From positions 5,096 to 69,095 of the forward strand of contig CAYSIN010000001.1 of NCBI GenBank assembly GCA_964431135.1: a stretch of DNA of 64,000 nucleotides, in the 5' to 3' direction. Below the pieces are notes generated by a model. That model made no database searches. It had not been told where the DNA came from and was given only the letters and a program-made list of their open reading frames with translations. Both the position numbers and the translations under genes were made by a program. This DNA comes from an uncultured Bacteroidales bacterium. GTDB taxonomy: Bacteria; Bacteroidota; Bacteroidia; Bacteroidales; GWA2-32-17. Shown in pieces: positions 1 through 64,000 of the stretch. The stretch's first letter is position 1; each line of letters begins with the position of its first letter.

Positions 1-1810
1 CTATAGTTCCAGAGGCCGCAGGTGTATATAATTCAGATATGGTATTATTATATAAATTCACTGTGGTACCGTTAGTAACAACTATACCAGCAGAAGTAGA
101 AGAAGCAGCACTTGCGGTTATATCATAAATAGTATTATGGTATATGTTGGATAATGCATTTGTTCCTGATGCACCACAAGTAATTCCTATTATGCTTCCT
201 GCTGTTGTAGTTAAATGATGAATAGTATTATCATAAACATTTTGCATGGTAGTACCATTTCCACCTGCATTAATGGCAGTAATGTTGGCACCATTGGTAA
301 TGTTTTCGATAACATTATTAAATAGTTGATGTGTTCCCATGTTTACAGAAATGCCTGTTATATTACCAGTGCCACCTGTGCAATTTTTAATTGTATTGTT
401 TGAGATGGTTTTAACAGGTGCATTTCCATTTAAACCATCATAATCATAAATGGCAGTAAACACGGTAGCACCTGTAAGGGTTACATTTTCTATCAGATTA
501 TTTGTAATATACTTTGTTACAGTGGATGGTGAAGAAGAATTGGTATAATAAAAATTAACTGTACCACCAGAGCCCGATTTATTCAATAACGACACGTGAT
601 TACTATCTATGACTTGTGTACCGTTAGCGGGTATTGTATTGTTGGATTGTATTACCATTACATTGGCAGTGGTATTTGGAGTGAGATTAAAAATGTTTTT
701 ACGAATATATTGATTTTTTGCACTTCCCAAATGACGAATACCATAAACAACGGCACCATTAGCCACGGTTGAATAAATATCATTAATGGTATTGCCAATA
801 ACGTTATTAGTTATCATATTGTTATAATTATCAAGCATTATTCCATATATAGTTTGGGTGGCAGCACTTTTAAGGCTGATATTATTGTTGTTAAAATTAT
901 TGTTAATGGTAATAGTAGTAGGCAAAGTACCATTAGCGTGGTCATAAATTCCACCCAAAGTGCCAGAGGTATCTGTTCCATTGGAGGTTAATACATTTCC
1001 ATAAATATTCTTGGTTAGAACATTGTTAATGATAATACCATTAACCGATGATGTAAACACATTTATGAATGAAGAAAAATTGCCGGTCAACCCAAACGTA
1101 ATAGTATTGTTTCCTATTTCTAAATCATTAGCCATATAATTGCCCGTTTCAGAGCCCACTAAAACGATACCCATATTTACATCTTGTATAGTATTTCCCG
1201 TTATAACAAGATTGTTGAATGCTCCACTGGCACTGGTAATATCAGATTCTGTAAGCAAATCGGTAGCATTAGTACAACTTGTAGCAAAGATGCCAAAAGC
1301 ATTTTGATAAGTAACACCTAACTGAATGGTGTTATCCTGTATAGTAATATGTTCAGGTCCATCGGTGGTGGAAGTATAAAACAAAGCAACGCCAAATTCT
1401 GTCATATTATTGGTTGATGCGGAGGTAGTTGTATTGGAACTGTTTTCGTTCATAACAAAATGTTGAATGGTAATATAGTTACCACCGATAATTTTAAAAA
1501 TAGCATCATTTAATGTGCCACTTGTCTGAGGTGTAAATGCAGTAATTGTATTGCCATTACCTTCAATAACAATCGGATTTGATGAAGTTCCCGTAGCAGT
1601 AATCGTGTATCCTCCGAGCGTTGCAGTTTGCGGATTACCGGCAGTAAGATTTATGGTAACGCCACCAGTTCCTACCCCTTGTGTGTTTAAGTCAGTGATA
1701 GCTGCTTCAAGGGTTGCATAATCGCTAGGGATGTTTTTTGTCCCTGTAAGTTGCCCAAAGGTAAAAACTACCCAAAGTAACAAGCCTGTAAATAAAAATA
1801 AACGTTTCAT
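1..1810 (-). CDS. Secreted parallel beta-helix repeat surface protein, N-terminal ~603 codons only (gene continues past the left edge)
   Basis: Absent from ORF track because it is edge-truncated. Manual minus-strand translation from ATG 1810-1808 gives MKRLFLFTGLLLWVVFTFGQ (signal peptide). The frame is still open at position 2 (...NLYNNTISELYTPAASGTI). N/T/G/I-rich quasi-repeats are typical of right-handed beta-helix adhesins. No competing >=60 aa ORF is listed for 1-1938. Only both ends were translated codon by codon. Confidence 0.7.
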   Translation of the reverse strand, partial: MKRLFLFTGLLLWVVFTFGQLTGTKNIPSDYATLEAAITDLNTQGVGTGGVTINLTAGNPQTATLGGYTITATGTSSNPIVIEGNGNTITAFTPQTSGTLNDAIFKIIGGNYITIQHFVMNENSSNTTTSASTNNMTEFGVALFYTSTTDGPEHITIQDNTIQLGVTYQNAFGIFATSCTNATDLLTESDITSASGAFNNLVITGNTIQDVNMGIVLVGSETGNYMANDLEIGNNTITFGLTGNFSSFINVFTSSVNGIIINNVLTKNIYGNVLTSNGTDTSGTLGGIYDHANGTLPTTITINNNFNNNNISLKSAATQTIYGIMLDNYNNMITNNVIGNTINDIYSTVANGAVVYGIRHLGSAKNQYIRKNIFNLTPNTTANVMVIQSNNTIPANGTQVIDSNHVSLLNKSGSGGTVNFYYTNSSSPSTVTKYITNNLIENVTLTGATVFTAIYDYDGLNGNAPVKTISNNTIKNCTGGTGNITGISVNMGTHQLFNNVIENITNGANITAINAGGNGTTMQNVYDNTIHHLTTTAGSIIGITCGASGTNALSNIYHNTIYDITASAASSTSAGIVVTNGTTVNLYNNTISELYTPAASGTI

Positions 1811-1851
1811 ATAAATACTATTTAAGTTAAAAAAATATAAAATTCATTTTG

Positions 1852-1859
1852 CAAAGATA
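1852..1859 (-). promoter_or_regulatory. Candidate Bacteroidota -7 promoter box (TATCTTTG)
   Basis: Reverse complement reads TATCTTTG, matching TAnnTTTG, 41 nt upstream of ATG 1810. Confidence 0.35.
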
Positions 1860-1938
1860 ATAAATTTGAATTACAATATCAAAATTAGAAAAAAAATATT
1901 TTTATATGTGTCGATACTCATCTTTTAACCAGTTGGTG

Positions 1939-3192
1939 CTATTCATATCGCAAGGCATCGATAGGATTAAGTTTTGCTGCTTTGGTTGCAGGGAGATATC
2001 CCGATAAAATACTCACTGTAAAACAAAGAAGTACTCCCGATATCATCCAAAACCATGGAACAACGAAAGGACCTTTAATCAGCAATGCTATAATATTTCC
2101 AGCAATAACACCAAGTATTATTCCAAAAATGCCCCCCAATTGTCCAATGTAAATGGCTTCGATAAGAAATTGTTGCTTGATAGTTTGTGGAGTGGCTCCC
2201 ATTGCCTTTCGTGTTCCTATTTCCTGAGTTCGTTCTGTAACCGAAACAAGCATAATGTTCATAAGCCCTATGGAAGCACCTATTAGTGTAATTATTCCAA
2301 TCAATGTAGCAGCAATAGTAACATAACTAATATTTTCCATCAGCATATTGATAAGACTGTCGCTTTTGGAGATTTCAAAATTACTTGCCTCGCCAGCCCT
2401 AAGTTTGCGTATTACTCTGAAAATGCTTTCTGCTTCGGATATGGCAGGGTCAATCATCTGAACATCTTGTGGCATTACATTTATAACAAAACTAGGATTT
2501 TGTAATGATAATTGAGAACGTGCATTTTGAACGGGTATGTAACATTGTTTATCGCCACTGCCGCCAAAACTTGACCCTTTGGATTTTAAAACTCCGATAA
2601 CGGTATAACGCCCATTGCCGATTAATATCTTTTTCCCTACCGGATTTTCGTTGGCAGGAAACATGGTGGTTTGAATTTCCTTACCAATAATTACTACAAA
2701 CGACCCTTGCATTGCTTCCTGAAAGGAAAAATTCCGTCCTTCTTCGATTTCATATCCTGAAACGGTAAAATAATTTTCGTCCACCCCAAAAACTACGATA
2801 TTAGGATTGGACTTTTTGGATTGATATTTTACTATTCCCATGTCTGTGCCTTTAATAGAAATAGCCGCCACAGAAGGGAAGGAATACCTTTCTTTGAATT
2901 GCTGGGCTTCTGCAAAACTGATATTCTTGTATTCAATCCGTTCATGGTCTTGTCCACTTCTTTTCATAGACCAACTGGTTATTCTAAATGTATTGCTTCC
3001 CAGATGACTAAAATTGGAATTTAAAGAACTGCGTATGGCTTCTATGGCGGTTAAAATGCCCACCAGTGCCATAATGCCAATGGCAATAATGAAAACTGTG
3101 AGTATGGCTCTCAATTTATTGGTCTTTAAACTTTGAGACGCTACTCTTAAATTCTCTGCTACCAGTGCACTTCTTTTTAAATGAACTCGCAT
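1939..3192 (-). CDS. ABC transporter permease, MacB/FtsX family (no ATPase partner in window)
   Basis: 417 aa. N-terminal TM (LRAILTVFIIAIGIMALVGIL), a large periplasmic MacB-like domain, then a C-terminal FtsX-type 3-TM bundle (TERTQEIGTRKAMGAT... motif). Confidence 0.85.
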   Translation of the reverse strand: MRVHLKRSALVAENLRVASQSLKTNKLRAILTVFIIAIGIMALVGILTAIEAIRSSLNSNFSHLGSNTFRITSWSMKRSGQDHERIEYKNISFAEAQQFKERYSFPSVAAISIKGTDMGIVKYQSKKSNPNIVVFGVDENYFTVSGYEIEEGRNFSFQEAMQGSFVVIIGKEIQTTMFPANENPVGKKILIGNGRYTVIGVLKSKGSSFGGSGDKQCYIPVQNARSQLSLQNPSFVINVMPQDVQMIDPAISEAESIFRVIRKLRAGEASNFEISKSDSLINMLMENISYVTIAATLIGIITLIGASIGLMNIMLVSVTERTQEIGTRKAMGATPQTIKQQFLIEAIYIGQLGGIFGIILGVIAGNIIALLIKGPFVVPWFWMISGVLLCFTVSILSGYLPATKAAKLNPIDALRYE

Positions 3193-3236
3193 TTTAAAAG
3201 TTAAGTATTTTTTATTTATTCGTAATTTATTTGGTG

Positions 3237-3244
3237 CAAATATA
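3237..3244 (-). promoter_or_regulatory. Candidate -7 promoter box (TATATTTG)
   Basis: Reverse complement TATATTTG, 44 nt upstream of ATG 3192. Confidence 0.35.
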
Positions 3245-3284
3245 CTTGTTTATTTAATGGGACAAATGTTAACTTTTAATTTTA

Positions 3285-4409
3285 TTATTTCGTATGGTCT
3301 TTTATTTTGATAAATGATTTATTGATTTCGTTCATGCGGACATAGTTTTTAAAATGTTTGCGGGTCAATTTTTCTAATTTATCCAGTTCTTCTATACTTA
3401 ATTCATCTATAAAACAGGTAGGGTCTTCGTTAAAAACATCGCCGGTATGATAATAAGCCATAACACGGCAACCGCCGCATGTCCAGTTATATTTACAGTT
3501 GCCACATTTACCCTTTAACGAAGGTCGATTAATTATTTTTTTCATTAAATCTGATTCAAATAGAATTTCTTTTAACGGTGTTTGATATACATTGCCAGCC
3601 GAGATATTATCAGAAAGCAAAGGACAAGGTGCTACATCACCTGCGGGATTGATGCCATAGAAAGAACCCACCCAGCAACCAACCGAGGGTTGAATGGGCA
3701 CTTCTGTAGAAAAAGCCTTAATCCCTGTAATTTCTTCATAATCGTTGGGATTTAGAAAAAAGGGAACAAAACTTACAAAACCATGATACGATTTCATAAG
3801 TGCCGGATGAAGATATTCTTTCAAAATCTTTTTATCAAACATCATTTCTTTATGTGTTGAATGTCGTGGCGAAAAGGGAATTCGATTGTAGGGCAAACTT
3901 TGCTGTATTATTCTTTCAATAGTATTTGAAAATGTTTGACAATTAAAACTTCCCATGGTTACAGAGATATTGGTGTTGATGCTATTTTCCAGCAACAGGT
4001 TCAACTTTTCTTCAAAAAAAGATATTTCACGATAACGAGTATCTTCATTTTCATCGTCAAACGAATTAATGCCTAACGAAATGAGTAAGTTATGCCCCAG
4101 TATTTTTTTTAATTCGGTTATTGTTTTTTGGTTGATAAGTGAACCATTGGACGAGATGCCTATTTTAAATCCCAATTTGTTTGCCCTATCCAATAACTCA
4201 AAGGCATCATTTCTTAATAAAAATTCACCACCGGAAAAATCAATAAATTCAGTACCAAGATTTCTGGCAGGGATTAAAATGTAGTTGATTAAATCAAGGG
4301 TACTTTTATCTTCTTCCCACAATGCTGGATTGTTAGAACCACTCGAGCAATGCGGACATCTGAAATTACAACGTCGTGTTGTCTCAAAATATAAAGTATG
4401 GAAAAGCAT
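3285..4409 (-). CDS. Radical SAM enzyme with C-terminal SPASM domain (peptide/protein-modifying maturase type)
   Basis: 374 aa. N-terminal CNFRCPHC (CxxxCxxC) radical-SAM cluster motif. C-terminal Cys pattern C-x16-C ... CGNCKYNWTCGGC ... DPTC fits a full SPASM twin auxiliary 4Fe-4S domain. Confidence 0.9.
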   Translation of the reverse strand: MLFHTLYFETTRRCNFRCPHCSSGSNNPALWEEDKSTLDLINYILIPARNLGTEFIDFSGGEFLLRNDAFELLDRANKLGFKIGISSNGSLINQKTITELKKILGHNLLISLGINSFDDENEDTRYREISFFEEKLNLLLENSINTNISVTMGSFNCQTFSNTIERIIQQSLPYNRIPFSPRHSTHKEMMFDKKILKEYLHPALMKSYHGFVSFVPFFLNPNDYEEITGIKAFSTEVPIQPSVGCWVGSFYGINPAGDVAPCPLLSDNISAGNVYQTPLKEILFESDLMKKIINRPSLKGKCGNCKYNWTCGGCRVMAYYHTGDVFNEDPTCFIDELSIEELDKLEKLTRKHFKNYVRMNEINKSFIKIKDHTK

Positions 4410-4417
4410 ATTTGCTG

Positions 4418-4425
4418 CAAAATTA
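4418..4425 (-). promoter_or_regulatory. Candidate -7 promoter box (TAATTTTG)
   Basis: Reverse complement TAATTTTG, 8 nt upstream of ATG 4409. This implies a very short leader and a promoter of its own for the rSAM gene. Confidence 0.35.
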
Positions 4426-4483
4426 TCAATTATTCATCACAAATCCTTATTAACGGTAACCGTATTATCTTTTTATAAAAGTT

Positions 4484-7400
4484 TTATTTTTTTATCATAT
4501 TCATATTGTATTGCTTGTTATCCAGCAAAACTTTTACAAAATAATTGCCTTTTGCTAAATGGTGCAGTGACAGGGTTTCCGATATATCTTTTTTAGTGGG
4601 TATGATACATTTGGATAGAACCTTTTGTCCTGTGCTGTTATATAGTTCAACACTTATATTTTTCAACATATATTCTGTTTGGATAGACAGTGTAAAATTA
4701 TTGTCGGTAGGATTTGGATAAAGGGCAACATGGATACCTGCTTCCATATCGGAAATAATAGAATTGGCTTGCTGAACGGTAAAACTCATAACGGTAGAAC
4801 ATCCATTACCACTGGTAACCGTAACCGTATAAGTACCTATGGGAATATTGTTTAAATCTTCGGTAGAAGCACTATTGTTCCAACTAAATATATATGGTGG
4901 AACGCCATTGGTTATGGTTATATCAATAGCACCGTCTGAAGCCGTAGCAGACGAAGCATTGGTAATGCTGGCTATTAAAGTAACCGATGCCAAAACAGTA
5001 ACAGTAATCTGTGATGTATCCGTACAACCGTTGGAACTGGTACCTGTTACTATATAAGTATTGGTTGATGGTGGTGTAAAAGCAATTCCATCCGAAACGC
5101 CATTGTTCCATTCATACGAGGAAGCACCGTTTCCAGTCAAAATTACCATATCACCTTCACAAACGGGGTTAACGCTTGCAGTAGCCGTAACGGATGGATT
5201 TGGATTGACTGTTACAGTATAAGTAAGTGTATCCTGTTGTGAACCATTGTAAGCCACCAGCGTTACATTGCATGAACCCGTTGTATTAAATGTTACGGTT
5301 GGACTGGCTTGTGTGCTGGAAGTAGGCGAACCACCAGAAAAAGTCCAAGCATACGAAGTTGCATTGGTACTTGTATTGGTAAAGGTTATCGATTGTCCTT
5401 GACAAACAGAACTGCTCGAAACGGTAAAGTTTGCAGTGGGAGCATCACTCGAAGTAATTGTTGCTACAACGGGAACTCGTGCACTGGTACAAGGGTCTTG
5501 CTGTACTTGCCAATTATAAAAATAATAGTAATAATTGGTTGCACCTGCTGCCGTATTTCCTGTTATGGAAATCAGATCGGTCACAGTATAGGGATAATTA
5601 GCACCTGCATTATCTCTCCATAAATTATTTTGCCCATAAGTACCCAAAACATATCCTGTACCTGCGGGAACATGGAAATTTAGCGTTACGGTTTGTGTAC
5701 CACTTGGAATATTAACAACTAACGAATCTATAACCATACCATTACTGTTTTGAAGCCAAATAGTTCTGGATGCGGTAGAATTGGAATATACTTTTACCGA
5801 TTTAATAGTAAGGTCGGCTAATACGTCAAAAATAAGACCAAAATTTCCATTATAATTTGTTCCATAATAGTATCCACCGGTTGATGTTTTATTGATAAGT
5901 CCGGCAGCATGAACAGTATGTATTATGTCATTTTCAACATAATACGTTGTAGTTTGCGAGAGCACAGGTGTTGTATAAGATGTTCCCGTTGCAATGGGTG
6001 TTCCTCCTGTTGCAGTAGTGTACCATACAAGTGTGTCACTGCTACTTGCGGTAAGGGTAACACTGCATGGTCCAACACAAGAACCTCCTGTTGCAGTAGG
6101 ACTTGTTGGCAAGTTAATGGTAACATAACTTGTTTTAGTCATGATATTATCTCCAAAACTGTTAGTTGCTTTTAGCGAAACGGTATATGTTCCGCTGGTG
6201 GTATAGGTATGCGTAGGATATTGCAATGTGGAGGTTGTTCCATCACCGAAATTCCAAAGCCATGAAGTGGGTTCGTTGGTAGAATTGTCCATAAATTGAA
6301 TTATTCCCGTACAACTGGAAGTTGTATTGCTACAAAAATTGGCAACAGGTGGTACATCATGTGGTGTACCTCCCTTATAAACAATATAGTTTGCCAATCC
6401 CCCAATCAGGTCACTGCCATAAGAAATATACATGTATCCGTTTATTCCCCAAGTTGAGCCCCATGAATTTCTCATTATCCAATATCCACCACCGTCAATA
6501 GTGGCACTATCGCACCACCCAACCAACACTACGGCATGATTCAGTTCGCTTCCTGTTTCAGTAAAAATGCCACCTGTATAATTTGAAAATGCAGTACTGC
6601 CCGCATCTATAGTAACCCATATTGGACCGTAATCATAAATAGCCTGTTTCATATTGTCATCGGGAGGAATGTAATTTTGGTCTTGCCCTGGTACATCTGC
6701 ATAACTGTCAATGGTTTCGTGAGGAGGATAGCCCGAAGTATTGCAGGTGCCTGTATTTCCTGTACTGTTACATGTTGTAGGACAGTCTGTTTCATATACA
6801 GCACCACCACCTAATGGATTGGCTCCTGTATAAGAGGCTATCCATGCCTGATGAGCACACCATCCACCGTCACAACCGTAGCAATCCTCAGTGTAACAAT
6901 CGGTAACAAACTCTTCGGAAATAGTTTTTGTAACGCCATCTCTAATTTTAATATTGCATTCCAATGTGGCAACAGATGCATACGCCCAGCAATCACCGCA
7001 ATACATTTGATTTTTTATGGGAGTGCAATGTGGACGCCAATCCCAACTGGAAGGAACAGATTTGGTTGTAGAAGTAACATGTTTGGGCAATTCTTTTTTC
7101 TGCGGAAGATAATTGCCTGTGTATTTACCACTGGATATAACCGTTATGGAATAAGTTTGTATGGGTATCGCATTCTTTTCCCAAGGACGTCTTAATTCAA
7201 GGTTTAATGTAGTAGTACCTACCGATGTTCCTTTGTAATGAATAATCTGAATACCTGATTGCCCTACACGATGTTTTCCATTTTTGGAATCTATGAAGTT
7301 ATCGGCAATAAACAAATCATCTCCCACATTTTCAATAGAACGTTGTATGGATTTATCCATTGCATTGGGTGATTCACACCAAATATATCCCGTAGAAGAT

Positions 7401-7546
7401 AATCGTGGCAATTTTATTTCCAACACCTTATCCGGGGACAGATTGATGGTTTGACCGTTATTGTTTTCATGAACGCTTATAAAATTTTGTCCATAACCGT
7501 ATGCTACAATTAAAAGGACGCTGAATAAAAGTAATGCTTTTTTCAT
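4484..7546 (-). CDS. T9SS-secreted multidomain papain-family (C1A) cysteine peptidase with N-terminal chagasin-like (I42) inhibitor domain, PKD/Ig modules and one SprB repeat
   Basis: 1020 aa with a signal peptide. Chagasin loop motifs: SSTGYIW, VGQSG, RRPWE. C1 catalytic motifs: QMYCGDCWAY (Cys), NHAVVLVGW (His), RNSWGSTWG (Asn). Two PKD-like modules (WNFGDGTTS..., WTFSGGSPTS...). One SprB-type repeat (GVPPYIFSWNN...TYTVTVTSGNGC). C-terminal type-A sorting domain (LYPNPTDNNFTL...GNYFVKVLL). Confidence 0.88.
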   Translation of the reverse strand: MKKALLLFSVLLIVAYGYGQNFISVHENNNGQTINLSPDKVLEIKLPRLSSTGYIWCESPNAMDKSIQRSIENVGDDLFIADNFIDSKNGKHRVGQSGIQIIHYKGTSVGTTTLNLELRRPWEKNAIPIQTYSITVISSGKYTGNYLPQKKELPKHVTSTTKSVPSSWDWRPHCTPIKNQMYCGDCWAYASVATLECNIKIRDGVTKTISEEFVTDCYTEDCYGCDGGWCAHQAWIASYTGANPLGGGAVYETDCPTTCNSTGNTGTCNTSGYPPHETIDSYADVPGQDQNYIPPDDNMKQAIYDYGPIWVTIDAGSTAFSNYTGGIFTETGSELNHAVVLVGWCDSATIDGGGYWIMRNSWGSTWGINGYMYISYGSDLIGGLANYIVYKGGTPHDVPPVANFCSNTTSSCTGIIQFMDNSTNEPTSWLWNFGDGTTSTLQYPTHTYTTSGTYTVSLKATNSFGDNIMTKTSYVTINLPTSPTATGGSCVGPCSVTLTASSSDTLVWYTTATGGTPIATGTSYTTPVLSQTTTYYVENDIIHTVHAAGLINKTSTGGYYYGTNYNGNFGLIFDVLADLTIKSVKVYSNSTASRTIWLQNSNGMVIDSLVVNIPSGTQTVTLNFHVPAGTGYVLGTYGQNNLWRDNAGANYPYTVTDLISITGNTAAGATNYYYYFYNWQVQQDPCTSARVPVVATITSSDAPTANFTVSSSSVCQGQSITFTNTSTNATSYAWTFSGGSPTSSTQASPTVTFNTTGSCNVTLVAYNGSQQDTLTYTVTVNPNPSVTATASVNPVCEGDMVILTGNGASSYEWNNGVSDGIAFTPPSTNTYIVTGTSSNGCTDTSQITVTVLASVTLIASITNASSATASDGAIDITITNGVPPYIFSWNNSASTEDLNNIPIGTYTVTVTSGNGCSTVMSFTVQQANSIISDMEAGIHVALYPNPTDNNFTLSIQTEYMLKNISVELYNSTGQKVLSKCIIPTKKDISETLSLHHLAKGNYFVKVLLDNKQYNMNMIKK

Positions 7547-7625
7547 AAAAAATTTATTATCTTCATGAAGACGACTTTATATTTTAATAGGTTGCTTGTA
7601 TAGTGAAATTATTTTTTTACAGTTG

Positions 7626-9215
7626 CTATCTTTTTTTTGATAATGAAATAGCCATTTTTACTGCTTTTTCAGCATTAACAATTCCACCGGTTTTGGAAAG
7701 TTTTGTAAAAGGTATCCGTTTATTATATTCAGATTTAGAAGGAAGTAAAACACGAATTTTATAAATATTAACGGAAGAAAGAATAATATTACGTATTTCG
7801 GATGATGTGAGTTCAGGGAAATAGGACATTAGTAAGGCGGCAATGCCTGTAACCACAGGACATGAGGCGCTTGTGCCATTAGATGCACGAAAACTGTTAT
7901 GAAGTCCAGTAGAAAAAATTTTGACACCGGGAGCAAATACATCCACCGTTTTTTTTCCGTAATTGCTAAACGGAGCAGCCAGATTTTCGTCCACCTTAAT
8001 TCCTGATGCCCCTACATCTATCCATCGTTTAGTCAGAAGTTTGTTATTAATTCCTACAGGACTTGGGAAATGTGGAATTTTATCATTGTTGTTAGATTCG
8101 TTACCTGCTGCATGAATAAAGATAACACCCTTACTTTCGGCATAAGTTATGGCGTCATCTACCATATTTTTTTCGGGTGAATATTGTTTTCCAAAACTCA
8201 TGTTCAGGATTTTTGCACCATTATTAACAGCATATTTAATGGCATTGGCAACATCCTTATCACGTTCATCACCACCGGGGACAATGCGTAAAATCATTAT
8301 TTGAACACAATCGGCAATGCCAAAGGCATTATTTCCATTGTGTCGGTCGGCAGCAATAATTCCTGCTGTAAATGTCCCGTGATTGCATGATGGTCCCATA
8401 ATATCATTATTCCCGTATATTGAATCATTTATATTGAAAGGATTATCGCCAACTATATATCGTGCATCAAAATCAGGATTTAATTCGGTCTTTAATTTTT
8501 TTTCTGTAACAAGAGCCGCATTTTTTATTTGAGCAAGTTCATATCCTGCCTTTTTTGATTGATAATATCGTGAGGCAAAAGTTTTAATCGTGTCGTTTTG
8601 GCATGTGAGCAATGGTTTTAATTTTGATTCGGTAAGCGTATCGGTATGTAAATATTGCTTCAGTGCATTTTCCATACGCGTAACATTTTTAATAACTATA
8701 GTATAATAGGTCAATTCTTCGTTGGCTTCTTTTACACGGTTTTGATAATCATTTCTTATTCTGATGTACAAATCAAACTCCTTTTTATCATTCCCTTTCA
8801 AATGAAGTGTATCAATGTTGTTAAATTTTTTAAACATTCGGCTATACATGCGTGTTACTTCCAGCGATTCGGCATCAATGTTTTGTCCTTTGGCATTACC
8901 TAAGAAATTCCAGCCATGCACGTCATCTATAAAACCATTATGGTCATCGTCTTTTCCATTGGCAGGAATTTCGTTTGGGTTCTGCCACAAAAAATGTTTA
9001 ATATCTTCATTGGTAGTATCTACACCACTATCAAGAATAGCCACAATTACAGGTTTAGGTTTTCTGTCTTTTAATAAAGTATAAGCCTTATGAAGGCTAA
9101 TACCCGCATAGCCATCATCAGTATAATCTTGAAAATGCCAGTTTTGTTGTCCGAAAGAACAAATAGAGCCTATCATCAAGGTTATAAGCATTAACTTTTT
9201 CATCATCTTCGTCAT
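7626..9215 (-). CDS. Subtilisin-family (S8) serine peptidase, secreted
   Basis: Catalytic triad motifs VAILDSGVD, HGTFTAGIIAA, GTSASCPVVTG. The track start 9239 is TTG. The first ATG at 9215 (MTKMMKKLMLITL... signal peptide) lies 11 nt downstream of a near-consensus box TAACTTTA (9227-9234). Confidence 0.85.
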   Translation of the reverse strand: MTKMMKKLMLITLMIGSICSFGQQNWHFQDYTDDGYAGISLHKAYTLLKDRKPKPVIVAILDSGVDTTNEDIKHFLWQNPNEIPANGKDDDHNGFIDDVHGWNFLGNAKGQNIDAESLEVTRMYSRMFKKFNNIDTLHLKGNDKKEFDLYIRIRNDYQNRVKEANEELTYYTIVIKNVTRMENALKQYLHTDTLTESKLKPLLTCQNDTIKTFASRYYQSKKAGYELAQIKNAALVTEKKLKTELNPDFDARYIVGDNPFNINDSIYGNNDIMGPSCNHGTFTAGIIAADRHNGNNAFGIADCVQIMILRIVPGGDERDKDVANAIKYAVNNGAKILNMSFGKQYSPEKNMVDDAITYAESKGVIFIHAAGNESNNNDKIPHFPSPVGINNKLLTKRWIDVGASGIKVDENLAAPFSNYGKKTVDVFAPGVKIFSTGLHNSFRASNGTSASCPVVTGIAALLMSYFPELTSSEIRNIILSSVNIYKIRVLLPSKSEYNKRIPFTKLSKTGGIVNAEKAVKMAISLSKKR

Positions 9216-9311
9216 TTTATCGTGTGTAAAGTTAGACAAATTTTTCTCAGTCTTTCCTGACTAAAAGAATATTCAAAAAATAAACTTTGGTTTGATATGG
9301 ATTACAGCACT

Positions 9312-9381
9312 TAATACCAAACCGCTAACCAAAGCACACTAACAAAATTCATTTCATTTTTTTGTTAGCGGTTTGGTATTA
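9312..9381. mobile_element. MITE-like element with perfect 18-bp terminal inverted repeats
   Basis: TAATACCAAACCGCTAAC (9312-9329) and its exact reverse complement GTTAGCGGTTTGGTATTA (9364-9381). The 66-bp core is flanked by TA on both sides. The interior is related to copies at 32251-32270 and 46809-46828. Confidence 0.55.
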
Positions 9382-9522
9382 TATGAAGAAGTGGCTGCAT
9401 GGTGAGATTGCTTCGCTACGCTCGCAATGACGAGATGGGGCGAATAGTTACAAATAAGTTTTTAAGGGATGACTAGTTATTTGTCCCCCAAATAATAAAG
9501 GTAAATAAATTCCATTTGGTAT

Positions 9523-10122
9523 TTATGGGAACATATTTTTTTCTACTATTTCGCACAAAATATGTCCAATCAAAATATGCGATTCCTGTATTCGTGGCGT
9601 ATCGGTGGAAGGTACGCTAATCATCAAATCACTTAACGATATTATATTCGCAGTATTCATCCCCGTCATGGCAACCGTTGTAACACCTTTTTCACGGGCT
9701 ACTTCAAAGGCACGAAGAATGTTTTTTGAATTTCCCGAGGTGGACAACCCTACCAGCGTATCGCCGGGTTGAGCAAATCCATGAACATAACGGGCAAACA
9801 CTTCTTGATAGCCGTAATCGTTGGCAACGGCGGTAAGATAAGATGTATTCACATGCAACGCTTCGCTAGGCAATGGTTGTCTGTCAAAATAATATCTTCC
9901 TGAAAGTTCAGACGCAATATGCTGGGCATCGGCAGCACTTCCACCATTACCGCAAAACCACACTTTATTCCCGTGCTTAAAGGTTTCTGTCCACAATGTC
10001 GCTACTTGCGAAATGGTTTCGAGCAATGCGGTGTTTTTTAGCAAAAGTTCTTTTATCTGAATGCTTTGCAGAATGCGTTGTACAACTATTTCCACTTGAC
10101 CAGATGACGATGATTTATCCAT
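9523..10122 (-). CDS. gmhA: D-sedoheptulose-7-phosphate isomerase (SIS domain)
   Basis: WFCGNGGSAADAQHIASEL, STSGNS and SIS-fold motifs. Start revised to ATG 10122 (MDKSSSS...), giving 199 aa, typical for GmhA. It overlaps the upstream stop by 8 nt (ATGGATAA). Confidence 0.85.
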   Translation of the reverse strand: MDKSSSSGQVEIVVQRILQSIQIKELLLKNTALLETISQVATLWTETFKHGNKVWFCGNGGSAADAQHIASELSGRYYFDRQPLPSEALHVNTSYLTAVANDYGYQEVFARYVHGFAQPGDTLVGLSTSGNSKNILRAFEVAREKGVTTVAMTGMNTANIISLSDLMISVPSTDTPRIQESHILIGHILCEIVEKNMFP

Positions 10123-11278
10123 TGAACGTATTATTTCGATAAGAAAGTTTGGAATATAAAATATGAATGGTCTCTTCCATTCGTTTCCATGAATATTTAT
10201 TTTTTTCGATGGCTGCCATGGTTGAAAAATCTTTTTCCTTATGCTCCGTATAGAATTTTGTAATGGCTTGTGCAATGGCTGTCGGTTCGGGCGGAACCAC
10301 ATATCCTACTTTCCCATGTTGAACCATTTCGGGCAACCCACCCACTTTGGTAACAATCATGGGCTTATTAAAGTGATAGGCTATTTGAGTTACACCGCTT
10401 TGTGTTGCATCCTTATAGGGTTGTACTACCATATCGGCAGCACAAAAGAAATAGGGTACCATTTCGTCGGGAATGAATTGTGCATAGATATGGAATTTTT
10501 GAGTTAATCCGTATTGTTCTATCATTGCTCTGTATTTTGCTTCATCCGAATAAAATTCGCCTGCTACGAGCACATCAAAATTGACGGGCATGGATTGTGT
10601 TAAGTGTACGGCTTCTATGAGCAAGTCCAAACCCTTATAATCGCGAACAAGCCCAAAAAATAAAATGTAATTTTTATTGATATTCAATTGTAATGATTTT
10701 TTGGCATCTTCTTTGGAAAGTGGTTTTCCATAATGGTCAAACAACGGGTGTGGACAATATTCTATCTGTTTGTTCTTATATTTTTTTTCAATTTCCGCTT
10801 TTACACTGTGCGACATAACAATACATCCATCCACGGCTTTAATGAAGTAACCCGCAAGCATTTTATCCGTTACTTTTTTTTCGTGTGGTATAAAATTATC
10901 TACCAGGGCAATGATTTTTGTTTGTTTGTTTTTTTTAATCTTACGAATAATAGTACCAAACGCAGGTGCCAGATAGGGTAACCAATAGCGAACCATTACC
11001 AAATCAGGTTTTGCTTTTTTTATTTCACGTCCTACGGCATGCCAGTTAAATGGATTAATAGAATTAATACGTCTTTTAATATTCAAATCGGGAGGCTTTG
11101 ATTGTTCGGAAAATTGTGTCTTGCCCGGAAAAAAAAGTTTGGGATATTGCAATGAAAAGGTGTAAAGGGTAACTGTTATGCCAGATTTAATAAATTCCTG
11201 TGCTAACCGTTCATTGGTAGCGGCTATTCCTCCACGATAAGGATAAGCAGGACCTATAATAATTACATTGCGAATCAA
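10115..11278 (-). CDS. Glycosyltransferase, GT4 (group 1) family
   Basis: GT-B type sequence with C-terminal ...PYKDATQSGV...GGLPEMV motif. Start moved to TTG 11278 (M-IRNVIIIGPAYPYRGG, typical GT4 N-terminus), because a -7 box lies inside the longer ATG-11326 version. Confidence 0.75.
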   Translation of the reverse strand: MIRNVIIIGPAYPYRGGIAATNERLAQEFIKSGITVTLYTFSLQYPKLFFPGKTQFSEQSKPPDLNIKRRINSINPFNWHAVGREIKKAKPDLVMVRYWLPYLAPAFGTIIRKIKKNKQTKIIALVDNFIPHEKKVTDKMLAGYFIKAVDGCIVMSHSVKAEIEKKYKNKQIEYCPHPLFDHYGKPLSKEDAKKSLQLNINKNYILFFGLVRDYKGLDLLIEAVHLTQSMPVNFDVLVAGEFYSDEAKYRAMIEQYGLTQKFHIYAQFIPDEMVPYFFCAADMVVQPYKDATQSGVTQIAYHFNKPMIVTKVGGLPEMVQHGKVGYVVPPEPTAIAQAITKFYTEHKEKDFSTMAAIEKNKYSWKRMEETIHILYSKLSYRNNTFNG

Positions 11279-11296
11279 AGCCAAATAATTTTCAAG

Positions 11297-11304
11297 CAAA
11301 ATTA
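11297..11304 (-). promoter_or_regulatory. Candidate -7 box (TAATTTTG) for the GT4-gmhA unit
   Basis: Reverse complement TAATTTTG, 18 nt upstream of TTG 11278. Confidence 0.35.
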
Positions 11305-11326
11305 AGGAATATTTTTTTAAAATCAT

Positions 11327-11334
11327 TACTTTTG
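11327..11334 (+). promoter_or_regulatory. Candidate -7 box (TACTTTTG) for the GT2 gene
   Basis: TACTTTTG, 16 nt upstream of ATG 11351. Back to back with the divergent box at 11297-11304. Confidence 0.35.
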
Positions 11335-11350
11335 TTTTTTTATTTGAAGA

Positions 11351-12262
11351 ATGATGTATCGAATTTCATATATAATATGCACATACAATCGTGCTGTATA
11401 TTTAAAAAAAGCGCTGACAGCCTTGACACTGCAAACATATCACAACCCTCAAGAATATGAAATAGTAGTGATAGACAACAATTCTACCGATAACACCGAA
11501 GAAGTAGTTCATCATTTCAAACTGGAACATCCAATGTTGGCTATTACTTATGCTAAAGAAGAAAAGCAGGGACTGTCGCATGCACGCAACAAAGGCATTG
11601 AAGTTTCCAAAGGAGAATGGCTTGCTTTTTTAGACGATGATGCCTATATACATCCCGATTATACCAACTATGTAATGGCATTTATTCATGACCACATAGA
11701 TGTCAAAGCCATAGGAGGACCTATTCTGTTGGATTTCGAAAGCAAGCCACCTGCGTGGTACACCCCTTATCTCGGTTCTTTATTCGGTTATTTTAAGCCA
11801 TATCAAGTTACTATGGCTTTTTCAAAAAAAAGTTATCCGCGCGGTTCCAATATGATTTTTCATCGTTCGCTGTTTGATGTATATGGACTTTTTAATCCAG
11901 ACCTTGGACGTACAGGGAATAATATGCTGGGAAGTGAAGAAAAAGACATGTTTCAACGAATCTATCAAGGCAACGAACGGGTATATTATTTAAGCAATGC
12001 CATCATCTATCATCTTGTACCCGATTTTAGAACCACCCCTATTTTTATTAAAAAACAAGCCATAGGCGTTGGCAAAAGCGAACGTATTCGTATCCGTCAA
12101 AGCAAAAGGCAACTGTTTAAGAAAATAATGGATGAGTTGATAAAATGGGCTGCTTCGATGGTATTATTCTTTTTTTATACGCTTGCATTTACACCCTCCA
12201 AAGGAATAATGCTGTTACGGTTTCGCTATTGGGTGTTAAAAGGATTGTGTATGAAAACTTAA
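11351..12262 (+). CDS. Glycosyltransferase family 2
   Basis: 303 aa. YIICTYNRAVYLKKAL..., VVIDNNSTDNT, FLDDDA (DxD) motifs of GT-A GT2 enzymes. Confidence 0.85.
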   Translation: MMYRISYIICTYNRAVYLKKALTALTLQTYHNPQEYEIVVIDNNSTDNTEEVVHHFKLEHPMLAITYAKEEKQGLSHARNKGIEVSKGEWLAFLDDDAYIHPDYTNYVMAFIHDHIDVKAIGGPILLDFESKPPAWYTPYLGSLFGYFKPYQVTMAFSKKSYPRGSNMIFHRSLFDVYGLFNPDLGRTGNNMLGSEEKDMFQRIYQGNERVYYLSNAIIYHLVPDFRTTPIFIKKQAIGVGKSERIRIRQSKRQLFKKIMDELIKWAASMVLFFFYTLAFTPSKGIMLLRFRYWVLKGLCMKT

Positions 12263-12317
12263 AACATACTATAAATAAAAAATTTATGAAAATTTTTTTT
12301 TGTTAATAAATATTGTG

Positions 12318-12325
12318 TATATTTG
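12318..12325 (+). promoter_or_regulatory. Candidate -7 box (TATATTTG) for the giant adhesin gene
   Basis: TATATTTG, 21 nt upstream of ATG 12347. Confidence 0.4.
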
Positions 12326-12346
12326 CTTAATTAAATTTTTTAATTT

Positions 12347-15300
12347 ATGAAAAAATATTTATTTTCTATTGTACTGATATTCAGTATGTTAAATTTTTAT
12401 GGACAAGCATACCTTATCAGTTCAGGAGGAACTGTTTCTACCTGTTCGGGTTATTTTTACGATAGCGGTGGTAGCGGAGGTACATACCAGAACGATGAAA
12501 ACTATACCATGACGATATGCTCAAGTAATGGTGGGCACATTGTTGCTACATTTACTGCTTTCAATACAGAAGCAAGTTATGATTATTTATATATATATAA
12601 TGGACCGAATACAGGCAGTCCATTAATAGGTTCTTATAACGGCACTACATCACCTGGCACTATTACTTCCAGTGGAACCTGTCTTACTTTTGTGTTTACT
12701 TCTGATGTTAGTGTAATGTATGATGGATGGGCTGCAACATTATCTTGTACCACACCAGTTGCTCCAAATACACAGGATTGTGCAGGGGCAATACCATTAT
12801 GCTTTTCTACTTATTCCACTACTGCTTCTTATTCTGGTCAGGGAAATTTCCCAACTGAAATTCCAACACATTTACCATATTCAGACGACATGTGTCCCGG
12901 CAATTGTTTACTGGCAGGAGAACTTAACGATGTTTGGTACACATTTACCGTTCAAACTTCTGGAACACTTACATTTCAGATTACTCCCAATAGTAGCGGT
13001 GATGATTATGATTGGGCGGTATATAATTTAACCAATGCCGAATGTGCAGATATTTATTCGAACCCAAGTTTGCAGGTAAGTTGTAATTTTTGCGGTGTAC
13101 CAGGAGCGACAGGTCCTACCGGTGGAGGTTCTTCTTCGTGTATGTATGGCGACCCGGCTTATTGTACAACTTACAATTCTGCTATTAGTGTAACTGCTGG
13201 ACAAACATACGTGGTTAATGTAAGTAATTTCAGTTCAACACAAAATGGATATAGTATTACTTTTGGAGGTACGGCTCAAGTAGTGGACAATACAGGTCCA
13301 TATTTGTACAATGTTGTTCAATCGCCGGCATGTGGACAAAATCAGGTTATCATTCGTTTCAGTGAAAATGTGTCATGCACTACGGTGCAGGCATCCGATT
13401 TTACTATCAGCGGTCCAGGTGGACCCTATACCGTTACATCTGTGAGTGGTGCTATTTGTGCTGCTGGGGGCAGTTACGAAAGAGATTATGTATTAACAGT
13501 AAGCCCTGCTTTTGTACAAGGAGGAACCTATACTATTAGTTTAGTAAGTAATTCTGTTTCTGATATATGTTCACATCCAACCGGTGGGCAAAATTTGACC
13601 TTCAGCGTTACCGGTGTAACTGCTTCGGCTTCGGTAGTAAGTAATGTTTCATGTTATGGTGGAAATAATGGCTCTGCAACGGCAAGCGGTTCAGGCGGCA
13701 CTTCTCCATATTCTTACTCATGGAGCAATGGTTCTACGTTGGCAAATCCAACCGGTTTGGCTGCAGGAACTTATACCGTTACGGTAAGAGATGCCAATGG
13801 CGTTTGTAATGCAACGGCACAAATCACAATAACACAACCTACAATACTTGCCGCTACCATTAGTTCTTCACCTGTTTTATGTAATGGTGGAAGTACCGGT
13901 TCTGCAAGCGTAAGTCCTTCTGGCGGAACGTCTCCTTATTCATATTTATGGAGTAACAGTTCCACCGCATCTTCTATTTCCGGTTTATCACAAGGAACTT
14001 ATTCTGTTACAATAACTGATAATAAGGGTTGCACTTTGGTAAAAAGTACCACAGTATCTCAACCAACAGCGTTATCTGTTTCAACATCTCAGACAAATGT
14101 GAGTTGCAATGGAGGGAATAACGGCAGTGCAACTGTTTCGGTAAGTGGAGGCACTCCCTTATATTCATACACATGGAGTAACGGTCAATCAACAGCAACA
14201 GCATCAGGTTTAACGTCGGGCACATACACCGTTACAATTCGTGATGCCAATAGTTGTTCAACAACGCGTACTTTCACTATTACACAGCCCGCTACTTTGA
14301 CTTCTTCCATTGCCTCGCAAACAAATGTTTCCTGTTTTGGTGGCTCAACAGGCTCTGCAACAGTAACACAAAGCGGTGGCACTTCTCCTTATAATTATAC
14401 ATGGTCCAATAGTCAAACCACACAAACTGCTACAGGATTAACAGCCGGTACTTATACTGTTACTGTTAGAGATGCCAATAATTGTACTTCTATTTCGTTG
14501 GTAACAATCTCGCAACCAACTGCGGTGAGTGTTGGCATTTCGGGTTCAAATGTAACCTGTAACGGTAGCAGTACAGGAAGCGCTACTGCAAATCCTACTG
14601 GTGGAACGCCAACCTATACCTATTTATGGTCCAACAGTCAAACATCGCAAACCATTTCGGGACTTGCTGCCGGTACTTATACGGTTACAGTCCATGATAT
14701 CAATAATTGTTCGGCTGTAAACAGCATAACCATAACACAACCATCAACATTAACTTCTTCCATTTCATCACAAACAAATGTAAGTTGTAACGGTGGCAAT
14801 AATGGAACGGCAACCGTAACAGGAAGTGGTGGTACACCTTCTTATACTTACACCTGGTCTAATAGTCAAACATCACAAACAGCCACAGGATTGTCTTCGG
14901 GAACTTACTATGTTACTGTAAAGGACACTCATAATTGTACTTCGGTATCGTCTGTTACCATTACGCAACCCGCAGCACTGTCCGTAAGCATGACAAAGAC
15001 TAATGTTGCTTGTAATGGTGGAAGTACAGGCAGTGCAACAGCAACACCAACAGGCGGAACACCGGGCTATTCTTATCAATGGACTGGTGGACAAACAACA
15101 CAAACTATTTCAGGATTGTCAGCAGGAACTTATTATGTTACGGTGAGAGATGCCAACAATTGTTCACAAGTAAATTCTATTTCCATAACACAGCCAACTG
15201 CTGTAAGTGCCAGCATTTCATCTTCCACTAATGTAAGTTGTAATGGCGGTAATAATGGAACGGCAACAGTAAATGCAACAGGTGGTACACCGTCCTATAC

Positions 15301-18300
15301 TTATAATTGGTCAAACAGTCAAACTACGGCTACTGCTACTAGTCTGGCAGCAGGAACATATAATGTAACCGTATATGATGCGAACAATTGCACTTCTACT
15401 ACTTCAGTAAGTATTACCCAACCGGCTGTTTTAAATGCAACGTTATCTTCTACTAATACCAGTTGCTATGGTGGTTCAAATGGAAGTGCCACAGCAACAC
15501 CCACAGGAGGTACCGGCCCTTATACTTATTTATGGGTTCCTGGCGGACAAACAGGTTCAACAGCAACGAATTTAAGTGCAGGTACCTATAATGTAACTAT
15601 TACTGATATTAAAGGATGTACAAAAACAGGCTCTGTAACGGTATCACAACCAGCATCTCTGACACTTACTATGAGCAAAACAGATGCTACTTGTGGTAAC
15701 AGTAACGGAAGTGCTTCTGTTTCGGTAAGTGGAGGGACACCTTCTTATTCATATTTATGGTCTAACAGTGCTACTACAATTTCTATAACCAATGTACCTG
15801 CTGGTACTTATTCAGTAACCGTAACTGACAGTCATAGTTGTACCAATGTAAATAACGTGGCAGTAAATAATTCCGGTGCTCCGGTTGTAACCGTAAATTC
15901 AGTTACAAATGTTACTTGTAACGGTGGCTCAACTGGTGGAGCCAGTATTTCTGCCAGTGGTGGAACACCATCTTATTCGTATCACTGGTCTAATGGTGCA
16001 ACAACAACATCCATATCTAATGTAGCAGCAGGAACTTATTCTATTACTGTAACCGATGCATTGACATGTATAGGTACGGCTTCAGTAACTATTACTCAAC
16101 CGTCAGCAGTAGTAGCAACTATTACAAGTAATATCAGTCCATTGTGCAATGGTGCTTCCAATGGAAGTGCTACGGTAAGCGCTTCCGGTGGAACACCCGG
16201 ATATAATTATCAATGGTCTAATGGACAAACAACTGTAACTGCTATAAATTTGGCAGCGGGCACATACAGTGTTACAGTTAAGGATACCCATAATTGTACA
16301 ACAACAACTTCCGTAACTGTCACTCAACCAACTGTTGTTACCTCATCCATCACTTCATCATCCAATGTTAGTTGCAATGGAGGTGCTAATGGTAGTGCAA
16401 CTGCTTCTGGAAGTGGTGGTACACCTGGTTATACCTATGGATGGTCCAGCGGCGCTAGTTCGGCTACAGCATCGGGATTAAGTGCAGGCACTTATTATGT
16501 TACTGTAAAAGATGTCAACAATTGTTCTTCAATATCTTCTGTAACTATATCGCAACCTGCGGCACTAACTTCCACTTTCAACACAACCAACGTAAATTGC
16601 AATGGTGGTTCGAATGGCTCATTAACTGTTAATCCAACAGGTGGGACATCACCTTATACCTATTCGTGGTCAAACAGTCAAACAACACAAACCATTAACG
16701 GACTGATAGCAGGTACATATTCTGTTACCATTACTGATAGTCATAGTTGTACCATGGTCAACAGTGCAACTGTTACTCAACCCACCACGTTAACTTCTTC
16801 CATTACTGCTCAAACCAACGTATCATGTAATGGCGGAAACAATGGAAGTGCTACGGTAACAGCCACGGGAGGAACAACAAATTATTCCTATCTATGGTCT
16901 AACAGTGCAACTACAAGTTCTATAACGAATGTTACTGCTGGTACTTATTCTGTGACGGTAACCGATGCGCACTTGTGCACCAATACTTCTTCGGTTACTA
17001 TTACACAGCCATCAGTAATTACTGCAACAACGTCTGGAACAAGTGTTCTTTGCAACGGTGGAAATACAGGAACGGCTTCTGTTGCTGCCAGTGGAGGAAC
17101 ACCGGGATATACCTATCTTTGGTCAACTACTGCAACCACTTCATCCATTAGTGGATTAGCGGCAGGTACTTATTCCGTCACCATTCGCGATGCTAACAAT
17201 TGTTCCAAAATTGCAACCTATACCGTAACTCAACCTGCTGTATTAACTGCTACCATATCATCATCAACACAAGTTTCATGTTATGGAGGAAACAATGGTG
17301 CAGCAACAGTTAGTGTATCAGGTGGAACTACAGCATATTCATATTTATGGTCATCGGGACAAACAACGGCTATGGTTAATGGATTGGTTGCCGGAACCTA
17401 TACCGTAACAGTTAGAGATGCCAACAATTGTTCTACAACGGCTAATGTTACCATCAATCAACCAACTCAACTTATATCTACCATGGGAATTCCTACTAAT
17501 GTTTCGTGTAATGGTGGAAATAACGGAACTGTTACTGTTACAGCATCAGGAGGAAGCCCAACGTATTCGTACCTTTGGTCGAATGGGCAAACTGCAGCAA
17601 CAGCCTCCAATTTAACTGCAAATTCGTATTCAGTCACCATAACCGATTCTCATAGTTGCACTTCAACGGCAAGTGTTACCATAACGCAACCGGCTGTTTT
17701 AACTTCCAGTATTTCTGCTTCAAACCAAGTAACATGCTTTGGAACAGCAACAGGTTCTGCAACTGTAACACAAAGCGGTGGCACATCACCTTATTCTTAC
17801 TTATGGTCAAATAGTCAAACGACTCAAACAGCGACGGGCTTAACAGCGGGAAATTATACAGTAACCATTACTGATAATAAAGGCTGTACAACCACAAGTT
17901 CTGTTACAATAACACAACCGTCGGCACTCTCTGCCAGCATTAATTCTTCCACAAATGTATTGTGTAATGGTGGGAACAATGGTTCTGCATCGGTTAGTGT
18001 TACAGGAGGAACACCTGCGTATGTTTACAGTTGGACTACAGGGCAATCAAGTTCATCTATTACGGGGCTTACTGCCGGGAACTATACGGTAACAGTTACA
18101 GATAATAACAGTTGTACAAGTATTGCCAATGTAACCATTACTCAACCTACTGTTATTTCAATAACTATGAATTCTGTTAATGTATCCTGCCATGGTGGAA
18201 ACAATGGTTCTGCAACAGCATCGGTTTCTGGTGGTACACCTGCATATACATATATCTGGTTGCCTGGTGGAGCGGTTACATCATCTATTAACGGACTTTC

Positions 18301-21300
18301 TGCAGGGACTTATACTGTAACGGTAACTGATGATAATGGCTGTACAAAGGCTTCCGTTGTAAATATTACTGAACCTACTGCCATGACGGTTAATCCAACC
18401 GTTGCGGATGCTACTTGTGGCAATTCAAATGGAACAGCAAGCGTTACAGTTAGCGGCGGAGTTAATCCTTATTCTTATCACTGGTCAACGGGCGCAACTA
18501 CCGCATCTATTTCAGGTATTCCCGCAGGAAATTATGGCATTACTGTGAGCGATGCCAATAGTTGCAGTACCATATCTACTGTTTCCATTAATAATACAGG
18601 TGCACCTACCATTACGGTAGATAATGTAACACCTGTTGTTTGCTTTGGTGGCAGTAGTGGTTCCATATCCATTTCTGTTACAGGCGGAAGTCCAAGTTAT
18701 ACTTACAGTTGGTCTAATGGCGCAGATAGCACTTATTTGACTGGACTTACAGCAAACAATTACTCCGTCACAGTAACCGACAGTATAGGATGTCAGGCAA
18801 CGCAAAATATTACGATAACTCAACCAACGGCCATCAATGCTTCTATTATATCCGTACTGCCTCCATCATGCTATGGTTATTCTAATGGTTCTGCTTCGGC
18901 AGTAGCATCAGGTGGAACACCTTCTTATTTTTATTCGTGGTCAAATGGTGCCAATACGGCTAATGTTAATAATTTATCAGCAGGAAACTACACCGTAACT
19001 GTTACCGATTCACATGGTTGTACGACAACCGCTTCTACCAGTGTTTCTCAACCAGCAGGTATGTCTGCCATGTTGGTTTCTCAAACGAATGTTTCCTGTC
19101 ATGGAGGTAACGATGGTGCTGCTACCATTTCCGTTTCGGGTGGTACATCACCTTATACCTATTCATGGAATAATGGTTCTACATCAGCGTCTATTAGCAA
19201 TTTGATAGCAGGCAGTTATACGGTTACCATTACGGATAATAATATGTGTACGATTTCTTCCGGTGCTTCTATTATTGAACCACAAGCCATCAACATTAAT
19301 GTACCTATTTTAAATAATGTTACCTGTAATGGTTTAAGTAATGGTGCGGCATCTGTTAATGTTACAGGTGGAACCTTGCCTTATGGATATCAGTGGTCAA
19401 ACGGTTCAACTATAAATAGTATTACCAATGTGCCTGCTGGTACTTATGATTTAACTGTAACCGATGGACATTTATGTACATCAACTACCCAAATTACCAT
19501 AACAGAACCATCATCTATAATGTCCACTGTTACGCAAACAGCATCGATTAGTTGCTTTGGCGGTAATAATGGTGCAGCAACGGTCAGTGCATCAGGTGGA
19601 ATAAACCCTTATGGTTACCACTGGTCAACCAATCAAAGTACGCCAACCATTTCCAATTTAAGTGCAGGAACCTATTTCATTACGGTTAACGATTTGAACG
19701 GTTGTACCAAAGTGGACAGTATTGTTATCGTTCAGCCCACTGAAATCGTATTATCCTTTGCCGATGATTCGGTACTTTGTTATGGTGCAGTCAATGGAAA
19801 TATTGATTTGACTGTTAACGGTGGTACACCTTCTTATACATATCTTTGGAGCAATAATCAATTAAGTGAAGATATAACAGGTTTGGCGGCAGGCACTTAT
19901 ACTGTTACGGTTCACGATGCTAATCATTGTCCTATGATATCTTCTACAACTATTTATGAACCTCCAGTTTTGACCAATACCTTCAACATGATAAATTCAC
20001 ATTGCAATCTGTCAGATGGAAGTTTGCAAACCAGCGTTTCAGGCGGTGTTGGTCCTTATACTTATTTATGGGATGCACAAGCCAATGGACAAACAACATC
20101 TACTGCCATTAATTTAAGTGCTGGCACTTATTCTGTTTCGGTACACGATAGTCATGGCTGCCTGTCTGTATTTACAGGCAGTGTGTCGGATATTAATGCA
20201 CCACAACTTTCATTTAATATTGTGCAATTACCTAATTGTAATGGCGATTCTACCGGTAAAGTTTATTCAACGGTGCAAGGTGGTACTAATCCTGTTTCAC
20301 TATTATGGTCAAATGGAGTTACCGCTGATTCTATTGTGAATGTACCTGCTGGTATTTATTATTTAACGGCAACCGATGGTGCAGGTTGTATTACAATTGA
20401 TTCTGTTACAGTTACGCAACCCAATGTGTTGGCATTTAATATTGATGATGTTGTTTCACCAAGTTGTTTTGGACTTACCAATGGTTCTATTCATCTGCAT
20501 GCTGAAGGAGGTACTTTACCATATACTTATACATGGCAGGATGACCAGGGAACATCTCTTGGCAACAATTCATCCATAACAAATGTTGGCGTTGGCAATT
20601 ATTTTGTTACTGTAGTCGATTCGCATGGTTGTAGCACAATGTTAAATCTTAGTTTATCGCAGCCATCCTTATTAGTTGCAGATACGATAAGTCATATCTC
20701 TCCACTGTGTGCCAACAGCAATGATGGAATGGCTAATGTACAGGTTTCTGGTGGTACTACTCCTTATACTTATATTTGGAATGATGCTTTGCATACGCAA
20801 AATGATACATTAAGTAATGTAGATGGGAATCATTTCTATTATGTAACTGTAACTGATGCCAATGGCTGTACCATTATTGATTCAGTCTATATTACTGCAC
20901 CTGCTCCAGTCAATGCTATTGCTTCAGGATTTTCAGCCAATTGTAATTCACAAAATGGCTGGGCATACGTTCAGGCAAGTGGTGGAACATTACCTTATAC
21001 CTATTTATGGTCCACAGGTGCAAATACTGATACGGTACAAGGTTTATCCAGCGGAAATTATCATGTAACTGTTTACGACAGTCATGCATGCTCTGCAATT
21101 CAAACGGTTCAAATTACCAATCTGCCGGCTGGCAATATTGTAGTTGATTCTATTCAGGATGTTTCATGTTATGGTGAATCATCAGGCAATATTAGTATAA
21201 GCGTGAATGGTGGCACAGCACCTTATTCATATTTATGGAGTAATGGGAGTACTTCATCCTCTTTATCAGGTGTGGTTGCCGGACAATACTCTGTAACCGT

Positions 21301-22303
21301 TACCGATGTTAACCATTGTACAGACGATACTGTTTTGCAAATCACACAACCTCCGATATTGCTTGTGGATGCTGCTGTTCAAAATATTACATGTAATGGA
21401 TTGCAAAATGGCAGTATTGTATTGACCGTAAATGGCGGTGTAAGTCCTTTCAGTTATATATGGAATACAGGTTTTTTAACACCTTCCATTAACAATTTGA
21501 CAGCAGGAACTTATACGGTTACGATTACCGATTCTCATCATTGCACGGTCATTTATCAGCATAACATTACAGAACCTGCACCGTTGCAGGTAAATACTTC
21601 AGGTACAAATCCGTTGTGCTATAATGGCAACGATGGTGCTATACATGCTACTCTCATAGGCGGAACACCACCGTATTCGTATGCATGGTCAACGGGAGAG
21701 ACGACTCAAGACATTCAAGGATTGACGGCAGGTTCTTATCAGGTTACCATAACCGACAGCAATCTCTGTGTTGTTACAGCCGTAGCGATTATTGCCAATC
21801 CTCTACCCATGCAAACCACGGCAACACAAAGTCAAGACCCTGTCAACAATTTAGGGAATGTGCAATTAACTACTATTGGTGGCACCCTGCCTTATTCCTA
21901 TTCATGGTCTAATGGTGCACAATCAAGCAACGTTAGCGATTTGGTTGCCGGTACTTACTATGTAACCATTTCGGATGCCAATAACTGCATGATGATTGAC
22001 ACCTTTATTGTTGACATACAACTCGTTATTCCATCAGTTATAACACCTAATGAAGATGGGAAAAATGATGCATTTGAAATATTAGGTATTGGCGGATATA
22101 ACCAAGTTGATATTGAAATATACAATCGCTGGGGCGATTTATTGTTTAGTTATTCCGGTTCTGGTATGGACTATACCGATGTTACGAAACAATGGGATGG
22201 CAAATTCAACGGAAAAAAATTACCCATGGGACCTTACTTGTATGTTATTAAAATAAGTGATATTAAAGACCCTATTACAGGTACCATTACCATAAAATAT
22301 TAA
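12347..22303 (+). CDS. Giant SprB-repeat cell-surface adhesin-like protein with T9SS type-B (gliding-motility-associated) C-terminal domain
   Basis: 3318 aa with a signal peptide. CUB-like N-terminal domain (YFYDSGGSGGTYQNDENY...YLYIYNG...DGWAATLSC). 37 consecutive ~76-aa SprB repeats (C.GG.NGSA....GGT.PY.Y.WSNG.T......L.AGTY.VTV.D...C). C-terminus IPSVITPNEDGKNDAFEI...IYNRWGDLLF...WDGKFNGKKLPMGPYLYVIK matches the type-B sorting domain pattern. Confidence 0.92.
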   Translation: MKKYLFSIVLIFSMLNFYGQAYLISSGGTVSTCSGYFYDSGGSGGTYQNDENYTMTICSSNGGHIVATFTAFNTEASYDYLYIYNGPNTGSPLIGSYNGTTSPGTITSSGTCLTFVFTSDVSVMYDGWAATLSCTTPVAPNTQDCAGAIPLCFSTYSTTASYSGQGNFPTEIPTHLPYSDDMCPGNCLLAGELNDVWYTFTVQTSGTLTFQITPNSSGDDYDWAVYNLTNAECADIYSNPSLQVSCNFCGVPGATGPTGGGSSSCMYGDPAYCTTYNSAISVTAGQTYVVNVSNFSSTQNGYSITFGGTAQVVDNTGPYLYNVVQSPACGQNQVIIRFSENVSCTTVQASDFTISGPGGPYTVTSVSGAICAAGGSYERDYVLTVSPAFVQGGTYTISLVSNSVSDICSHPTGGQNLTFSVTGVTASASVVSNVSCYGGNNGSATASGSGGTSPYSYSWSNGSTLANPTGLAAGTYTVTVRDANGVCNATAQITITQPTILAATISSSPVLCNGGSTGSASVSPSGGTSPYSYLWSNSSTASSISGLSQGTYSVTITDNKGCTLVKSTTVSQPTALSVSTSQTNVSCNGGNNGSATVSVSGGTPLYSYTWSNGQSTATASGLTSGTYTVTIRDANSCSTTRTFTITQPATLTSSIASQTNVSCFGGSTGSATVTQSGGTSPYNYTWSNSQTTQTATGLTAGTYTVTVRDANNCTSISLVTISQPTAVSVGISGSNVTCNGSSTGSATANPTGGTPTYTYLWSNSQTSQTISGLAAGTYTVTVHDINNCSAVNSITITQPSTLTSSISSQTNVSCNGGNNGTATVTGSGGTPSYTYTWSNSQTSQTATGLSSGTYYVTVKDTHNCTSVSSVTITQPAALSVSMTKTNVACNGGSTGSATATPTGGTPGYSYQWTGGQTTQTISGLSAGTYYVTVRDANNCSQVNSISITQPTAVSASISSSTNVSCNGGNNGTATVNATGGTPSYTYNWSNSQTTATATSLAAGTYNVTVYDANNCTSTTSVSITQPAVLNATLSSTNTSCYGGSNGSATATPTGGTGPYTYLWVPGGQTGSTATNLSAGTYNVTITDIKGCTKTGSVTVSQPASLTLTMSKTDATCGNSNGSASVSVSGGTPSYSYLWSNSATTISITNVPAGTYSVTVTDSHSCTNVNNVAVNNSGAPVVTVNSVTNVTCNGGSTGGASISASGGTPSYSYHWSNGATTTSISNVAAGTYSITVTDALTCIGTASVTITQPSAVVATITSNISPLCNGASNGSATVSASGGTPGYNYQWSNGQTTVTAINLAAGTYSVTVKDTHNCTTTTSVTVTQPTVVTSSITSSSNVSCNGGANGSATASGSGGTPGYTYGWSSGASSATASGLSAGTYYVTVKDVNNCSSISSVTISQPAALTSTFNTTNVNCNGGSNGSLTVNPTGGTSPYTYSWSNSQTTQTINGLIAGTYSVTITDSHSCTMVNSATVTQPTTLTSSITAQTNVSCNGGNNGSATVTATGGTTNYSYLWSNSATTSSITNVTAGTYSVTVTDAHLCTNTSSVTITQPSVITATTSGTSVLCNGGNTGTASVAASGGTPGYTYLWSTTATTSSISGLAAGTYSVTIRDANNCSKIATYTVTQPAVLTATISSSTQVSCYGGNNGAATVSVSGGTTAYSYLWSSGQTTAMVNGLVAGTYTVTVRDANNCSTTANVTINQPTQLISTMGIPTNVSCNGGNNGTVTVTASGGSPTYSYLWSNGQTAATASNLTANSYSVTITDSHSCTSTASVTITQPAVLTSSISASNQVTCFGTATGSATVTQSGGTSPYSYLWSNSQTTQTATGLTAGNYTVTITDNKGCTTTSSVTITQPSALSASINSSTNVLCNGGNNGSASVSVTGGTPAYVYSWTTGQSSSSITGLTAGNYTVTVTDNNSCTSIANVTITQPTVISITMNSVNVSCHGGNNGSATASVSGGTPAYTYIWLPGGAVTSSINGLSAGTYTVTVTDDNGCTKASVVNITEPTAMTVNPTVADATCGNSNGTASVTVSGGVNPYSYHWSTGATTASISGIPAGNYGITVSDANSCSTISTVSINNTGAPTITVDNVTPVVCFGGSSGSISISVTGGSPSYTYSWSNGADSTYLTGLTANNYSVTVTDSIGCQATQNITITQPTAINASIISVLPPSCYGYSNGSASAVASGGTPSYFYSWSNGANTANVNNLSAGNYTVTVTDSHGCTTTASTSVSQPAGMSAMLVSQTNVSCHGGNDGAATISVSGGTSPYTYSWNNGSTSASISNLIAGSYTVTITDNNMCTISSGASIIEPQAININVPILNNVTCNGLSNGAASVNVTGGTLPYGYQWSNGSTINSITNVPAGTYDLTVTDGHLCTSTTQITITEPSSIMSTVTQTASISCFGGNNGAATVSASGGINPYGYHWSTNQSTPTISNLSAGTYFITVNDLNGCTKVDSIVIVQPTEIVLSFADDSVLCYGAVNGNIDLTVNGGTPSYTYLWSNNQLSEDITGLAAGTYTVTVHDANHCPMISSTTIYEPPVLTNTFNMINSHCNLSDGSLQTSVSGGVGPYTYLWDAQANGQTTSTAINLSAGTYSVSVHDSHGCLSVFTGSVSDINAPQLSFNIVQLPNCNGDSTGKVYSTVQGGTNPVSLLWSNGVTADSIVNVPAGIYYLTATDGAGCITIDSVTVTQPNVLAFNIDDVVSPSCFGLTNGSIHLHAEGGTLPYTYTWQDDQGTSLGNNSSITNVGVGNYFVTVVDSHGCSTMLNLSLSQPSLLVADTISHISPLCANSNDGMANVQVSGGTTPYTYIWNDALHTQNDTLSNVDGNHFYYVTVTDANGCTIIDSVYITAPAPVNAIASGFSANCNSQNGWAYVQASGGTLPYTYLWSTGANTDTVQGLSSGNYHVTVYDSHACSAIQTVQITNLPAGNIVVDSIQDVSCYGESSGNISISVNGGTAPYSYLWSNGSTSSSLSGVVAGQYSVTVTDVNHCTDDTVLQITQPPILLVDAAVQNITCNGLQNGSIVLTVNGGVSPFSYIWNTGFLTPSINNLTAGTYTVTITDSHHCTVIYQHNITEPAPLQVNTSGTNPLCYNGNDGAIHATLIGGTPPYSYAWSTGETTQDIQGLTAGSYQVTITDSNLCVVTAVAIIANPLPMQTTATQSQDPVNNLGNVQLTTIGGTLPYSYSWSNGAQSSNVSDLVAGTYYVTISDANNCMMIDTFIVDIQLVIPSVITPNEDGKNDAFEILGIGGYNQVDIEIYNRWGDLLFSYSGSGMDYTDVTKQWDGKFNGKKLPMGPYLYVIKISDIKDPITGTITIKY
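13620..22020 (+). repeat. Tandem array of 37 SprB-repeat coding units (~225-230 bp each)
   Basis: Counted from the protein by the recurrent PY.Y.W ... AGTY.VTV.D..C signature. Units are diverged at synonymous sites, so this is not a recent amplification. Confidence 0.9.
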
Positions 22304-22315
22304 TTAGTTTTAAAA

Positions 22316-22346
22316 AAGGCTATTCGGTTTGAATAGCCTTTTTTAT
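22316..22346 (+). terminator. Rho-independent terminator after the adhesin gene
   Basis: AAGGCTATTC (22316-22325), loop GGTTT, GAATAGCCTT (22331-22340), then TTTT. It begins 13 nt after the stop codon. Confidence 0.7.
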
Positions 22347-22366
22347 CATTTATCAAAAAATAACCG

Positions 22367-22374
22367 TATTTTTG
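22367..22374 (+). promoter_or_regulatory. Candidate -7 box (TATTTTTG)
   Basis: 16 nt upstream of ATG 22391. Confidence 0.35.
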
Positions 22375-22390
22375 TGAAGAATAATAGTGT

Positions 22391-23584
22391 ATGATTTTTA
22401 TTGAGATAATATTTTGGATTTGTGTTGTGGCTATTTTTCATACCTATTTATTATATCCTTTTATACTTAAAATATTTTTTATACTCAGAAAAAAATCGTT
22501 ATGTAACAAAGATACTAAATATGCCGAATTGCCTGTCAATATTTTGATGGCAGCCTATAACGAAGAAAAAGTAATAGAAGAAAAAATAAACAGTATTTTT
22601 CAAAGCCATTATCCATCCCATTTAATAGAAGTCTGGGTTGGTTCTGATAATTCTTCGGATAGAACGAATGAAATTTTGGGGCAGTTATCGCAAAAATATA
22701 CGAACCTGCATACTGTTTTTTTTAAACAACGAAATGGAAAAATAAATATCATCAATCATTTAGTATCAAAGGCAACCGCAGATACGCTTATCATTACAGA
22801 TGCCAACGTAATATTTGACAAAGATACGATTCAGGAGTTAGTCAATTCCATTAATGAAGACAACGTTGGATTGGTGGACACCAATATGTTGCATAGCGGA
22901 ATTAGAGCCGATGGTATTTCAAAACAGGAAAATTTATATATCAGCACTGAGGTTAAAATCAAATATTATGAAAGTGTTTTGTGGGGAACCATGATGGGAC
23001 CCTTTGGTGGCTGCTATGCTGTAAAAAAGAATTTATTTAAGCCTGTGCCTTCTCATTTTTTAGTAGATGATTTTTATATCAACATGCAAGTATTGACGCA
23101 AGGTTATAAAGCCATTAGCAATTTAAAGGCTTATGTTTATGAAGATGTATCTAACAATTTAATGGATGAATATCATCGTAAGGTAAGAATTGCTACAGGC
23201 GATTTTCAGAATTTATTTTATTTTAAATCGGTATTCAAAAAAATTTGTTCACCGGTCAGTTTTTGTTTTTTTTCGCATAAAGTATTGCGATGGTTTACAC
23301 CTTTCTTTTTTGTAATTGCTTTTATCGCATTAGGTATTCTTTTCCTATTGGGCAAAAAAATCTATGGGTATTTATGGCTTTTGGCAGTTGCCGTTATTTT
23401 TATCGTATTATTGGAACGATTATTATCGGCAATGAGAATAAACATGGGGATACTTCGTCTGTTGACACATTTCTTATATATGAACATAGCATTGATGTCA
23501 GGTTTTTTTAAGTTTTTGTCGGGAGTAAAATCAAGTATTTGGGAACCAACACCGCGTCATCAGGGAGAAAATAAAGTTTATTAG
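22391..23584 (+). CDS. Integral-membrane glycosyltransferase family 2 (possible processive polysaccharide synthase)
   Basis: 397 aa. N-terminal TM, GT2 core (ILMAAYNEEKVI, VGSDNSSDRT, ITDANV), a C-terminal ...HKVLRWF... motif weakly reminiscent of Q(R/Q)xRW, followed by 3-4 TM helices. Confidence 0.75.
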   Translation: MIFIEIIFWICVVAIFHTYLLYPFILKIFFILRKKSLCNKDTKYAELPVNILMAAYNEEKVIEEKINSIFQSHYPSHLIEVWVGSDNSSDRTNEILGQLSQKYTNLHTVFFKQRNGKINIINHLVSKATADTLIITDANVIFDKDTIQELVNSINEDNVGLVDTNMLHSGIRADGISKQENLYISTEVKIKYYESVLWGTMMGPFGGCYAVKKNLFKPVPSHFLVDDFYINMQVLTQGYKAISNLKAYVYEDVSNNLMDEYHRKVRIATGDFQNLFYFKSVFKKICSPVSFCFFSHKVLRWFTPFFFVIAFIALGILFLLGKKIYGYLWLLAVAVIFIVLLERLLSAMRINMGILRLLTHFLYMNIALMSGFFKFLSGVKSSIWEPTPRHQGENKVY

Positions 23585-23622
23585 AACATTGTCAGTAAGA
23601 TATATTTGCTCCATTACCATTT

Positions 23623-25140
23623 TTAAAACTGAAAATATATAAAGGGCTGAATGTTGCTTGATTTTAACTGATATAAAATAAATATTACCATAATGGTATA
23701 ACATATTTTTACCCAAAGTGGGGTTTGAATAAAATAGCCTCTGCATTTTTCCTTAATGGATGAAGGTAGCCAGTGAATAATAAATGTTAGCCATATTAAT
23801 GCAAATACCAACGGCTCAGCCTTAATAAACAAGGGCAGTACTTCGCTATGGAATGAAGTAAATATTTGCGAAAACATTATAGAAGCGTCGTGCATGGAAT
23901 GTGCCCTAAAAAAAACCCACGTTAGACAAACAAAATTAAAGGTTATAAAAATACTTATTGCCTTGCCCCATGTTTTATTAATAGGAACATTGAAATGAAG
24001 TTGTTTAATCCATTTATGAAACATTAAGGCAATACCATGAATACCGCCCCAAATAACAAAACGTAAATTAGCACCATGCCATAATCCGCCTAGCAACATG
24101 GTAATCATAAGATTGATATACTGTCTTACTTTACCTTTGCGATTTCCACCCAGCGAGATATATAAATAATCGCGAAGCCATGAACTCAATGAAATATGCC
24201 ATCGTCGCCAAAAATCGGTAATATTGGTGGCTTTATAAGGGACATTAAAATTTATAGGCAAACGAAATCCAAGAAGCATCGCTACGCCAATGGCTATATC
24301 GGTATATCCACTAAAATCACAATATATTTGTGCTGCATACCCGTATATTGCCATCAAATTTTCTACACCCGAAAAAGCCGACGGGTTATCAAACACCCTA
24401 TCCACAAAATTGATAGAAATAAAATCGCTTACCACAATTTTTTTTAATAGTCCGTTTAATATTAACAATAAGGCATGCGAAAATTCCTGTCGAGAAAGAC
24501 TGTACTTTTGATATAACTGTGGAATAAATTCAGATGCCCGAACAATAGGACCAGCCACCAACTGTGGAAAAAAGGTTACATAAAAGGCAAAATCAATAAA
24601 ATTGTTTACCGGCTTGATTTTTTTTCTATATACATCAATGGTGTAACTCATGGACTGAAATGTGTAAAAGGAAATGCCCACAGGAAGGATAATAGTGCTC
24701 ACATCGAAGTGTGTGCCTGTCCATTGATTGCTCCACAATGCCAGTATGTTTTGAACCCTGTACGAAGTACCAAAAAGGGAATTTAATACATCCGTAAAAA
24801 AATAGGCATATTTGAAGTATGCCAGTACGCCAAGATTGGCGACAATGCTTATGGTAATCCAGCCTCTGCGTTTACGTGTGGACATATTTTTTCCCAACAT
24901 CAAGCCCACACAGTAATCAATAACAATGGTTAAAATAAGCAACGAGAAAAAATATCCACCCGACTTGTAATAAAAAAACAAAGAAGCAGCAAACAAATAG
25001 GCATTTCGCAACGTGTTTTTTTTGTAAATAAAAGAATATCCTATTAAAACGATGGCAAAAAATCCCCAAAAATAAAATTGACTGAACAGCAAAGGTTCAT
25101 TTTCGTGATAGGACAATATGTCGAGCAGCCATTCTTTCAT
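23623..25140 (-). CDS. MBOAT-family membrane O-acyltransferase (AlgI / PatA / DltB-like)
   Basis: 505 aa, polytopic. FWRRWHISLSSWLRDYLYISLGGNRKG and the conserved His region (LLGGLWHGAN) are typical of MBOAT. Confidence 0.88.
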   Translation of the reverse strand: MKEWLLDILSYHENEPLLFSQFYFWGFFAIVLIGYSFIYKKNTLRNAYLFAASLFFYYKSGGYFFSLLILTIVIDYCVGLMLGKNMSTRKRRGWITISIVANLGVLAYFKYAYFFTDVLNSLFGTSYRVQNILALWSNQWTGTHFDVSTIILPVGISFYTFQSMSYTIDVYRKKIKPVNNFIDFAFYVTFFPQLVAGPIVRASEFIPQLYQKYSLSRQEFSHALLLILNGLLKKIVVSDFISINFVDRVFDNPSAFSGVENLMAIYGYAAQIYCDFSGYTDIAIGVAMLLGFRLPINFNVPYKATNITDFWRRWHISLSSWLRDYLYISLGGNRKGKVRQYINLMITMLLGGLWHGANLRFVIWGGIHGIALMFHKWIKQLHFNVPINKTWGKAISIFITFNFVCLTWVFFRAHSMHDASIMFSQIFTSFHSEVLPLFIKAEPLVFALIWLTFIIHWLPSSIKEKCRGYFIQTPLWVKICYTIMVIFILYQLKSSNIQPFIYFQF

Positions 25141-26357
25141 GGTTTGGAAATATTCTCCATGTAAGTGTTTAAAAAAGCATCAAAAAACAAATCACCTTGC
25201 AGTTGATAACCATGGGTATTCAAATGCAGTTTATCTGGTGCAGACAGATGACCGAGATTCCATTGCGACATACCCGTTTCGCCTCCCGAAACAGTATAAA
25301 AATCCCATACGGCAGCATGATTTTTAGTAACTATGTCGAGCATGATATTTTTCATGCTGATTACATTTGAATTAATAATATTTTTTTTACGATAATGTGA
25401 CATGGGTGTGGTTAATAAGATGGCTATATTCGGATTGTCCTGTCGAATGGAGGCTAATAACGTTTGAAATGATTGACTTACACTTATGCTGTCAAAGGCA
25501 GGAAGGTAACAATCGTTGGTTCCAAGCGAAAGAATAACCCAATCGTAGTGCATATATTTTATAAAAGATGGAAGCAGTGTATTGTTAAACAAACTTGCTT
25601 TGGCACCATTAATGCCTAAGGTATGATACATGATGCCGGGGTCATCGTTGAACGGAATTATGCCATACAGTTTAAATTCAAACGTATCACTGAATACCTT
25701 AAAAAAAAGAGTGGTTGAATCGGTGTAACAATTATATATAAATTCATGACAAAAAATGCTGTCATTAAAAATGTGTATCCTGTGAATGGAAGGAATTACA
25801 GTATTTAAAGCAATATGTGACGAGTCGTCATTACAGAAAACAAGAAGTTTACTAAAACTTGCATTCGAGTCTTCTTGTGTTCGAACATGTATCATTATTT
25901 TTGATAAGCATGTATCATGCGAACATGCCGTCAATCCAAGCAAACTACTAAATTGCGATTTTTGTGCAACAGAGTATCCTGTCCAATTCCCATTGCAAAT
26001 AACCGAAACAGCATAAGGATTATTTGATTTTAATATGCCATAAGGGAAAGCAATGGCAGGGGGTTCGGTCAAGTTGAAAAATGTTTTGGCAAAATTTCTG
26101 CGAATTTCACACGTCAATAAATCTGCCTGAATATGCGAATCACCTACCTGTAAAATGCGTATTTGTTCATTTCCAGATATTTGCAATCTATTAAATTTTT
26201 TGAAAAGGCTGTCGTATCCAATACTTTCTTTGGCATTAATAAAAAAATTACTGTCGCATTTGAATAATAATAAATCGTTATCTTTATCTTGTCCGTTGGA
26301 AAAGTAATAAAAAAACAATGCTGTTACTAGGAGAATACCTGTGCTAAATTTATTCAT
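25137..26357 (-). CDS. SGNH/GDSL hydrolase-fold protein (acetyltransferase or esterase partner of the MBOAT)
   Basis: Block I ILQVGDSHIQAD, block III ILSLGTNDCY, block V APDKLH (DxxH). Start revised to ATG 26357 (MNKFSTGILLVTALFF... signal), overlapping the upstream stop by 8 nt (ATGAATAA). Its stop overlaps the MBOAT start (ATGA). Confidence 0.8.
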   Translation of the reverse strand: MNKFSTGILLVTALFFYYFSNGQDKDNDLLLFKCDSNFFINAKESIGYDSLFKKFNRLQISGNEQIRILQVGDSHIQADLLTCEIRRNFAKTFFNLTEPPAIAFPYGILKSNNPYAVSVICNGNWTGYSVAQKSQFSSLLGLTACSHDTCLSKIMIHVRTQEDSNASFSKLLVFCNDDSSHIALNTVIPSIHRIHIFNDSIFCHEFIYNCYTDSTTLFFKVFSDTFEFKLYGIIPFNDDPGIMYHTLGINGAKASLFNNTLLPSFIKYMHYDWVILSLGTNDCYLPAFDSISVSQSFQTLLASIRQDNPNIAILLTTPMSHYRKKNIINSNVISMKNIMLDIVTKNHAAVWDFYTVSGGETGMSQWNLGHLSAPDKLHLNTHGYQLQGDLFFDAFLNTYMENISKP

Positions 26358-27795
26358 GATGTTGTGTTGTTTGATATTGATTTTTTCGCTGACGATAGTG
26401 CACATATTCATTATAGATAGCATGGTACAATAATGTAGCCATATGTTTAGCCCCTACTGTTGTAAAATGAGTATAATCTTTAGCACCGAGTGGCGGTTTT
26501 GAATTAACCCATACGGGCATTGAATTTTCTCCACCCATGGCTTCGTACATATCCCAAAAGGCACAGCCGGCTTTAAACGCTGCTTTGCGTTGCTGGTCTC
26601 TTATTTTCATAATTTCTGGATAAGAAACATAACCGCTGTCGGTATGCATGGACATATCGGAAACACCTATAACAAGAATGCTCATGGTTGGTTTTATCTG
26701 TTTTAAAAAACGCAATTGTCTGTATAACCATTGCTCGTAATCATCGGTATGCGTATGAATATAAGGAATAACATTTACACCAAACTCATAAATAAGCAAG
26801 CGAACATTCATTTGTTTATAAATATTCGCCAGTTCAGAGGCTTGTAATAAAGTGAATTCGGTGCCTGAACTTCCACGCAATGGAATATTGTCAACCATGA
26901 TGCCCGTTTCGGTTTCAAAACTGATACCGTATATGTCGGGACTGTCTTTGCCAATAAAGTCCAACGTTAGCGAGTTTAAATTTGCAGGAACAGTAAACGT
27001 GGCTGTTTCTAAAGTAGAAGTAGAGGGCAGTGATTTCATACATAAAAATTTTTCACCACTATATAGTTGCAGCAATACGGGTTTACTTAAATTACCGTAC
27101 AGTAAGCGAACTTTAGAAAACGAAAAATTGGATGAAGCCGCATTTTTATTGGGTTTGAATGTAAGACTTGCTTCATAAACTGTTGAATCGTTTTGTGTGG
27201 AATCGGTTTTAATTGGTGTAAAACGTATATACTGCAACATGGGTCCATAAAAGCGTTTTTTTTGTTTAACCGTATTTCCGAATAATGTATAGCGAAACCA
27301 ATTACCCTGTGATTCTACATCAATACCTTGAACAATATTATTAACCTTAATGGGACAAATAAATCCCACACCCTTACCGCCCCATATACTTTGAAAATGA
27401 GAACGTAAATAACCTGTTATTCTGTCTCCCTCAATTTGGCTGTCGCCGTAATGCAACACATGGATAACCTGCGTATCGCCAAGGGCACTAAAAAAAGCAT
27501 CAAGTGCCGAATAGGTACAATCAGGAAACGCAATGGGAACATTTACAGGCAATATCGTATCTTTTAAAATGGAAACAATTTTGCTTGAAGCATATTCCTT
27601 AACAAGATGTTGCACAATGGCAACCGCTTTTTTGTTTTGCAACGATGGTGTTTTTTGGAATGAAAAATTTATGGTCGGTACTTTTATATCAAATGCCTGC
27701 GTATGGATAGAATGAGAAATGGGAAGAAAAGAAATGACAGCAAAGACAATAAAAATAATAAGTAAAACAAGAAGAGAATGTATGGGTTTAAACAT
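26350..27795 (-). CDS. SGNH/GDSL hydrolase-fold protein, membrane-anchored (second paralogous partner)
   Basis: 481 aa. N-terminal TM anchor, block I VLHYGDSQIEGD, GxN block (EFGVNV), block V AKDYTHFT (DxxH). Confidence 0.78.
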   Translation of the reverse strand: MFKPIHSLLVLLIIFIVFAVISFLPISHSIHTQAFDIKVPTINFSFQKTPSLQNKKAVAIVQHLVKEYASSKIVSILKDTILPVNVPIAFPDCTYSALDAFFSALGDTQVIHVLHYGDSQIEGDRITGYLRSHFQSIWGGKGVGFICPIKVNNIVQGIDVESQGNWFRYTLFGNTVKQKKRFYGPMLQYIRFTPIKTDSTQNDSTVYEASLTFKPNKNAASSNFSFSKVRLLYGNLSKPVLLQLYSGEKFLCMKSLPSTSTLETATFTVPANLNSLTLDFIGKDSPDIYGISFETETGIMVDNIPLRGSSGTEFTLLQASELANIYKQMNVRLLIYEFGVNVIPYIHTHTDDYEQWLYRQLRFLKQIKPTMSILVIGVSDMSMHTDSGYVSYPEIMKIRDQQRKAAFKAGCAFWDMYEAMGGENSMPVWVNSKPPLGAKDYTHFTTVGAKHMATLLYHAIYNEYVHYRQRKNQYQTTQHHE

Positions 27796-27798
27796 CTT

Positions 27799-29310
27799 TT
27801 AATGTTTTGGAATAATTAGCAACTGACCAATTTTTATAACGGTATTCTTATTAATATTATTAGCCTTGCACAATTCATTTATAGAAACATTATATTGCTG
27901 TGCAATAGAAAAAAGAGTGTCCCCTCTTTTCACGGTGTAGTTGGACGAATTTATTGCCCTCGTTTTTACAGTGGTATCTGGCATGGATATGTTTGTTTTT
28001 GCCGTAGTATCGGTGAGTTGTTTTGGAGGTTCCGGTTTCTTTTTCATTACAAAAATCACGATGTTTCGTCCTGCCTTAATGGTTTTTTTACCATAAATAT
28101 TGTTCCATGCTCTTAAATCGGACACTGTTACATGATATTTTCGGGCAATAGATTGTAATGTTTCGCCACTGCGTACTTTATGGTAAACAGCCACTTCTTC
28201 GTAATCGTTATATTTTGAACCCATAGCAGCATATAAACTTGGACGAATACTTTTAAACAAAAGTGTGTCCTTGTAACGATAAATGGAATCGCTCAGTGTA
28301 ATAAAACTGGATATGTTTTCTGATGGCAAGTATAGGGGCATGGGAAAATCGGACGATGCCGGTATAATGTCTTTTTTATAGGAAGGGTTTATCAGTTCGA
28401 GCATTTCGAGAGGAATACGCAGAACTTCAGCAACCTGACGCAAGTGCAACATTTTGTTGACATAAATAGTATCTACATGCAAAGGCAAATATGTTTGACG
28501 TGGAGTAATATTTAATTCCTTATAATAATGAAAGGTATAGGCTGCACCAATAAAGGCTGGCACGTAGCCACGCGTTTCTCGTGGTAAATAACGATACATT
28601 CCCCAATACGTTGTTTTTCCTGAACGTTTAATTGCCTTAACAATATTTCCAGGTCCACAATTATAGGCAGCAATGGCTAAATGCCAATCCTGAAAAACAT
28701 TGTATAAATCACGTAAATACCGTGCTGCAGCATCCGACGATTTTATAGGGTCCATTCGTTCATCTATAAACGAAGTCGTTTTAAGTCCATACAGTTTTGC
28801 CGTTGGTAAAATGAATTGCCATAATCCTACGGCTCGTGCTCTGCTGTATGCACGAGGGTTTAATGCCGATTCTATTACAGGCAAATATTTAAGTTCAAGC
28901 GGTAAACCATACCGGTCCAGCGCTTCTTCAAAATATGGAAAATAATATTGGCTGTTCCCCAGCATATACGAAACAAGATTTCGTCTTTTGCGTGCATAAA
29001 AATCGATATATTGATGAGTAATATGGTTAAAGGTCATTTCAATATAGGAATTCATACGGTTTAACTGAGTAATCAGCACATCATCCGGGAAAAAAGGGGC
29101 AGTAGTAGTATCATTGGCAAATAAATCTTTTTCAAGTTCTTTGTTAAAAGGAACATTTTGATTGTACCACAGATAAAGTAAACTGTCGGTATAGGATTCA
29201 AATTCTTTAAAATCAGATTCTCCAATATTTTCTATGGTGTCGTTTTGTGCCCAACTAAACACAGGTAACAATATCAACAATATCCATATCTTTCTAATTC
29301 TCATCGCCAT
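27799..29310 (-). CDS. Membrane-bound lytic murein transglycosylase D-like (SLT domain + 2 LysM)
   Basis: SLT motifs ESALNPRAYSRARAVGLWQF and AAYNCGPGN. Two C-terminal LysM repeats (YHKVRSGETLQSIARKY..., YTVKRGDTLFSIAQQY...). Confidence 0.88.
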   Translation of the reverse strand: MAMRIRKIWILLILLPVFSWAQNDTIENIGESDFKEFESYTDSLLYLWYNQNVPFNKELEKDLFANDTTTAPFFPDDVLITQLNRMNSYIEMTFNHITHQYIDFYARKRRNLVSYMLGNSQYYFPYFEEALDRYGLPLELKYLPVIESALNPRAYSRARAVGLWQFILPTAKLYGLKTTSFIDERMDPIKSSDAAARYLRDLYNVFQDWHLAIAAYNCGPGNIVKAIKRSGKTTYWGMYRYLPRETRGYVPAFIGAAYTFHYYKELNITPRQTYLPLHVDTIYVNKMLHLRQVAEVLRIPLEMLELINPSYKKDIIPASSDFPMPLYLPSENISSFITLSDSIYRYKDTLLFKSIRPSLYAAMGSKYNDYEEVAVYHKVRSGETLQSIARKYHVTVSDLRAWNNIYGKKTIKAGRNIVIFVMKKKPEPPKQLTDTTAKTNISMPDTTVKTRAINSSNYTVKRGDTLFSIAQQYNVSINELCKANNINKNTVIKIGQLLIIPKH

Positions 29311-29331
29311 AATTTTTGGCTGTAAGTTTAA

Positions 29332-29892
29332 TTATTTTTCTAACGTTAAACAAATTTTCAATCCAGTTGAAACCGCTGAGCGTTGTGCAAGCATAAACAG
29401 CGTAGGTTGTACCTTCATGCTCAGGTTATCGCTCACGTCAAAATCTATCAAATATGCATCTACAGTGGCATCAATAATGTTGAGCACATAAATACCTGCT
29501 GTTAAAATCAAACACAAATCTCTGTTTTTGCGGTAATGTTCCTTTTCGGCTTGAAGCCCTGTAAGAGTAAAGGACGTATTATACATGTAGTAATATCCGT
29601 TTGGGTCTGTGCTATAAAGTTCTTTATAGGCATTTTTAAAATTTTTATAGTATGAATTATTTTGAATGCTCATATATATCAATGTTCCCGATGCAACATA
29701 TATGATAGGTATTTTCCAGTATTTCTTATTGTAAGCCTGTCCCAAGCCTGGAAGTACTGCCGACATGGCTGTTGCCAATTTAGGCGAATGCTTAGGCTTC
29801 AAACTGTCTGCCTTTTCTTGTGATATACCATCCAATACACATAGAAAGCAGAAGAAAAATAGGATTATCTTATGAGCAAAATGCATATACAT
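29332..29892 (-). CDS. Small membrane protein, DUF5683-like
   Basis: Motif SAVLPGLGQAYNKKYWKIPIIY. Start moved from 29961 to ATG 29892 (or 29886), because a TACCTTTG box and a degenerate repeat lie inside the longer version. Confidence 0.55.
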   Translation of the reverse strand: MYMHFAHKIILFFFCFLCVLDGISQEKADSLKPKHSPKLATAMSAVLPGLGQAYNKKYWKIPIIYVASGTLIYMSIQNNSYYKNFKNAYKELYSTDPNGYYYMYNTSFTLTGLQAEKEHYRKNRDLCLILTAGIYVLNIIDATVDAYLIDFDVSDNLSMKVQPTLFMLAQRSAVSTGLKICLTLEK

Positions 29893-29912
29893 GCCTCTCT
29901 TCAATAAAAACA

Positions 29913-29920
29913 CAAAGGTA
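29913..29920 (-). promoter_or_regulatory. Candidate -7 box (TACCTTTG) heading the DUF5683-MltD-SGNH-SGNH-MBOAT unit
   Basis: Reverse complement TACCTTTG, 20 nt upstream of ATG 29892. Confidence 0.4.
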
Positions 29921-29940
29921 TGAATTTTACACGAATAATT

Positions 29941-30132
29941 CATCTCGTTAAAAAAACTCATTGAGGAATTTGATGAGATTTTCTTTGCGTTTTGCGTTTG
30001 CGAACTTAGCGGTTATATAAAAACATTATCTTTAAGTACTTTTTTTACATTATTTTTTTACTTTTACAACAAATTTTGAAAGTGAAAAAATATTTTCTTT
30101 TTATAGGTTTTATCTTGTTAGCAAGTCGGTAT
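29941..30132. repeat. Intergenic repeat island (degenerate modules)
   Basis: Degenerate hairpin module CATCTCGTTAAAAAAACTCATTGAGGAATTTGATGAGAT (29941-29979). TCTTTGCGT-rich module (29981-30016, related to 58484-58524). Solo terminus GTTAGCAAGTCGGTAT (30117-30132). Confidence 0.4.
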
Positions 30133-30218
30133 CAAATGTAGATGGGGAAACACGAACAAACAGATGATATTACCATTTTGGGGCTCAAATTTTAATTCAT
30201 TGGTACTAAAAAAAACAC

Positions 30219-30226
30219 TACCTTTG
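30219..30226 (+). promoter_or_regulatory. Candidate -7 box (TACCTTTG) for dxs
   Basis: 16 nt upstream of ATG 30243. Confidence 0.45.
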
Positions 30227-30242
30227 CAAGTTAATATAAGGG

Positions 30243-32141
30243 ATGACTAAGAACGAATATAGTATATTATCAACCATTAATTCTCCCGCTGACATTAAAA
30301 AATTAAGCCAACAAGATTTATTGACGTTGGCAAAAGATGTTCGCAAATATATCATTGATGTTATTTCAAGTCATCCCGGACATTTAGGTGCCAGCCTAGG
30401 TGTAGTAGAGTTAACCATTGCATTGCATTATGTTTTTAATACACCCTATGACCGCATTATTTGGGATGTAGGGCATCAATCTTATGCGCATAAAATATTG
30501 ACGGGACGACGTGACAATTTTGATACGCTTCGTAAAAAGGGCGGCATTAGTGGTTTTCCAACACCCAAAGAAAGCGAATACGATGCGTTTGGCGTAGGAC
30601 ACTCATCTACTTCGGTATCGGCAGCCTTGGGTATGGCTATCGCCGATAAACTTCAACATGTTACTGACAGAAACATTATTGCCGTTATAGGTGATGGTAG
30701 CATGACGGCAGGTATGGCATTTGAAGCTATTAACAATGCCGGCGTTTCCAAAGCCAATATTATTGTTGTATTAAACGACAACAAGATGTCGATTAATCCA
30801 AATGTGGGCGCTATCAGTGAATACCTGCTTGATATAGCGACTTCCAAAACATACAATAAGGTGAAGGATGAAGTATGGCGTTTTTTGGACCGTATGGAAA
30901 TAGCACAAAAAGCAGTACAGAAAGTAGATAATGCCATAAAAAGTATGGTACTTCATCACAGCAATTTATTCGAAGCATTGGGTTTTAGATATTTTGGACC
31001 AACCGATGGGCACGATTTGCTTTATTTGACCAAAGTACTTGAAGATTTAAAAAAATTTCCTGGTCCAAAGTTGTTGCACATTATTACACAAAAAGGAAAG
31101 GGATTTAAACAGGCAGAACTCGACCAGATTACGTTTCATGCACCCGGAAAATTTGACCGAGAAACAGGAGAAATTATCATTGAAAAAAAAGAAAATGAAA
31201 CATATCCATTGTATCAAGATGTATTTGGATATACTTTAACCGAACTGGCACAAAGCAATGATAAAATTGTCGGTATAACTCCAGCCATGCTAACGGGCTG
31301 TTCGATGAATATTTTTAAACAACATTTTCCCGAACGAACGTTTGATGTGGGAATAGCCGAACAACATGCCGTTACTTTTTCTGCTGGCTTAGCAAAAGCC
31401 GGTATGAAGCCTTTTTGTAATATTTATTCTTCATTCATGCAACGTGCCTACGACCAAACAATTCACGATGTTGCCATTCAAAATCTACCTGTGGTTTTCT
31501 GTCTTGACCGCAGCGGATTGGTGGGTGAAGATGGCATTACTCATCAAGGGATTTATGATTTGGCATATTTACGATGTATTCCCAATCTTATTATCTCAGC
31601 ACCTAAAGATGAAATTGAACTTCGAAATTTGATGTTTACGGCGGCAAATTTCCCATCTCCGTTTGTCATTCGCTATCCACGCGGAAAAGGTATTCATTCA
31701 CGCTGGCAACTACCTTTTGAAACTATTTCGGTTGGAAAGGGAGAAAAAATTTTAGACGGAAAGGATGTCGCTGTGTTAGCCATTGGATTGCCTGTAAACT
31801 TTGCATTAAAGGCTGCAACAATACTTCACGATAAAGGAATCAACATTGGTCTTTACAATATGCGATTTGTCAAACCATTGGACAATGAATTATTGCATGA
31901 AGCCTGTCAACATTATCAGTATTTAATTACGGTTGAAGATGGGGTATTGGCAGGTGGTTTTGGCAGTGCCGTCCTGGAATTTATGCAAAATCATCATTAT
32001 TTTAATCCTGTTGTACGATTAGGTATTCCTGATAAGTTTATTGAACATGCATCACAATCGGAACAATATGAAGAATGCAACATCGATGCGAATACTATTG
32101 CTAACACCGTTGAAAAATTGATTTCATCCAATACCAAATAG
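30243..32141 (+). CDS. dxs: 1-deoxy-D-xylulose-5-phosphate synthase
   Basis: 632 aa. GHLGASLGVVELTIALHYVFNTPYDRIIWDVGHQSYAHKILTGRR and the TPP-binding GDGSMTAGMAFEALN region. Confidence 0.95.
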   Translation: MTKNEYSILSTINSPADIKKLSQQDLLTLAKDVRKYIIDVISSHPGHLGASLGVVELTIALHYVFNTPYDRIIWDVGHQSYAHKILTGRRDNFDTLRKKGGISGFPTPKESEYDAFGVGHSSTSVSAALGMAIADKLQHVTDRNIIAVIGDGSMTAGMAFEAINNAGVSKANIIVVLNDNKMSINPNVGAISEYLLDIATSKTYNKVKDEVWRFLDRMEIAQKAVQKVDNAIKSMVLHHSNLFEALGFRYFGPTDGHDLLYLTKVLEDLKKFPGPKLLHIITQKGKGFKQAELDQITFHAPGKFDRETGEIIIEKKENETYPLYQDVFGYTLTELAQSNDKIVGITPAMLTGCSMNIFKQHFPERTFDVGIAEQHAVTFSAGLAKAGMKPFCNIYSSFMQRAYDQTIHDVAIQNLPVVFCLDRSGLVGEDGITHQGIYDLAYLRCIPNLIISAPKDEIELRNLMFTAANFPSPFVIRYPRGKGIHSRWQLPFETISVGKGEKILDGKDVAVLAIGLPVNFALKAATILHDKGINIGLYNMRFVKPLDNELLHEACQHYQYLITVEDGVLAGGFGSAVLEFMQNHHYFNPVVRLGIPDKFIEHASQSEQYEECNIDANTIANTVEKLISSNTK

Positions 32142-32234
32142 TAATAACAAATTTTGATTTCTGGTTTTGGTACAAAAAAAATGATTTGGTGAAACGTTTA
32201 AACATAAATGTTAGTAGGTTTTTAAAAACATCTG

Positions 32235-32487
32235 ATACCAGACCGCTAACAAAAGAATGAAATGAATTTTGTCCCGTCAAAAACTCTTGTTAGAGTTTGA
32301 CGGGATGCCGACAGACTAACCGTTTAACCCCGACTTAGATAAAGTTATATTTTTAGAGCAAAGAGAATAAAAATATTACCTTATCTTTGTCGCCTATGTA
32401 ATTCATGAAACTAAGTTTTATGAATTATTCGGGTTTAAAACAAAAGCGAAGCGAATTGTTTTAATGAACTGGTTAGCAATTCGGTAT
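32235..32487. repeat. Composite intergenic repeat island between convergent genes
   Basis: Terminus + interior ATACCAGACCGCTAACAAAAGAATGAAATGAATTTT (32235-32270). Hairpin module + GCCGACAGACTAACCGTTT (32271-32325). 110-bp insert (32326-32435). AAAACAAAAGCGAAGCGAATTGTTTTAATGAACTGGTTAGCAATTCGGTAT (32436-32487). Confidence 0.65.
32326..32435. mobile_element. 110-bp insertion with inverted ends nested in the composite repeat
   Basis: Absent from the otherwise collinear copy at 37322-37426. Ends AACCCCGA... / ...TTCGGGTT. Internal hairpin 32400-32426. TATCTTTG box 32382-32389. Confidence 0.45.
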
Positions 32488-32496
32488 AAAATTTTC

Positions 32497-33600
32497 CTAT
32501 TTTTTTTTATCCTGAGGAATAAAAAGATTCATTTTACAAAGTGAAATGCTGTCAAAATACAAGTTAAGACTGCCTTTTTTAAACGAAACCTGTTCCAATT
32601 TTACATGGCAACGTTGTTCATGAATATAAAGGCTTACCAATCCTTGTTTTGCTTCGATAAGATTTTCTTCCTCTTCATATAAGGTAATTAATTCTTCTGG
32701 CGATGGAATGGTGAGATTATCTTCTATAAAAAATATCTTTAATAGTTGATTGGAAGGTTCAATAGAGGTCGTATAAAAACTTTCTCGCTGCAGATAAGGT
32801 AAAAATATTTTACCATAAACATATTGACCAATGCCAACCTGTTTAAATATATAAAGTGTATCGTTTTGATAAAAGGCTTTTTCATTATAAGCAGCAGGAG
32901 CGGTTTCGCACGATTGAATTAAATTATTTGCCTGTTCGTGTATCAGTTTCTCGTGAATAGCAACGAGTGAACGTTGAGAGGCAGTATCTATTACGCCCGC
33001 AGTCGTTATGGTTTTGACAGGGGAGTGTTTAAATTTCTTTCTGTTTTTGAATGCCGTATGCAAGGCATAAAGATTAACTCCAATGCCAAAGTTGGGCAAA
33101 ATATACCAGTCTTTGTTATAACAGGGATGCGTACTTTTATTAAAAATCAACATGCCAGGGTCTATGGAAACTCCCAGTTCGACATTAAACAATTCTTCCC
33201 GTATCTCCAGTCCTAAAAGAAAGGCTGTACCATATACGGTTGAATGATAAGAATCAGTGCCGATATCGGGATGATAATAATTATTAAGCCATCCGGTGTA
33301 TATGCCACTGTATAATTGCCAACTTCCCTGTTTGCGAAAGTAATAATATCGTAAACATGCACCCGTATTATATGATGCATCCACATCATGGTCGTAAATA
33401 TATTGTGACCCCTGATATCCGCCATCCAGGGCTATACTGAAATGATTCCTTCGATATTCAACATTAACGCCCCAACCCCCGTAAACAATACCCTGCCCAA
33501 TTTTTACATTAACATAACGGTTATATAAAAATTGAGCCTCGCTCTTCGTTATCATTCCGAAAAACAATACTATAAAAATTTGTATTATCTTTTTTTTCAT
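32497..33600 (-). CDS. Secreted protein of unknown function (Tyr/Gly-rich beta-barrel-like N-half plus unknown C-half)
   Basis: 367 aa with a signal peptide (MKKKIIQIFIVLFFGMITKSEA). Alternating aromatic/Gly strands in residues ~25-190. Its start overlaps the kinase stop (ATGA). Confidence 0.6.
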   Translation of the reverse strand: MKKKIIQIFIVLFFGMITKSEAQFLYNRYVNVKIGQGIVYGGWGVNVEYRRNHFSIALDGGYQGSQYIYDHDVDASYNTGACLRYYYFRKQGSWQLYSGIYTGWLNNYYHPDIGTDSYHSTVYGTAFLLGLEIREELFNVELGVSIDPGMLIFNKSTHPCYNKDWYILPNFGIGVNLYALHTAFKNRKKFKHSPVKTITTAGVIDTASQRSLVAIHEKLIHEQANNLIQSCETAPAAYNEKAFYQNDTLYIFKQVGIGQYVYGKIFLPYLQRESFYTTSIEPSNQLLKIFFIEDNLTIPSPEELITLYEEEENLIEAKQGLVSLYIHEQRCHVKLEQVSFKKGSLNLYFDSISLCKMNLFIPQDKKK

Positions 33601-35048
33601 GCAGGCAATAAATAATGTTTGACAGGAATATCTATTCTTAAAGAAATACCTTTACTTAAACGTTCAAAAATAATACTTCCACCCAAACTTTTTATGCGAA
33701 TATTCATTAAAAATAAGCCTTGCTGAGTTGCATTTTCTTTTGGTACAAGAATGGCTTCATAATCAAAACCTTTGCCATCATCACGATAAGAAATTGTAAA
33801 ATAATTTTCTTTTTCTGTAATATGAATAACAACTTGTTGAGCATCGGCATGTTTTAAACTGTTATGTACAAGTTCGGTAACCGTTCGGTAAGCAATGTTT
33901 TCCAATACCGGGTTAAAACGTTCATGTAAAAGCAAAATAGTAAATTTTAATTCCGGTTTCTCTAATTTGGAAAAACGTTCCTGAAGTTTTAAAAAGGCTT
34001 TTTCCAAGCCGTATTCTGATAAAACATTGCTGGAAGATATATTGGACAACTGACGAATACACTGAATGGAATCTTCAATCAACATTCGCGATTCGTTGAT
34101 TAATTCATTTTTTTCCGACATTGTTTTGGTAGGATGTACAGCCATTTCCAAATATCTGTTTGCTGTTGTGAGTGTAGGTGCAACAACATCGTGCAAATGT
34201 TCGGAAATTCTTGTACGTTCTTTTTCTTCGGTAACAGTAGCAATAGTTAAAAATTCACGTTGAAGTTGTTTATAATTGGTTATATCTCTCATAGTGATGA
34301 CTGCATAATGCTGTTCATCGCTCTTAATTATTTTAGCATTGATTTGGCAGGTTCTATAAATGTTTTTTGCCTTATGGCATATATCTATTTCAAAATCGGT
34401 AATGTATTTTTCTTTAACAAGTTTGTGAAAGGCTATTTTTAAAAGATGACGATTCGTTTCTAAATTGAAAATGGTTTTTCCTATTATTTTCTCCGGTGAA
34501 ATCTGTAAAAGTGATTCTATGGCAGGGCTTATTTCAATAATACGAAAGCGAGAATCAAGTATAGCAAAAACATCTTGCATGTTTTCAAAAATCAAGCGAA
34601 ACTTTTTTTCGTTTTGAGCAATAATTTGTTGCTGAAGTTCAATTTGCATCTGATAGTTGAAGTTTATAATCGTCTTTTCTATCGAAGGTTTCAGATTGGC
34701 AAGAAAATTTGAATCCTTTATGAGGTAATCGCTAACACCCAACCTCAGAAAATTAATTGCCACTTCTTCACTTCCTTCACCCGTAATCACTATAAATGGA
34801 ATATTTTTTTTAGTTTGATGTACTCGTTTTACAAGTTCTATTCCGTTGATGTCGGGAAGTTCAAAGTCGATAATGACTAACAGCGAATCGGTGCTCTTCA
34901 AAATATAGGGCAGTGCATTATTTCCATTGATAAAATTTTCAACAAGAAACCCCATGCTGTCAATTTTTTGTTTCAGCAATTCGCTTAATGCAAAATCATC
35001 TTCTATAATAACAATGGTTTCTATATTTTTTTGATTATTTTTAGCCAT
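33597..35048 (-). CDS. Cytoplasmic hybrid sensor: receiver (REC) + PAS + HisKA_3/HATPase histidine kinase
   Basis: 483 aa with no TM segment. REC (IVIIEDDFALS...VIIDFELPDINGIEL...VITGEG). PAS-like middle. H-box ERTRISEHLHDVVAPTL (NarX/DegS-type HisKA_3). ATPase motifs HNSLKHA, DDGKGF, GLFLMNIRIKSLGG. Confidence 0.82.
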   Translation of the reverse strand: MAKNNQKNIETIVIIEDDFALSELLKQKIDSMGFLVENFINGNNALPYILKSTDSLLVIIDFELPDINGIELVKRVHQTKKNIPFIVITGEGSEEVAINFLRLGVSDYLIKDSNFLANLKPSIEKTIINFNYQMQIELQQQIIAQNEKKFRLIFENMQDVFAILDSRFRIIEISPAIESLLQISPEKIIGKTIFNLETNRHLLKIAFHKLVKEKYITDFEIDICHKAKNIYRTCQINAKIIKSDEQHYAVITMRDITNYKQLQREFLTIATVTEEKERTRISEHLHDVVAPTLTTANRYLEMAVHPTKTMSEKNELINESRMLIEDSIQCIRQLSNISSSNVLSEYGLEKAFLKLQERFSKLEKPELKFTILLLHERFNPVLENIAYRTVTELVHNSLKHADAQQVVIHITEKENYFTISYRDDGKGFDYEAILVPKENATQQGLFLMNIRIKSLGGSIIFERLSKGISLRIDIPVKHYLLPA

Positions 35049-35051
35049 GAT

Positions 35052-36296
35052 TTATTCTTTTTCTTTCCAAATATAAACTTTATCGTTTCGGCGTACTACT
35101 GTATTTACAGGAAAACTAATCAAGGATTTTTTTTCGGCACGTATTACCTTTTTATCCTCTATTCTTATTTCCGAGACCATATTTTCAACAACACCCGTTG
35201 TAGGTCCAATGATGAGTATGGATTGACCTACTGAAAGTTCACACGCTTCCATCCACATTTCGGCGATACCTGTTTTTTTGAAATAGTTGGTTATCTTGCC
35301 TGCATATATTTTCTGTTTGGTCGCATTGCTTCCATAAGTTGAACTCCACTCACCCAATTTGGCACCCATATAATAGCCTTCCCAAAAGCCACGATTATAC
35401 ACCTGTTTTAGACGATGTATCCACTCGCTAATTTTCTCTTCATTGTACGTGTGATTCTGACAGGCATCTACTGCTTCGTGATAGCATTGTGTAACTGTTT
35501 TAACGTATTCTGGAGAACGTGCCCTGCCTTCAATCTTTAAAACACTCACTCCTGCGTTCAAAATTGGAGCAAGAATATGAATAGTGCATAAATCTTTGGG
35601 CGACATGATATATTCGTTTTCAATATCAAGTTGATGACCTGTTTCTTTATCGGCAACCGTGTATGAGCGACGACAATTCTGAAGGCAACTACCTCTGTTG
35701 GCGGAATGATTGTTTTCGTGCAAACTCAAATAGCATTTCCCACTTATAGACATGCAAAGAGCACCATGAACAAAAAGTTCTATGCGTACTGGTTTGCCAT
35801 TGGGTCCGCAAATTTGCTGTTCCGTTATTTGTTGACAAATCCGGAATGTCTGTTCTAGTGTCAATTCCCTTGCAAGAACCATAACATCACAATAAGTTGA
35901 AAAAAAACGTACGGCTTCAAGGTTACTGATATTGAGTTGCGTTGATGCATGCACTTCCATTGAAATACTTCGTGCATAGTCCAAAACCGCTATGTCCGTA
36001 ACAATAATAGCATCTATACCTACCTCTTTAGCCGTATTGACTAATTGTTTCATTTCTTCGATTTCATTATCATAAATAACGGTGTTTACTGTCAAATATG
36101 CCCTGACATGATGCTGACGACAAAGCGAGACAATTTGTTTTAAATCATCCATAGTAAAATTCAGGGTGGACGCAGCACGCATGTTCAATTTCCCCACACC
36201 AAAATATACCGATTGTGCTCCTCCCTGAATGGCAGCCATAAGCGTTTCATAAGAACCAACAGGAGACATGATTTCTATGGGCTGTATAGCGGTCAT
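35052..36296 (-). CDS. Peptidase U32 family protein (collagenase-like; family now linked to O2-independent RNA/quinone hydroxylation)
   Basis: 414 aa. Matches the U32 signature E-x-F-x2-G-[SA]-[LIVM]-C-x4-G-x-C-x-[LIVM]-S as ELFVHGALCMSISGKCYLS. Further Cys residues in NRGSCLQNCRR. Confidence 0.88.
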   Translation of the reverse strand: MTAIQPIEIMSPVGSYETLMAAIQGGAQSVYFGVGKLNMRAASTLNFTMDDLKQIVSLCRQHHVRAYLTVNTVIYDNEIEEMKQLVNTAKEVGIDAIIVTDIAVLDYARSISMEVHASTQLNISNLEAVRFFSTYCDVMVLARELTLEQTFRICQQITEQQICGPNGKPVRIELFVHGALCMSISGKCYLSLHENNHSANRGSCLQNCRRSYTVADKETGHQLDIENEYIMSPKDLCTIHILAPILNAGVSVLKIEGRARSPEYVKTVTQCYHEAVDACQNHTYNEEKISEWIHRLKQVYNRGFWEGYYMGAKLGEWSSTYGSNATKQKIYAGKITNYFKKTGIAEMWMEACELSVGQSILIIGPTTGVVENMVSEIRIEDKKVIRAEKKSLISFPVNTVVRRNDKVYIWKEKE

Positions 36297-37276
36297 AAGA
36301 ATTTTCTAATTTGACTTATAATTTCATCTGCATGTTGAAGGTTCATACATTGGAAATGTTTTTTTGGACAGCGTTCATATCCTAATTTGCTGCATGGACG
36401 ACAAGATAGATTTTTTACTTCGTGAATGGAATAGTTTGCTGCATCGGTATAGGGATACATGCCAAATTCAGGAATAGTATTCCCCCATACAGACACAATT
36501 TTTTTATGAAATGCTGCAGCAACATGCATCATGCCTGTATCAGGAGTTAATATAACGGTTGCCTTTTTTATTAAGGATGCCGATTGCATAATGGAATATT
36601 TGCCACACGCATTAAACAGGTCATCCCTGTTACTTTTACCTATGACCGATTCGGCCATGGCATAATCATTTTTATCACCTATAAATAGAACAGGCACCTT
36701 TATTTCTGCTATTATTTTGGATAATAATGTTTCTGGAATTTGTTTCGTATTATGCCTGGCACCTGTTACCACTGCCATAAAGCCATGCGCTAAAAACGAC
36801 GGTAATGTATTCAGTTCTATTTCATCTGAGGGTGATAGGTACAATTCCAAGCCTTTTCCGTCATTGTGTACATCAAAAAGTTTAACGGTCTCAAAATAAC
36901 GTTCTACAATATGAATCGAAGGCAATTTGTTAATTTTAAAATGAACCATCCATGCTTTCTGGATATTCAATTTAGGAAATGCAAATGCCAGCAGATGTGT
37001 TTTGTGCTTAATAATCGATGTCCGTAAATTGTGATGCAAGTCAATAATATAATCATAATGATTTGCCTTAATCTCTTGAATAGTATCGTTCAATTTAGTT
37101 TGAAGCAATAATAATGAATCTATATATGGATTATTCTGAAGCAAGGGTGCATACGCTGGTTTTGTCAAATAATGAACTTCAGAATCTTCCACCTGTTCTT
37201 TTAAACAACGAACAACAGGAGTAGTTAATACTATATCGCCTATGGAACTAAATCGAATGATTAAAAATTTTACCAC
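36293..37276 (-). CDS. Glycosyltransferase family 9 (heptosyltransferase-like)
   Basis: 327 aa. N-terminus (M)VKFLIIRFSSIGDIVLTTPVVRCLK is typical of GT9. GTG start at 37276. Its stop overlaps the U32 start (ATGA). Confidence 0.8.
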   Translation of the reverse strand: MVKFLIIRFSSIGDIVLTTPVVRCLKEQVEDSEVHYLTKPAYAPLLQNNPYIDSLLLLQTKLNDTIQEIKANHYDYIIDLHHNLRTSIIKHKTHLLAFAFPKLNIQKAWMVHFKINKLPSIHIVERYFETVKLFDVHNDGKGLELYLSPSDEIELNTLPSFLAHGFMAVVTGARHNTKQIPETLLSKIIAEIKVPVLFIGDKNDYAMAESVIGKSNRDDLFNACGKYSIMQSASLIKKATVILTPDTGMMHVAAAFHKKIVSVWGNTIPEFGMYPYTDAANYSIHEVKNLSCRPCSKLGYERCPKKHFQCMNLQHADEIISQIRKFL

Positions 37277-37298
37277 ACTCCTTTTATTAATTTTGATA

Positions 37299-37306
37299 CA
37301 AATGTA
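37299..37306 (-). promoter_or_regulatory. Candidate -7 box (TACATTTG) for the GT9-U32-kinase-unknown unit
   Basis: Reverse complement TACATTTG, 22 nt upstream of GTG 37276. Confidence 0.35.
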
Positions 37307-37321
37307 AGAACAAATGTGGAA

Positions 37322-37528
37322 ATCTCGTCAAACACAAAAAAGAGTTTGACGAGATGCCGACAGATTAACCGTTTTAAAACAAAAGCGAAGCGAATGGTTT
37401 TAATGAACTTGATAGCAAGTTGGTATTATCAAATTATATTAGGTATAAACCGAATTGAAATGCTTTACCAATTAAACATTTTTGAATGCATATCGGTATA
37501 AATTATTTTTTTGTTAGCGGTTTGGTAT
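37322..37528. repeat. Composite intergenic repeat island
   Basis: 12-bp perfect hairpin ATCTCGTCAAAC/GTTTGACGAGAT + GCCGACAGATTAACCGTTTT (37322-37375), fused to AAAACAAAAGCGAAGCGAATGGTTTTAATGAACTTGATAGCAAGTTGGTAT (37376-37426, followed by TA). Solo terminus GTTAGCGGTTTGGTAT (37513-37528). Confidence 0.65.
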
Positions 37529-37547
37529 AAAAAGTTTTTTGTCAACT

Positions 37548-37583
37548 TATATTTGCTTTTTATCAAACAGAGTATTACCTTTG
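37548..37583 (+). promoter_or_regulatory. Two tandem candidate -7 boxes (TATATTTG 37548-37555; TACCTTTG 37576-37583)
   Basis: Both match TAnnTTTG. They lie 185 and 157 nt upstream of ATG 37741, implying a long leader. Confidence 0.35.
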
Positions 37584-37740
37584 TCAAAAAAGGGATTATA
37601 CAGGAAACTAAAAAAGTAAATATACGTTTAATTGAAAAAAAAAGGTTATGAAACGAATATTAACGACATTGAATTTAATTGGACTTGTATCAATAAATAG
37701 AAAAAATGAAATTTTAGATATAACTTATTAAAAAAATAAA

Positions 37741-40700
37741 ATGAAAAATATTTTACAAATATTGAGGAAAAGTATTTTTCTTGTTACTCTCTGTATTATT
37801 CAATTAGTTGTTTTATTCAGCATCAATGCACAGGCGCAATGTACTTATGGAACTAAGATGCCTGCTGCTACACAAACACCTCCAAGCGATGGAACTTTAT
37901 ATGGACCAATAGCTTCAGCAACAGCCAGGTTCTTTCAGGCTACGGTTGTTCCGGGGGTAGAATACATAGTATATGATACTTATGCTGATTTTCTGACCGT
38001 TTGGGGAACCTCTAACGGAACCGGTTTATTGGGAACAGAAACTCAATATGTTTTTTTTACGCCCACAGGTAATTCAGTCTGGATTGATTTTGCTTATACA
38101 AGTGCTTGCCCTAGTGATAATTATACTTTAGATGCTTATATCGCAGCTGCCCCCCAACCAACAGGAATACCTTCAGGCGTTGTTTGTATCGGACAAACAA
38201 TTACTATCACAGGGACAGCTCTTGCAGGCTCCGGAGGGGCAAACTATATTGGTTTTACAGGGGGTGCCACTGCAACAGCATTTAACGTTACAGCAACTTC
38301 ACTGGATGTTGTAATACCAGCAGGAGCTCAATCTGGTCCTATAACGGTTCAAAACGATCTTGTAATATCAACTACAGCGTCATCACTAGATATAAGAACC
38401 GCAACCGGAGTAACTTCTTCTCCAACCGCTGGAGGTATTGGAGACAATATTGTTATTAGCGGATATAATCTGTTAGGAGCAACTAATGTTCGGGTCAATG
38501 GAACACTGGCTACAAATGTAGTTATTGTTAGCAGTACAAAGATCACTTGTACAGTTGCACCGGGAACTGTCGGTAGTGGAAATGTAACTTTTACAGATGG
38601 CTGCGGAAATGCCGTAACAGCAAGTGCATTTACTGTGGTTGCACTTACCAACTATTATTCCAAAGCTGCAGGTTATCTGAATTTATTGGCAACATGGGGA
38701 ATTAATCTGGATGGTTCTGGTGCTGCGCCTGCGAATTTCACAACACAGGGCCAGCGGTTTAATATTCGAAACAGAACTACGGCCACAATCGGAGCTGCAT
38801 GGACAGTCAGTGGTGCGGGAGCGGGAGTAAATGTCGGGGATGGCACCAACCCTTGTAATTTTACTGTTCCATCAAATTTTACTTTCTCTGGGAATGTTAT
38901 TAATATTAATAGTAATGCAACGCTTACTTTAAACAGGAACCCACTACCCACTTTAACTTTCTGCACATGTGCACCAACAAGCACTGTTGTAATTGGTGTA
39001 ACTAATGCATCCATAACCGTTCCTGGTATTACTTACGGGAACCTTACCATTTCTGCTGCCGCTCCCACCAGAATATTCACCTTCGGAGGTAACAGTACCA
39101 TTGCAGGGACATTAACCGTTTCGACCACAGGAACTGTCAGACTGAATAATGCATCTACACCGAAAATCTTTTATATCAACAATTTTGTAATGTCAAATGG
39201 CACTCTGGACGGAGGGTCAGTAGATCCATCAAGCGGGAATTACTCTTCAATAACCTATTTCACTGGAAACTTCAGCAAGACTGCAGGGACCATAACGAAT
39301 TCTTCTCCATCGAGCATAAACAATTTTCTTTTCAGCGGGGGAGGTTCACAAACTTTTTCAAATACAGGAACGTACCTTTATAACGTAACGCAAATAATTA
39401 ACAACACTACACTTATCCTGAATTCAACCTATACACAGGACGGAATTACAGGAACAGCCTTTTACGTCGAAAACGGTAGTACGCTGGAATGTGGAACGAA
39501 CCAACTGACCACCAGCGCAAGTCCTGTGACCTTCGATATCGAAGGGACCCTGAAAACGGCCAATACTGCCGGACTGAACGGCACCGCACTGACTACCCTC
39601 AGTTCGACAAACTCACCTACTATAAAGTTAAGCAGTTCTTCTACTATTGAATATAATTCAAGTTCTCCCCAAACAGTTACAGGAAGGTCGGATTATGCAA
39701 ACTTGATAATAAGTAATGGTTCCACAAAAACTGCAAATAATCCCTTAACTGTCTCAGGTGTATTAACTCTTAATGGAGGAAATCTTGTTACTACATCTAC
39801 CAATCTTCTTACCATGGCAGCAGGTTCTTCTGTTTCACCTGAGGGTGGTTCTGCCACAAGTTTTGTGGATGGTCCCATAGCAAAAGTCGGAAATACCGCT
39901 TTTATTTTCCCAACAGGTAATGGAACAACATGGGCACGTATCGCCATTGGAACACCATCTGCATCAGAAACATTTACTGCTCAATATTTTCATTCAGGGT
40001 ATGGAGATTATACCGTTACTCAAATTCCTAATACCATTGACCATGTGAGCAAGTTGGAATACTGGACATTAAGCAGGGCTGGTACTGCCAATGCTACCGT
40101 ACAGTTATTTTCTGAAAATGCTTCAACAAGTTATATTACCAGTTGTTCAGATTTGAGAATTGCACATTGGAATGGTTCGGCATGGGAAAATAACAATGAT
40201 GAAGTTACAACAATATTTGGTACTTGCCCAAGCCCTCTTACAACTGAAAGTGGTAGTATTAAAACAAATACCAATGTTACTTCCTTTAGTCCTTTTACAT
40301 TTGGGTCTAAGATAGGAACCAATCCTCTTCCTGTGGAATTTTACTCTTTTAACGGTACATGTAGTGGGAATAAAAACATCATTACTTGGCAAACTGCCAG
40401 CGAAAGCAATAACTATGGATTTTATGTTCAAAAAAGCAACGATGCTTCCTATTGGGAAAATGTCAGTTTTGTCAATGGACATGGAAACAGCAATACACTG
40501 CTGACTTATCAAACAGAAGATGGTCAACCTTTTGAACCTACTACATATTATCGCTTATTACAAGTGGATAATAATGGAGAATCAAAATACTCTACCATCA
40601 TTTCGGTTCAATGTCCGTCACAAACAGCAGATGAAAGTATTACGCCTTTTTATTCGGATGAAAATCGTATTTCATTCGCAATAAAGGGACAGACAGGTAT

Positions 40701-40881
40701 TACCTATCACATTTATCTGACCAATTATTTGGGACAAGTACTCTATGAAAAAAATATATTGCTCGAACAAACCAATCAAACCATTATAATAGAAAAGCCT
40801 TTATCATCGGGAATATATTATATTACACTTATTAGCAATAAAAGTGTTATTTCAAAACCTATGATGATACAAAAAAATTAA
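37741..40881 (+). CDS. T9SS-secreted surface protein with IPT/TIG-like Ig domains and a long T/S/N/G-rich beta-solenoid region
   Basis: 1046 aa with a signal peptide. IPT-like modules (GQTITITGTAL...SLDVVIPAGAQSGPITV; GDNIVISGYNL...KITCTVAPGTVGSGNVTF). C-terminal LPVEFYSF...WQTASESNNYGFYVQKS...YYRLLQVDNNGESKYS module, then a type-A sorting domain (SSGIYYITLISNKSVISKPMMI). Confidence 0.8.
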   Translation: MKNILQILRKSIFLVTLCIIQLVVLFSINAQAQCTYGTKMPAATQTPPSDGTLYGPIASATARFFQATVVPGVEYIVYDTYADFLTVWGTSNGTGLLGTETQYVFFTPTGNSVWIDFAYTSACPSDNYTLDAYIAAAPQPTGIPSGVVCIGQTITITGTALAGSGGANYIGFTGGATATAFNVTATSLDVVIPAGAQSGPITVQNDLVISTTASSLDIRTATGVTSSPTAGGIGDNIVISGYNLLGATNVRVNGTLATNVVIVSSTKITCTVAPGTVGSGNVTFTDGCGNAVTASAFTVVALTNYYSKAAGYLNLLATWGINLDGSGAAPANFTTQGQRFNIRNRTTATIGAAWTVSGAGAGVNVGDGTNPCNFTVPSNFTFSGNVININSNATLTLNRNPLPTLTFCTCAPTSTVVIGVTNASITVPGITYGNLTISAAAPTRIFTFGGNSTIAGTLTVSTTGTVRLNNASTPKIFYINNFVMSNGTLDGGSVDPSSGNYSSITYFTGNFSKTAGTITNSSPSSINNFLFSGGGSQTFSNTGTYLYNVTQIINNTTLILNSTYTQDGITGTAFYVENGSTLECGTNQLTTSASPVTFDIEGTLKTANTAGLNGTALTTLSSTNSPTIKLSSSSTIEYNSSSPQTVTGRSDYANLIISNGSTKTANNPLTVSGVLTLNGGNLVTTSTNLLTMAAGSSVSPEGGSATSFVDGPIAKVGNTAFIFPTGNGTTWARIAIGTPSASETFTAQYFHSGYGDYTVTQIPNTIDHVSKLEYWTLSRAGTANATVQLFSENASTSYITSCSDLRIAHWNGSAWENNNDEVTTIFGTCPSPLTTESGSIKTNTNVTSFSPFTFGSKIGTNPLPVEFYSFNGTCSGNKNIITWQTASESNNYGFYVQKSNDASYWENVSFVNGHGNSNTLLTYQTEDGQPFEPTTYYRLLQVDNNGESKYSTIISVQCPSQTADESITPFYSDENRISFAIKGQTGITYHIYLTNYLGQVLYEKNILLEQTNQTIIIEKPLSSGIYYITLISNKSVISKPMMIQKN

Positions 40882-40920
40882 ACCACTTCTAACAATAAAT
40901 CTTTACTTTATTGACATGAT

Positions 40921-40956
40921 AAAAAAAAGAGGCGAGCAAAAATTGAGCGCTCGGCG
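40921..40956 (-). terminator. Candidate intrinsic terminator for the ECF operon (minus strand)
   Basis: Minus-strand read: GCCGAGC (40949-40955), 11-nt loop, GCTCGCC (40931-40937; 7-bp stem with 1 mismatch), then TCTTTTTTTT (40921-40930). Confidence 0.45.
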
Positions 40957-41129
40957 AAGTTTTGCGTGTAGGCAAGTGTAGTAGCTAACTCGTCGGACTT
41001 AAAAGTTAGTTTTCAAACTAAGCAAAAAATAGCGTATAGTTGTGCAAACCAAAAATGATGACAACAGGTTATGCCATTTTTTTGAAATAATAAATTACGA
41101 CGAAGTCTGCCTGTACTCATCACGTGTGG

Positions 41130-41948
41130 TTAAAAATATAGAGAAAGTCCGGCAGTCCATGGATATAAACTGGGACCTTTGTCTTTTTTAAACAGAGAGG
41201 ATAACTGACATTCACCAAATACACCTATATTATTATATCCTACTCTTAACTGTGCCGAATATGCCAATGGTGAAAGAAAATAATTTCTAAATTCCTTATT
41301 TGTTTTTTTATCACCGTTTATTTCATAAACTTGCTTTATATGCGAACCTATTCGCAAAGCACCTACCACACCCGCATTTATAAATACCCTATCTCTGTGA
41401 TGGTTAACAGGAATATGAAATTCAATCAATAACGGCAATTTAAGATAATCTATCGCAAGTTTGTTTTTACGATATTTGTACAGAGTATCCATGGTATAAG
41501 TAAGTGCCGTTGAATCACTGATAAGATGGATATTCTTATCAAAAAAGTAGTTGTTAAATGATACTCCCAAGCCCGATACAATTCCTATGTATTTTTTATA
41601 AATACTGATGTTCCACTCTAAAAAATTCAGATTTATATTTATTGATTTTGCCTGATTCAGTTCTAAATAACTTTGGCTTGTAGGCAATGAAAACGAATAG
41701 TCAGAAGTTATATATCCATTTAATCCTATATCTATCCCTGCCCAACGTCCCTTGAAACGATTGCTCTGATGAGGATGAATATTTTTTTCTACCGTATCAT
41801 TTACCATTATTTTGTGGATAGAAGTATCTTGTTTATCAGAAATAATAAGAATTTTATTTTTCCCAAATGAAATGGTAGCGGTATCTTGTTGAGCATATAT
41901 TCCAGATGCTGTTGCCATTAAAACGAAAAGTACCAATAATTTTTTCAT
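41130..41948 (-). CDS. Outer-membrane beta-barrel protein (small porin/PorT-like family)
   Basis: 272 aa with a signal peptide (MKKLLVLFVLMATASGIYAQ). Alternating hydrophobic strands. C-terminal ...TAGLSLYF ends in an aromatic residue (OMP beta-signal). Confidence 0.7.
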   Translation of the reverse strand: MKKLLVLFVLMATASGIYAQQDTATISFGKNKILIISDKQDTSIHKIMVNDTVEKNIHPHQSNRFKGRWAGIDIGLNGYITSDYSFSLPTSQSYLELNQAKSININLNFLEWNISIYKKYIGIVSGLGVSFNNYFFDKNIHLISDSTALTYTMDTLYKYRKNKLAIDYLKLPLLIEFHIPVNHHRDRVFINAGVVGALRIGSHIKQVYEINGDKKTNKEFRNYFLSPLAYSAQLRVGYNNIGVFGECQLSSLFKKDKGPSLYPWTAGLSLYF

Positions 41949-42003
41949 AACATCTTTGTTTTTATTCTTAAAAATAGGACGAATACACTGAAAAAAGGTT
42001 ACA

Positions 42004-43086
42004 TTATTTTTGCGAAAATGTTCTGCTAAAAGAAAAATTACCTATCCGAACATAGTGCTTAATTTGTTTCGTATCGGTGTACTCGTTTTCTTTTATTTGA
42101 ATATTTGATCCTGTTATTTCATTAATTTTTTTTGAGCCGTTTTCCAATACATTCCATAAACTTCCGCTTTCATGATGAGGAAGATATACCTGTTTTTCGT
42201 TTTCCACTTCCTGTACCATATCGTGAAAATAATGAAACCGATTTTGAGCAAAAAGACGCTCTAAACTTTTATTCAATATGCTATCGCTGGGTACTGATTT
42301 TTTTTCTACACTTAATGGTTGCTCTATGGGTATAGAAGATGGTTCGTTTTGACGTATCGTATCGTTAACTATTATTTTCTGTTGTACCAGCAGTTCTTCA
42401 ACTTTTTCAGATTCCGACAATGTTGATTTTTGTTCTTTATATGTGCTTTGTACATAGTGCTTTACTGTTTTTTGGTGAAAATGTTTTGTTTTTGTGGATG
42501 AAAATGAAGTTACATTTTTATTATGCAGCATGTATTTATTAGTTGAAATGGCAACCAGTTTTTTCCCAGTATGTTCTTTTAAATTTGTAATCCTATTAAT
42601 ATATAAAGTCAATATTAGCAAAATGGATGCTGCAACAGTAGTAATCCAATATAGGCGAACATTATTTCTTATTGCTCTTTGAGGTATTTGTTTTAATTTC
42701 GCCTTGTCAGAATATGTTATTGAAAGGTCAGGCTCTAACTTGGTTTTATAATATAATTGAATTTCCTTTTCTTTTTCGGGATGAAATTTAAGTTCGTTGG
42801 ATAGCCATTGCTTTTCATTTTCGGTTAAACTATTTTCTGCCGAAGCAATAAAGAGTGTTTCCAATTCTTCTTTTGAAATTACGGGAATATTTTTTTTGAG
42901 ACGGTCTTTTTGTGGATAATGCAACGCAGGTGGATTCAGTTTGAGCGATTTATAAAGTTGAAACTCTTCATACAAATCGGGATATAGTTTCAGAAAGTCA
43001 ATAAGTTCTTTTTCTTCTGAAGGTGAAAGATTTCCTTCGAAATAATCGAAAAACACTTGTTCTATATGGTTTCTGTCAATTTTCAT
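42004..43086 (-). CDS. Putative anti-sigma factor (single-pass membrane protein)
   Basis: 360 aa. One TM (LYWITTVAASILLILTLYI) at about residue 155. Its start shares one nucleotide with the sigma-factor stop (TAATG). Confidence 0.6.
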   Translation of the reverse strand: MKIDRNHIEQVFFDYFEGNLSPSEEKELIDFLKLYPDLYEEFQLYKSLKLNPPALHYPQKDRLKKNIPVISKEELETLFIASAENSLTENEKQWLSNELKFHPEKEKEIQLYYKTKLEPDLSITYSDKAKLKQIPQRAIRNNVRLYWITTVAASILLILTLYINRITNLKEHTGKKLVAISTNKYMLHNKNVTSFSSTKTKHFHQKTVKHYVQSTYKEQKSTLSESEKVEELLVQQKIIVNDTIRQNEPSSIPIEQPLSVEKKSVPSDSILNKSLERLFAQNRFHYFHDMVQEVENEKQVYLPHHESGSLWNVLENGSKKINEITGSNIQIKENEYTDTKQIKHYVRIGNFSFSRTFSQK

Positions 43087-43571
43087 TATAGCAACACCGA
43101 TATACTTCCAATATAATCTTTTAAATAGGCACGTGCTCTAAAAATATATACTTTAACTTGTGCTTCCGAAAGTCCTGTAATTTCACCTATTTCCTTGTAT
43201 GAATAACCTTCATAGTCGCGAAGCAAAATACTTGCTTTCTGGTCGGGTGGCAAGTTTTCTATGGCTTGATGCAATATTTCTTGTATGTCGTGATTTGGCG
43301 TTTCATAAGAATGAAAATTTTCATAAAGGGGCTCATAGGGAATGTTTCGTTTTTCCTTTCTTACCATATCTATTAATGTATGATAGGCAGTCGTAAAAAG
43401 ATAAGATTTGCCTTTGGATGATTCGATATAGGATGCATTTTTCCATAATTTTTCAAAACTTTCTTGAACAATATCTTCCGCTTTTTCATGATTTTTTATA
43501 TTTTTCAGAATAAAACGATAAAGCCCATCGGCATATTTATCAACGGTGGTATTGTACTCTTCGGCAGTCAT
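43086..43571 (-). CDS. ECF-type RNA polymerase sigma-70 family factor
   Basis: 161 aa. Region 2 (ADGLYRFILKNIKNHEKAEDIVQESFEKLW) and region 4 (ILLRDYEGYSYKEIGEITGLSEAQVKVYIFRAR). Confidence 0.88.
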   Translation of the reverse strand: MTAEEYNTTVDKYADGLYRFILKNIKNHEKAEDIVQESFEKLWKNASYIESSKGKSYLFTTAYHTLIDMVRKEKRNIPYEPLYENFHSYETPNHDIQEILHQAIENLPPDQKASILLRDYEGYSYKEIGEITGLSEAQVKVYIFRARAYLKDYIGSISVLL

Positions 43572-43590
43572 TTTTTAATTGTGTTCATAA

Positions 43591-43615
43591 GACGGTGTAA
43601 ACATAAAATAGTTAC
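43591..43615 (-). promoter_or_regulatory. Candidate ECF-type autoregulated promoter (GTAAC-N16-CGTC)
   Basis: Minus-strand read tGTAAC tattttatgtttacac CGTCt. The -10 element ends 19 nt upstream of ATG 43571. No TAnnTTTG box is present in this spacer. Confidence 0.45.
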
Positions 43616-43616
43616 A

Positions 43617-43655
43617 CCATAAAAAAGGCTGTCTAAAAAAATAGAACAGCCTTTT
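43617..43655 (-). terminator. Rho-independent terminator after the 164-aa membrane protein gene
   Basis: Minus-strand read AAAAGGCTGT, 13-nt loop, ACAGCCTTTT, then TTTTTAT. It begins 23 nt after the stop at 43678. Confidence 0.6.
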
Positions 43656-43677
43656 AATACTTGTAATTTTAAAATGA

Positions 43678-44172
43678 TTAACTCATGTGTTTTAAATTCA
43701 CAGCATAAAGAATAACCATAATAATAGGAACAATAAATCCCATAGTAGCAAAGAATCCGCCAATTCCAAAGCCTACAAGAATTAACGTAATAATAGGAGC
43801 GGCTAATTCACCTACTAAATACACATAAAATCCCTTCTTTAAAAGTTTCCACATCCAAAGAACGCCAAGCAAACAAATTAAGGCGCAAATAATGTTAACA
43901 ATACCAAGTGCGGTAGCATTTTGTGCCAGTTTGTTAGCAGCATCAACGGCTTGATTTAATCCTGCCATAGCACTATCCATGCCTTCTACATTTTGCATCT
44001 CTTGCGAGAGATTGCTTCCAGTACCGGTAACAGCACTGGTAACGGCACCGGCACCCATGGTAATAAAACCTTGAATAATTTGCCATGCAATGCCAATAAA
44101 ACTTAAAATTCCCAATACTGTAATAAATACAGGACGTTTTTTGGTTTCAACAGGTTGAACTTGTTCTTCCAT
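43678..44172 (-). CDS. Small polytopic membrane protein, unknown function
   Basis: 164 aa with about 4 predicted TM helices (FITVLGILSFIGIAW..., IVNIICALICLLGVLWMW..., ELAAPIITLILVGFGIGGFF..., FIVPIIMVILYAV). Confidence 0.6.
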   Translation of the reverse strand: MEEQVQPVETKKRPVFITVLGILSFIGIAWQIIQGFITMGAGAVTSAVTGTGSNLSQEMQNVEGMDSAMAGLNQAVDAANKLAQNATALGIVNIICALICLLGVLWMWKLLKKGFYVYLVGELAAPIITLILVGFGIGGFFATMGFIVPIIMVILYAVNLKHMS

Positions 44173-44205
44173 AATAAAATAATTTTAGTTAAACATAAAT
44201 TTGCA

Positions 44206-44213
44206 CAAAGGTA
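44206..44213 (-). promoter_or_regulatory. Candidate -7 box (TACCTTTG)
   Basis: Reverse complement TACCTTTG, 33 nt upstream of ATG 44172. Confidence 0.4.
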
Positions 44214-44284
44214 AAATATTTTTTTTTCTTTGCAAAAAAAAGTTAATAAAAATAAAATTTTGTTGAAAAAAGATGGAAAAATAG

Positions 44285-44292
44285 TACCTTTG
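44285..44292 (+). promoter_or_regulatory. Candidate -7 box (TACCTTTG) for glyA
   Basis: 21 nt upstream of ATG 44314. It lies inside the over-extended track ORF that starts at 44230. Confidence 0.45.
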
Positions 44293-44313
44293 CTTGTCCA
44301 AAAAAAAATTAAT

Positions 44314-45594
44314 ATGGAAAAAGATAAGTTGTTATTTGATTTAATTGAAGAAGAATACCAGCGTCAGTTGAATGGTATAGAATTAATTGCTTCCGAGAAC
44401 TTTGTCAGTCCTTATGTATTGCAGGCTATGGGTTCGGTAATGACTAATAAATATGCCGAAGGATATCCTGGGCATCGTTATTATGGAGGTTGTGAAGTAG
44501 TTGATAAATCGGAACAGTTAGCCATTAATCGGCTCAAGGAATTGTTTGGTGCAGAATATGCCAATGTGCAACCTCATTCAGGTGCACAGGCAAATGCAGC
44601 CGTAATGCTATCCATATTGAAACCGGGTGATACGTTTTTAGGCTTAGACCTGTCTCATGGCGGTCATTTGACTCATGGTTCACCAGTAAATTATTCAGGA
44701 ATACTGTATAAACCGGTCGCATATCAGGTAAGCGAAAAAACAGGTACCATTGATTATGACCAAATGGAAAAATTAGCCATAGAACATAAGCCTAAATTAA
44801 TAGTAGCCGGAGCCTCTGCATACAGTCGTGATTGGGATTTTGCACGTATGCGTGCTATTGCCGATAAAGTGGGTGCTTTGTTAATGGCAGATATTGCACA
44901 TCCAGCAGGATTGATTGCTGCCAAAGAATTAAACAATCCATTTCCACATTGTCATGTTGTTACTTCTACCACCCATAAGACATTGAGAGGACCGCGTGGT
45001 GGCATTATTTTAATTGGTAAAGATTTTCCTAATCCATGGGGATTAAAGACACCCAAAGGCGAAATAAAAATGATGTCCGCTTTAATTGATTCGGCCGTAT
45101 TCCCTGGCATTCAAGGTGGACCTCTGGAACATATTATTGCTGCCAAAGCCGTTGCCTTCGGTGAAGCACTACAACCTTCATATAAAGACTATATTAAACA
45201 GGTACGTAAAAATGCAAAAACAATGGCAGAATCTTTTATTTCCAAAGGATATAAAGTTATTTCAGGAGGTACCGACAATCACTTAATGCTTATCGACTTG
45301 AGAACAAAGTTTCCCGATATTACAGGCAAACAAGTAGAAAATACGCTGGTAAAAGCACATATCACTATCAATAAAAACATGGTTCCTTTTGATAGTCGTT
45401 CCCCCTTTCAAACATCGGGCATTCGTGTTGGAACACCTGCGGTTACTACACGCGGACTAAAAGAAAAGGATATGCCTGTAATGGTTGATTTTATTAATCA
45501 AATTATTTCCAATATTAATAACGAAGATGTGATTGCCAAAGTAGGTGGTGAAGTAAAAGAAATGATGTCAAAATTACCCTTGTTCGCATATTAA
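44314..45594 (+). CDS. glyA: Serine hydroxymethyltransferase
   Basis: Start at [30 protein letters not shown] (426 aa). PLP-Lys motif [12 protein letters not shown]. Confidence 0.95.
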
Positions 45595-45624
45595 TCAGTC
45601 GCTCAAAAGAGGTATTAATTGTAC

Positions 45625-45679
45625 ATTCAGTCAAATTAATTGAGCATTTCGTCAAATATTTATGTAAATTCGTCAATTC
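45625..45679 (+). promoter_or_regulatory. Three direct repeats ATTyMGTCAAWT with exact 21-bp phasing
   Basis: The G of GTCAA falls at 45630, 45651 and 45672. Copies: cATTCAGTCAAATt, cATTTCGTCAAATa, aAATTCGTCAATTc. They lie 90-145 nt upstream of ATG 45770. Confidence 0.4.
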
Positions 45680-45756
45680 ATTGTATCTTTTTTATATTTT
45701 AGCAGTATAAAGGAGTGTGTTTATCAAAATTTTAAGAAAGGAAAAAATAAACCACT

Positions 45757-45764
45757 TAATTTTG
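45757..45764 (+). promoter_or_regulatory. Candidate -7 box (TAATTTTG)
   Basis: Only 5 nt upstream of ATG 45770, which would imply a leaderless or near-leaderless mRNA. Confidence 0.3.
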
Positions 45765-45769
45765 CATTC

Positions 45770-46519
45770 ATGAAACGAATTTATATAATAATAATTGTAT
45801 TGATTGTTGTAGGATTGATTTCAGTTATCGGTGTAAATTTTTATAATAAAATTATTGGCGATAACAAAATTTCTACAGTAGATTCGTCACCAAAACCTAC
45901 TTTATTATCACTAAGTCTTCGTACAGATATTCCTATTACTTATACCAATACTTTTAATGGGAAATTTGAACTTATAGAAAGAACACTTTATGATACCTCG
46001 CAATATATCATCTATATTCATAACGATAAAGCAAGAATTGATAAAAATTATAGAACTACCAAAAAGGAATCCTATTTATTGAATTTGAAAACAGGAGAAA
46101 TGATAGCACTGAATCATCAAAAAAAATTGTATTCTTCTATTCCCGTAGTTGAAGAAAAACCTTCGCTCGATTCAACATTTACTGTTATAAAAACTAATAT
46201 TAATAAAAATATCTTAGGGCAAAACTGTGCTCAATGGCGTGTTAAAAATCGTAATGATAATACAGAAATTACGTATTGGGTTTCAACCAACAACTATGGA
46301 TTTTATTATTATTTAAACAAAGTATGGGATGCCAGTAAAAAATATCATAAATATTTTCAGATTATTCCCCAGTCGTTTGGATTTATGCCATTTGAAATTG
46401 TAGAACGAAATTTATTAAGAGATATTAAATCTTCAGTAAATATGACATCCATCTCCAATCAAATGTTAGATACATCTCTTTTTACTGTTCCATCGGATTA
46501 TAAACACTTTTCCAATTAA
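45770..46519 (+). CDS. Membrane-anchored protein of unknown function (paralog of 54506-55186; possibly DUF4412-like)
   Basis: 249 aa. N-terminal TM (IYIIIIVLIVVGLISVIGV). Shares NCAQWRVKNRNDNTEITYWV / ...LFTVPSDYKHFSN with PCYQWRVRNKSQNTEISYWV / ...LFILPKDYKSYSD of the other gene. Confidence 0.6.
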   Translation: MKRIYIIIIVLIVVGLISVIGVNFYNKIIGDNKISTVDSSPKPTLLSLSLRTDIPITYTNTFNGKFELIERTLYDTSQYIIYIHNDKARIDKNYRTTKKESYLLNLKTGEMIALNHQKKLYSSIPVVEEKPSLDSTFTVIKTNINKNILGQNCAQWRVKNRNDNTEITYWVSTNNYGFYYYLNKVWDASKKYHKYFQIIPQSFGFMPFEIVERNLLRDIKSSVNMTSISNQMLDTSLFTVPSDYKHFSN

Positions 46520-46581
46520 TGTTTGTTCATAATTTCAGTCTTATTAAATTCAGATAATAACCGCACGAATAGTGTATTCCA

Positions 46582-46956
46582 ATTCGGTTTTGTTTTAATG
46601 AACTTGTTAGCAAGTCGGTATAATTACTATTTTGTAATGAGTAAAGTGAACTGCGTGAGGAACATCCCCCTTAATTCCCCCTTCAACGGGGGAGGTGTTG
46701 AGCAATAGTCCATTCCCCAAATTCCTCCCCCTTTGAAGGGGGTTTGGGGGATGTCCTATCCCATTGCACACTTCCCTATTCTTCCACACATAATACCAAA
46801 CCGCTAACAAAAGAATGAAATGAATTTCGTTGGTTTGGTTTATGCCGAATGCGAAGCACTTCGGCATCGGATTGGGTTAATGTTAATTATCACATTTACA
46901 CAACTTGTCTCGGCATCCCGTCAGAATGACGGGATGACAAGATTTTTACATTTTCT
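46582..46956. repeat. Intergenic repeat island with four different modules
   Basis: Partial MITE-like copy ending GTTAGCAAGTCGGTAT (46582-46621). 98-bp GC-rich nested palindrome (46659-46756). TA-flanked copy ATACCAAACCGCTAAC...GGTTTGGTTTA (46793-46841). 8-bp hairpin ATGCCGAA/TTCGGCAT (46842-46867). 58-bp GC hairpin module (46899-46956). Confidence 0.7.
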
Positions 46957-47015
46957 AATTATTTTTACCCTCTTTGAATACAACTTGGTATAACAGTATT
47001 TCTTTCACAGTATCT

Positions 47016-47441
47016 CTATTCTGCCTTGTTGGGCAACATATTTATAACATCGTCCAGTTTATCATCAAAACGTAAATCCTGAATTTGCCAATGGTCGCCA
47101 TGATTGTATAAATTAAATACAATTTTTATCGGCTGGCGGTCAAACAACATCAAGTATCCTAGTTGTGCAAACGAATTACCTACTTGCTTTTTTAAGTACA
47201 AATCGTAACTGTAAAATTTCCCAATAATCGGCAATGCCTTGTTAAATTTATCTTTTAACGTATTAACCACTTCTGGGTTTTGTTTTAAATACTTGTTAGT
47301 AGAAAAAACATACTGCAAACTTCGTTCAACACCATTTTTTTTAAAATGATAAAAAAATGAATCGGCAACGGCTTCGGGTGTTTGCTGCCCATACAGATTA
47401 ACTGTCATTAAAAACAGCATTGGAAAAATAATACTTTTCAT
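47016..47441 (-). CDS. Small secreted protein, unknown function
   Basis: Start at MKSIIFPMLFLMTVNLYGQ (signal peptide); 141 aa. Confidence 0.55.
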   Translation of the reverse strand: MKSIIFPMLFLMTVNLYGQQTPEAVADSFFYHFKKNGVERSLQYVFSTNKYLKQNPEVVNTLKDKFNKALPIIGKFYSYDLYLKKQVGNSFAQLGYLMLFDRQPIKIVFNLYNHGDHWQIQDLRFDDKLDDVINMLPNKAE

Positions 47442-47458
47442 AATTATAATCAATAAAA

Positions 47459-48877
47459 CTAACGATTTTCATGGTTGAATTGCTTAAAATATGGCACAAA
47501 TTCAGCATTTGGGGGTGGAGCATTTTTGTTTATAAGTTCTCCATTTGGATTAAACAGATAGTACGATGGGGTAGCCTTTACCTGTAACATCTTTTTCAAC
47601 AAATCGGGTTGAGTACAGGTAACAAAAAACCAATCAAAATTTTCTTTTTTTAGCATTTCTTTCAATGACGACAAGTTGGGATAAAGCACAACAGTAATCA
47701 TCTGCAAATTGCTATTTATAGACTTTATATTGGCTTTCATTAATCTCTGGTCGGTATAAAAATCATAACTTCTAAAATCATGTACACATACATACAAATA
47801 TTTGCCTCTGAAATTGCGTAACAGAATATTTTCGCCGTCCAGTGATTTCAATGGAATTTCATCATAGCAATATTGCATGTTCTCAGTAGAAAATTTGGTT
47901 TTTATATGCTGTGCGATGGCTCTTAATTCAGGTGTTTTTGCCACTATTCCCATAGAATCCAGTGTCATCAGCAGTTGTTTTTTTGGAAAAGAAACTTTCT
48001 GAGCGTCATTGGTTTCCATGCAGGCATCGTGCAATCCTTTTAAAATAACCAAATCTATAAGCGTATCGTTCGTTAAGGCTGGATTATGCTTTAACGTATG
48101 ACGTAATTCGTAAGGACTTTTAGCCTTAGCAATATTATCAAAAACAGGAGCACCCCATGATGTTTGGCATATGTATGAAAAATAATCCGCAAACAATTGG
48201 TTAAACATATCCATATATCCCGTGTTGGTGAGCAATACAGGTTGAGCGTTAAAATAATATTTAATAATGAAATTCTGGTCTCGTTCGTAGGACAAGTACT
48301 TTATCATTATCATTTTATAAAACATGTAATTATGAAAATATGTTGACTTGACATACGAATAATAAGTATTGAACTGTGAGATAGAAGAATCGATAAAACT
48401 TTTTCTTATTTTATAATGCAACTGTTTAATATTTTTTTCGATAAACGCATCGTAGCGATTGTCAAAATCTCCAATAGCCGTATGGGCATTGCTTGAATCA
48501 TGATTCAACACCAACGGATAAATAATAATAGGTGAAAAATATGCATTAAGCGAATCTACGACAGACATGTATTGTTTGCGTGGTATTTTGATTTGATATG
48601 AAGTATTGGGTTCAACATAAAGCCATGCTTCAAAAAAGTAAAGCGGAATATGAATCAGCATGGGTTCTTTGCATGTAAAATCTACTTTCCATTGTCCCTC
48701 TTTATTGACAGTGGAGGAGGTCAACGTATCCATAAGATTGGTGATGAAATCCTTTTCTTTCGTTACATACAGAGTATCGCCCGCATAAGATTTATTGGTA
48801 AACGAAACATGCACTTGCTGGTTAAATGCCATCAAGGCATTTAAAATAAGACAAAGCAATAAAAGAAATTTATTCAT
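47459..48877 (-). CDS. Secreted protein with C-terminal TlpA/thioredoxin-like fold lacking the CxxC motif
   Basis: Start revised to MNKFLLLLCLILNALMAF (ATG 48877, overlapping the coaD stop as ATGAATAA). The C-terminus LKSLDGENILLRNFRGKYLYVCVHDFRSYDF...ATPSYYLFNPNGELI aligns by eye to the TlpA pattern, with HDFRSYDF where W-C-x-x-C is expected. Confidence 0.55.
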   Translation of the reverse strand: MNKFLLLLCLILNALMAFNQQVHVSFTNKSYAGDTLYVTKEKDFITNLMDTLTSSTVNKEGQWKVDFTCKEPMLIHIPLYFFEAWLYVEPNTSYQIKIPRKQYMSVVDSLNAYFSPIIIYPLVLNHDSSNAHTAIGDFDNRYDAFIEKNIKQLHYKIRKSFIDSSISQFNTYYSYVKSTYFHNYMFYKMIMIKYLSYERDQNFIIKYYFNAQPVLLTNTGYMDMFNQLFADYFSYICQTSWGAPVFDNIAKAKSPYELRHTLKHNPALTNDTLIDLVILKGLHDACMETNDAQKVSFPKKQLLMTLDSMGIVAKTPELRAIAQHIKTKFSTENMQYCYDEIPLKSLDGENILLRNFRGKYLYVCVHDFRSYDFYTDQRLMKANIKSINSNLQMITVVLYPNLSSLKEMLKKENFDWFFVTCTQPDLLKKMLQVKATPSYYLFNPNGELINKNAPPPNAEFVPYFKQFNHENR

Positions 48878-49334
48878 ACAAGTCAATGCCATCGGGAACA
48901 AATTTGGATACATCGCCACCATATCGAATTATTTCACGAACAATAGTACTGGTAATGGAAGTATGTTCGGGTGTTGTAAGCAAAAAAACCGTTTCAATTC
49001 CTTCTTCCAAAAAACGATTGGTTTGAGCAATGGCACGTTCATATTCGAAATCGGCTGCTGTACGCAAGCCTCGTAATATAAAAGTTGCATGAAGTTCCTT
49101 GCATAGCGTAACCGTAAGTCCATTGTAGGTTATTATATCAATTTTTGGCTGATGATGAAAAACTTGTTTTATCCAGTATATTCTTTTTTCAATAGAAAAA
49201 TACGGAGCCTTGTTTTCGTTCGTGCCAATGGCAATATAAATTTTATCGAACAAGGGCAATGCACGATTAATCACTGATTCGTGCCCTCGTGTAATAGGGT
49301 CAAAGGAACCGGGAAAAACAGCAATGTTACTCAT
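48870..49334 (-). CDS. coaD: Phosphopantetheine adenylyltransferase
   Basis: 154 aa. AVFPGSFDPITRGHESVI (HxGH-type nucleotidyltransferase motif). Confidence 0.93.
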   Translation of the reverse strand: MSNIAVFPGSFDPITRGHESVINRALPLFDKIYIAIGTNENKAPYFSIEKRIYWIKQVFHHQPKIDIITYNGLTVTLCKELHATFILRGLRTAADFEYERAIAQTNRFLEEGIETVFLLTTPEHTSITSTIVREIIRYGGDVSKFVPDGIDLYE

Positions 49335-49359
49335 ACGAGATATTGTTTAAATCAACATT

Positions 49360-50253
49360 TTATAATGAATCCAAGATAGTTGTCAAGGCAGCATCGGAGA
49401 TGGATGTCATAGTAACGTTTGCCTGAAAATTGGCAGTAACCGCTGTTTCCTGATAATAATAATACAATTGATGACTGCTATTGATTCCTATCAAAATAAT
49501 TTTAACGTTTTGTCCAACGGGAGCATTGCCCGATGTTTGATTATACACTTGCATCAAACTTTTTAAGGATGGGAAATACATGAATGAGGCAACATTATGC
49601 AAATCGTCGGTAGTAGAAGTAAAATTACATGCAGTAAATGAGCCTGTATTAATGGCTACCTTTCCACATCCTACCCATCCAAGTTTGGCTATATTTCCCA
49701 AATATCCATAAGCCGTTGTGTTAAATACACCAACAGGGTTAGGAACCCAGTTTACATAACTTAATGTATCTACACCATAATAAATATTCATGCCCGGAAG
49801 AGGAGTTTGATTGGGTAATTCTATCGCCCATGTTTTATTGGGACGCAACAACAGTTCCTGTCCGTTTTTATAAGCCCGTATTCTTACTTCACCTCCCGTA
49901 GTAAGTAAACTGCCACTGGCAACGGTGGGCATCTGATAATAAATCATGTCTTTGGGTTTGAACAGTTCTATTAACTTAACAATATATGGATAATAAACGC
50001 TGTCTCCATTGGGGAACATTAGTTTGCTCTTGTCTGCCCATATTTTTGTTCCCTGATTACCAATAATAGGATTCGTACCATTAGTGTCGATGGTAAACAC
50101 TTGTTCCTGTTGCTTTTTTGTGTCAAAATATTCATTTATAGGATTGTATGCATTGAGTTGTTGCTCTTCAATACGGTCTTTGGAACAACTACCGAACAAT
50201 GTTATACATAGAATAATGCATCCAAAAATTTTTGTTTGATTTACCGTTTTCAT
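49360..50253 (-). CDS. Lipoprotein of unknown function
   Basis: Start revised to MKTVNQTKIFGCIILCITLFGSC (lipobox LFGSC); 297 aa. Confidence 0.55.
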   Translation of the reverse strand: MKTVNQTKIFGCIILCITLFGSCSKDRIEEQQLNAYNPINEYFDTKKQQEQVFTIDTNGTNPIIGNQGTKIWADKSKLMFPNGDSVYYPYIVKLIELFKPKDMIYYQMPTVASGSLLTTGGEVRIRAYKNGQELLLRPNKTWAIELPNQTPLPGMNIYYGVDTLSYVNWVPNPVGVFNTTAYGYLGNIAKLGWVGCGKVAINTGSFTACNFTSTTDDLHNVASFMYFPSLKSLMQVYNQTSGNAPVGQNVKIILIGINSSHQLYYYYQETAVTANFQANVTMTSISDAALTTILDSL

Positions 50254-50278
50254 TTTAAATAAAATTAAGTTAATAAAT

Positions 50279-50827
50279 TTAATCGTTATAAGCAGGACAA
50301 TAATGTATTTCATAAACATTTCTATGCTGTTTTCCGCCAGAAGAACTTCCCGAATTTTTGCAATGAAAGAAATACATAAGTCCCAACTGAAGATTAGTTT
50401 CTTTCCAATGCAGGTTATATCTATATTCCAGAAAGGGATGCAGACATCGGTTGGTTTTTATACCCAAGCCTCCTTCCAAGTCCCAATTGGAATATTTGGC
50501 ATCATTTATAGGAGAATCCTTATAATTAATCCATCCATTATAAGCACCGCCAAGTAATGCATAAAAAGTAAATTTCTTTGTACTGAATAAATTGCAATGA
50601 ATGCCAACGCCAGCATAATATTCATTGATTTTATTAAACCCCGGATAAAAAGCAACTTGAGGAACAATGCTAAACCGGTTGACAGGAAATTCTGCTCGAA
50701 TGCCCGCACCAAAACTTTCTGTTTGAAAATTATAAATAGCCGATGCACCTATGCCGAAATTTTGAGAATAGGTTGTTGCTGTAATTAGACAGATTAATAA
50801 AACGAGTATGTTTTTTTTTAAACTCAA
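50279..50827 (-). CDS. Small outer-membrane beta-barrel protein
   Basis: There is no in-frame ATG. TTG 50827 gives (M)SLKKNILVLLICLITATTYSQ (signal peptide). A near-consensus box TATATTTA (50845-50852) lies 17 nt upstream. Alternating aromatic strands, ending ...QLGLMYFF before a tail. Confidence 0.55.
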   Translation of the reverse strand: MSLKKNILVLLICLITATTYSQNFGIGASAIYNFQTESFGAGIRAEFPVNRFSIVPQVAFYPGFNKINEYYAGVGIHCNLFSTKKFTFYALLGGAYNGWINYKDSPINDAKYSNWDLEGGLGIKTNRCLHPFLEYRYNLHWKETNLQLGLMYFFHCKNSGSSSGGKQHRNVYEIHYCPAYND

Positions 50828-51004
50828 ATCGATACAATGTTTTTTAAATATATGCGACAAACCTACAATTTTTTTTTATATAAACCAATATCATGAACTA
50901 ATAAAATATTTTCATTCGTAAAGTTCATTCATGAATGGTCTATACGAGTAAATTGGGTGAAATAATCAATGGAGAAAATATTTTTTTCTTTTAAAAAAAA
51001 GTAT

Positions 51005-51012
51005 TATATTTG
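51005..51012 (+). promoter_or_regulatory. Candidate -7 box (TATATTTG)
   Basis: 42 nt upstream of ATG 51055. It overlaps the track TTG start at 51010, which argues against that start. Confidence 0.4.
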
Positions 51013-51054
51013 CCTTTAATTTTAAAGACCAACAATAATTTTAATTTTTCAATC

Positions 51055-54000
51055 ATGAAAAAGATATTTTTGCTTTTATTTATTTTTATAGCAACTTTTT
51101 CTGTTGCTCAAAAAGGTAATTCTGTAGATGTAAAACCAAAAGGAATTATACAAGTTGTTGAAAAAAATAAGAAAAGTGCTTTCAAAACAAGAATTATATG
51201 GAACAATAATGTCCAGTGCAACTCAAAAACTATTTTCTCTGCTTATATTCCAAAAGGGTTTACTTGCTTTGGCTTTGGGTGGAAATTGGCAAAAAATATA
51301 AAATCCATTGATATTAAAATTAATTATAGAGTTAAAATAGAGGATAAATGGTCGTCATATAAATTGATTCCCGGTGATATTTCTCCAAAAGAAACACCTA
51401 CCAACATGTATTGGACAGATTTGGAATTTACACCAAATCAAAATAGCGCTCACTTGATTGAGTTTGAAATAATCGGTATTGAAAATTTTTATTTAGACAC
51501 ATTCATGTTAGATATGTATTATATAGAACAGGATGTAGAATTATTAAATAATAGAATGAAAGGTATTAAAGCATCTTGCCCTTATAGACCTTATGTTATT
51601 CCACGTTCAGTATGGTTAGACCCATATTATACTCAACCACCCTATACTTCTACTATAATCAATCCAACGCATTGTGTAATTCATTACGGTGCGTCACCCG
51701 ATACTTATAACGATGGTGCTGCCATTGTTCGTTCCTATTGGAATTATCATGTTAATACTAATGGCTGGTCAGATATAGGATATAACTATCTGATAGATAA
51801 ATTTGGAAATCTATATCAGGGAAGACAAAATACAAGTCCTACTACTCAAGACGTTCAGGGTGCACATGCAGGTGCGTCTAATGCATATTCCATTGGATTT
51901 AATTTTTTAGGAAATACAGATGTAACTTTACCTACAACCATACAATTGGACACGGCTAAACAATTTTTAGCATGGTGGTTTAATTGGAGAGGTTTTGACC
52001 CAACTTCGTCGGCACTATTACAGTTGCAAAGTGGAGGTTCGGCTGTTGTACCACGTATTTTAGGACATAAAGATACAAATATAGGAGGTACAGATTGTCC
52101 CGGAACTGTTTTATATTCTAAATTAGGCGAAATCAGAACAGATACCAAAAATATTATTTCCGCATGTTCTTTTACTTCCCCTACTAATTTAACAGTTGGA
52201 ACACCTTCATGTCCAAATAATTCTGTTACTTTCAGTTGGCAAAATTCCGGTACAGGTTGGTACATCCTTCTTTCAAATTCTTCTTCCTATACCAATCCCT
52301 ATATTAAATGGGTGTCCGGATTAACATCCTATACTGGACCCGCAGGTTTTGTTTTACAAGCAGATGGAACAACACCCCTCACCTTTTTACCTTCTACTAC
52401 ATATTACTGGAAAATTTGGGATGGTTCTACTTTTACCAGTGGACCTTCGTTTACCACACTAAATTGCGATAATATTAATCCTACTACAGCCATTTCTACA
52501 CCCGTAAACTGGAAAACACAAGATTTTACAGCCACCTTTTCCGATTCAGATAACGTTAATGTGGAAAAAGCTTTTTATCAGGTACTCGATTTTGATGGAC
52601 AATATTGGAGTGCTAATCCTAATCGTGGTTTTTTTGGCGATAACTTTGATATTTTACAACCTCACTGGCACGTTTTTTCGGGTACATGGAACGTTACAAA
52701 CGGCGAACTGATACAAAGCGATGAAACGCAGAACAATACTAATATTTATGCAGCATTAACGCAAACATTGTCCAACCGTTATTTGTATCACTTTATTGCA
52801 AAACTGGGCGGAAGTGAAACAAACAAACGTTTCGGTTTTCACTTGTTCTGCGATGATGCAAACTATACTAACCGGCACAATTCTTATTTTGTTTGGTTCA
52901 GAATTGACGACCAAACACTTGAATTTTATAAAGTAGTGAACGATTCCTTTACGCAAGAACTCGTTATTCCAAATGTTACCACAAACTTGAATCAATCGTA
53001 TGATTTTAAAATAACCTACGATAGAATTTTAGGAAAAATAGCCGTGTGGCGTGATAATATTTATATGGGAAGTTGGACAGATACATCACCTTATTCTTCC
53101 AATGGAAATTATATCAGTTTTAGAACAGGGAACTGCACTATGAATATTACCGAATTAAAAGTGTATCGTTCGCGTTATCCTACGGTTACGGTTACATTAG
53201 GCGATAATACCAAAGACATACGCTATCAAAATCCCAATCCTGCCACATCATCAGCCAAAATCAAATCTATAGTCGTGGACGGGAACTATAATCTCTCGTC
53301 CATAGTTTATCACGATTTAAACGTTGACTGGACACCCCCTATCTTATCGACAGTAAACGATGGCTCTTCTTCTGATATAGATACCGTTTTCGACAATACT
53401 ACGGTATCGGTCAATTGGCAGGCAGGTGTTGATGCCCATTCAGATATTCAGGAATATTTTTATGCATTGGGTACTACTGCGGGCAGCGACGATGCCGTTG
53501 CATGGACTTCTTCAGGAACTAATACTGCGGTTACCTTGTCCAATTTGAATTTAACGTTCGGAAATAAATATTATTTCTGTGTTAAAGCGGTGAATCATGC
53601 CGGTTTGACTTGCAATCCCATTTCTTCCGATGGTTTTATTGTTTCATCGCTCAATCTTCCGGTAGCCGATTTTTATGCGGTAGAGGATACGATTTATATA
53701 TCCAACCCTACAGCACTTTTTGTCAATCAAAGTCAGCATGCTGTATCGTATTTATGGGATTTTGGTGATGGTGGAACTTCTACACAAGTCAACCCATGGC
53801 ATACGTATGCACAGACAGGTATTTATCCCATTCAACTTGTTGCCATGAACCCACCCTTTCCTAACGATACACTGTTAAAGAATAATTATCTGTATGTATT
53901 GGACAATAATTTTATCATTCCCAATCCTTATGTCCATCAAATTTATCCCAATCCGTTTATTGATAACATTCACATTGTTTTTGTCCGTCCTTTTACCGGA

Positions 54001-54168
54001 ACGATTGAACTGACCGATATGCTGGGTAGAACCATTATGAATACTGCATTTGAAAATGTATCACAAGCAAATTGTCGTATATGGCAACCACTGGAAAAAG
54101 GAGCATATATTATTAAAATAAAAAATGTACAGGGTGAAGTTATAACCTCTTCTATATTAATAAAATAA
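51055..54168 (+). CDS. T9SS-secreted N-acetylmuramoyl-L-alanine amidase (Amidase_2/PGRP-type) with lectin-like, PKD and type-A sorting domains
   Basis: Start MKKIFLLLFIFIATFSVAQ. Amidase_2 motifs: CVIHYGAS, WSDIGYNYLIDKFGNLYQGR, GAHAGASN, LGHKDTNIGGTDCPG (Zn ligands His/His/Cys). PKD (WDFGDGGTSTQVNPWHTY). CTD (IYPNPFIDNIHIVF...GAYIIKIKN). Confidence 0.85.
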   Translation: MKKIFLLLFIFIATFSVAQKGNSVDVKPKGIIQVVEKNKKSAFKTRIIWNNNVQCNSKTIFSAYIPKGFTCFGFGWKLAKNIKSIDIKINYRVKIEDKWSSYKLIPGDISPKETPTNMYWTDLEFTPNQNSAHLIEFEIIGIENFYLDTFMLDMYYIEQDVELLNNRMKGIKASCPYRPYVIPRSVWLDPYYTQPPYTSTIINPTHCVIHYGASPDTYNDGAAIVRSYWNYHVNTNGWSDIGYNYLIDKFGNLYQGRQNTSPTTQDVQGAHAGASNAYSIGFNFLGNTDVTLPTTIQLDTAKQFLAWWFNWRGFDPTSSALLQLQSGGSAVVPRILGHKDTNIGGTDCPGTVLYSKLGEIRTDTKNIISACSFTSPTNLTVGTPSCPNNSVTFSWQNSGTGWYILLSNSSSYTNPYIKWVSGLTSYTGPAGFVLQADGTTPLTFLPSTTYYWKIWDGSTFTSGPSFTTLNCDNINPTTAISTPVNWKTQDFTATFSDSDNVNVEKAFYQVLDFDGQYWSANPNRGFFGDNFDILQPHWHVFSGTWNVTNGELIQSDETQNNTNIYAALTQTLSNRYLYHFIAKLGGSETNKRFGFHLFCDDANYTNRHNSYFVWFRIDDQTLEFYKVVNDSFTQELVIPNVTTNLNQSYDFKITYDRILGKIAVWRDNIYMGSWTDTSPYSSNGNYISFRTGNCTMNITELKVYRSRYPTVTVTLGDNTKDIRYQNPNPATSSAKIKSIVVDGNYNLSSIVYHDLNVDWTPPILSTVNDGSSSDIDTVFDNTTVSVNWQAGVDAHSDIQEYFYALGTTAGSDDAVAWTSSGTNTAVTLSNLNLTFGNKYYFCVKAVNHAGLTCNPISSDGFIVSSLNLPVADFYAVEDTIYISNPTALFVNQSQHAVSYLWDFGDGGTSTQVNPWHTYAQTGIYPIQLVAMNPPFPNDTLLKNNYLYVLDNNFIIPNPYVHQIYPNPFIDNIHIVFVRPFTGTIELTDMLGRTIMNTAFENVSQANCRIWQPLEKGAYIIKIKNVQGEVITSSILIK

Positions 54169-54200
54169 GAAAATAATAGATTGCATCGCAGACAGGCGTT

Positions 54201-54503
54201 TCATACTATCTTTACTATATAACTGACAATAATTATGCACACATTGATAATAAACCAGTACAGTAAAACTTTGGCGCCATTATTAAATTTGAATTTTATA
54301 TGAAGCAGTAAATATATAAACATGCCCATCAAGGGAAGTAAGGCTGGATATGTAATAAAACTTTCATAAAAGTTGCCCTTTAACAAGGCAATAAAAGCAC
54401 GCTGCATGCCACATCCTGGACATTCTATGCCAAAATATTTATAATAAAAACATGTTCCTGCATGAGATTCGAGCCAATGTATCAACGATTCGTACAGGTT
54501 CAT
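54201..54503 (-). CDS. DUF2752-like small membrane protein
   Basis: 100 aa. CPGCGMQRAFIALLKGNF motif plus 2-3 TM helices. Confidence 0.65.
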   Translation of the reverse strand: MNLYESLIHWLESHAGTCFYYKYFGIECPGCGMQRAFIALLKGNFYESFITYPALLPLMGMFIYLLLHIKFKFNNGAKVLLYWFIINVCIIIVSYIVKIV

Positions 54504-54505
54504 TG

Positions 54506-55186
54506 CTAATCGCTATAACTCTTGTAATCCTTTGGAAGAATGAACAGATTTTTATCCAACTCTTTTTTTTCAATGGAAATAACGCGTAATGTCATTTTTT
54601 GTTCACGTAAAGTAGTACGTTCTTCGCTCAATATGGGAAAATATCCTTTACTGTCGGGTATCTTTAGAAAATAAAGGGCATGTCGCTCGGAACGATTCCA
54701 GATAGTAAGCAAATCAATAAAAAAATCAAAATTGTCTTTAGCAACCCAATACGATATTTCTGTGTTTTGTGATTTATTCCTTACTCGCCATTGATAACAC
54801 GGATAGTTTTGAATTTTTTTGCAGTTATTGGTTTTGATAATTTTATAATTTTCATCATTCATATCTATTTGTGCTGGTTTGACAGCCAAATCCAAATACA
54901 TTTTTCTTGATGGACTTACCGCCACAATAGTTTTTTTATTCAAATCAAACAGTAAATAATTATTGGCGATTCGGCATGTTTTACAGCGATTGTATTCATC
55001 CATTCTAACCATTCTACCTTTTATATAATAGGTATAATAAAAAGTATCGGATAGCATTTCCTGCGAAAAATATATACTCCCTTCAAAAGGTTTATTATTG
55101 TTACCCGTTATCGCACTGCTAACAGCCGGCTGACTTACTGCTTCCCACGATATTATGACTAAAAAAGAAAAATATAAATACTTCAT
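54506..55186 (-). CDS. Secreted protein of unknown function (paralog of 45770-46519)
   Basis: Start at ATG 55186 (MKYLYFSFLVIISWEAVSQ); the track start 55192 is TTG. See the shared motifs listed for 45770-46519. Confidence 0.6.
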   Translation of the reverse strand: MKYLYFSFLVIISWEAVSQPAVSSAITGNNNKPFEGSIYFSQEMLSDTFYYTYYIKGRMVRMDEYNRCKTCRIANNYLLFDLNKKTIVAVSPSRKMYLDLAVKPAQIDMNDENYKIIKTNNCKKIQNYPCYQWRVRNKSQNTEISYWVAKDNFDFFIDLLTIWNRSERHALYFLKIPDSKGYFPILSEERTTLREQKMTLRVISIEKKELDKNLFILPKDYKSYSD

Positions 55187-55271
55187 TGGCAATGTTAAAT
55201 TAAATCAAAAAACACTTTTTATACAGAAATATTTAAAAAAAGTTTCATTTATTTTGAAAAAAGTTTATTTT

Positions 55272-55640
55272 GTGAAAGCAACGCATCTTAATGTTGGTAT
55301 AAAAGGTGAAAATATCGCTGTTCAATTTTTGAAAAATAAAGGATATGATATTTTGTTTACACGCTGGAGATATAAACACAAGGAAATAGATATCATAGCC
55401 AAACAGGAAGATTTTTTAGTATTTGTAGAAGTAAAAACGCGTTCGAGCGATTATTTTTCCCAACCCGAAGATTCGGTTCACCGTGCTAAACAACAATTTC
55501 TTGCCGAAGCAGCCGAAGCATTTATTACCGAATACAACGATTTTAAGGAGATTCGCTTTGATATCATTTCTATTATTATTAAGCAGAACGAATTTTCTGT
55601 CTATCATATAGAAAATGCATTTTATCCGATAAATGAGTAA
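55272..55640 (+). CDS. yraN: YraN-family (UPF0102) endonuclease-like protein
   Basis: GENIAVQFLKNKGYDILFTRWRYKHKEIDIIAKQEDFLVFVEVKTR. GTG 55272 gives 122 aa (typical size) and avoids overlap with the divergent gene; the exact start is uncertain. Confidence 0.75.
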   Translation: MKATHLNVGIKGENIAVQFLKNKGYDILFTRWRYKHKEIDIIAKQEDFLVFVEVKTRSSDYFSQPEDSVHRAKQQFLAEAAEAFITEYNDFKEIRFDIISIIIKQNEFSVYHIENAFYPINE

Positions 55641-55642
55641 GT

Positions 55643-56095
55643 ATGAGAACGGTTATTCAACGAGTAAATAAAGCAAGTGTAAGCATAAGTAAACAAACCA
55701 TTGCTTCCATTTCTGAAGGATTATTGATTTTTATAGGTATTGAAGACAACGATACTTTTGAAGATGCCTCTTGGCTGGCAAAAAAAATTATCAATCTTAG
55801 AATTTTCAATGACACTGCTGGAGTAATGAATTTATCTGTCAAAGATATTAATGGAGAAATTTTAGTAGTTAGTCAATTTACATTGCATGCTTTGACAAAA
55901 AAGGGGAATCGTCCTTCTTACCTTCGTGCTGCCAAACCGGATAAAGCCATACCCTTGTATGAGTATTTTCAGAAGGAACTGGTTCTTGAATTGGGCAAGC
56001 AAATAAAATCGGGTGTATTTGGTGCCATGATGCAAATTGAATTAATAAATGATGGTCCTGTTACTATTTTTATAGATACAAAAAATAAGGAATAA
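55643..56095 (+). CDS. dtd: D-aminoacyl-tRNA deacylase
   Basis: 150 aa. MRTVIQRV...GLLIFIGI...VSQFTL motifs. Confidence 0.92.
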   Translation: MRTVIQRVNKASVSISKQTIASISEGLLIFIGIEDNDTFEDASWLAKKIINLRIFNDTAGVMNLSVKDINGEILVVSQFTLHALTKKGNRPSYLRAAKPDKAIPLYEYFQKELVLELGKQIKSGVFGAMMQIELINDGPVTIFIDTKNKE

Positions 56096-56445
56096 TGAAA
56101 CATGCTGAAAAAACATTAGACGAACTGCAACAATTAACAGACCAATGGATAAAAACCGTAGGCGTCCGGTATTTTAACGAACTTACCAATACGGTACTGT
56201 TAATGGAGGAAGTTGGCGAACTTGCCCGCATAATGGCACGTACGTATGGCGAACAATCGTTCAAAAAGAGTGATAAAAAATCGTCCATGAAAGAAGAAAT
56301 GGCAGATGTACTATGGGTGCTGATTTGCCTTGCTAATCAGACGGGCATAAACCTAACCGATGCGTTTTTAGAAAAATTGAAAAAACGTACACAACGGGAT
56401 AAGGAAAGGCACAAAAAAAATGATAAATTAGCAACATCACACTAA
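56095..56445 (+). CDS. MazG-like nucleotide pyrophosphohydrolase (small single-domain type)
   Basis: 116 aa. EEVGELARIM...EEMADVLWVLICLAN (EExxE/D metal motifs). Its start shares one nucleotide with the dtd stop (TAATG). Confidence 0.82.
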   Translation: MKHAEKTLDELQQLTDQWIKTVGVRYFNELTNTVLLMEEVGELARIMARTYGEQSFKKSDKKSSMKEEMADVLWVLICLANQTGINLTDAFLEKLKKRTQRDKERHKKNDKLATSH

Positions 56446-56679
56446 GTTCATGATAACAACTATAGAATTAGGTGCATGAATTTGTTATTTTAAAAACACG
56501 AGCGATTGCTTCTATAAAATATTATTTCATTGTTATCGTTAATAGTTTAAAAAATGATTAATTTTACATCAGCAAAAAGAAAGAGGGAACTTAACCATAA
56601 GTTCCCTCTAAACCCTAAAACATGTTATTTGGAAGAACAAGTATTATTAAGACGACAAAAAATTTGCCAAAGTTGCTTT

Positions 56680-58095
56680 ATGAATAAAATAAACGCAAAA
56701 ATAATACCTTTTATTTCGTTTTCGTTATTGTTTTTTTTCTTTTCGTGCAAAAAGGAAAATTTTTATACGGGCAGCGAACCCATACTCAATTTTTCTACCG
56801 ATACGGTTCAGTTTGATACGGTATTTACTACCATAGGCAGTGCTACCCAATCATTTATAGTTTATAATTCATTAAACAAACCTGTAAAAATAAATTCCAT
56901 ACGGCTTGCCAAAGGGACAAATTCCTTTTTCCGTTTAAACATTAATGGTATTAGTACCCGCGAACTTAAAGACGAAGAATTGGCTGCCAACGACAGTTTG
57001 TTTATTTTTGTGGAAGTAAAAGTGGACCCTACCAATTCCAACAATCCAATGGTAGTCCAAGATTCCATAGAATTTCATATAAATCAAAGCATGCAAAATG
57101 TAAAGTTAGTGGCGTATGGACAAGATGTACATTTAATTAACGCCGAAGTCATCCATCAAAATACTACATGGATTGCCGATAAACCTTATCTGGTATATAA
57201 TTCCATGCTTGTTGACAGTAATGTTACGCTCCAAATTTCTTCTGGGGTAACCGTTTATTTTCATCATCAGTCGCGAATGTATATTATGGGAACGATGCTC
57301 GCCAATGGCTCTCACGATGAACCTATTCTTTTTAGAGGCGACCGGCTTGAACATTGGTATGACGATGTCCCAGGTCAATGGGATGGCATTTATTTCGTTA
57401 TGGGAAGCAAAGACAATACGATGAATTATTGCGAAGTTAAAAACGCCATTATTGGAATTCAAGTGGACACGCTCGCATCGCTGGCACAACCCACACTTAC
57501 CATTTCAAACAGTAAAATTTTAAATATGAATGCTGTTGGCATATTTGCACAGGGCAGTACCATTAAAGCATGGAACTGTATTGTAGCACAGTGTGGACAA
57601 TTTGCATTGGCACTGGCCATTGGCGGCTCTTACGAATTTTATCATTGTACTATATACAATACATGGGCGTATAATAATAGACAAACACCTTCTATTTGGC
57701 TCAACAATTATTACAAAGATATAAATGGCAATTATCAAATAAGACCGCTGGACAAAGCTACCTTTGCCAATTGCATTATTTATGGAAACAAGGACAACGA
57801 AATATTGCTTGATAATTATTCTACTACCAGTCCGTTTCAGTATATTTTTCAACATTGCTTACTCAAAATTTCCAATGATATTCCAACAACCGATGCCCAG
57901 CATTGGATGAATATATACAAGAATAATGACCCACTATTAGTTAATCCATACTACGATAAATTCCAACTCGATTCCACTTCATTTTGTATTAATAAGGGCG
58001 ATTTAAATATAGGTGCACAATTTCCATGGGATTTTGATGGTTACAGCAGGTTATCAGATAATCAACCTGACTTGGGGGCTTATGAATGGCATTAA
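56680..58095 (+). CDS. Lipoprotein with probable parallel beta-helix region, unknown function
   Basis: Start revised to MNKINAKIIPFISFSLLFFFFSC (lipobox). Internal repeats such as NVTLQISSGVTVYF, NAIIGIQVD, ISNSKILNM suggest a beta-helix. Confidence 0.55.
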   Translation: MNKINAKIIPFISFSLLFFFFSCKKENFYTGSEPILNFSTDTVQFDTVFTTIGSATQSFIVYNSLNKPVKINSIRLAKGTNSFFRLNINGISTRELKDEELAANDSLFIFVEVKVDPTNSNNPMVVQDSIEFHINQSMQNVKLVAYGQDVHLINAEVIHQNTTWIADKPYLVYNSMLVDSNVTLQISSGVTVYFHHQSRMYIMGTMLANGSHDEPILFRGDRLEHWYDDVPGQWDGIYFVMGSKDNTMNYCEVKNAIIGIQVDTLASLAQPTLTISNSKILNMNAVGIFAQGSTIKAWNCIVAQCGQFALALAIGGSYEFYHCTIYNTWAYNNRQTPSIWLNNYYKDINGNYQIRPLDKATFANCIIYGNKDNEILLDNYSTTSPFQYIFQHCLLKISNDIPTTDAQHWMNIYKNNDPLLVNPYYDKFQLDSTSFCINKGDLNIGAQFPWDFDGYSRLSDNQPDLGAYEWH

Positions 58096-58136
58096 TCGAA
58101 ATTTCCTATTAAGTGTCTGTATATAAAAGTCAGTAT

Positions 58137-58618
58137 CATCAAACTCTGATAAGAGTTTTGAAAGGGCTATACAAGAAAATATAGAGGTTTTAAGGATAAT
58201 GAAGCAATGGAACATGGTTAATAGATACGTCATTTATACTAACCCGCTAACAAAAGCGAAGCGAATTGTTTTAATGAACTGGTTAGCAAGTCGATATTAT
58301 ATAGCAAAATTAAAATATCAAATTTAAAATATCAAATTTAAAATTTAAAAAAATAGCACACAGATTACACAGATGTAATGGATTAAAACTGATAAATAAA
58401 TATTTACAAACCTACTTCATCATTCTCACAACTTGTCTCGGCATCCCGTCAGAATGACGGGATGACAAGATTTTCACATTTTCTTTTGCGATCTTTGCGT
58501 AATATCTTTGCGTTCTTGGCGGTTTATCAGAATTCAAATTTCAGAATTAAAATTTAATACCAAACCGCTAACAAAAGCGAAGCGAATTGTTTTAATGAAC
58601 TGGTTAGCAAGTCGGTAT
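58137..58618. repeat. Largest intergenic repeat island (619-bp spacer)
   Basis: Degenerate hairpin module (58137-58165). 62-bp MITE-like copy A (58236-58297). AT-rich 14-bp tandem AAATATCAAATTTA x2 (58312-58340). CACAGATTACACAGAT (58358-58373). 58-bp GC hairpin module (58427-58484). TCTTTGCGT-rich module (58484-58524). 62-bp MITE-like copy B (58557-58618). Confidence 0.7.
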
Positions 58619-58714
58619 TAGTTGGTTTTATTGATAAACATGCTTTACAAAAAAGAAAAATTTTGTAATAGGAAATGTATTACCTTTACACGTTTTTTTG
58701 CAAAAAAAAATTGA

Positions 58715-59263
58715 ATGAAAAAGAGAGTGAACATATTAGGCAAGACCTTTGAACTATCCATATCGGAACAAAAAATTGCCAATGCTGTAAAAACAATGGC
58801 AAACCAACTCAATCATGATTTTTCTAATTCCGATAAGGAAATATTGTTTTTAGGTATTTTAAACGGCTCATTTATGTTTGCTGCCGATTTATTTAGACAA
58901 ATCACCTTCCCCTGTAAAATCACTTTCTTAAAATTAGCTTCCTATCAAGGAACACATTCCACAGGGGTTGTCAGAAGTCTTATAGGAATTAATGAAAACC
59001 TGAAAAATAAAATAGTCATTGTATTAGAAGATATTGTGGATACGGGTGAAACATTAGAAAATATCACCTGTCAACTTAAAGGCTACGAACCGTTCGAAAT
59101 AAAACTGGCAACTTTTCTTTTTAAGCCCGATGCATATAAAAAAAACATCACCCTTGATTATGTAGGAATGAAAATTCCCAATGATTTTATTGTTGGTTAT
59201 GGGTTAGATTACGATGGCTATGGACGCAATTTACCTGAAATATATTCATTAGTTAACAAATAA
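58715..59263 (+). CDS. hpt: Hypoxanthine phosphoribosyltransferase
   Basis: 182 aa. PRPP-binding loop VIVLEDIVDTGETL; C-terminal DFIVGYGLDYDGYGRNL. Confidence 0.92.
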   Translation: MKKRVNILGKTFELSISEQKIANAVKTMANQLNHDFSNSDKEILFLGILNGSFMFAADLFRQITFPCKITFLKLASYQGTHSTGVVRSLIGINENLKNKIVIVLEDIVDTGETLENITCQLKGYEPFEIKLATFLFKPDAYKKNITLDYVGMKIPNDFIVGYGLDYDGYGRNLPEIYSLVNK

Positions 59264-59274
59264 ACCTTTTGCGT

Positions 59275-59856
59275 ATGATTAATTTAGTACTTTTTGGTCC
59301 TCCGGGTTCCGGCAAGGGAACACAAGCAAAACGAATGGTAAGTCATTTCGGATTACAGCATTTATCTACGGGTGACATTCTTCGCAGAGAAATTGCCGAA
59401 CAAACGTCGCTTGGACGTGTTGCCCAACATTATCTCGATAAAGGTGAACTTGTACCTGATGAAATTGTTATAGGCATGATAGACGAACTGTTTAAAAAGA
59501 ATACTGAATCTAAAGGTTACATTTTTGATGGTTTTCCTAGAACAGTGGCACAAGCAAAAGCATTGGACAATTTATTAAATACGCATAAACAAAAAATATC
59601 GCTCACCTTGTTTTTACATGTAGATGAACAGGAATTGTTAAAACGACTGACTAAAAGAGCCAAAGTAGAAGGCAGAAAAGACGATGATATACAAATTATA
59701 GAAAACCGCATAAAAGTTTACCAATCTCAAACCATGCCTGTTTATGATTATTATTTGGAGCAGAAAAAAGTAAAAGAAATAGACGGGATGAAAACCGAAG
59801 AGCAGGTATTTGAACAAATCGAAAAAGCGGTAAGCGGAATATGCCGTAAGAAGTAA
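59275..59856 (+). CDS. adk: Adenylate kinase
   Basis: MINLVLFGPPGSGKGTQA P-loop. ATG 59275 is preferred to the track TTG 59269. Confidence 0.93.
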   Translation: MINLVLFGPPGSGKGTQAKRMVSHFGLQHLSTGDILRREIAEQTSLGRVAQHYLDKGELVPDEIVIGMIDELFKKNTESKGYIFDGFPRTVAQAKALDNLLNTHKQKISLTLFLHVDEQELLKRLTKRAKVEGRKDDDIQIIENRIKVYQSQTMPVYDYYLEQKKVKEIDGMKTEEQVFEQIEKAVSGICRKK

Positions 59857-59858
59857 GC

Positions 59859-60857
59859 ATGCCCGAAAACAATTTTATTGATTTAATAAAAATTTATATC
59901 CGCTCTGGCAACGGAGGAAAAGGAAGTGTACACTTTTATCGCGACAGACGAACACGCAAAGGCGGTCCCGATGGTGGCGATGGAGGTCGGGGTGGTCATA
60001 TTATTTTCAAAGGGAACAGAAATTTGTGGACATTGCTTCACTTGCGGTATCACAAACATTTTATAGCACAAAACGGTGGTGACGGTGCATCCAACAATTG
60101 TACCGGTGCCGATGCACCTGATATTTATATTGAAGTGCCATTGGGAACCATGGTAAAAGATTCTGAAACCAGCGAAATATTAGGTGAAATAACGAAACAT
60201 GAACAGGAAGTTATTATTTTAAAAGGTGGGCGTGGCGGAAAGGGTAATGCCTTTTTTAAATCGGCCACTCACCAAACACCACGCTTTGCACAACTAGGCG
60301 AATTGGGCATGGAGAAATGGCTTCAGGTGGAATTAAAAATCTTAGCTGATGTAGGCTTGGTTGGATTGCCCAATGCTGGAAAAAGCACATTACTTTCATC
60401 TGTCTCCGCTGCCAAACCCAAAATTGCCGATTATCCTTTTACTACCATCGTTCCCAATATTGGAATTATAAAGGTATTTGACAAACATTCTTTTGTAATG
60501 GCAGATATACCCGGAATAATAGAAGGTGCGCACGAAGGAAAGGGATTGGGATTAAGATTTTTACGACATATTGAACGCAATGCTGTGTTACTTTTTCTTA
60601 TTTCAGCAAATGCTGAAAATGTAATTCAGGAATACAAAACTCTTTTAAAGGAATTGGAACTTTATAATCCTGAATTATTAACCAAAAAAAGAATTATCAG
60701 CATATCAAAAGTTGATTTAATAAACAGTACAGAACAAAAATGTATAATAAATAAATTTCAGAAAATACATGAACCGGTTATTATGTTTTCATCTATCACT
60801 GGAAATGGAATAAATGAACTGTTATCACTTCTATGGAAGACATTAAATGAGGACTGA
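59859..60857 (+). CDS. obg: GTPase Obg/CgtA
   Basis: Gly-rich Obg fold (GGPDGGDGGRGGHIIF); G1 GLPNAGKST; G3 DIPGIIEGA. Confidence 0.93.
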   Translation: MPENNFIDLIKIYIRSGNGGKGSVHFYRDRRTRKGGPDGGDGGRGGHIIFKGNRNLWTLLHLRYHKHFIAQNGGDGASNNCTGADAPDIYIEVPLGTMVKDSETSEILGEITKHEQEVIILKGGRGGKGNAFFKSATHQTPRFAQLGELGMEKWLQVELKILADVGLVGLPNAGKSTLLSSVSAAKPKIADYPFTTIVPNIGIIKVFDKHSFVMADIPGIIEGAHEGKGLGLRFLRHIERNAVLLFLISANAENVIQEYKTLLKELELYNPELLTKKRIISISKVDLINSTEQKCIINKFQKIHEPVIMFSSITGNGINELLSLLWKTLNED

Positions 60858-60929
60858 CAAGTTGTCTATAAAAAATTAATTGGCAAAACTTTTGTTAAAA
60901 AAGGACGCATCTAAAAGATAAATAGTGTT

Positions 60930-61541
60930 ATGAATGAAAATGAAGTTATAGAAACCAACGAATCAAAAAACAATGAAAATCAGCAACAGGCTGAAAATAC
61001 TATACCTGAAGCAGAACAAAAAGAGTCTTCGGTAAAAAATAAAAAGCCAAAAAAAATCAATAAAAACGAACAAGAACTGAACCATTTAAAAAAGGAACTA
61101 TCTGAATGGAAAGAAAAATACGAAGCACTTAACGATAAACATTTGCGTTTGGCAGCCGAATTTGATAATTACAAAAAAAGAACACTGAAAGAAAAGAGCG
61201 ATTTGTTGCGTTATGGCGGTGAGACAGTTCTTACAAACCTCTTGCAAATTATAGACGATATTGAACGTGCCAATATGTCAATAAAAACGAGTACCGACAT
61301 AGACAGTATAAAAAATGGAATAGAACTGATTTTTTCAAAATTTAATGAGTTTTTGAAACAGCAGGGAGTAAAGGAAATTGAAACCAAAGATGCTGTTTTT
61401 AATACTGATGTTCATGAAGCCGTAACACGCATACCTGCTACATGCGAAGAACAGAAAGGGAAAGTGGTAGATGTTATTCAAAAAGGATACATGTTGCAGG
61501 ACAAAGTTATTCGCTTTGCTAAAGTTGTTGTTGGAGAATAA
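60930..61541 (+). CDS. grpE: Nucleotide exchange factor GrpE
   Basis: 203 aa. [13 protein letters not shown] motif and C-terminal beta domain. Confidence 0.9.
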
Positions 61542-61552
61542 ATATTAATAAC

Positions 61553-62713
61553 ATGACCAAACGAGATTATTACGAAATATTAGAAGTACCTAAAAGTGCT
61601 ACCAAAGATGAAATAAAAAAAGCATATCGCAAAAAGGCACTCCAATATCATCCCGACAGAAATCCGGGAGATAAAAGTGCGGAAGAAAAATTTAAAGAAG
61701 CCGCCGAGGCTTACGATGTGTTAAGCGATGATGAAAAACGCAGACGCTATGACCAATATGGACATGCAGGTGTAAGTGGTGCTTCCGGTGGTGGCGGATT
61801 CGAAGGATTTAACATGGAAGATATCTTTAGTCGTTTTGGCGATATTTTCGGTGATTTTGGTTTTGGTTCGTTTGGCGGTTTTGGCGGAAGAAACAGAACA
61901 TCATCGCACTCTAATGTAAGCAAAGGAAGCAATCTGAGAGTAAAAGTAAAACTTACTCTGAACGAAATAGCCACAGGAGTTGAAAAAAAGATTAAAGTAA
62001 AAAAATTGGTTTCGTGTAGTGCCTGTAATGGAACAGGCACTCGCGATTCATCATCTTATAAACAATGCAGCACATGCAATGGTCAGGGATATGTAACACG
62101 CATTACACGTACTATCCTGGGACAAATGCAAAGTACTTCTCCCTGCCCTACCTGCAATGGCGAAGGGAAAATTATTACGAATAAATGTCCTAAATGTGCG
62201 GGTGAAGGCGTTGTTCATGACGAAGAAATTATTTCTATTAATATTCCTGCGGGTGTAGCAGAGGGTATGCAACTATCCATGAGCGGAAAGGGTAATGCTG
62301 CCCGACATGGCGGCTTGCCTGGTGATTTAATCGTTTTGGTAGAAGAAGAAAAACATCCCGATTTTATTCGTGAAGAGAATAATTTGATTTATAATCTTAT
62401 CATTTCTATTCCGCAGGCTATTACCGGAACCACTGTTGAAATTACATTGATAGACCATAGCAAAATAAAAGTTAAAATTGACCCGGGTACTACTTCCGGG
62501 AAATTGCTTCGCATACGCGGCAAAGGTTTGCCAGACGTTCAAGGCTATCAATCGGGCGATTTGATTGTACGAACCATTGTATATATACCTTCCAACATTT
62601 CCAAAGAAGAACGAAAATTACTTGAAAAACTTGACGAATCTCCTAACTTTAGCCCTCAAAATGCCAAAAAAGACAAAAACTTTTTCGAACACCTTAAAAA
62701 ATATTTTTCATAA
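61553..62713 (+). CDS. dnaJ: Molecular chaperone DnaJ
   Basis: J domain (DYYEILEV...YHPDRNPGD), G/F region, four CxxCxGxG zinc-finger repeats. Confidence 0.95.
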
Positions 62714-62804
62714 ACAGATTTTTGAAGTAGATTTGTCCAAAATAATTTTATGGGCTTATATACATATATTAATTACAATAAATAGGGCATTTTAAATAAT
62801 TAAT

Positions 62805-64000
62805 ATGAAAGAATCATTTTCATCAGAGCAATTTCATCAATTCTTCACTACTAAAAAAGCTTTGATGGTCTTGGTCGTACTTACTTTTTTGATTTTATGC
62901 TTTTTTTATCCCAAAGCCATTTTTTCTCCGAACAAATATTTATTCAGTGATTCGGGCGATGGATTGAAAAATTATTACACGTATGCTTATTATATTAAAA
63001 ACGATACGTCATTTACTAATTCCAACTGTGTAAATTATCCCTATGGCGAACATTTTAACTATCTCGATTCTCAACCTGCCCTGTCTTTTCCACTTAAACT
63101 TATGTCTCAACTTTTTCCTGGAATAGCCAATTACAGCATCGGCATTTTAAATTTTTTTATGATGCTGTCGGTATTGTTCGCATCCATTTTTATTTTTCTA
63201 ATTCTTAAAGAATTTAAGACAGGAAATGTATTTGCCCTGATGGCTTCACTTTCTATTACTTTTCTTTCTCCTCAATTTCTCAGGCTTAGCGGACATTATG
63301 GACTTTTTTATCTGTTTCCATTGCCTTTGATTTGGTACTTCATTATTAAATTTTTTAAAACTTCTCAACAGAAATACACGGTTTATATTACACTTTCACT
63401 TTTTATAATCTTCTTTATTCATGCCTATTTGGGGCTTATTTGTGCAGCGTTTCTTTTTTTAAGCGAACTATGCTATTTCATATTTTACAAAAAAAATAGA
63501 ACCTTAAAAAATATTCTTTTTTGGTTTGTACAAATAGTTATTCCCGTTTTGCTGTATTTAGCCATCACTACTTTTACCGATACTCATACCGACAGGTCAG
63601 ATAATCCAGCCGGTTTATACGATTATAATGCATCTATCAATACTGTTTTTTTGCCATATAATTATATTTTACAAATACCTTACAGATTACTTTTTTCCAT
63701 AGGTGTACAGCAGTGGGAAGGTATAGGTTATATAGGAATACTTTCAAACTTAATGCTGTTCGCATTTATTCTTTATCTTATATCATTACTTATAAAACGA
63801 AAGTTGACAGATATAAATCAATTTGTTCCAAAGGAAATGTGGATTTTTCTACTATCGTCCATTTTATTGTTACTTATCTCCATGGCTACTCCTATTAAAT
63901 TCATTATTGATTTTGTACTTGAGTATATAAAACCATTGCGGCAATTCAGAACATTGGGCAGATTTTCGTGGCCTTTTTATTATGTAATAAATATTTTTGT
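62805..64000 (+). CDS. Large polytopic membrane protein, N-terminal ~398 codons (continues past the right edge); function unknown
   Basis: Absent from ORF track because it is edge-truncated. Manual translation from ATG 62805: MKESFSSEQFHQFFTTKKALMVLVVLTFLILCFF... The frame was checked codon by codon in several stretches and is open to 64000. It shows more than 8 hydrophobic helices. Confidence 0.6.
   Translation, partial: MKESFSSEQFHQFFTTKKALMVLVVLTFLILCFFYPKAIFSPNKYLFSDSGDGLKNYYTYAYYIKNDTSFTNSNCVNYPYGEHFNYLDSQPALSFPLKLMSQLFPGIANYSIGILNFFMMLSVLFASIFIFLILKEFKTGNVFALMASLSITFLSPQFLRLSGHYGLFYLFPLPLIWYFIIKFFKTSQQKYTVYITLSLFIIFFIHAYLGLICAAFLFLSELCYFIFYKKNRTLKNILFWFVQIVIPVLLYLAITTFTDTHTDRSDNPAGLYDYNASINTVFLPYNYILQIPYRLLFSIGVQQWEGIGYIGILSNLMLFAFILYLISLLIKRKLTDINQFVPKEMWIFLLSSILLLLISMATPIKFIIDFVLEYIKPLRQFRTLGRFSWPFYYVINIF

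Follow-up and report, generated by a model that had tools for sequence, protein, structure and literature searches.

What are the short inverted repeats that recur in the intergenic spacers of this DNA, where do they end, and which target do they enter? In the initial annotation of the window, by which is meant the whole 64-kb stretch analyzed here, the repeats were described as a MITE-like family of 62–66 bp whose TA flanks are the target signature of IS630/Tc1-mariner elements. The results below support a dispersed, TIR-bounded, noncoding MITE-like family, and insertion was shown directly. The window has a G+C content of 31–43% and encodes a T9SS-sorted protein (Por_Secre_tail) and a giant repeat ORF, and is therefore Bacteroidota-like. 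The related loci used for comparison are metagenome and MAG contigs totaling about 1.2 Mb, with the locus labels L001 and so on.

Copies of the Family in the 64-kb Window

The window was scanned with the terminus ATACCAAACCGCTAAC and its inverted partner. Nine matches were obtained at three or fewer mismatches against 0.50 expected, and none of 100 shuffles of the window reached nine. Eight of the nine are in spacers, at the coordinates of the initial annotation, and all of the family copies listed there are present. The ninth, at 21932–21947 with three mismatches, is a chance match. It is the sole in-gene near-match to the terminus and falls within a giant ORF of 3318 aa (12347–22303) that contains tandem repeats of about 75 aa (225/228 bp) with 60–83% DNA identity. 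The statement that all six spacers longer than 300 bp contain the repeats is approximate, since two of these spacers measure about 280 bp when delimited by ORFs of at least 100 aa. The 248-bp spacer at 40.9 kb is without the family but contains an empty target site. No match was obtained for the window with Rfam at the gathering score or with ARAGORN.

Flanks are given below as the two bases to the left and the two bases to the right of an element, separated by dots. The copy at 9314–9379 (minus strand) is a solo A unit of 66 bp with perfect 16-bp inverted termini, ATACCAAACCGCTAAC and GTTAGCGGTTTGGTAT; the arms extend to 18 bp when the flanking TA is counted, as originally reported. The calculated fold has an energy of −25.3 kcal/mol (z −8.1). 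The flanks are TA..TA and are unmatched, the triplets being TAA (left) and TTA (right). A cut-down B tail at 30110–30132 (plus strand) has the outer end GTTAGCAAGTCGGTAT followed by CA (a TCA site). The complete A→B element at 32235–32487 (plus strand) is 253 bp in length with mismatched flanks of TG..AA. It consists of an A head (32235–32272), a CGTC-type hairpin (32273–32304), a B inner end that overlaps this hairpin by one base (32304–32319), a nested 111-bp passenger (32325–32435), and a B tail (32436–32487). The element at 37323–37426 (plus strand) is truncated at the 5′ end and contains a CGTC-type hairpin (37323–37354) and a 73-bp B unit (37354–37426), with a one-base overlap, followed by TA. 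A lone A head at 37477–37528 (minus strand) has the variant interior AAAAAAATAATTTATACCGATATGCATTC, which is also present in L050, L055, L085, and L090, and AA follows its outer end on the plus strand. A second cut-down B tail is at 46589–46621 (plus strand), where the outer end GTTAGCAAGTCGGTAT is followed by AA. The A unit at 46793–46842 (plus strand) is preceded by TA and has a degenerate right arm of the internal type, GTTGGTTTGGTTTA.

Two 62-bp deletion derivatives, in which the A terminus is joined to the B interior and tail, are located at 58236–58297 and 58557–58618 (plus strand). As had been described, they are in direct orientation, 321 bp apart, and identical at 59 of 62 positions (three differences). 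The flanks of the first are TT..TA, a matching TTA duplication, and those of the second are TA..TA, which are mismatched. Both copies have a weak fold. The third copy of this derivative is at 5099–5160 of L108. The window copies are minority forms of the family, namely a solo A unit, the 62-bp derivatives, the 253-bp composite, and otherwise truncated units.

Structure and Size Classes of the Element

In the related contigs the standard element is 127 bp long and consists of two joined hairpin units, A and B. The order of the segments is ATACCAAACCGCTAAC-AAAAGAATGAAATGAATTTTGT-TAGTTGGCTTTGGTTA-ATGCCGACAGACTAAC-AGTTTTAAAACAAAAGCGAAGCGAATTGTTTTAATGAACTT-GTTAGCAAGTCGGTAT. The length is exactly 127 bp in 29 of 89 complete elements (range 52–311 bp, mode 127 bp), and there is no ORF inside any of these. 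This A+B unit replaces the 62–66-bp copies as the full form of the family. The two interchangeable interiors of the initial annotation are real; they are the A-half and B-half interiors of one 127-bp element.

The termini are 16-nt inverted repeats with the conserved boxes (A)TACC and GCTAAC, and the five bases between the boxes (RA plus three variable positions) are less conserved. The 16-nt arms are perfect in solo A units and match at 11 of 16 positions in A+B units, where the outer ends are conserved and the inner ends vary freely. In the 129- and 150-bp classes the inner A arm is replaced by CGTC-type hairpins. The 62-bp derivative, present at three loci, corresponds to the 127-bp unit minus the 65 bp between two AACAAAAG microhomologies. 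In the two-hairpin consensus fold, 97.8% of cells are paired. Three compensatory pairs were detected against 0–1 in slid controls, all of them from one split of two lineages, which hints at selection on the single-stranded hairpin structure.

The composite with the 111-bp passenger was found at three loci (32235–32487 of the window, L139, and L063). The flanks are different in each case and the composite always ends at the A and B termini; these termini therefore define the mobile unit. The passenger itself has the short inverted ends AACCCCGA and TCGGGTT, and contains the Bacteroidota-type TAnnTTTG-like motif TACCTTATCTTTG. An extra 49-bp palindrome (CCTGCAT..ATGCAGG) is present in L063 between TTAACC direct repeats. 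A literature search with the terminus sequence returned no paper, and the family is apparently undescribed.

Flanking Bases and Target Site

The flanking bases were tabulated for 291 ends. Of these, 279 have T at −2 (96%; 96–98% across the end sets). The base at −1 is A in 141 (48%), T in 112 (38%), G in 20 (7%), and C in 18 (6%). The same pattern, a constant T at −2 and a variable base at −1, is found among the ends with unique flanks. In the complete elements the base N at −1 is identical to that at +1 in 54 of 89 cases (61%), against 39% expected (z 4.3). For the standard copies of 127–130 bp, N matches on both sides in 32 of 42 (p 3.8e-6). Copies of irregular length show no such agreement (22 of 47 match) and have an excess of TAA...TTA. 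When G or C is present at either flank, 7 of 13 elements match (TCA...TCA and TGA...TGA).

Because the same N is found on both sides, G and C included, the target is TNA and not TA. The element starts with A and ends with T, and the product of insertion reads TNA-TACC...GGTA-TNA. The target is duplicated as 3 bp, formally 1–3 bp since the end bases of the element overlap the target. The TA flanks are the subset with N = A or T; TAATACC and GGTATTA are mutually reverse-complementary, and these positions therefore looked like a TIR plus a target site duplication. The earlier statement that most ends abut TA is weakly true, with TA at 7 of the 13 outer ends in the window, where T at −2 or A at +2 is found in 13 of 13. 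The tabulation of flanks, proposed in the initial annotation to detect TA duplication, yielded pairs of TTA, TAA, TGA, and TCA rather than strict TA.

Three other schemes for the flanks were rejected. A 2-bp TA duplication would require the ends to shift by one base per copy and leaves the TCA and TGA pairs unexplained. Splitting of a TA with carried-over flank bases does not agree with an empty site of T-T-A rather than T-A. Fixed asymmetric ends (TT on the left, TA on the right) are incompatible with the presence of both classes in the same A→B orientation. Repair of an N·N mismatch within the hairpin was considered as the cause of the TAA...TTA excess and was rejected with zero complementary cases for G/C. 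The recurrent junction with a remnant of an ssn-like gene, described below, accounts for this excess in part only.

Empty and Filled Target Sites

Insertion is directly shown by two paralogous pairs of empty and filled sites, and TTA is duplicated in both. The first pair is located in a multicopy ssn-like gene of about 90 aa. Five copies of the gene read AAAGAT-TTA-TATGAAG, and the filled sites in L043 and L102 read AAAGAT-TTA-[element]-TTA-TATGAAG. The second pair is located in a 175-bp repeat module at 40949–41119 of the window. This module is empty at 41001–41014 (plus strand), where the sequence is AAAAG-TTA-GTTTTC, and in L105. The paralogous module in L148 contains a 127-bp element with TTA on each side. 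The copy in the window is 97% identical to that in L105 (reverse complement of 2154–2324), and the repeat is possibly a further mobile module or a small RNA. L010 and L017 were compared as a candidate orthologous empty site and rejected, as the flanks are not alignable.

The origin of unmatched flanks is apparent at several loci. In L078 the 5′ start of an ssn gene, an element, and the 3′ end of an ssn gene follow in succession. This arrangement implies two insertion sites with loss of the intervening DNA, and is thus a source of unmatched flanks. In at least 20 loci the TTA of the first pair marks the junction between an element and a 3′ remnant of the ssn-like gene, and 9380–9451 of the window is one of these. 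This junction explains the TAA/TTA flanks of the copy at 9314–9379: the DNA on the right is an ssn-cassette remnant whereas that on the left is unique, and a single target therefore did not supply both.

Distribution beyond the Window

When one genome per species was scanned with ATACCAAACCGCTAACNAAA, at least 26 loci were identified. Among these matches, 12 and 8 loci are in two MAGs labeled Hyphomicrobiales (28–36% G+C). Others are in MAGs labeled Vicingus, Chitinophagaceae, and Bacteroidales, and in Bacteroidetes GWA2_31_9. One match in Ruminococcus looks like chance. In Vicingus and GWA2 the element is the 127-bp unit, and in the CAZCHH and CAZCLJ MAGs between one and three GTCATTCYGA...TCRGAATGAC hairpins are found within the same ends. 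The latter loci (L003–L027, from CAZCHH01 and CAZCLJ01), in which these termini surround Ssn-type hairpins, are labeled as uncultured Hyphomicrobiales, an assignment that seems questionable. No synteny with the window was found in the MAG loci, where only the element aligns, save for a 212-bp stretch at 71% in L007. The S8 peptidase beside the copy in L064 was considered as a sign of synteny and rejected as only a 25% paralogue of the one in the window.

The exact 20-mer is present in at least 113 metagenome stretches, nearly all of them from the JGI metagenome Ga0302253. This metagenome has every repeat module of the window at 83–98% identity and nothing else in common. By the shared repeats alone, Ga0302253 was treated as putatively the same or a sister genome. 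In alignments of the related loci the coverage drops sharply at the termini, and the flanks are unrelated from copy to copy. These unrelated flanks, the lack of an Rfam match, and the empty and filled sites bear out the proposal of a dispersed MITE-like family rather than a syntenic RNA gene. Of 273 ends in the related contigs, 266 (97%) are not in an ORF of 120 aa or more, and the lone in-gene near-match in the window is the chance match noted above. Among convergent spacers 41% contain an element, compared with 34% of the divergent and 11% of the tandem spacers.

Thirteen matches to the terminal 16-mer in viral contigs were rejected as chance; all of them are located in coding or high-GC sequence and are not accompanied by the family interior. 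The plasmid collection contains no match to the 127-bp or the 66-bp element. In look-ups of exact proteins for strain variants, the only contigs recovered were Logan contigs that end at the repeats, and one of the proteins had no record. Logan contigs L001 and L154 (SRR8476420), from a short-read assembly of this organism, end to either side of the 58-kb repeat spacer (58.1–58.7 kb), as a high-copy repeat would lead one to expect.

Neighboring Ssn-like Cassettes and Other Repeat Modules

The multicopy gene of about 90 aa encodes a single-domain GIY-YIG protein (PF01541, E 5.8e-13) and is flanked in inverted orientation by the hairpins CGTCATTGCGAG...GAAGCAATCTC. NTS/SRM motifs and ssnA genes were described by Chenal et al. 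2025, who proposed that NTS-ssnA-NTS is IS-like (PMC11893778). Judged from sequence, the GIY-YIG gene and its hairpins match this pattern and would be Ssn-like. Copies of the gene were found at 2749–3018 of L111 and 6387–6650 of L066, together with about nine partial copies elsewhere. The cassettes have inverted ends of about 48 nt, GTAACTATTCACCCC..CGTCATTGCGAG..GAAGCAATCTC. A/B insertions interrupt most copies of the gene, and in at least 20 loci no more than the last 76 nt is left. The arrangement looks like an IS-like proliferation of the NTS-ssn-NTS cassette, as hypothesized by Chenal et al. 2025. The ssn cassette remnant in the window, a neighbor that is not part of the family, is located at 9382–9451 (plus strand) and consists of the last eight codons (LYEEVAAW and stop), a hairpin, and the cassette end GAATAGTTAC. 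The Ssn-related hairpin downstream of the remnant (9404–9434; reverse complement CGTCATTGCGAGCGTAGCGAAGCAATCTC) fits the pattern CGTCATT-stem-loop-stem-AATC.

The core of a CGTC-type hairpin module, also a neighbor, is located at 46917–46933 (minus strand; reverse complement CCCGTCATTCTGACGGG) in the repeat at 46893–46956. The same core is found at 58445–58461 (minus strand) in the repeat at 58421–58484, inside the 321-bp mosaic. On sequence grounds, the 58-kb mosaic and the hairpins at 32.3, 37.3, and 46.9 kb appear to be CGTC-type modules that resemble SRMs. The termini and interiors of the A/B family are without the SRM pattern, which is present in the neighboring modules. The two 62-bp copies had been described as bracketing the mosaic; they are two separate insertions next to Ssn-type hairpin modules, and no such composite recurs elsewhere.

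Remnants of RAYT-like genes were also observed. A frameshifted RAYT-like pseudogene (IS200-type tyrosine transposase) is at 487–726 of L112 (minus strand), with its 3′ end 58 bp from a 127-bp element on one side only. C-terminal RAYT remnants of 40 aa are present at about 12731–12844 of L095, and at about 3746–3874 and 7420–7533 of L151. Each of these 40-aa remnants is followed by a CCTCGTTRCAAACRAGGACGAG hairpin, and the same hairpin is found as an interior variant after an A head. No RAYT flanked on both sides by A/B units was seen in the related loci.

Other repeats were also noted in the spacers. A module of about 150 bp at about 46640–46790 of the window contains the G+C-rich hairpins CCCCCTTCAACGGGGGAGG and CCTCCCCCTTTGAAGGGGG, and about 5–9 copies are present in the related loci. 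An AT-rich module that starts with TATATAGCAAAATTAAAATATCAAATTT abuts the outer ends of A/B elements at 58298–58360 and 58525–58556, and likewise in L105, L125, and L153, with about 20–25 copies in the loci. TTTGCG-rich stretches ending in ..GCGGTT are found in two spacers of the window, at 29985–30015 and 58487–58525.

Proposed Mechanism and Search for the Enzyme

The repeats are best explained as a nonautonomous DNA transposon (MITE) family with a 127-bp A+B unit that is inserted at TNA by a trans-acting protein, and a probability of about 75% is assigned to this explanation. A protein supplied in trans would bind to the outer ends and bring about insertion of the element at T-N-A, and the triplet is left on both sides. 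Anything located between the ends travels as well, including Ssn-type hairpins and the 111-bp passenger. Internal deletions give rise to the 52-, 62-, and 66-bp forms, and deletions between neighboring copies yield copies with unmatched flanks. For a 3-bp TNA duplication the best analogy is a DDE transposase of the IS5/PIF-Harbinger type, which would be the presumed class of the enzyme. A plain DDE mechanism acting on double strands would, however, have no need of the single-stranded structure hinted at by the three compensatory pairs.

No transposase was found between or beside the termini in the window and the 1.2 Mb of related loci. All terminus pairs separated by 0.6–3.5 kb were inspected and none is a full-length element; the ORFs checked are ordinary genes (for example, MORN, KdsB, ThiL, YqeY, and PSP1). 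Ten ORFs between termini were read by eye, and seven of these, together with the ThiL of L064, were scanned with Pfam. Clustering of the ORFs in the 1.2 Mb revealed no multicopy ORF save orthologues between related MAGs (a TrkA gene). Queries with E. coli IS5, IS30, IS1, and rve gave no match, where IS5 InsH was compared by phmmer with 2008 ORFs; a RayT query gave the one pseudogene beside an element in L112. The termini do not resemble the ends that we take to be typical of the IS5 and IS630 families.

The TA flanks raise the alternative of a TA-specific MITE that is mobilized by an IS630/Tc1-mariner transposase and duplicates TA. TA..TA is the second commonest flank pair (21 of 89), and this agrees with the TA dinucleotides at the outer ends in the window. 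However, A is found at −1 in only 48% of the ends while T is found at −2 in 96%, and the pairs TT..TA, TA..AA, TC..CA, and TG..GA are incompatible with TA duplication at fixed ends. Both verified insertions duplicated TTA, many of the TA..TA pairs come from the ssn-remnant junction, and the deletion route is seen in L078. No IS630-like gene was seen in the sequence examined, and this alternative is very improbable. It is equally improbable that the units are primarily host elements (structured RNAs, terminators or processing sites, or protein-binding sites) with spread as a secondary property. The conserved two-hairpin fold with its compensatory pairs and an exact 16-mer common to MAGs with different labels are in its favor, but the 16-mer was also the search query, which accounts for part of this sharing. 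There is no Rfam match at the gathering score or at E values up to 1, neither synteny nor orientation with respect to genes is fixed, and all spacer types are occupied. The hairpins are not followed by a T-run, the 58-kb spacer has a single terminator-like site, a weak stem of 5 bp, and truncated, deleted, and interrupted copies are common.

A further alternative is a REPIN/BIME-like or SRM-linked hairpin element that is moved via single-stranded DNA by a RAYT or by the GIY-YIG Ssn nuclease. Each unit is a long imperfect hairpin with the compensatory pairs noted above, one strand is favored by G-T pairs, and CGTC-type hairpins are inside many copies. The RAYT-like pseudogene 58 bp from the element in L112, the C-terminal remnants in L095 and L151, and the multicopy Ssn-like cassettes interleaved with the elements point in the same direction, as do the lack of a DDE transposase in the window and the related loci and the proposed IS-like nature of NTS-ssnA-NTS (Chenal 2025, PMC11893778). 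Against this, the termini are without GTAG/CGTC heads and the CGTCATT..AATC pattern, and the identity of the duplicated base depends on the site, matched G and C included. Such a duplication is not expected for HUH single-strand insertion (IS200/IS605). The 111-bp passenger disrupts the fold and the composite is still copied, the left terminus is constant while the right terminus varies without compensation, and the RAYT remnants in Ga0302253 are followed by a different hairpin, CCTCGTTRCAAACRAGG. Movement via single-stranded DNA is unlikely on this evidence. It is likewise unlikely that the mover is an Ssn-type GIY-YIG nuclease, a RAYT, or a conserved Bacteroidota host protein instead of a classical DDE transposase, with the element as a vehicle that spreads Ssn target hairpins. 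If true, a TIR/TSD-type element would be tied to a single-stranded-DNA nuclease system. To our knowledge, no biological role of the Ssn system is known outside Neisseria.

Comparison with Known Elements

The TNA duplication is shared with known insertion sequences. A 3-bp TNA duplication is characteristic of the IS1031 group. Tourist-type MITEs of PIF/Harbinger, together with the prokaryotic IS5 family (IS1031/ISL2 groups), likewise provide short, noncoding, TIR-bounded elements with 3-bp duplications of T-W/N-A. The family described here differs as a fused two-hairpin dimer with a duplication of formally 1–3 bp and with no transposase found in the sequences searched. Its termini, TACCAAACCGCTAAC, are unlike the GAG/GGC-type ends that we presume for IS5. 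Canonical Harbinger elements have 3-bp TSDs and are related to IS5 (PMC12730594). The likeness to PIF/Harbinger/IS5 is an analogy and does not denote membership.

The Correia (CREE/NEMIS) elements and NIMEs of Neisseria are, like this family, intergenic TIR elements of 100–155 bp. Both the Correia elements and the family described here have size classes that arise by internal deletion and no known transposase. Correia elements duplicate TA, whereas this family duplicates TNA, its termini are unrelated, and the host phylum is different. Correia elements also sit among dRS3/NTS hairpins, which are now known as Ssn targets (PMC11893778). RUP (related to IS630-Spn1) and other IS630-derived MITEs are similar in size, in TIRs, and in AT-rich targets, but the TA duplication that defines them is not found in this family, and no matching IS630-like element was found.

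The BOX elements of Streptococcus pneumoniae have the same modular build, with end modules around a variable number of hairpins; the likeness is clearest in the CAZCHH and CAZCLJ MAGs, where one to three hairpins are enclosed. The sequences are unrelated, however, the inner modules here are Ssn-type hairpins that are also free-standing, and a target duplication can be demonstrated. REP/REPIN-RAYT elements and BIMEs are likewise hairpin-forming extragenic repeats in mosaics, and RAYT-like remnants are present in the same contigs. In contrast to these, the termini of this family read ATACC...GCTAAC with no GTAG/CGTC head, the duplicated base depends on the site, and passengers are carried. The hairpins beside or inside many copies fit the CGTCATT-stem-loop-stem-AATC pattern of the SRM/NTS motifs with ssnA cassettes (PMC11893778). 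The A/B family is distinct from these motifs; it has frequently inserted into DNA with SRMs and also transports such DNA.

Conclusions

The consensus, termini, target, derivatives, and proof of insertion are provided here for an abundant repeat family of uncultured Bacteroidota, and the TA/IS630 reading is corrected to TNA. The family breaks short-read assemblies and is usable for repeat masking, strain typing, and the tracing of rearrangements. In this genome the Ssn-type GIY-YIG cassettes and their hairpins are multicopy and have been hit repeatedly by the element, and they constitute a natural system for testing the IS-like behavior of the NTS-ssn-NTS units of Chenal et al.
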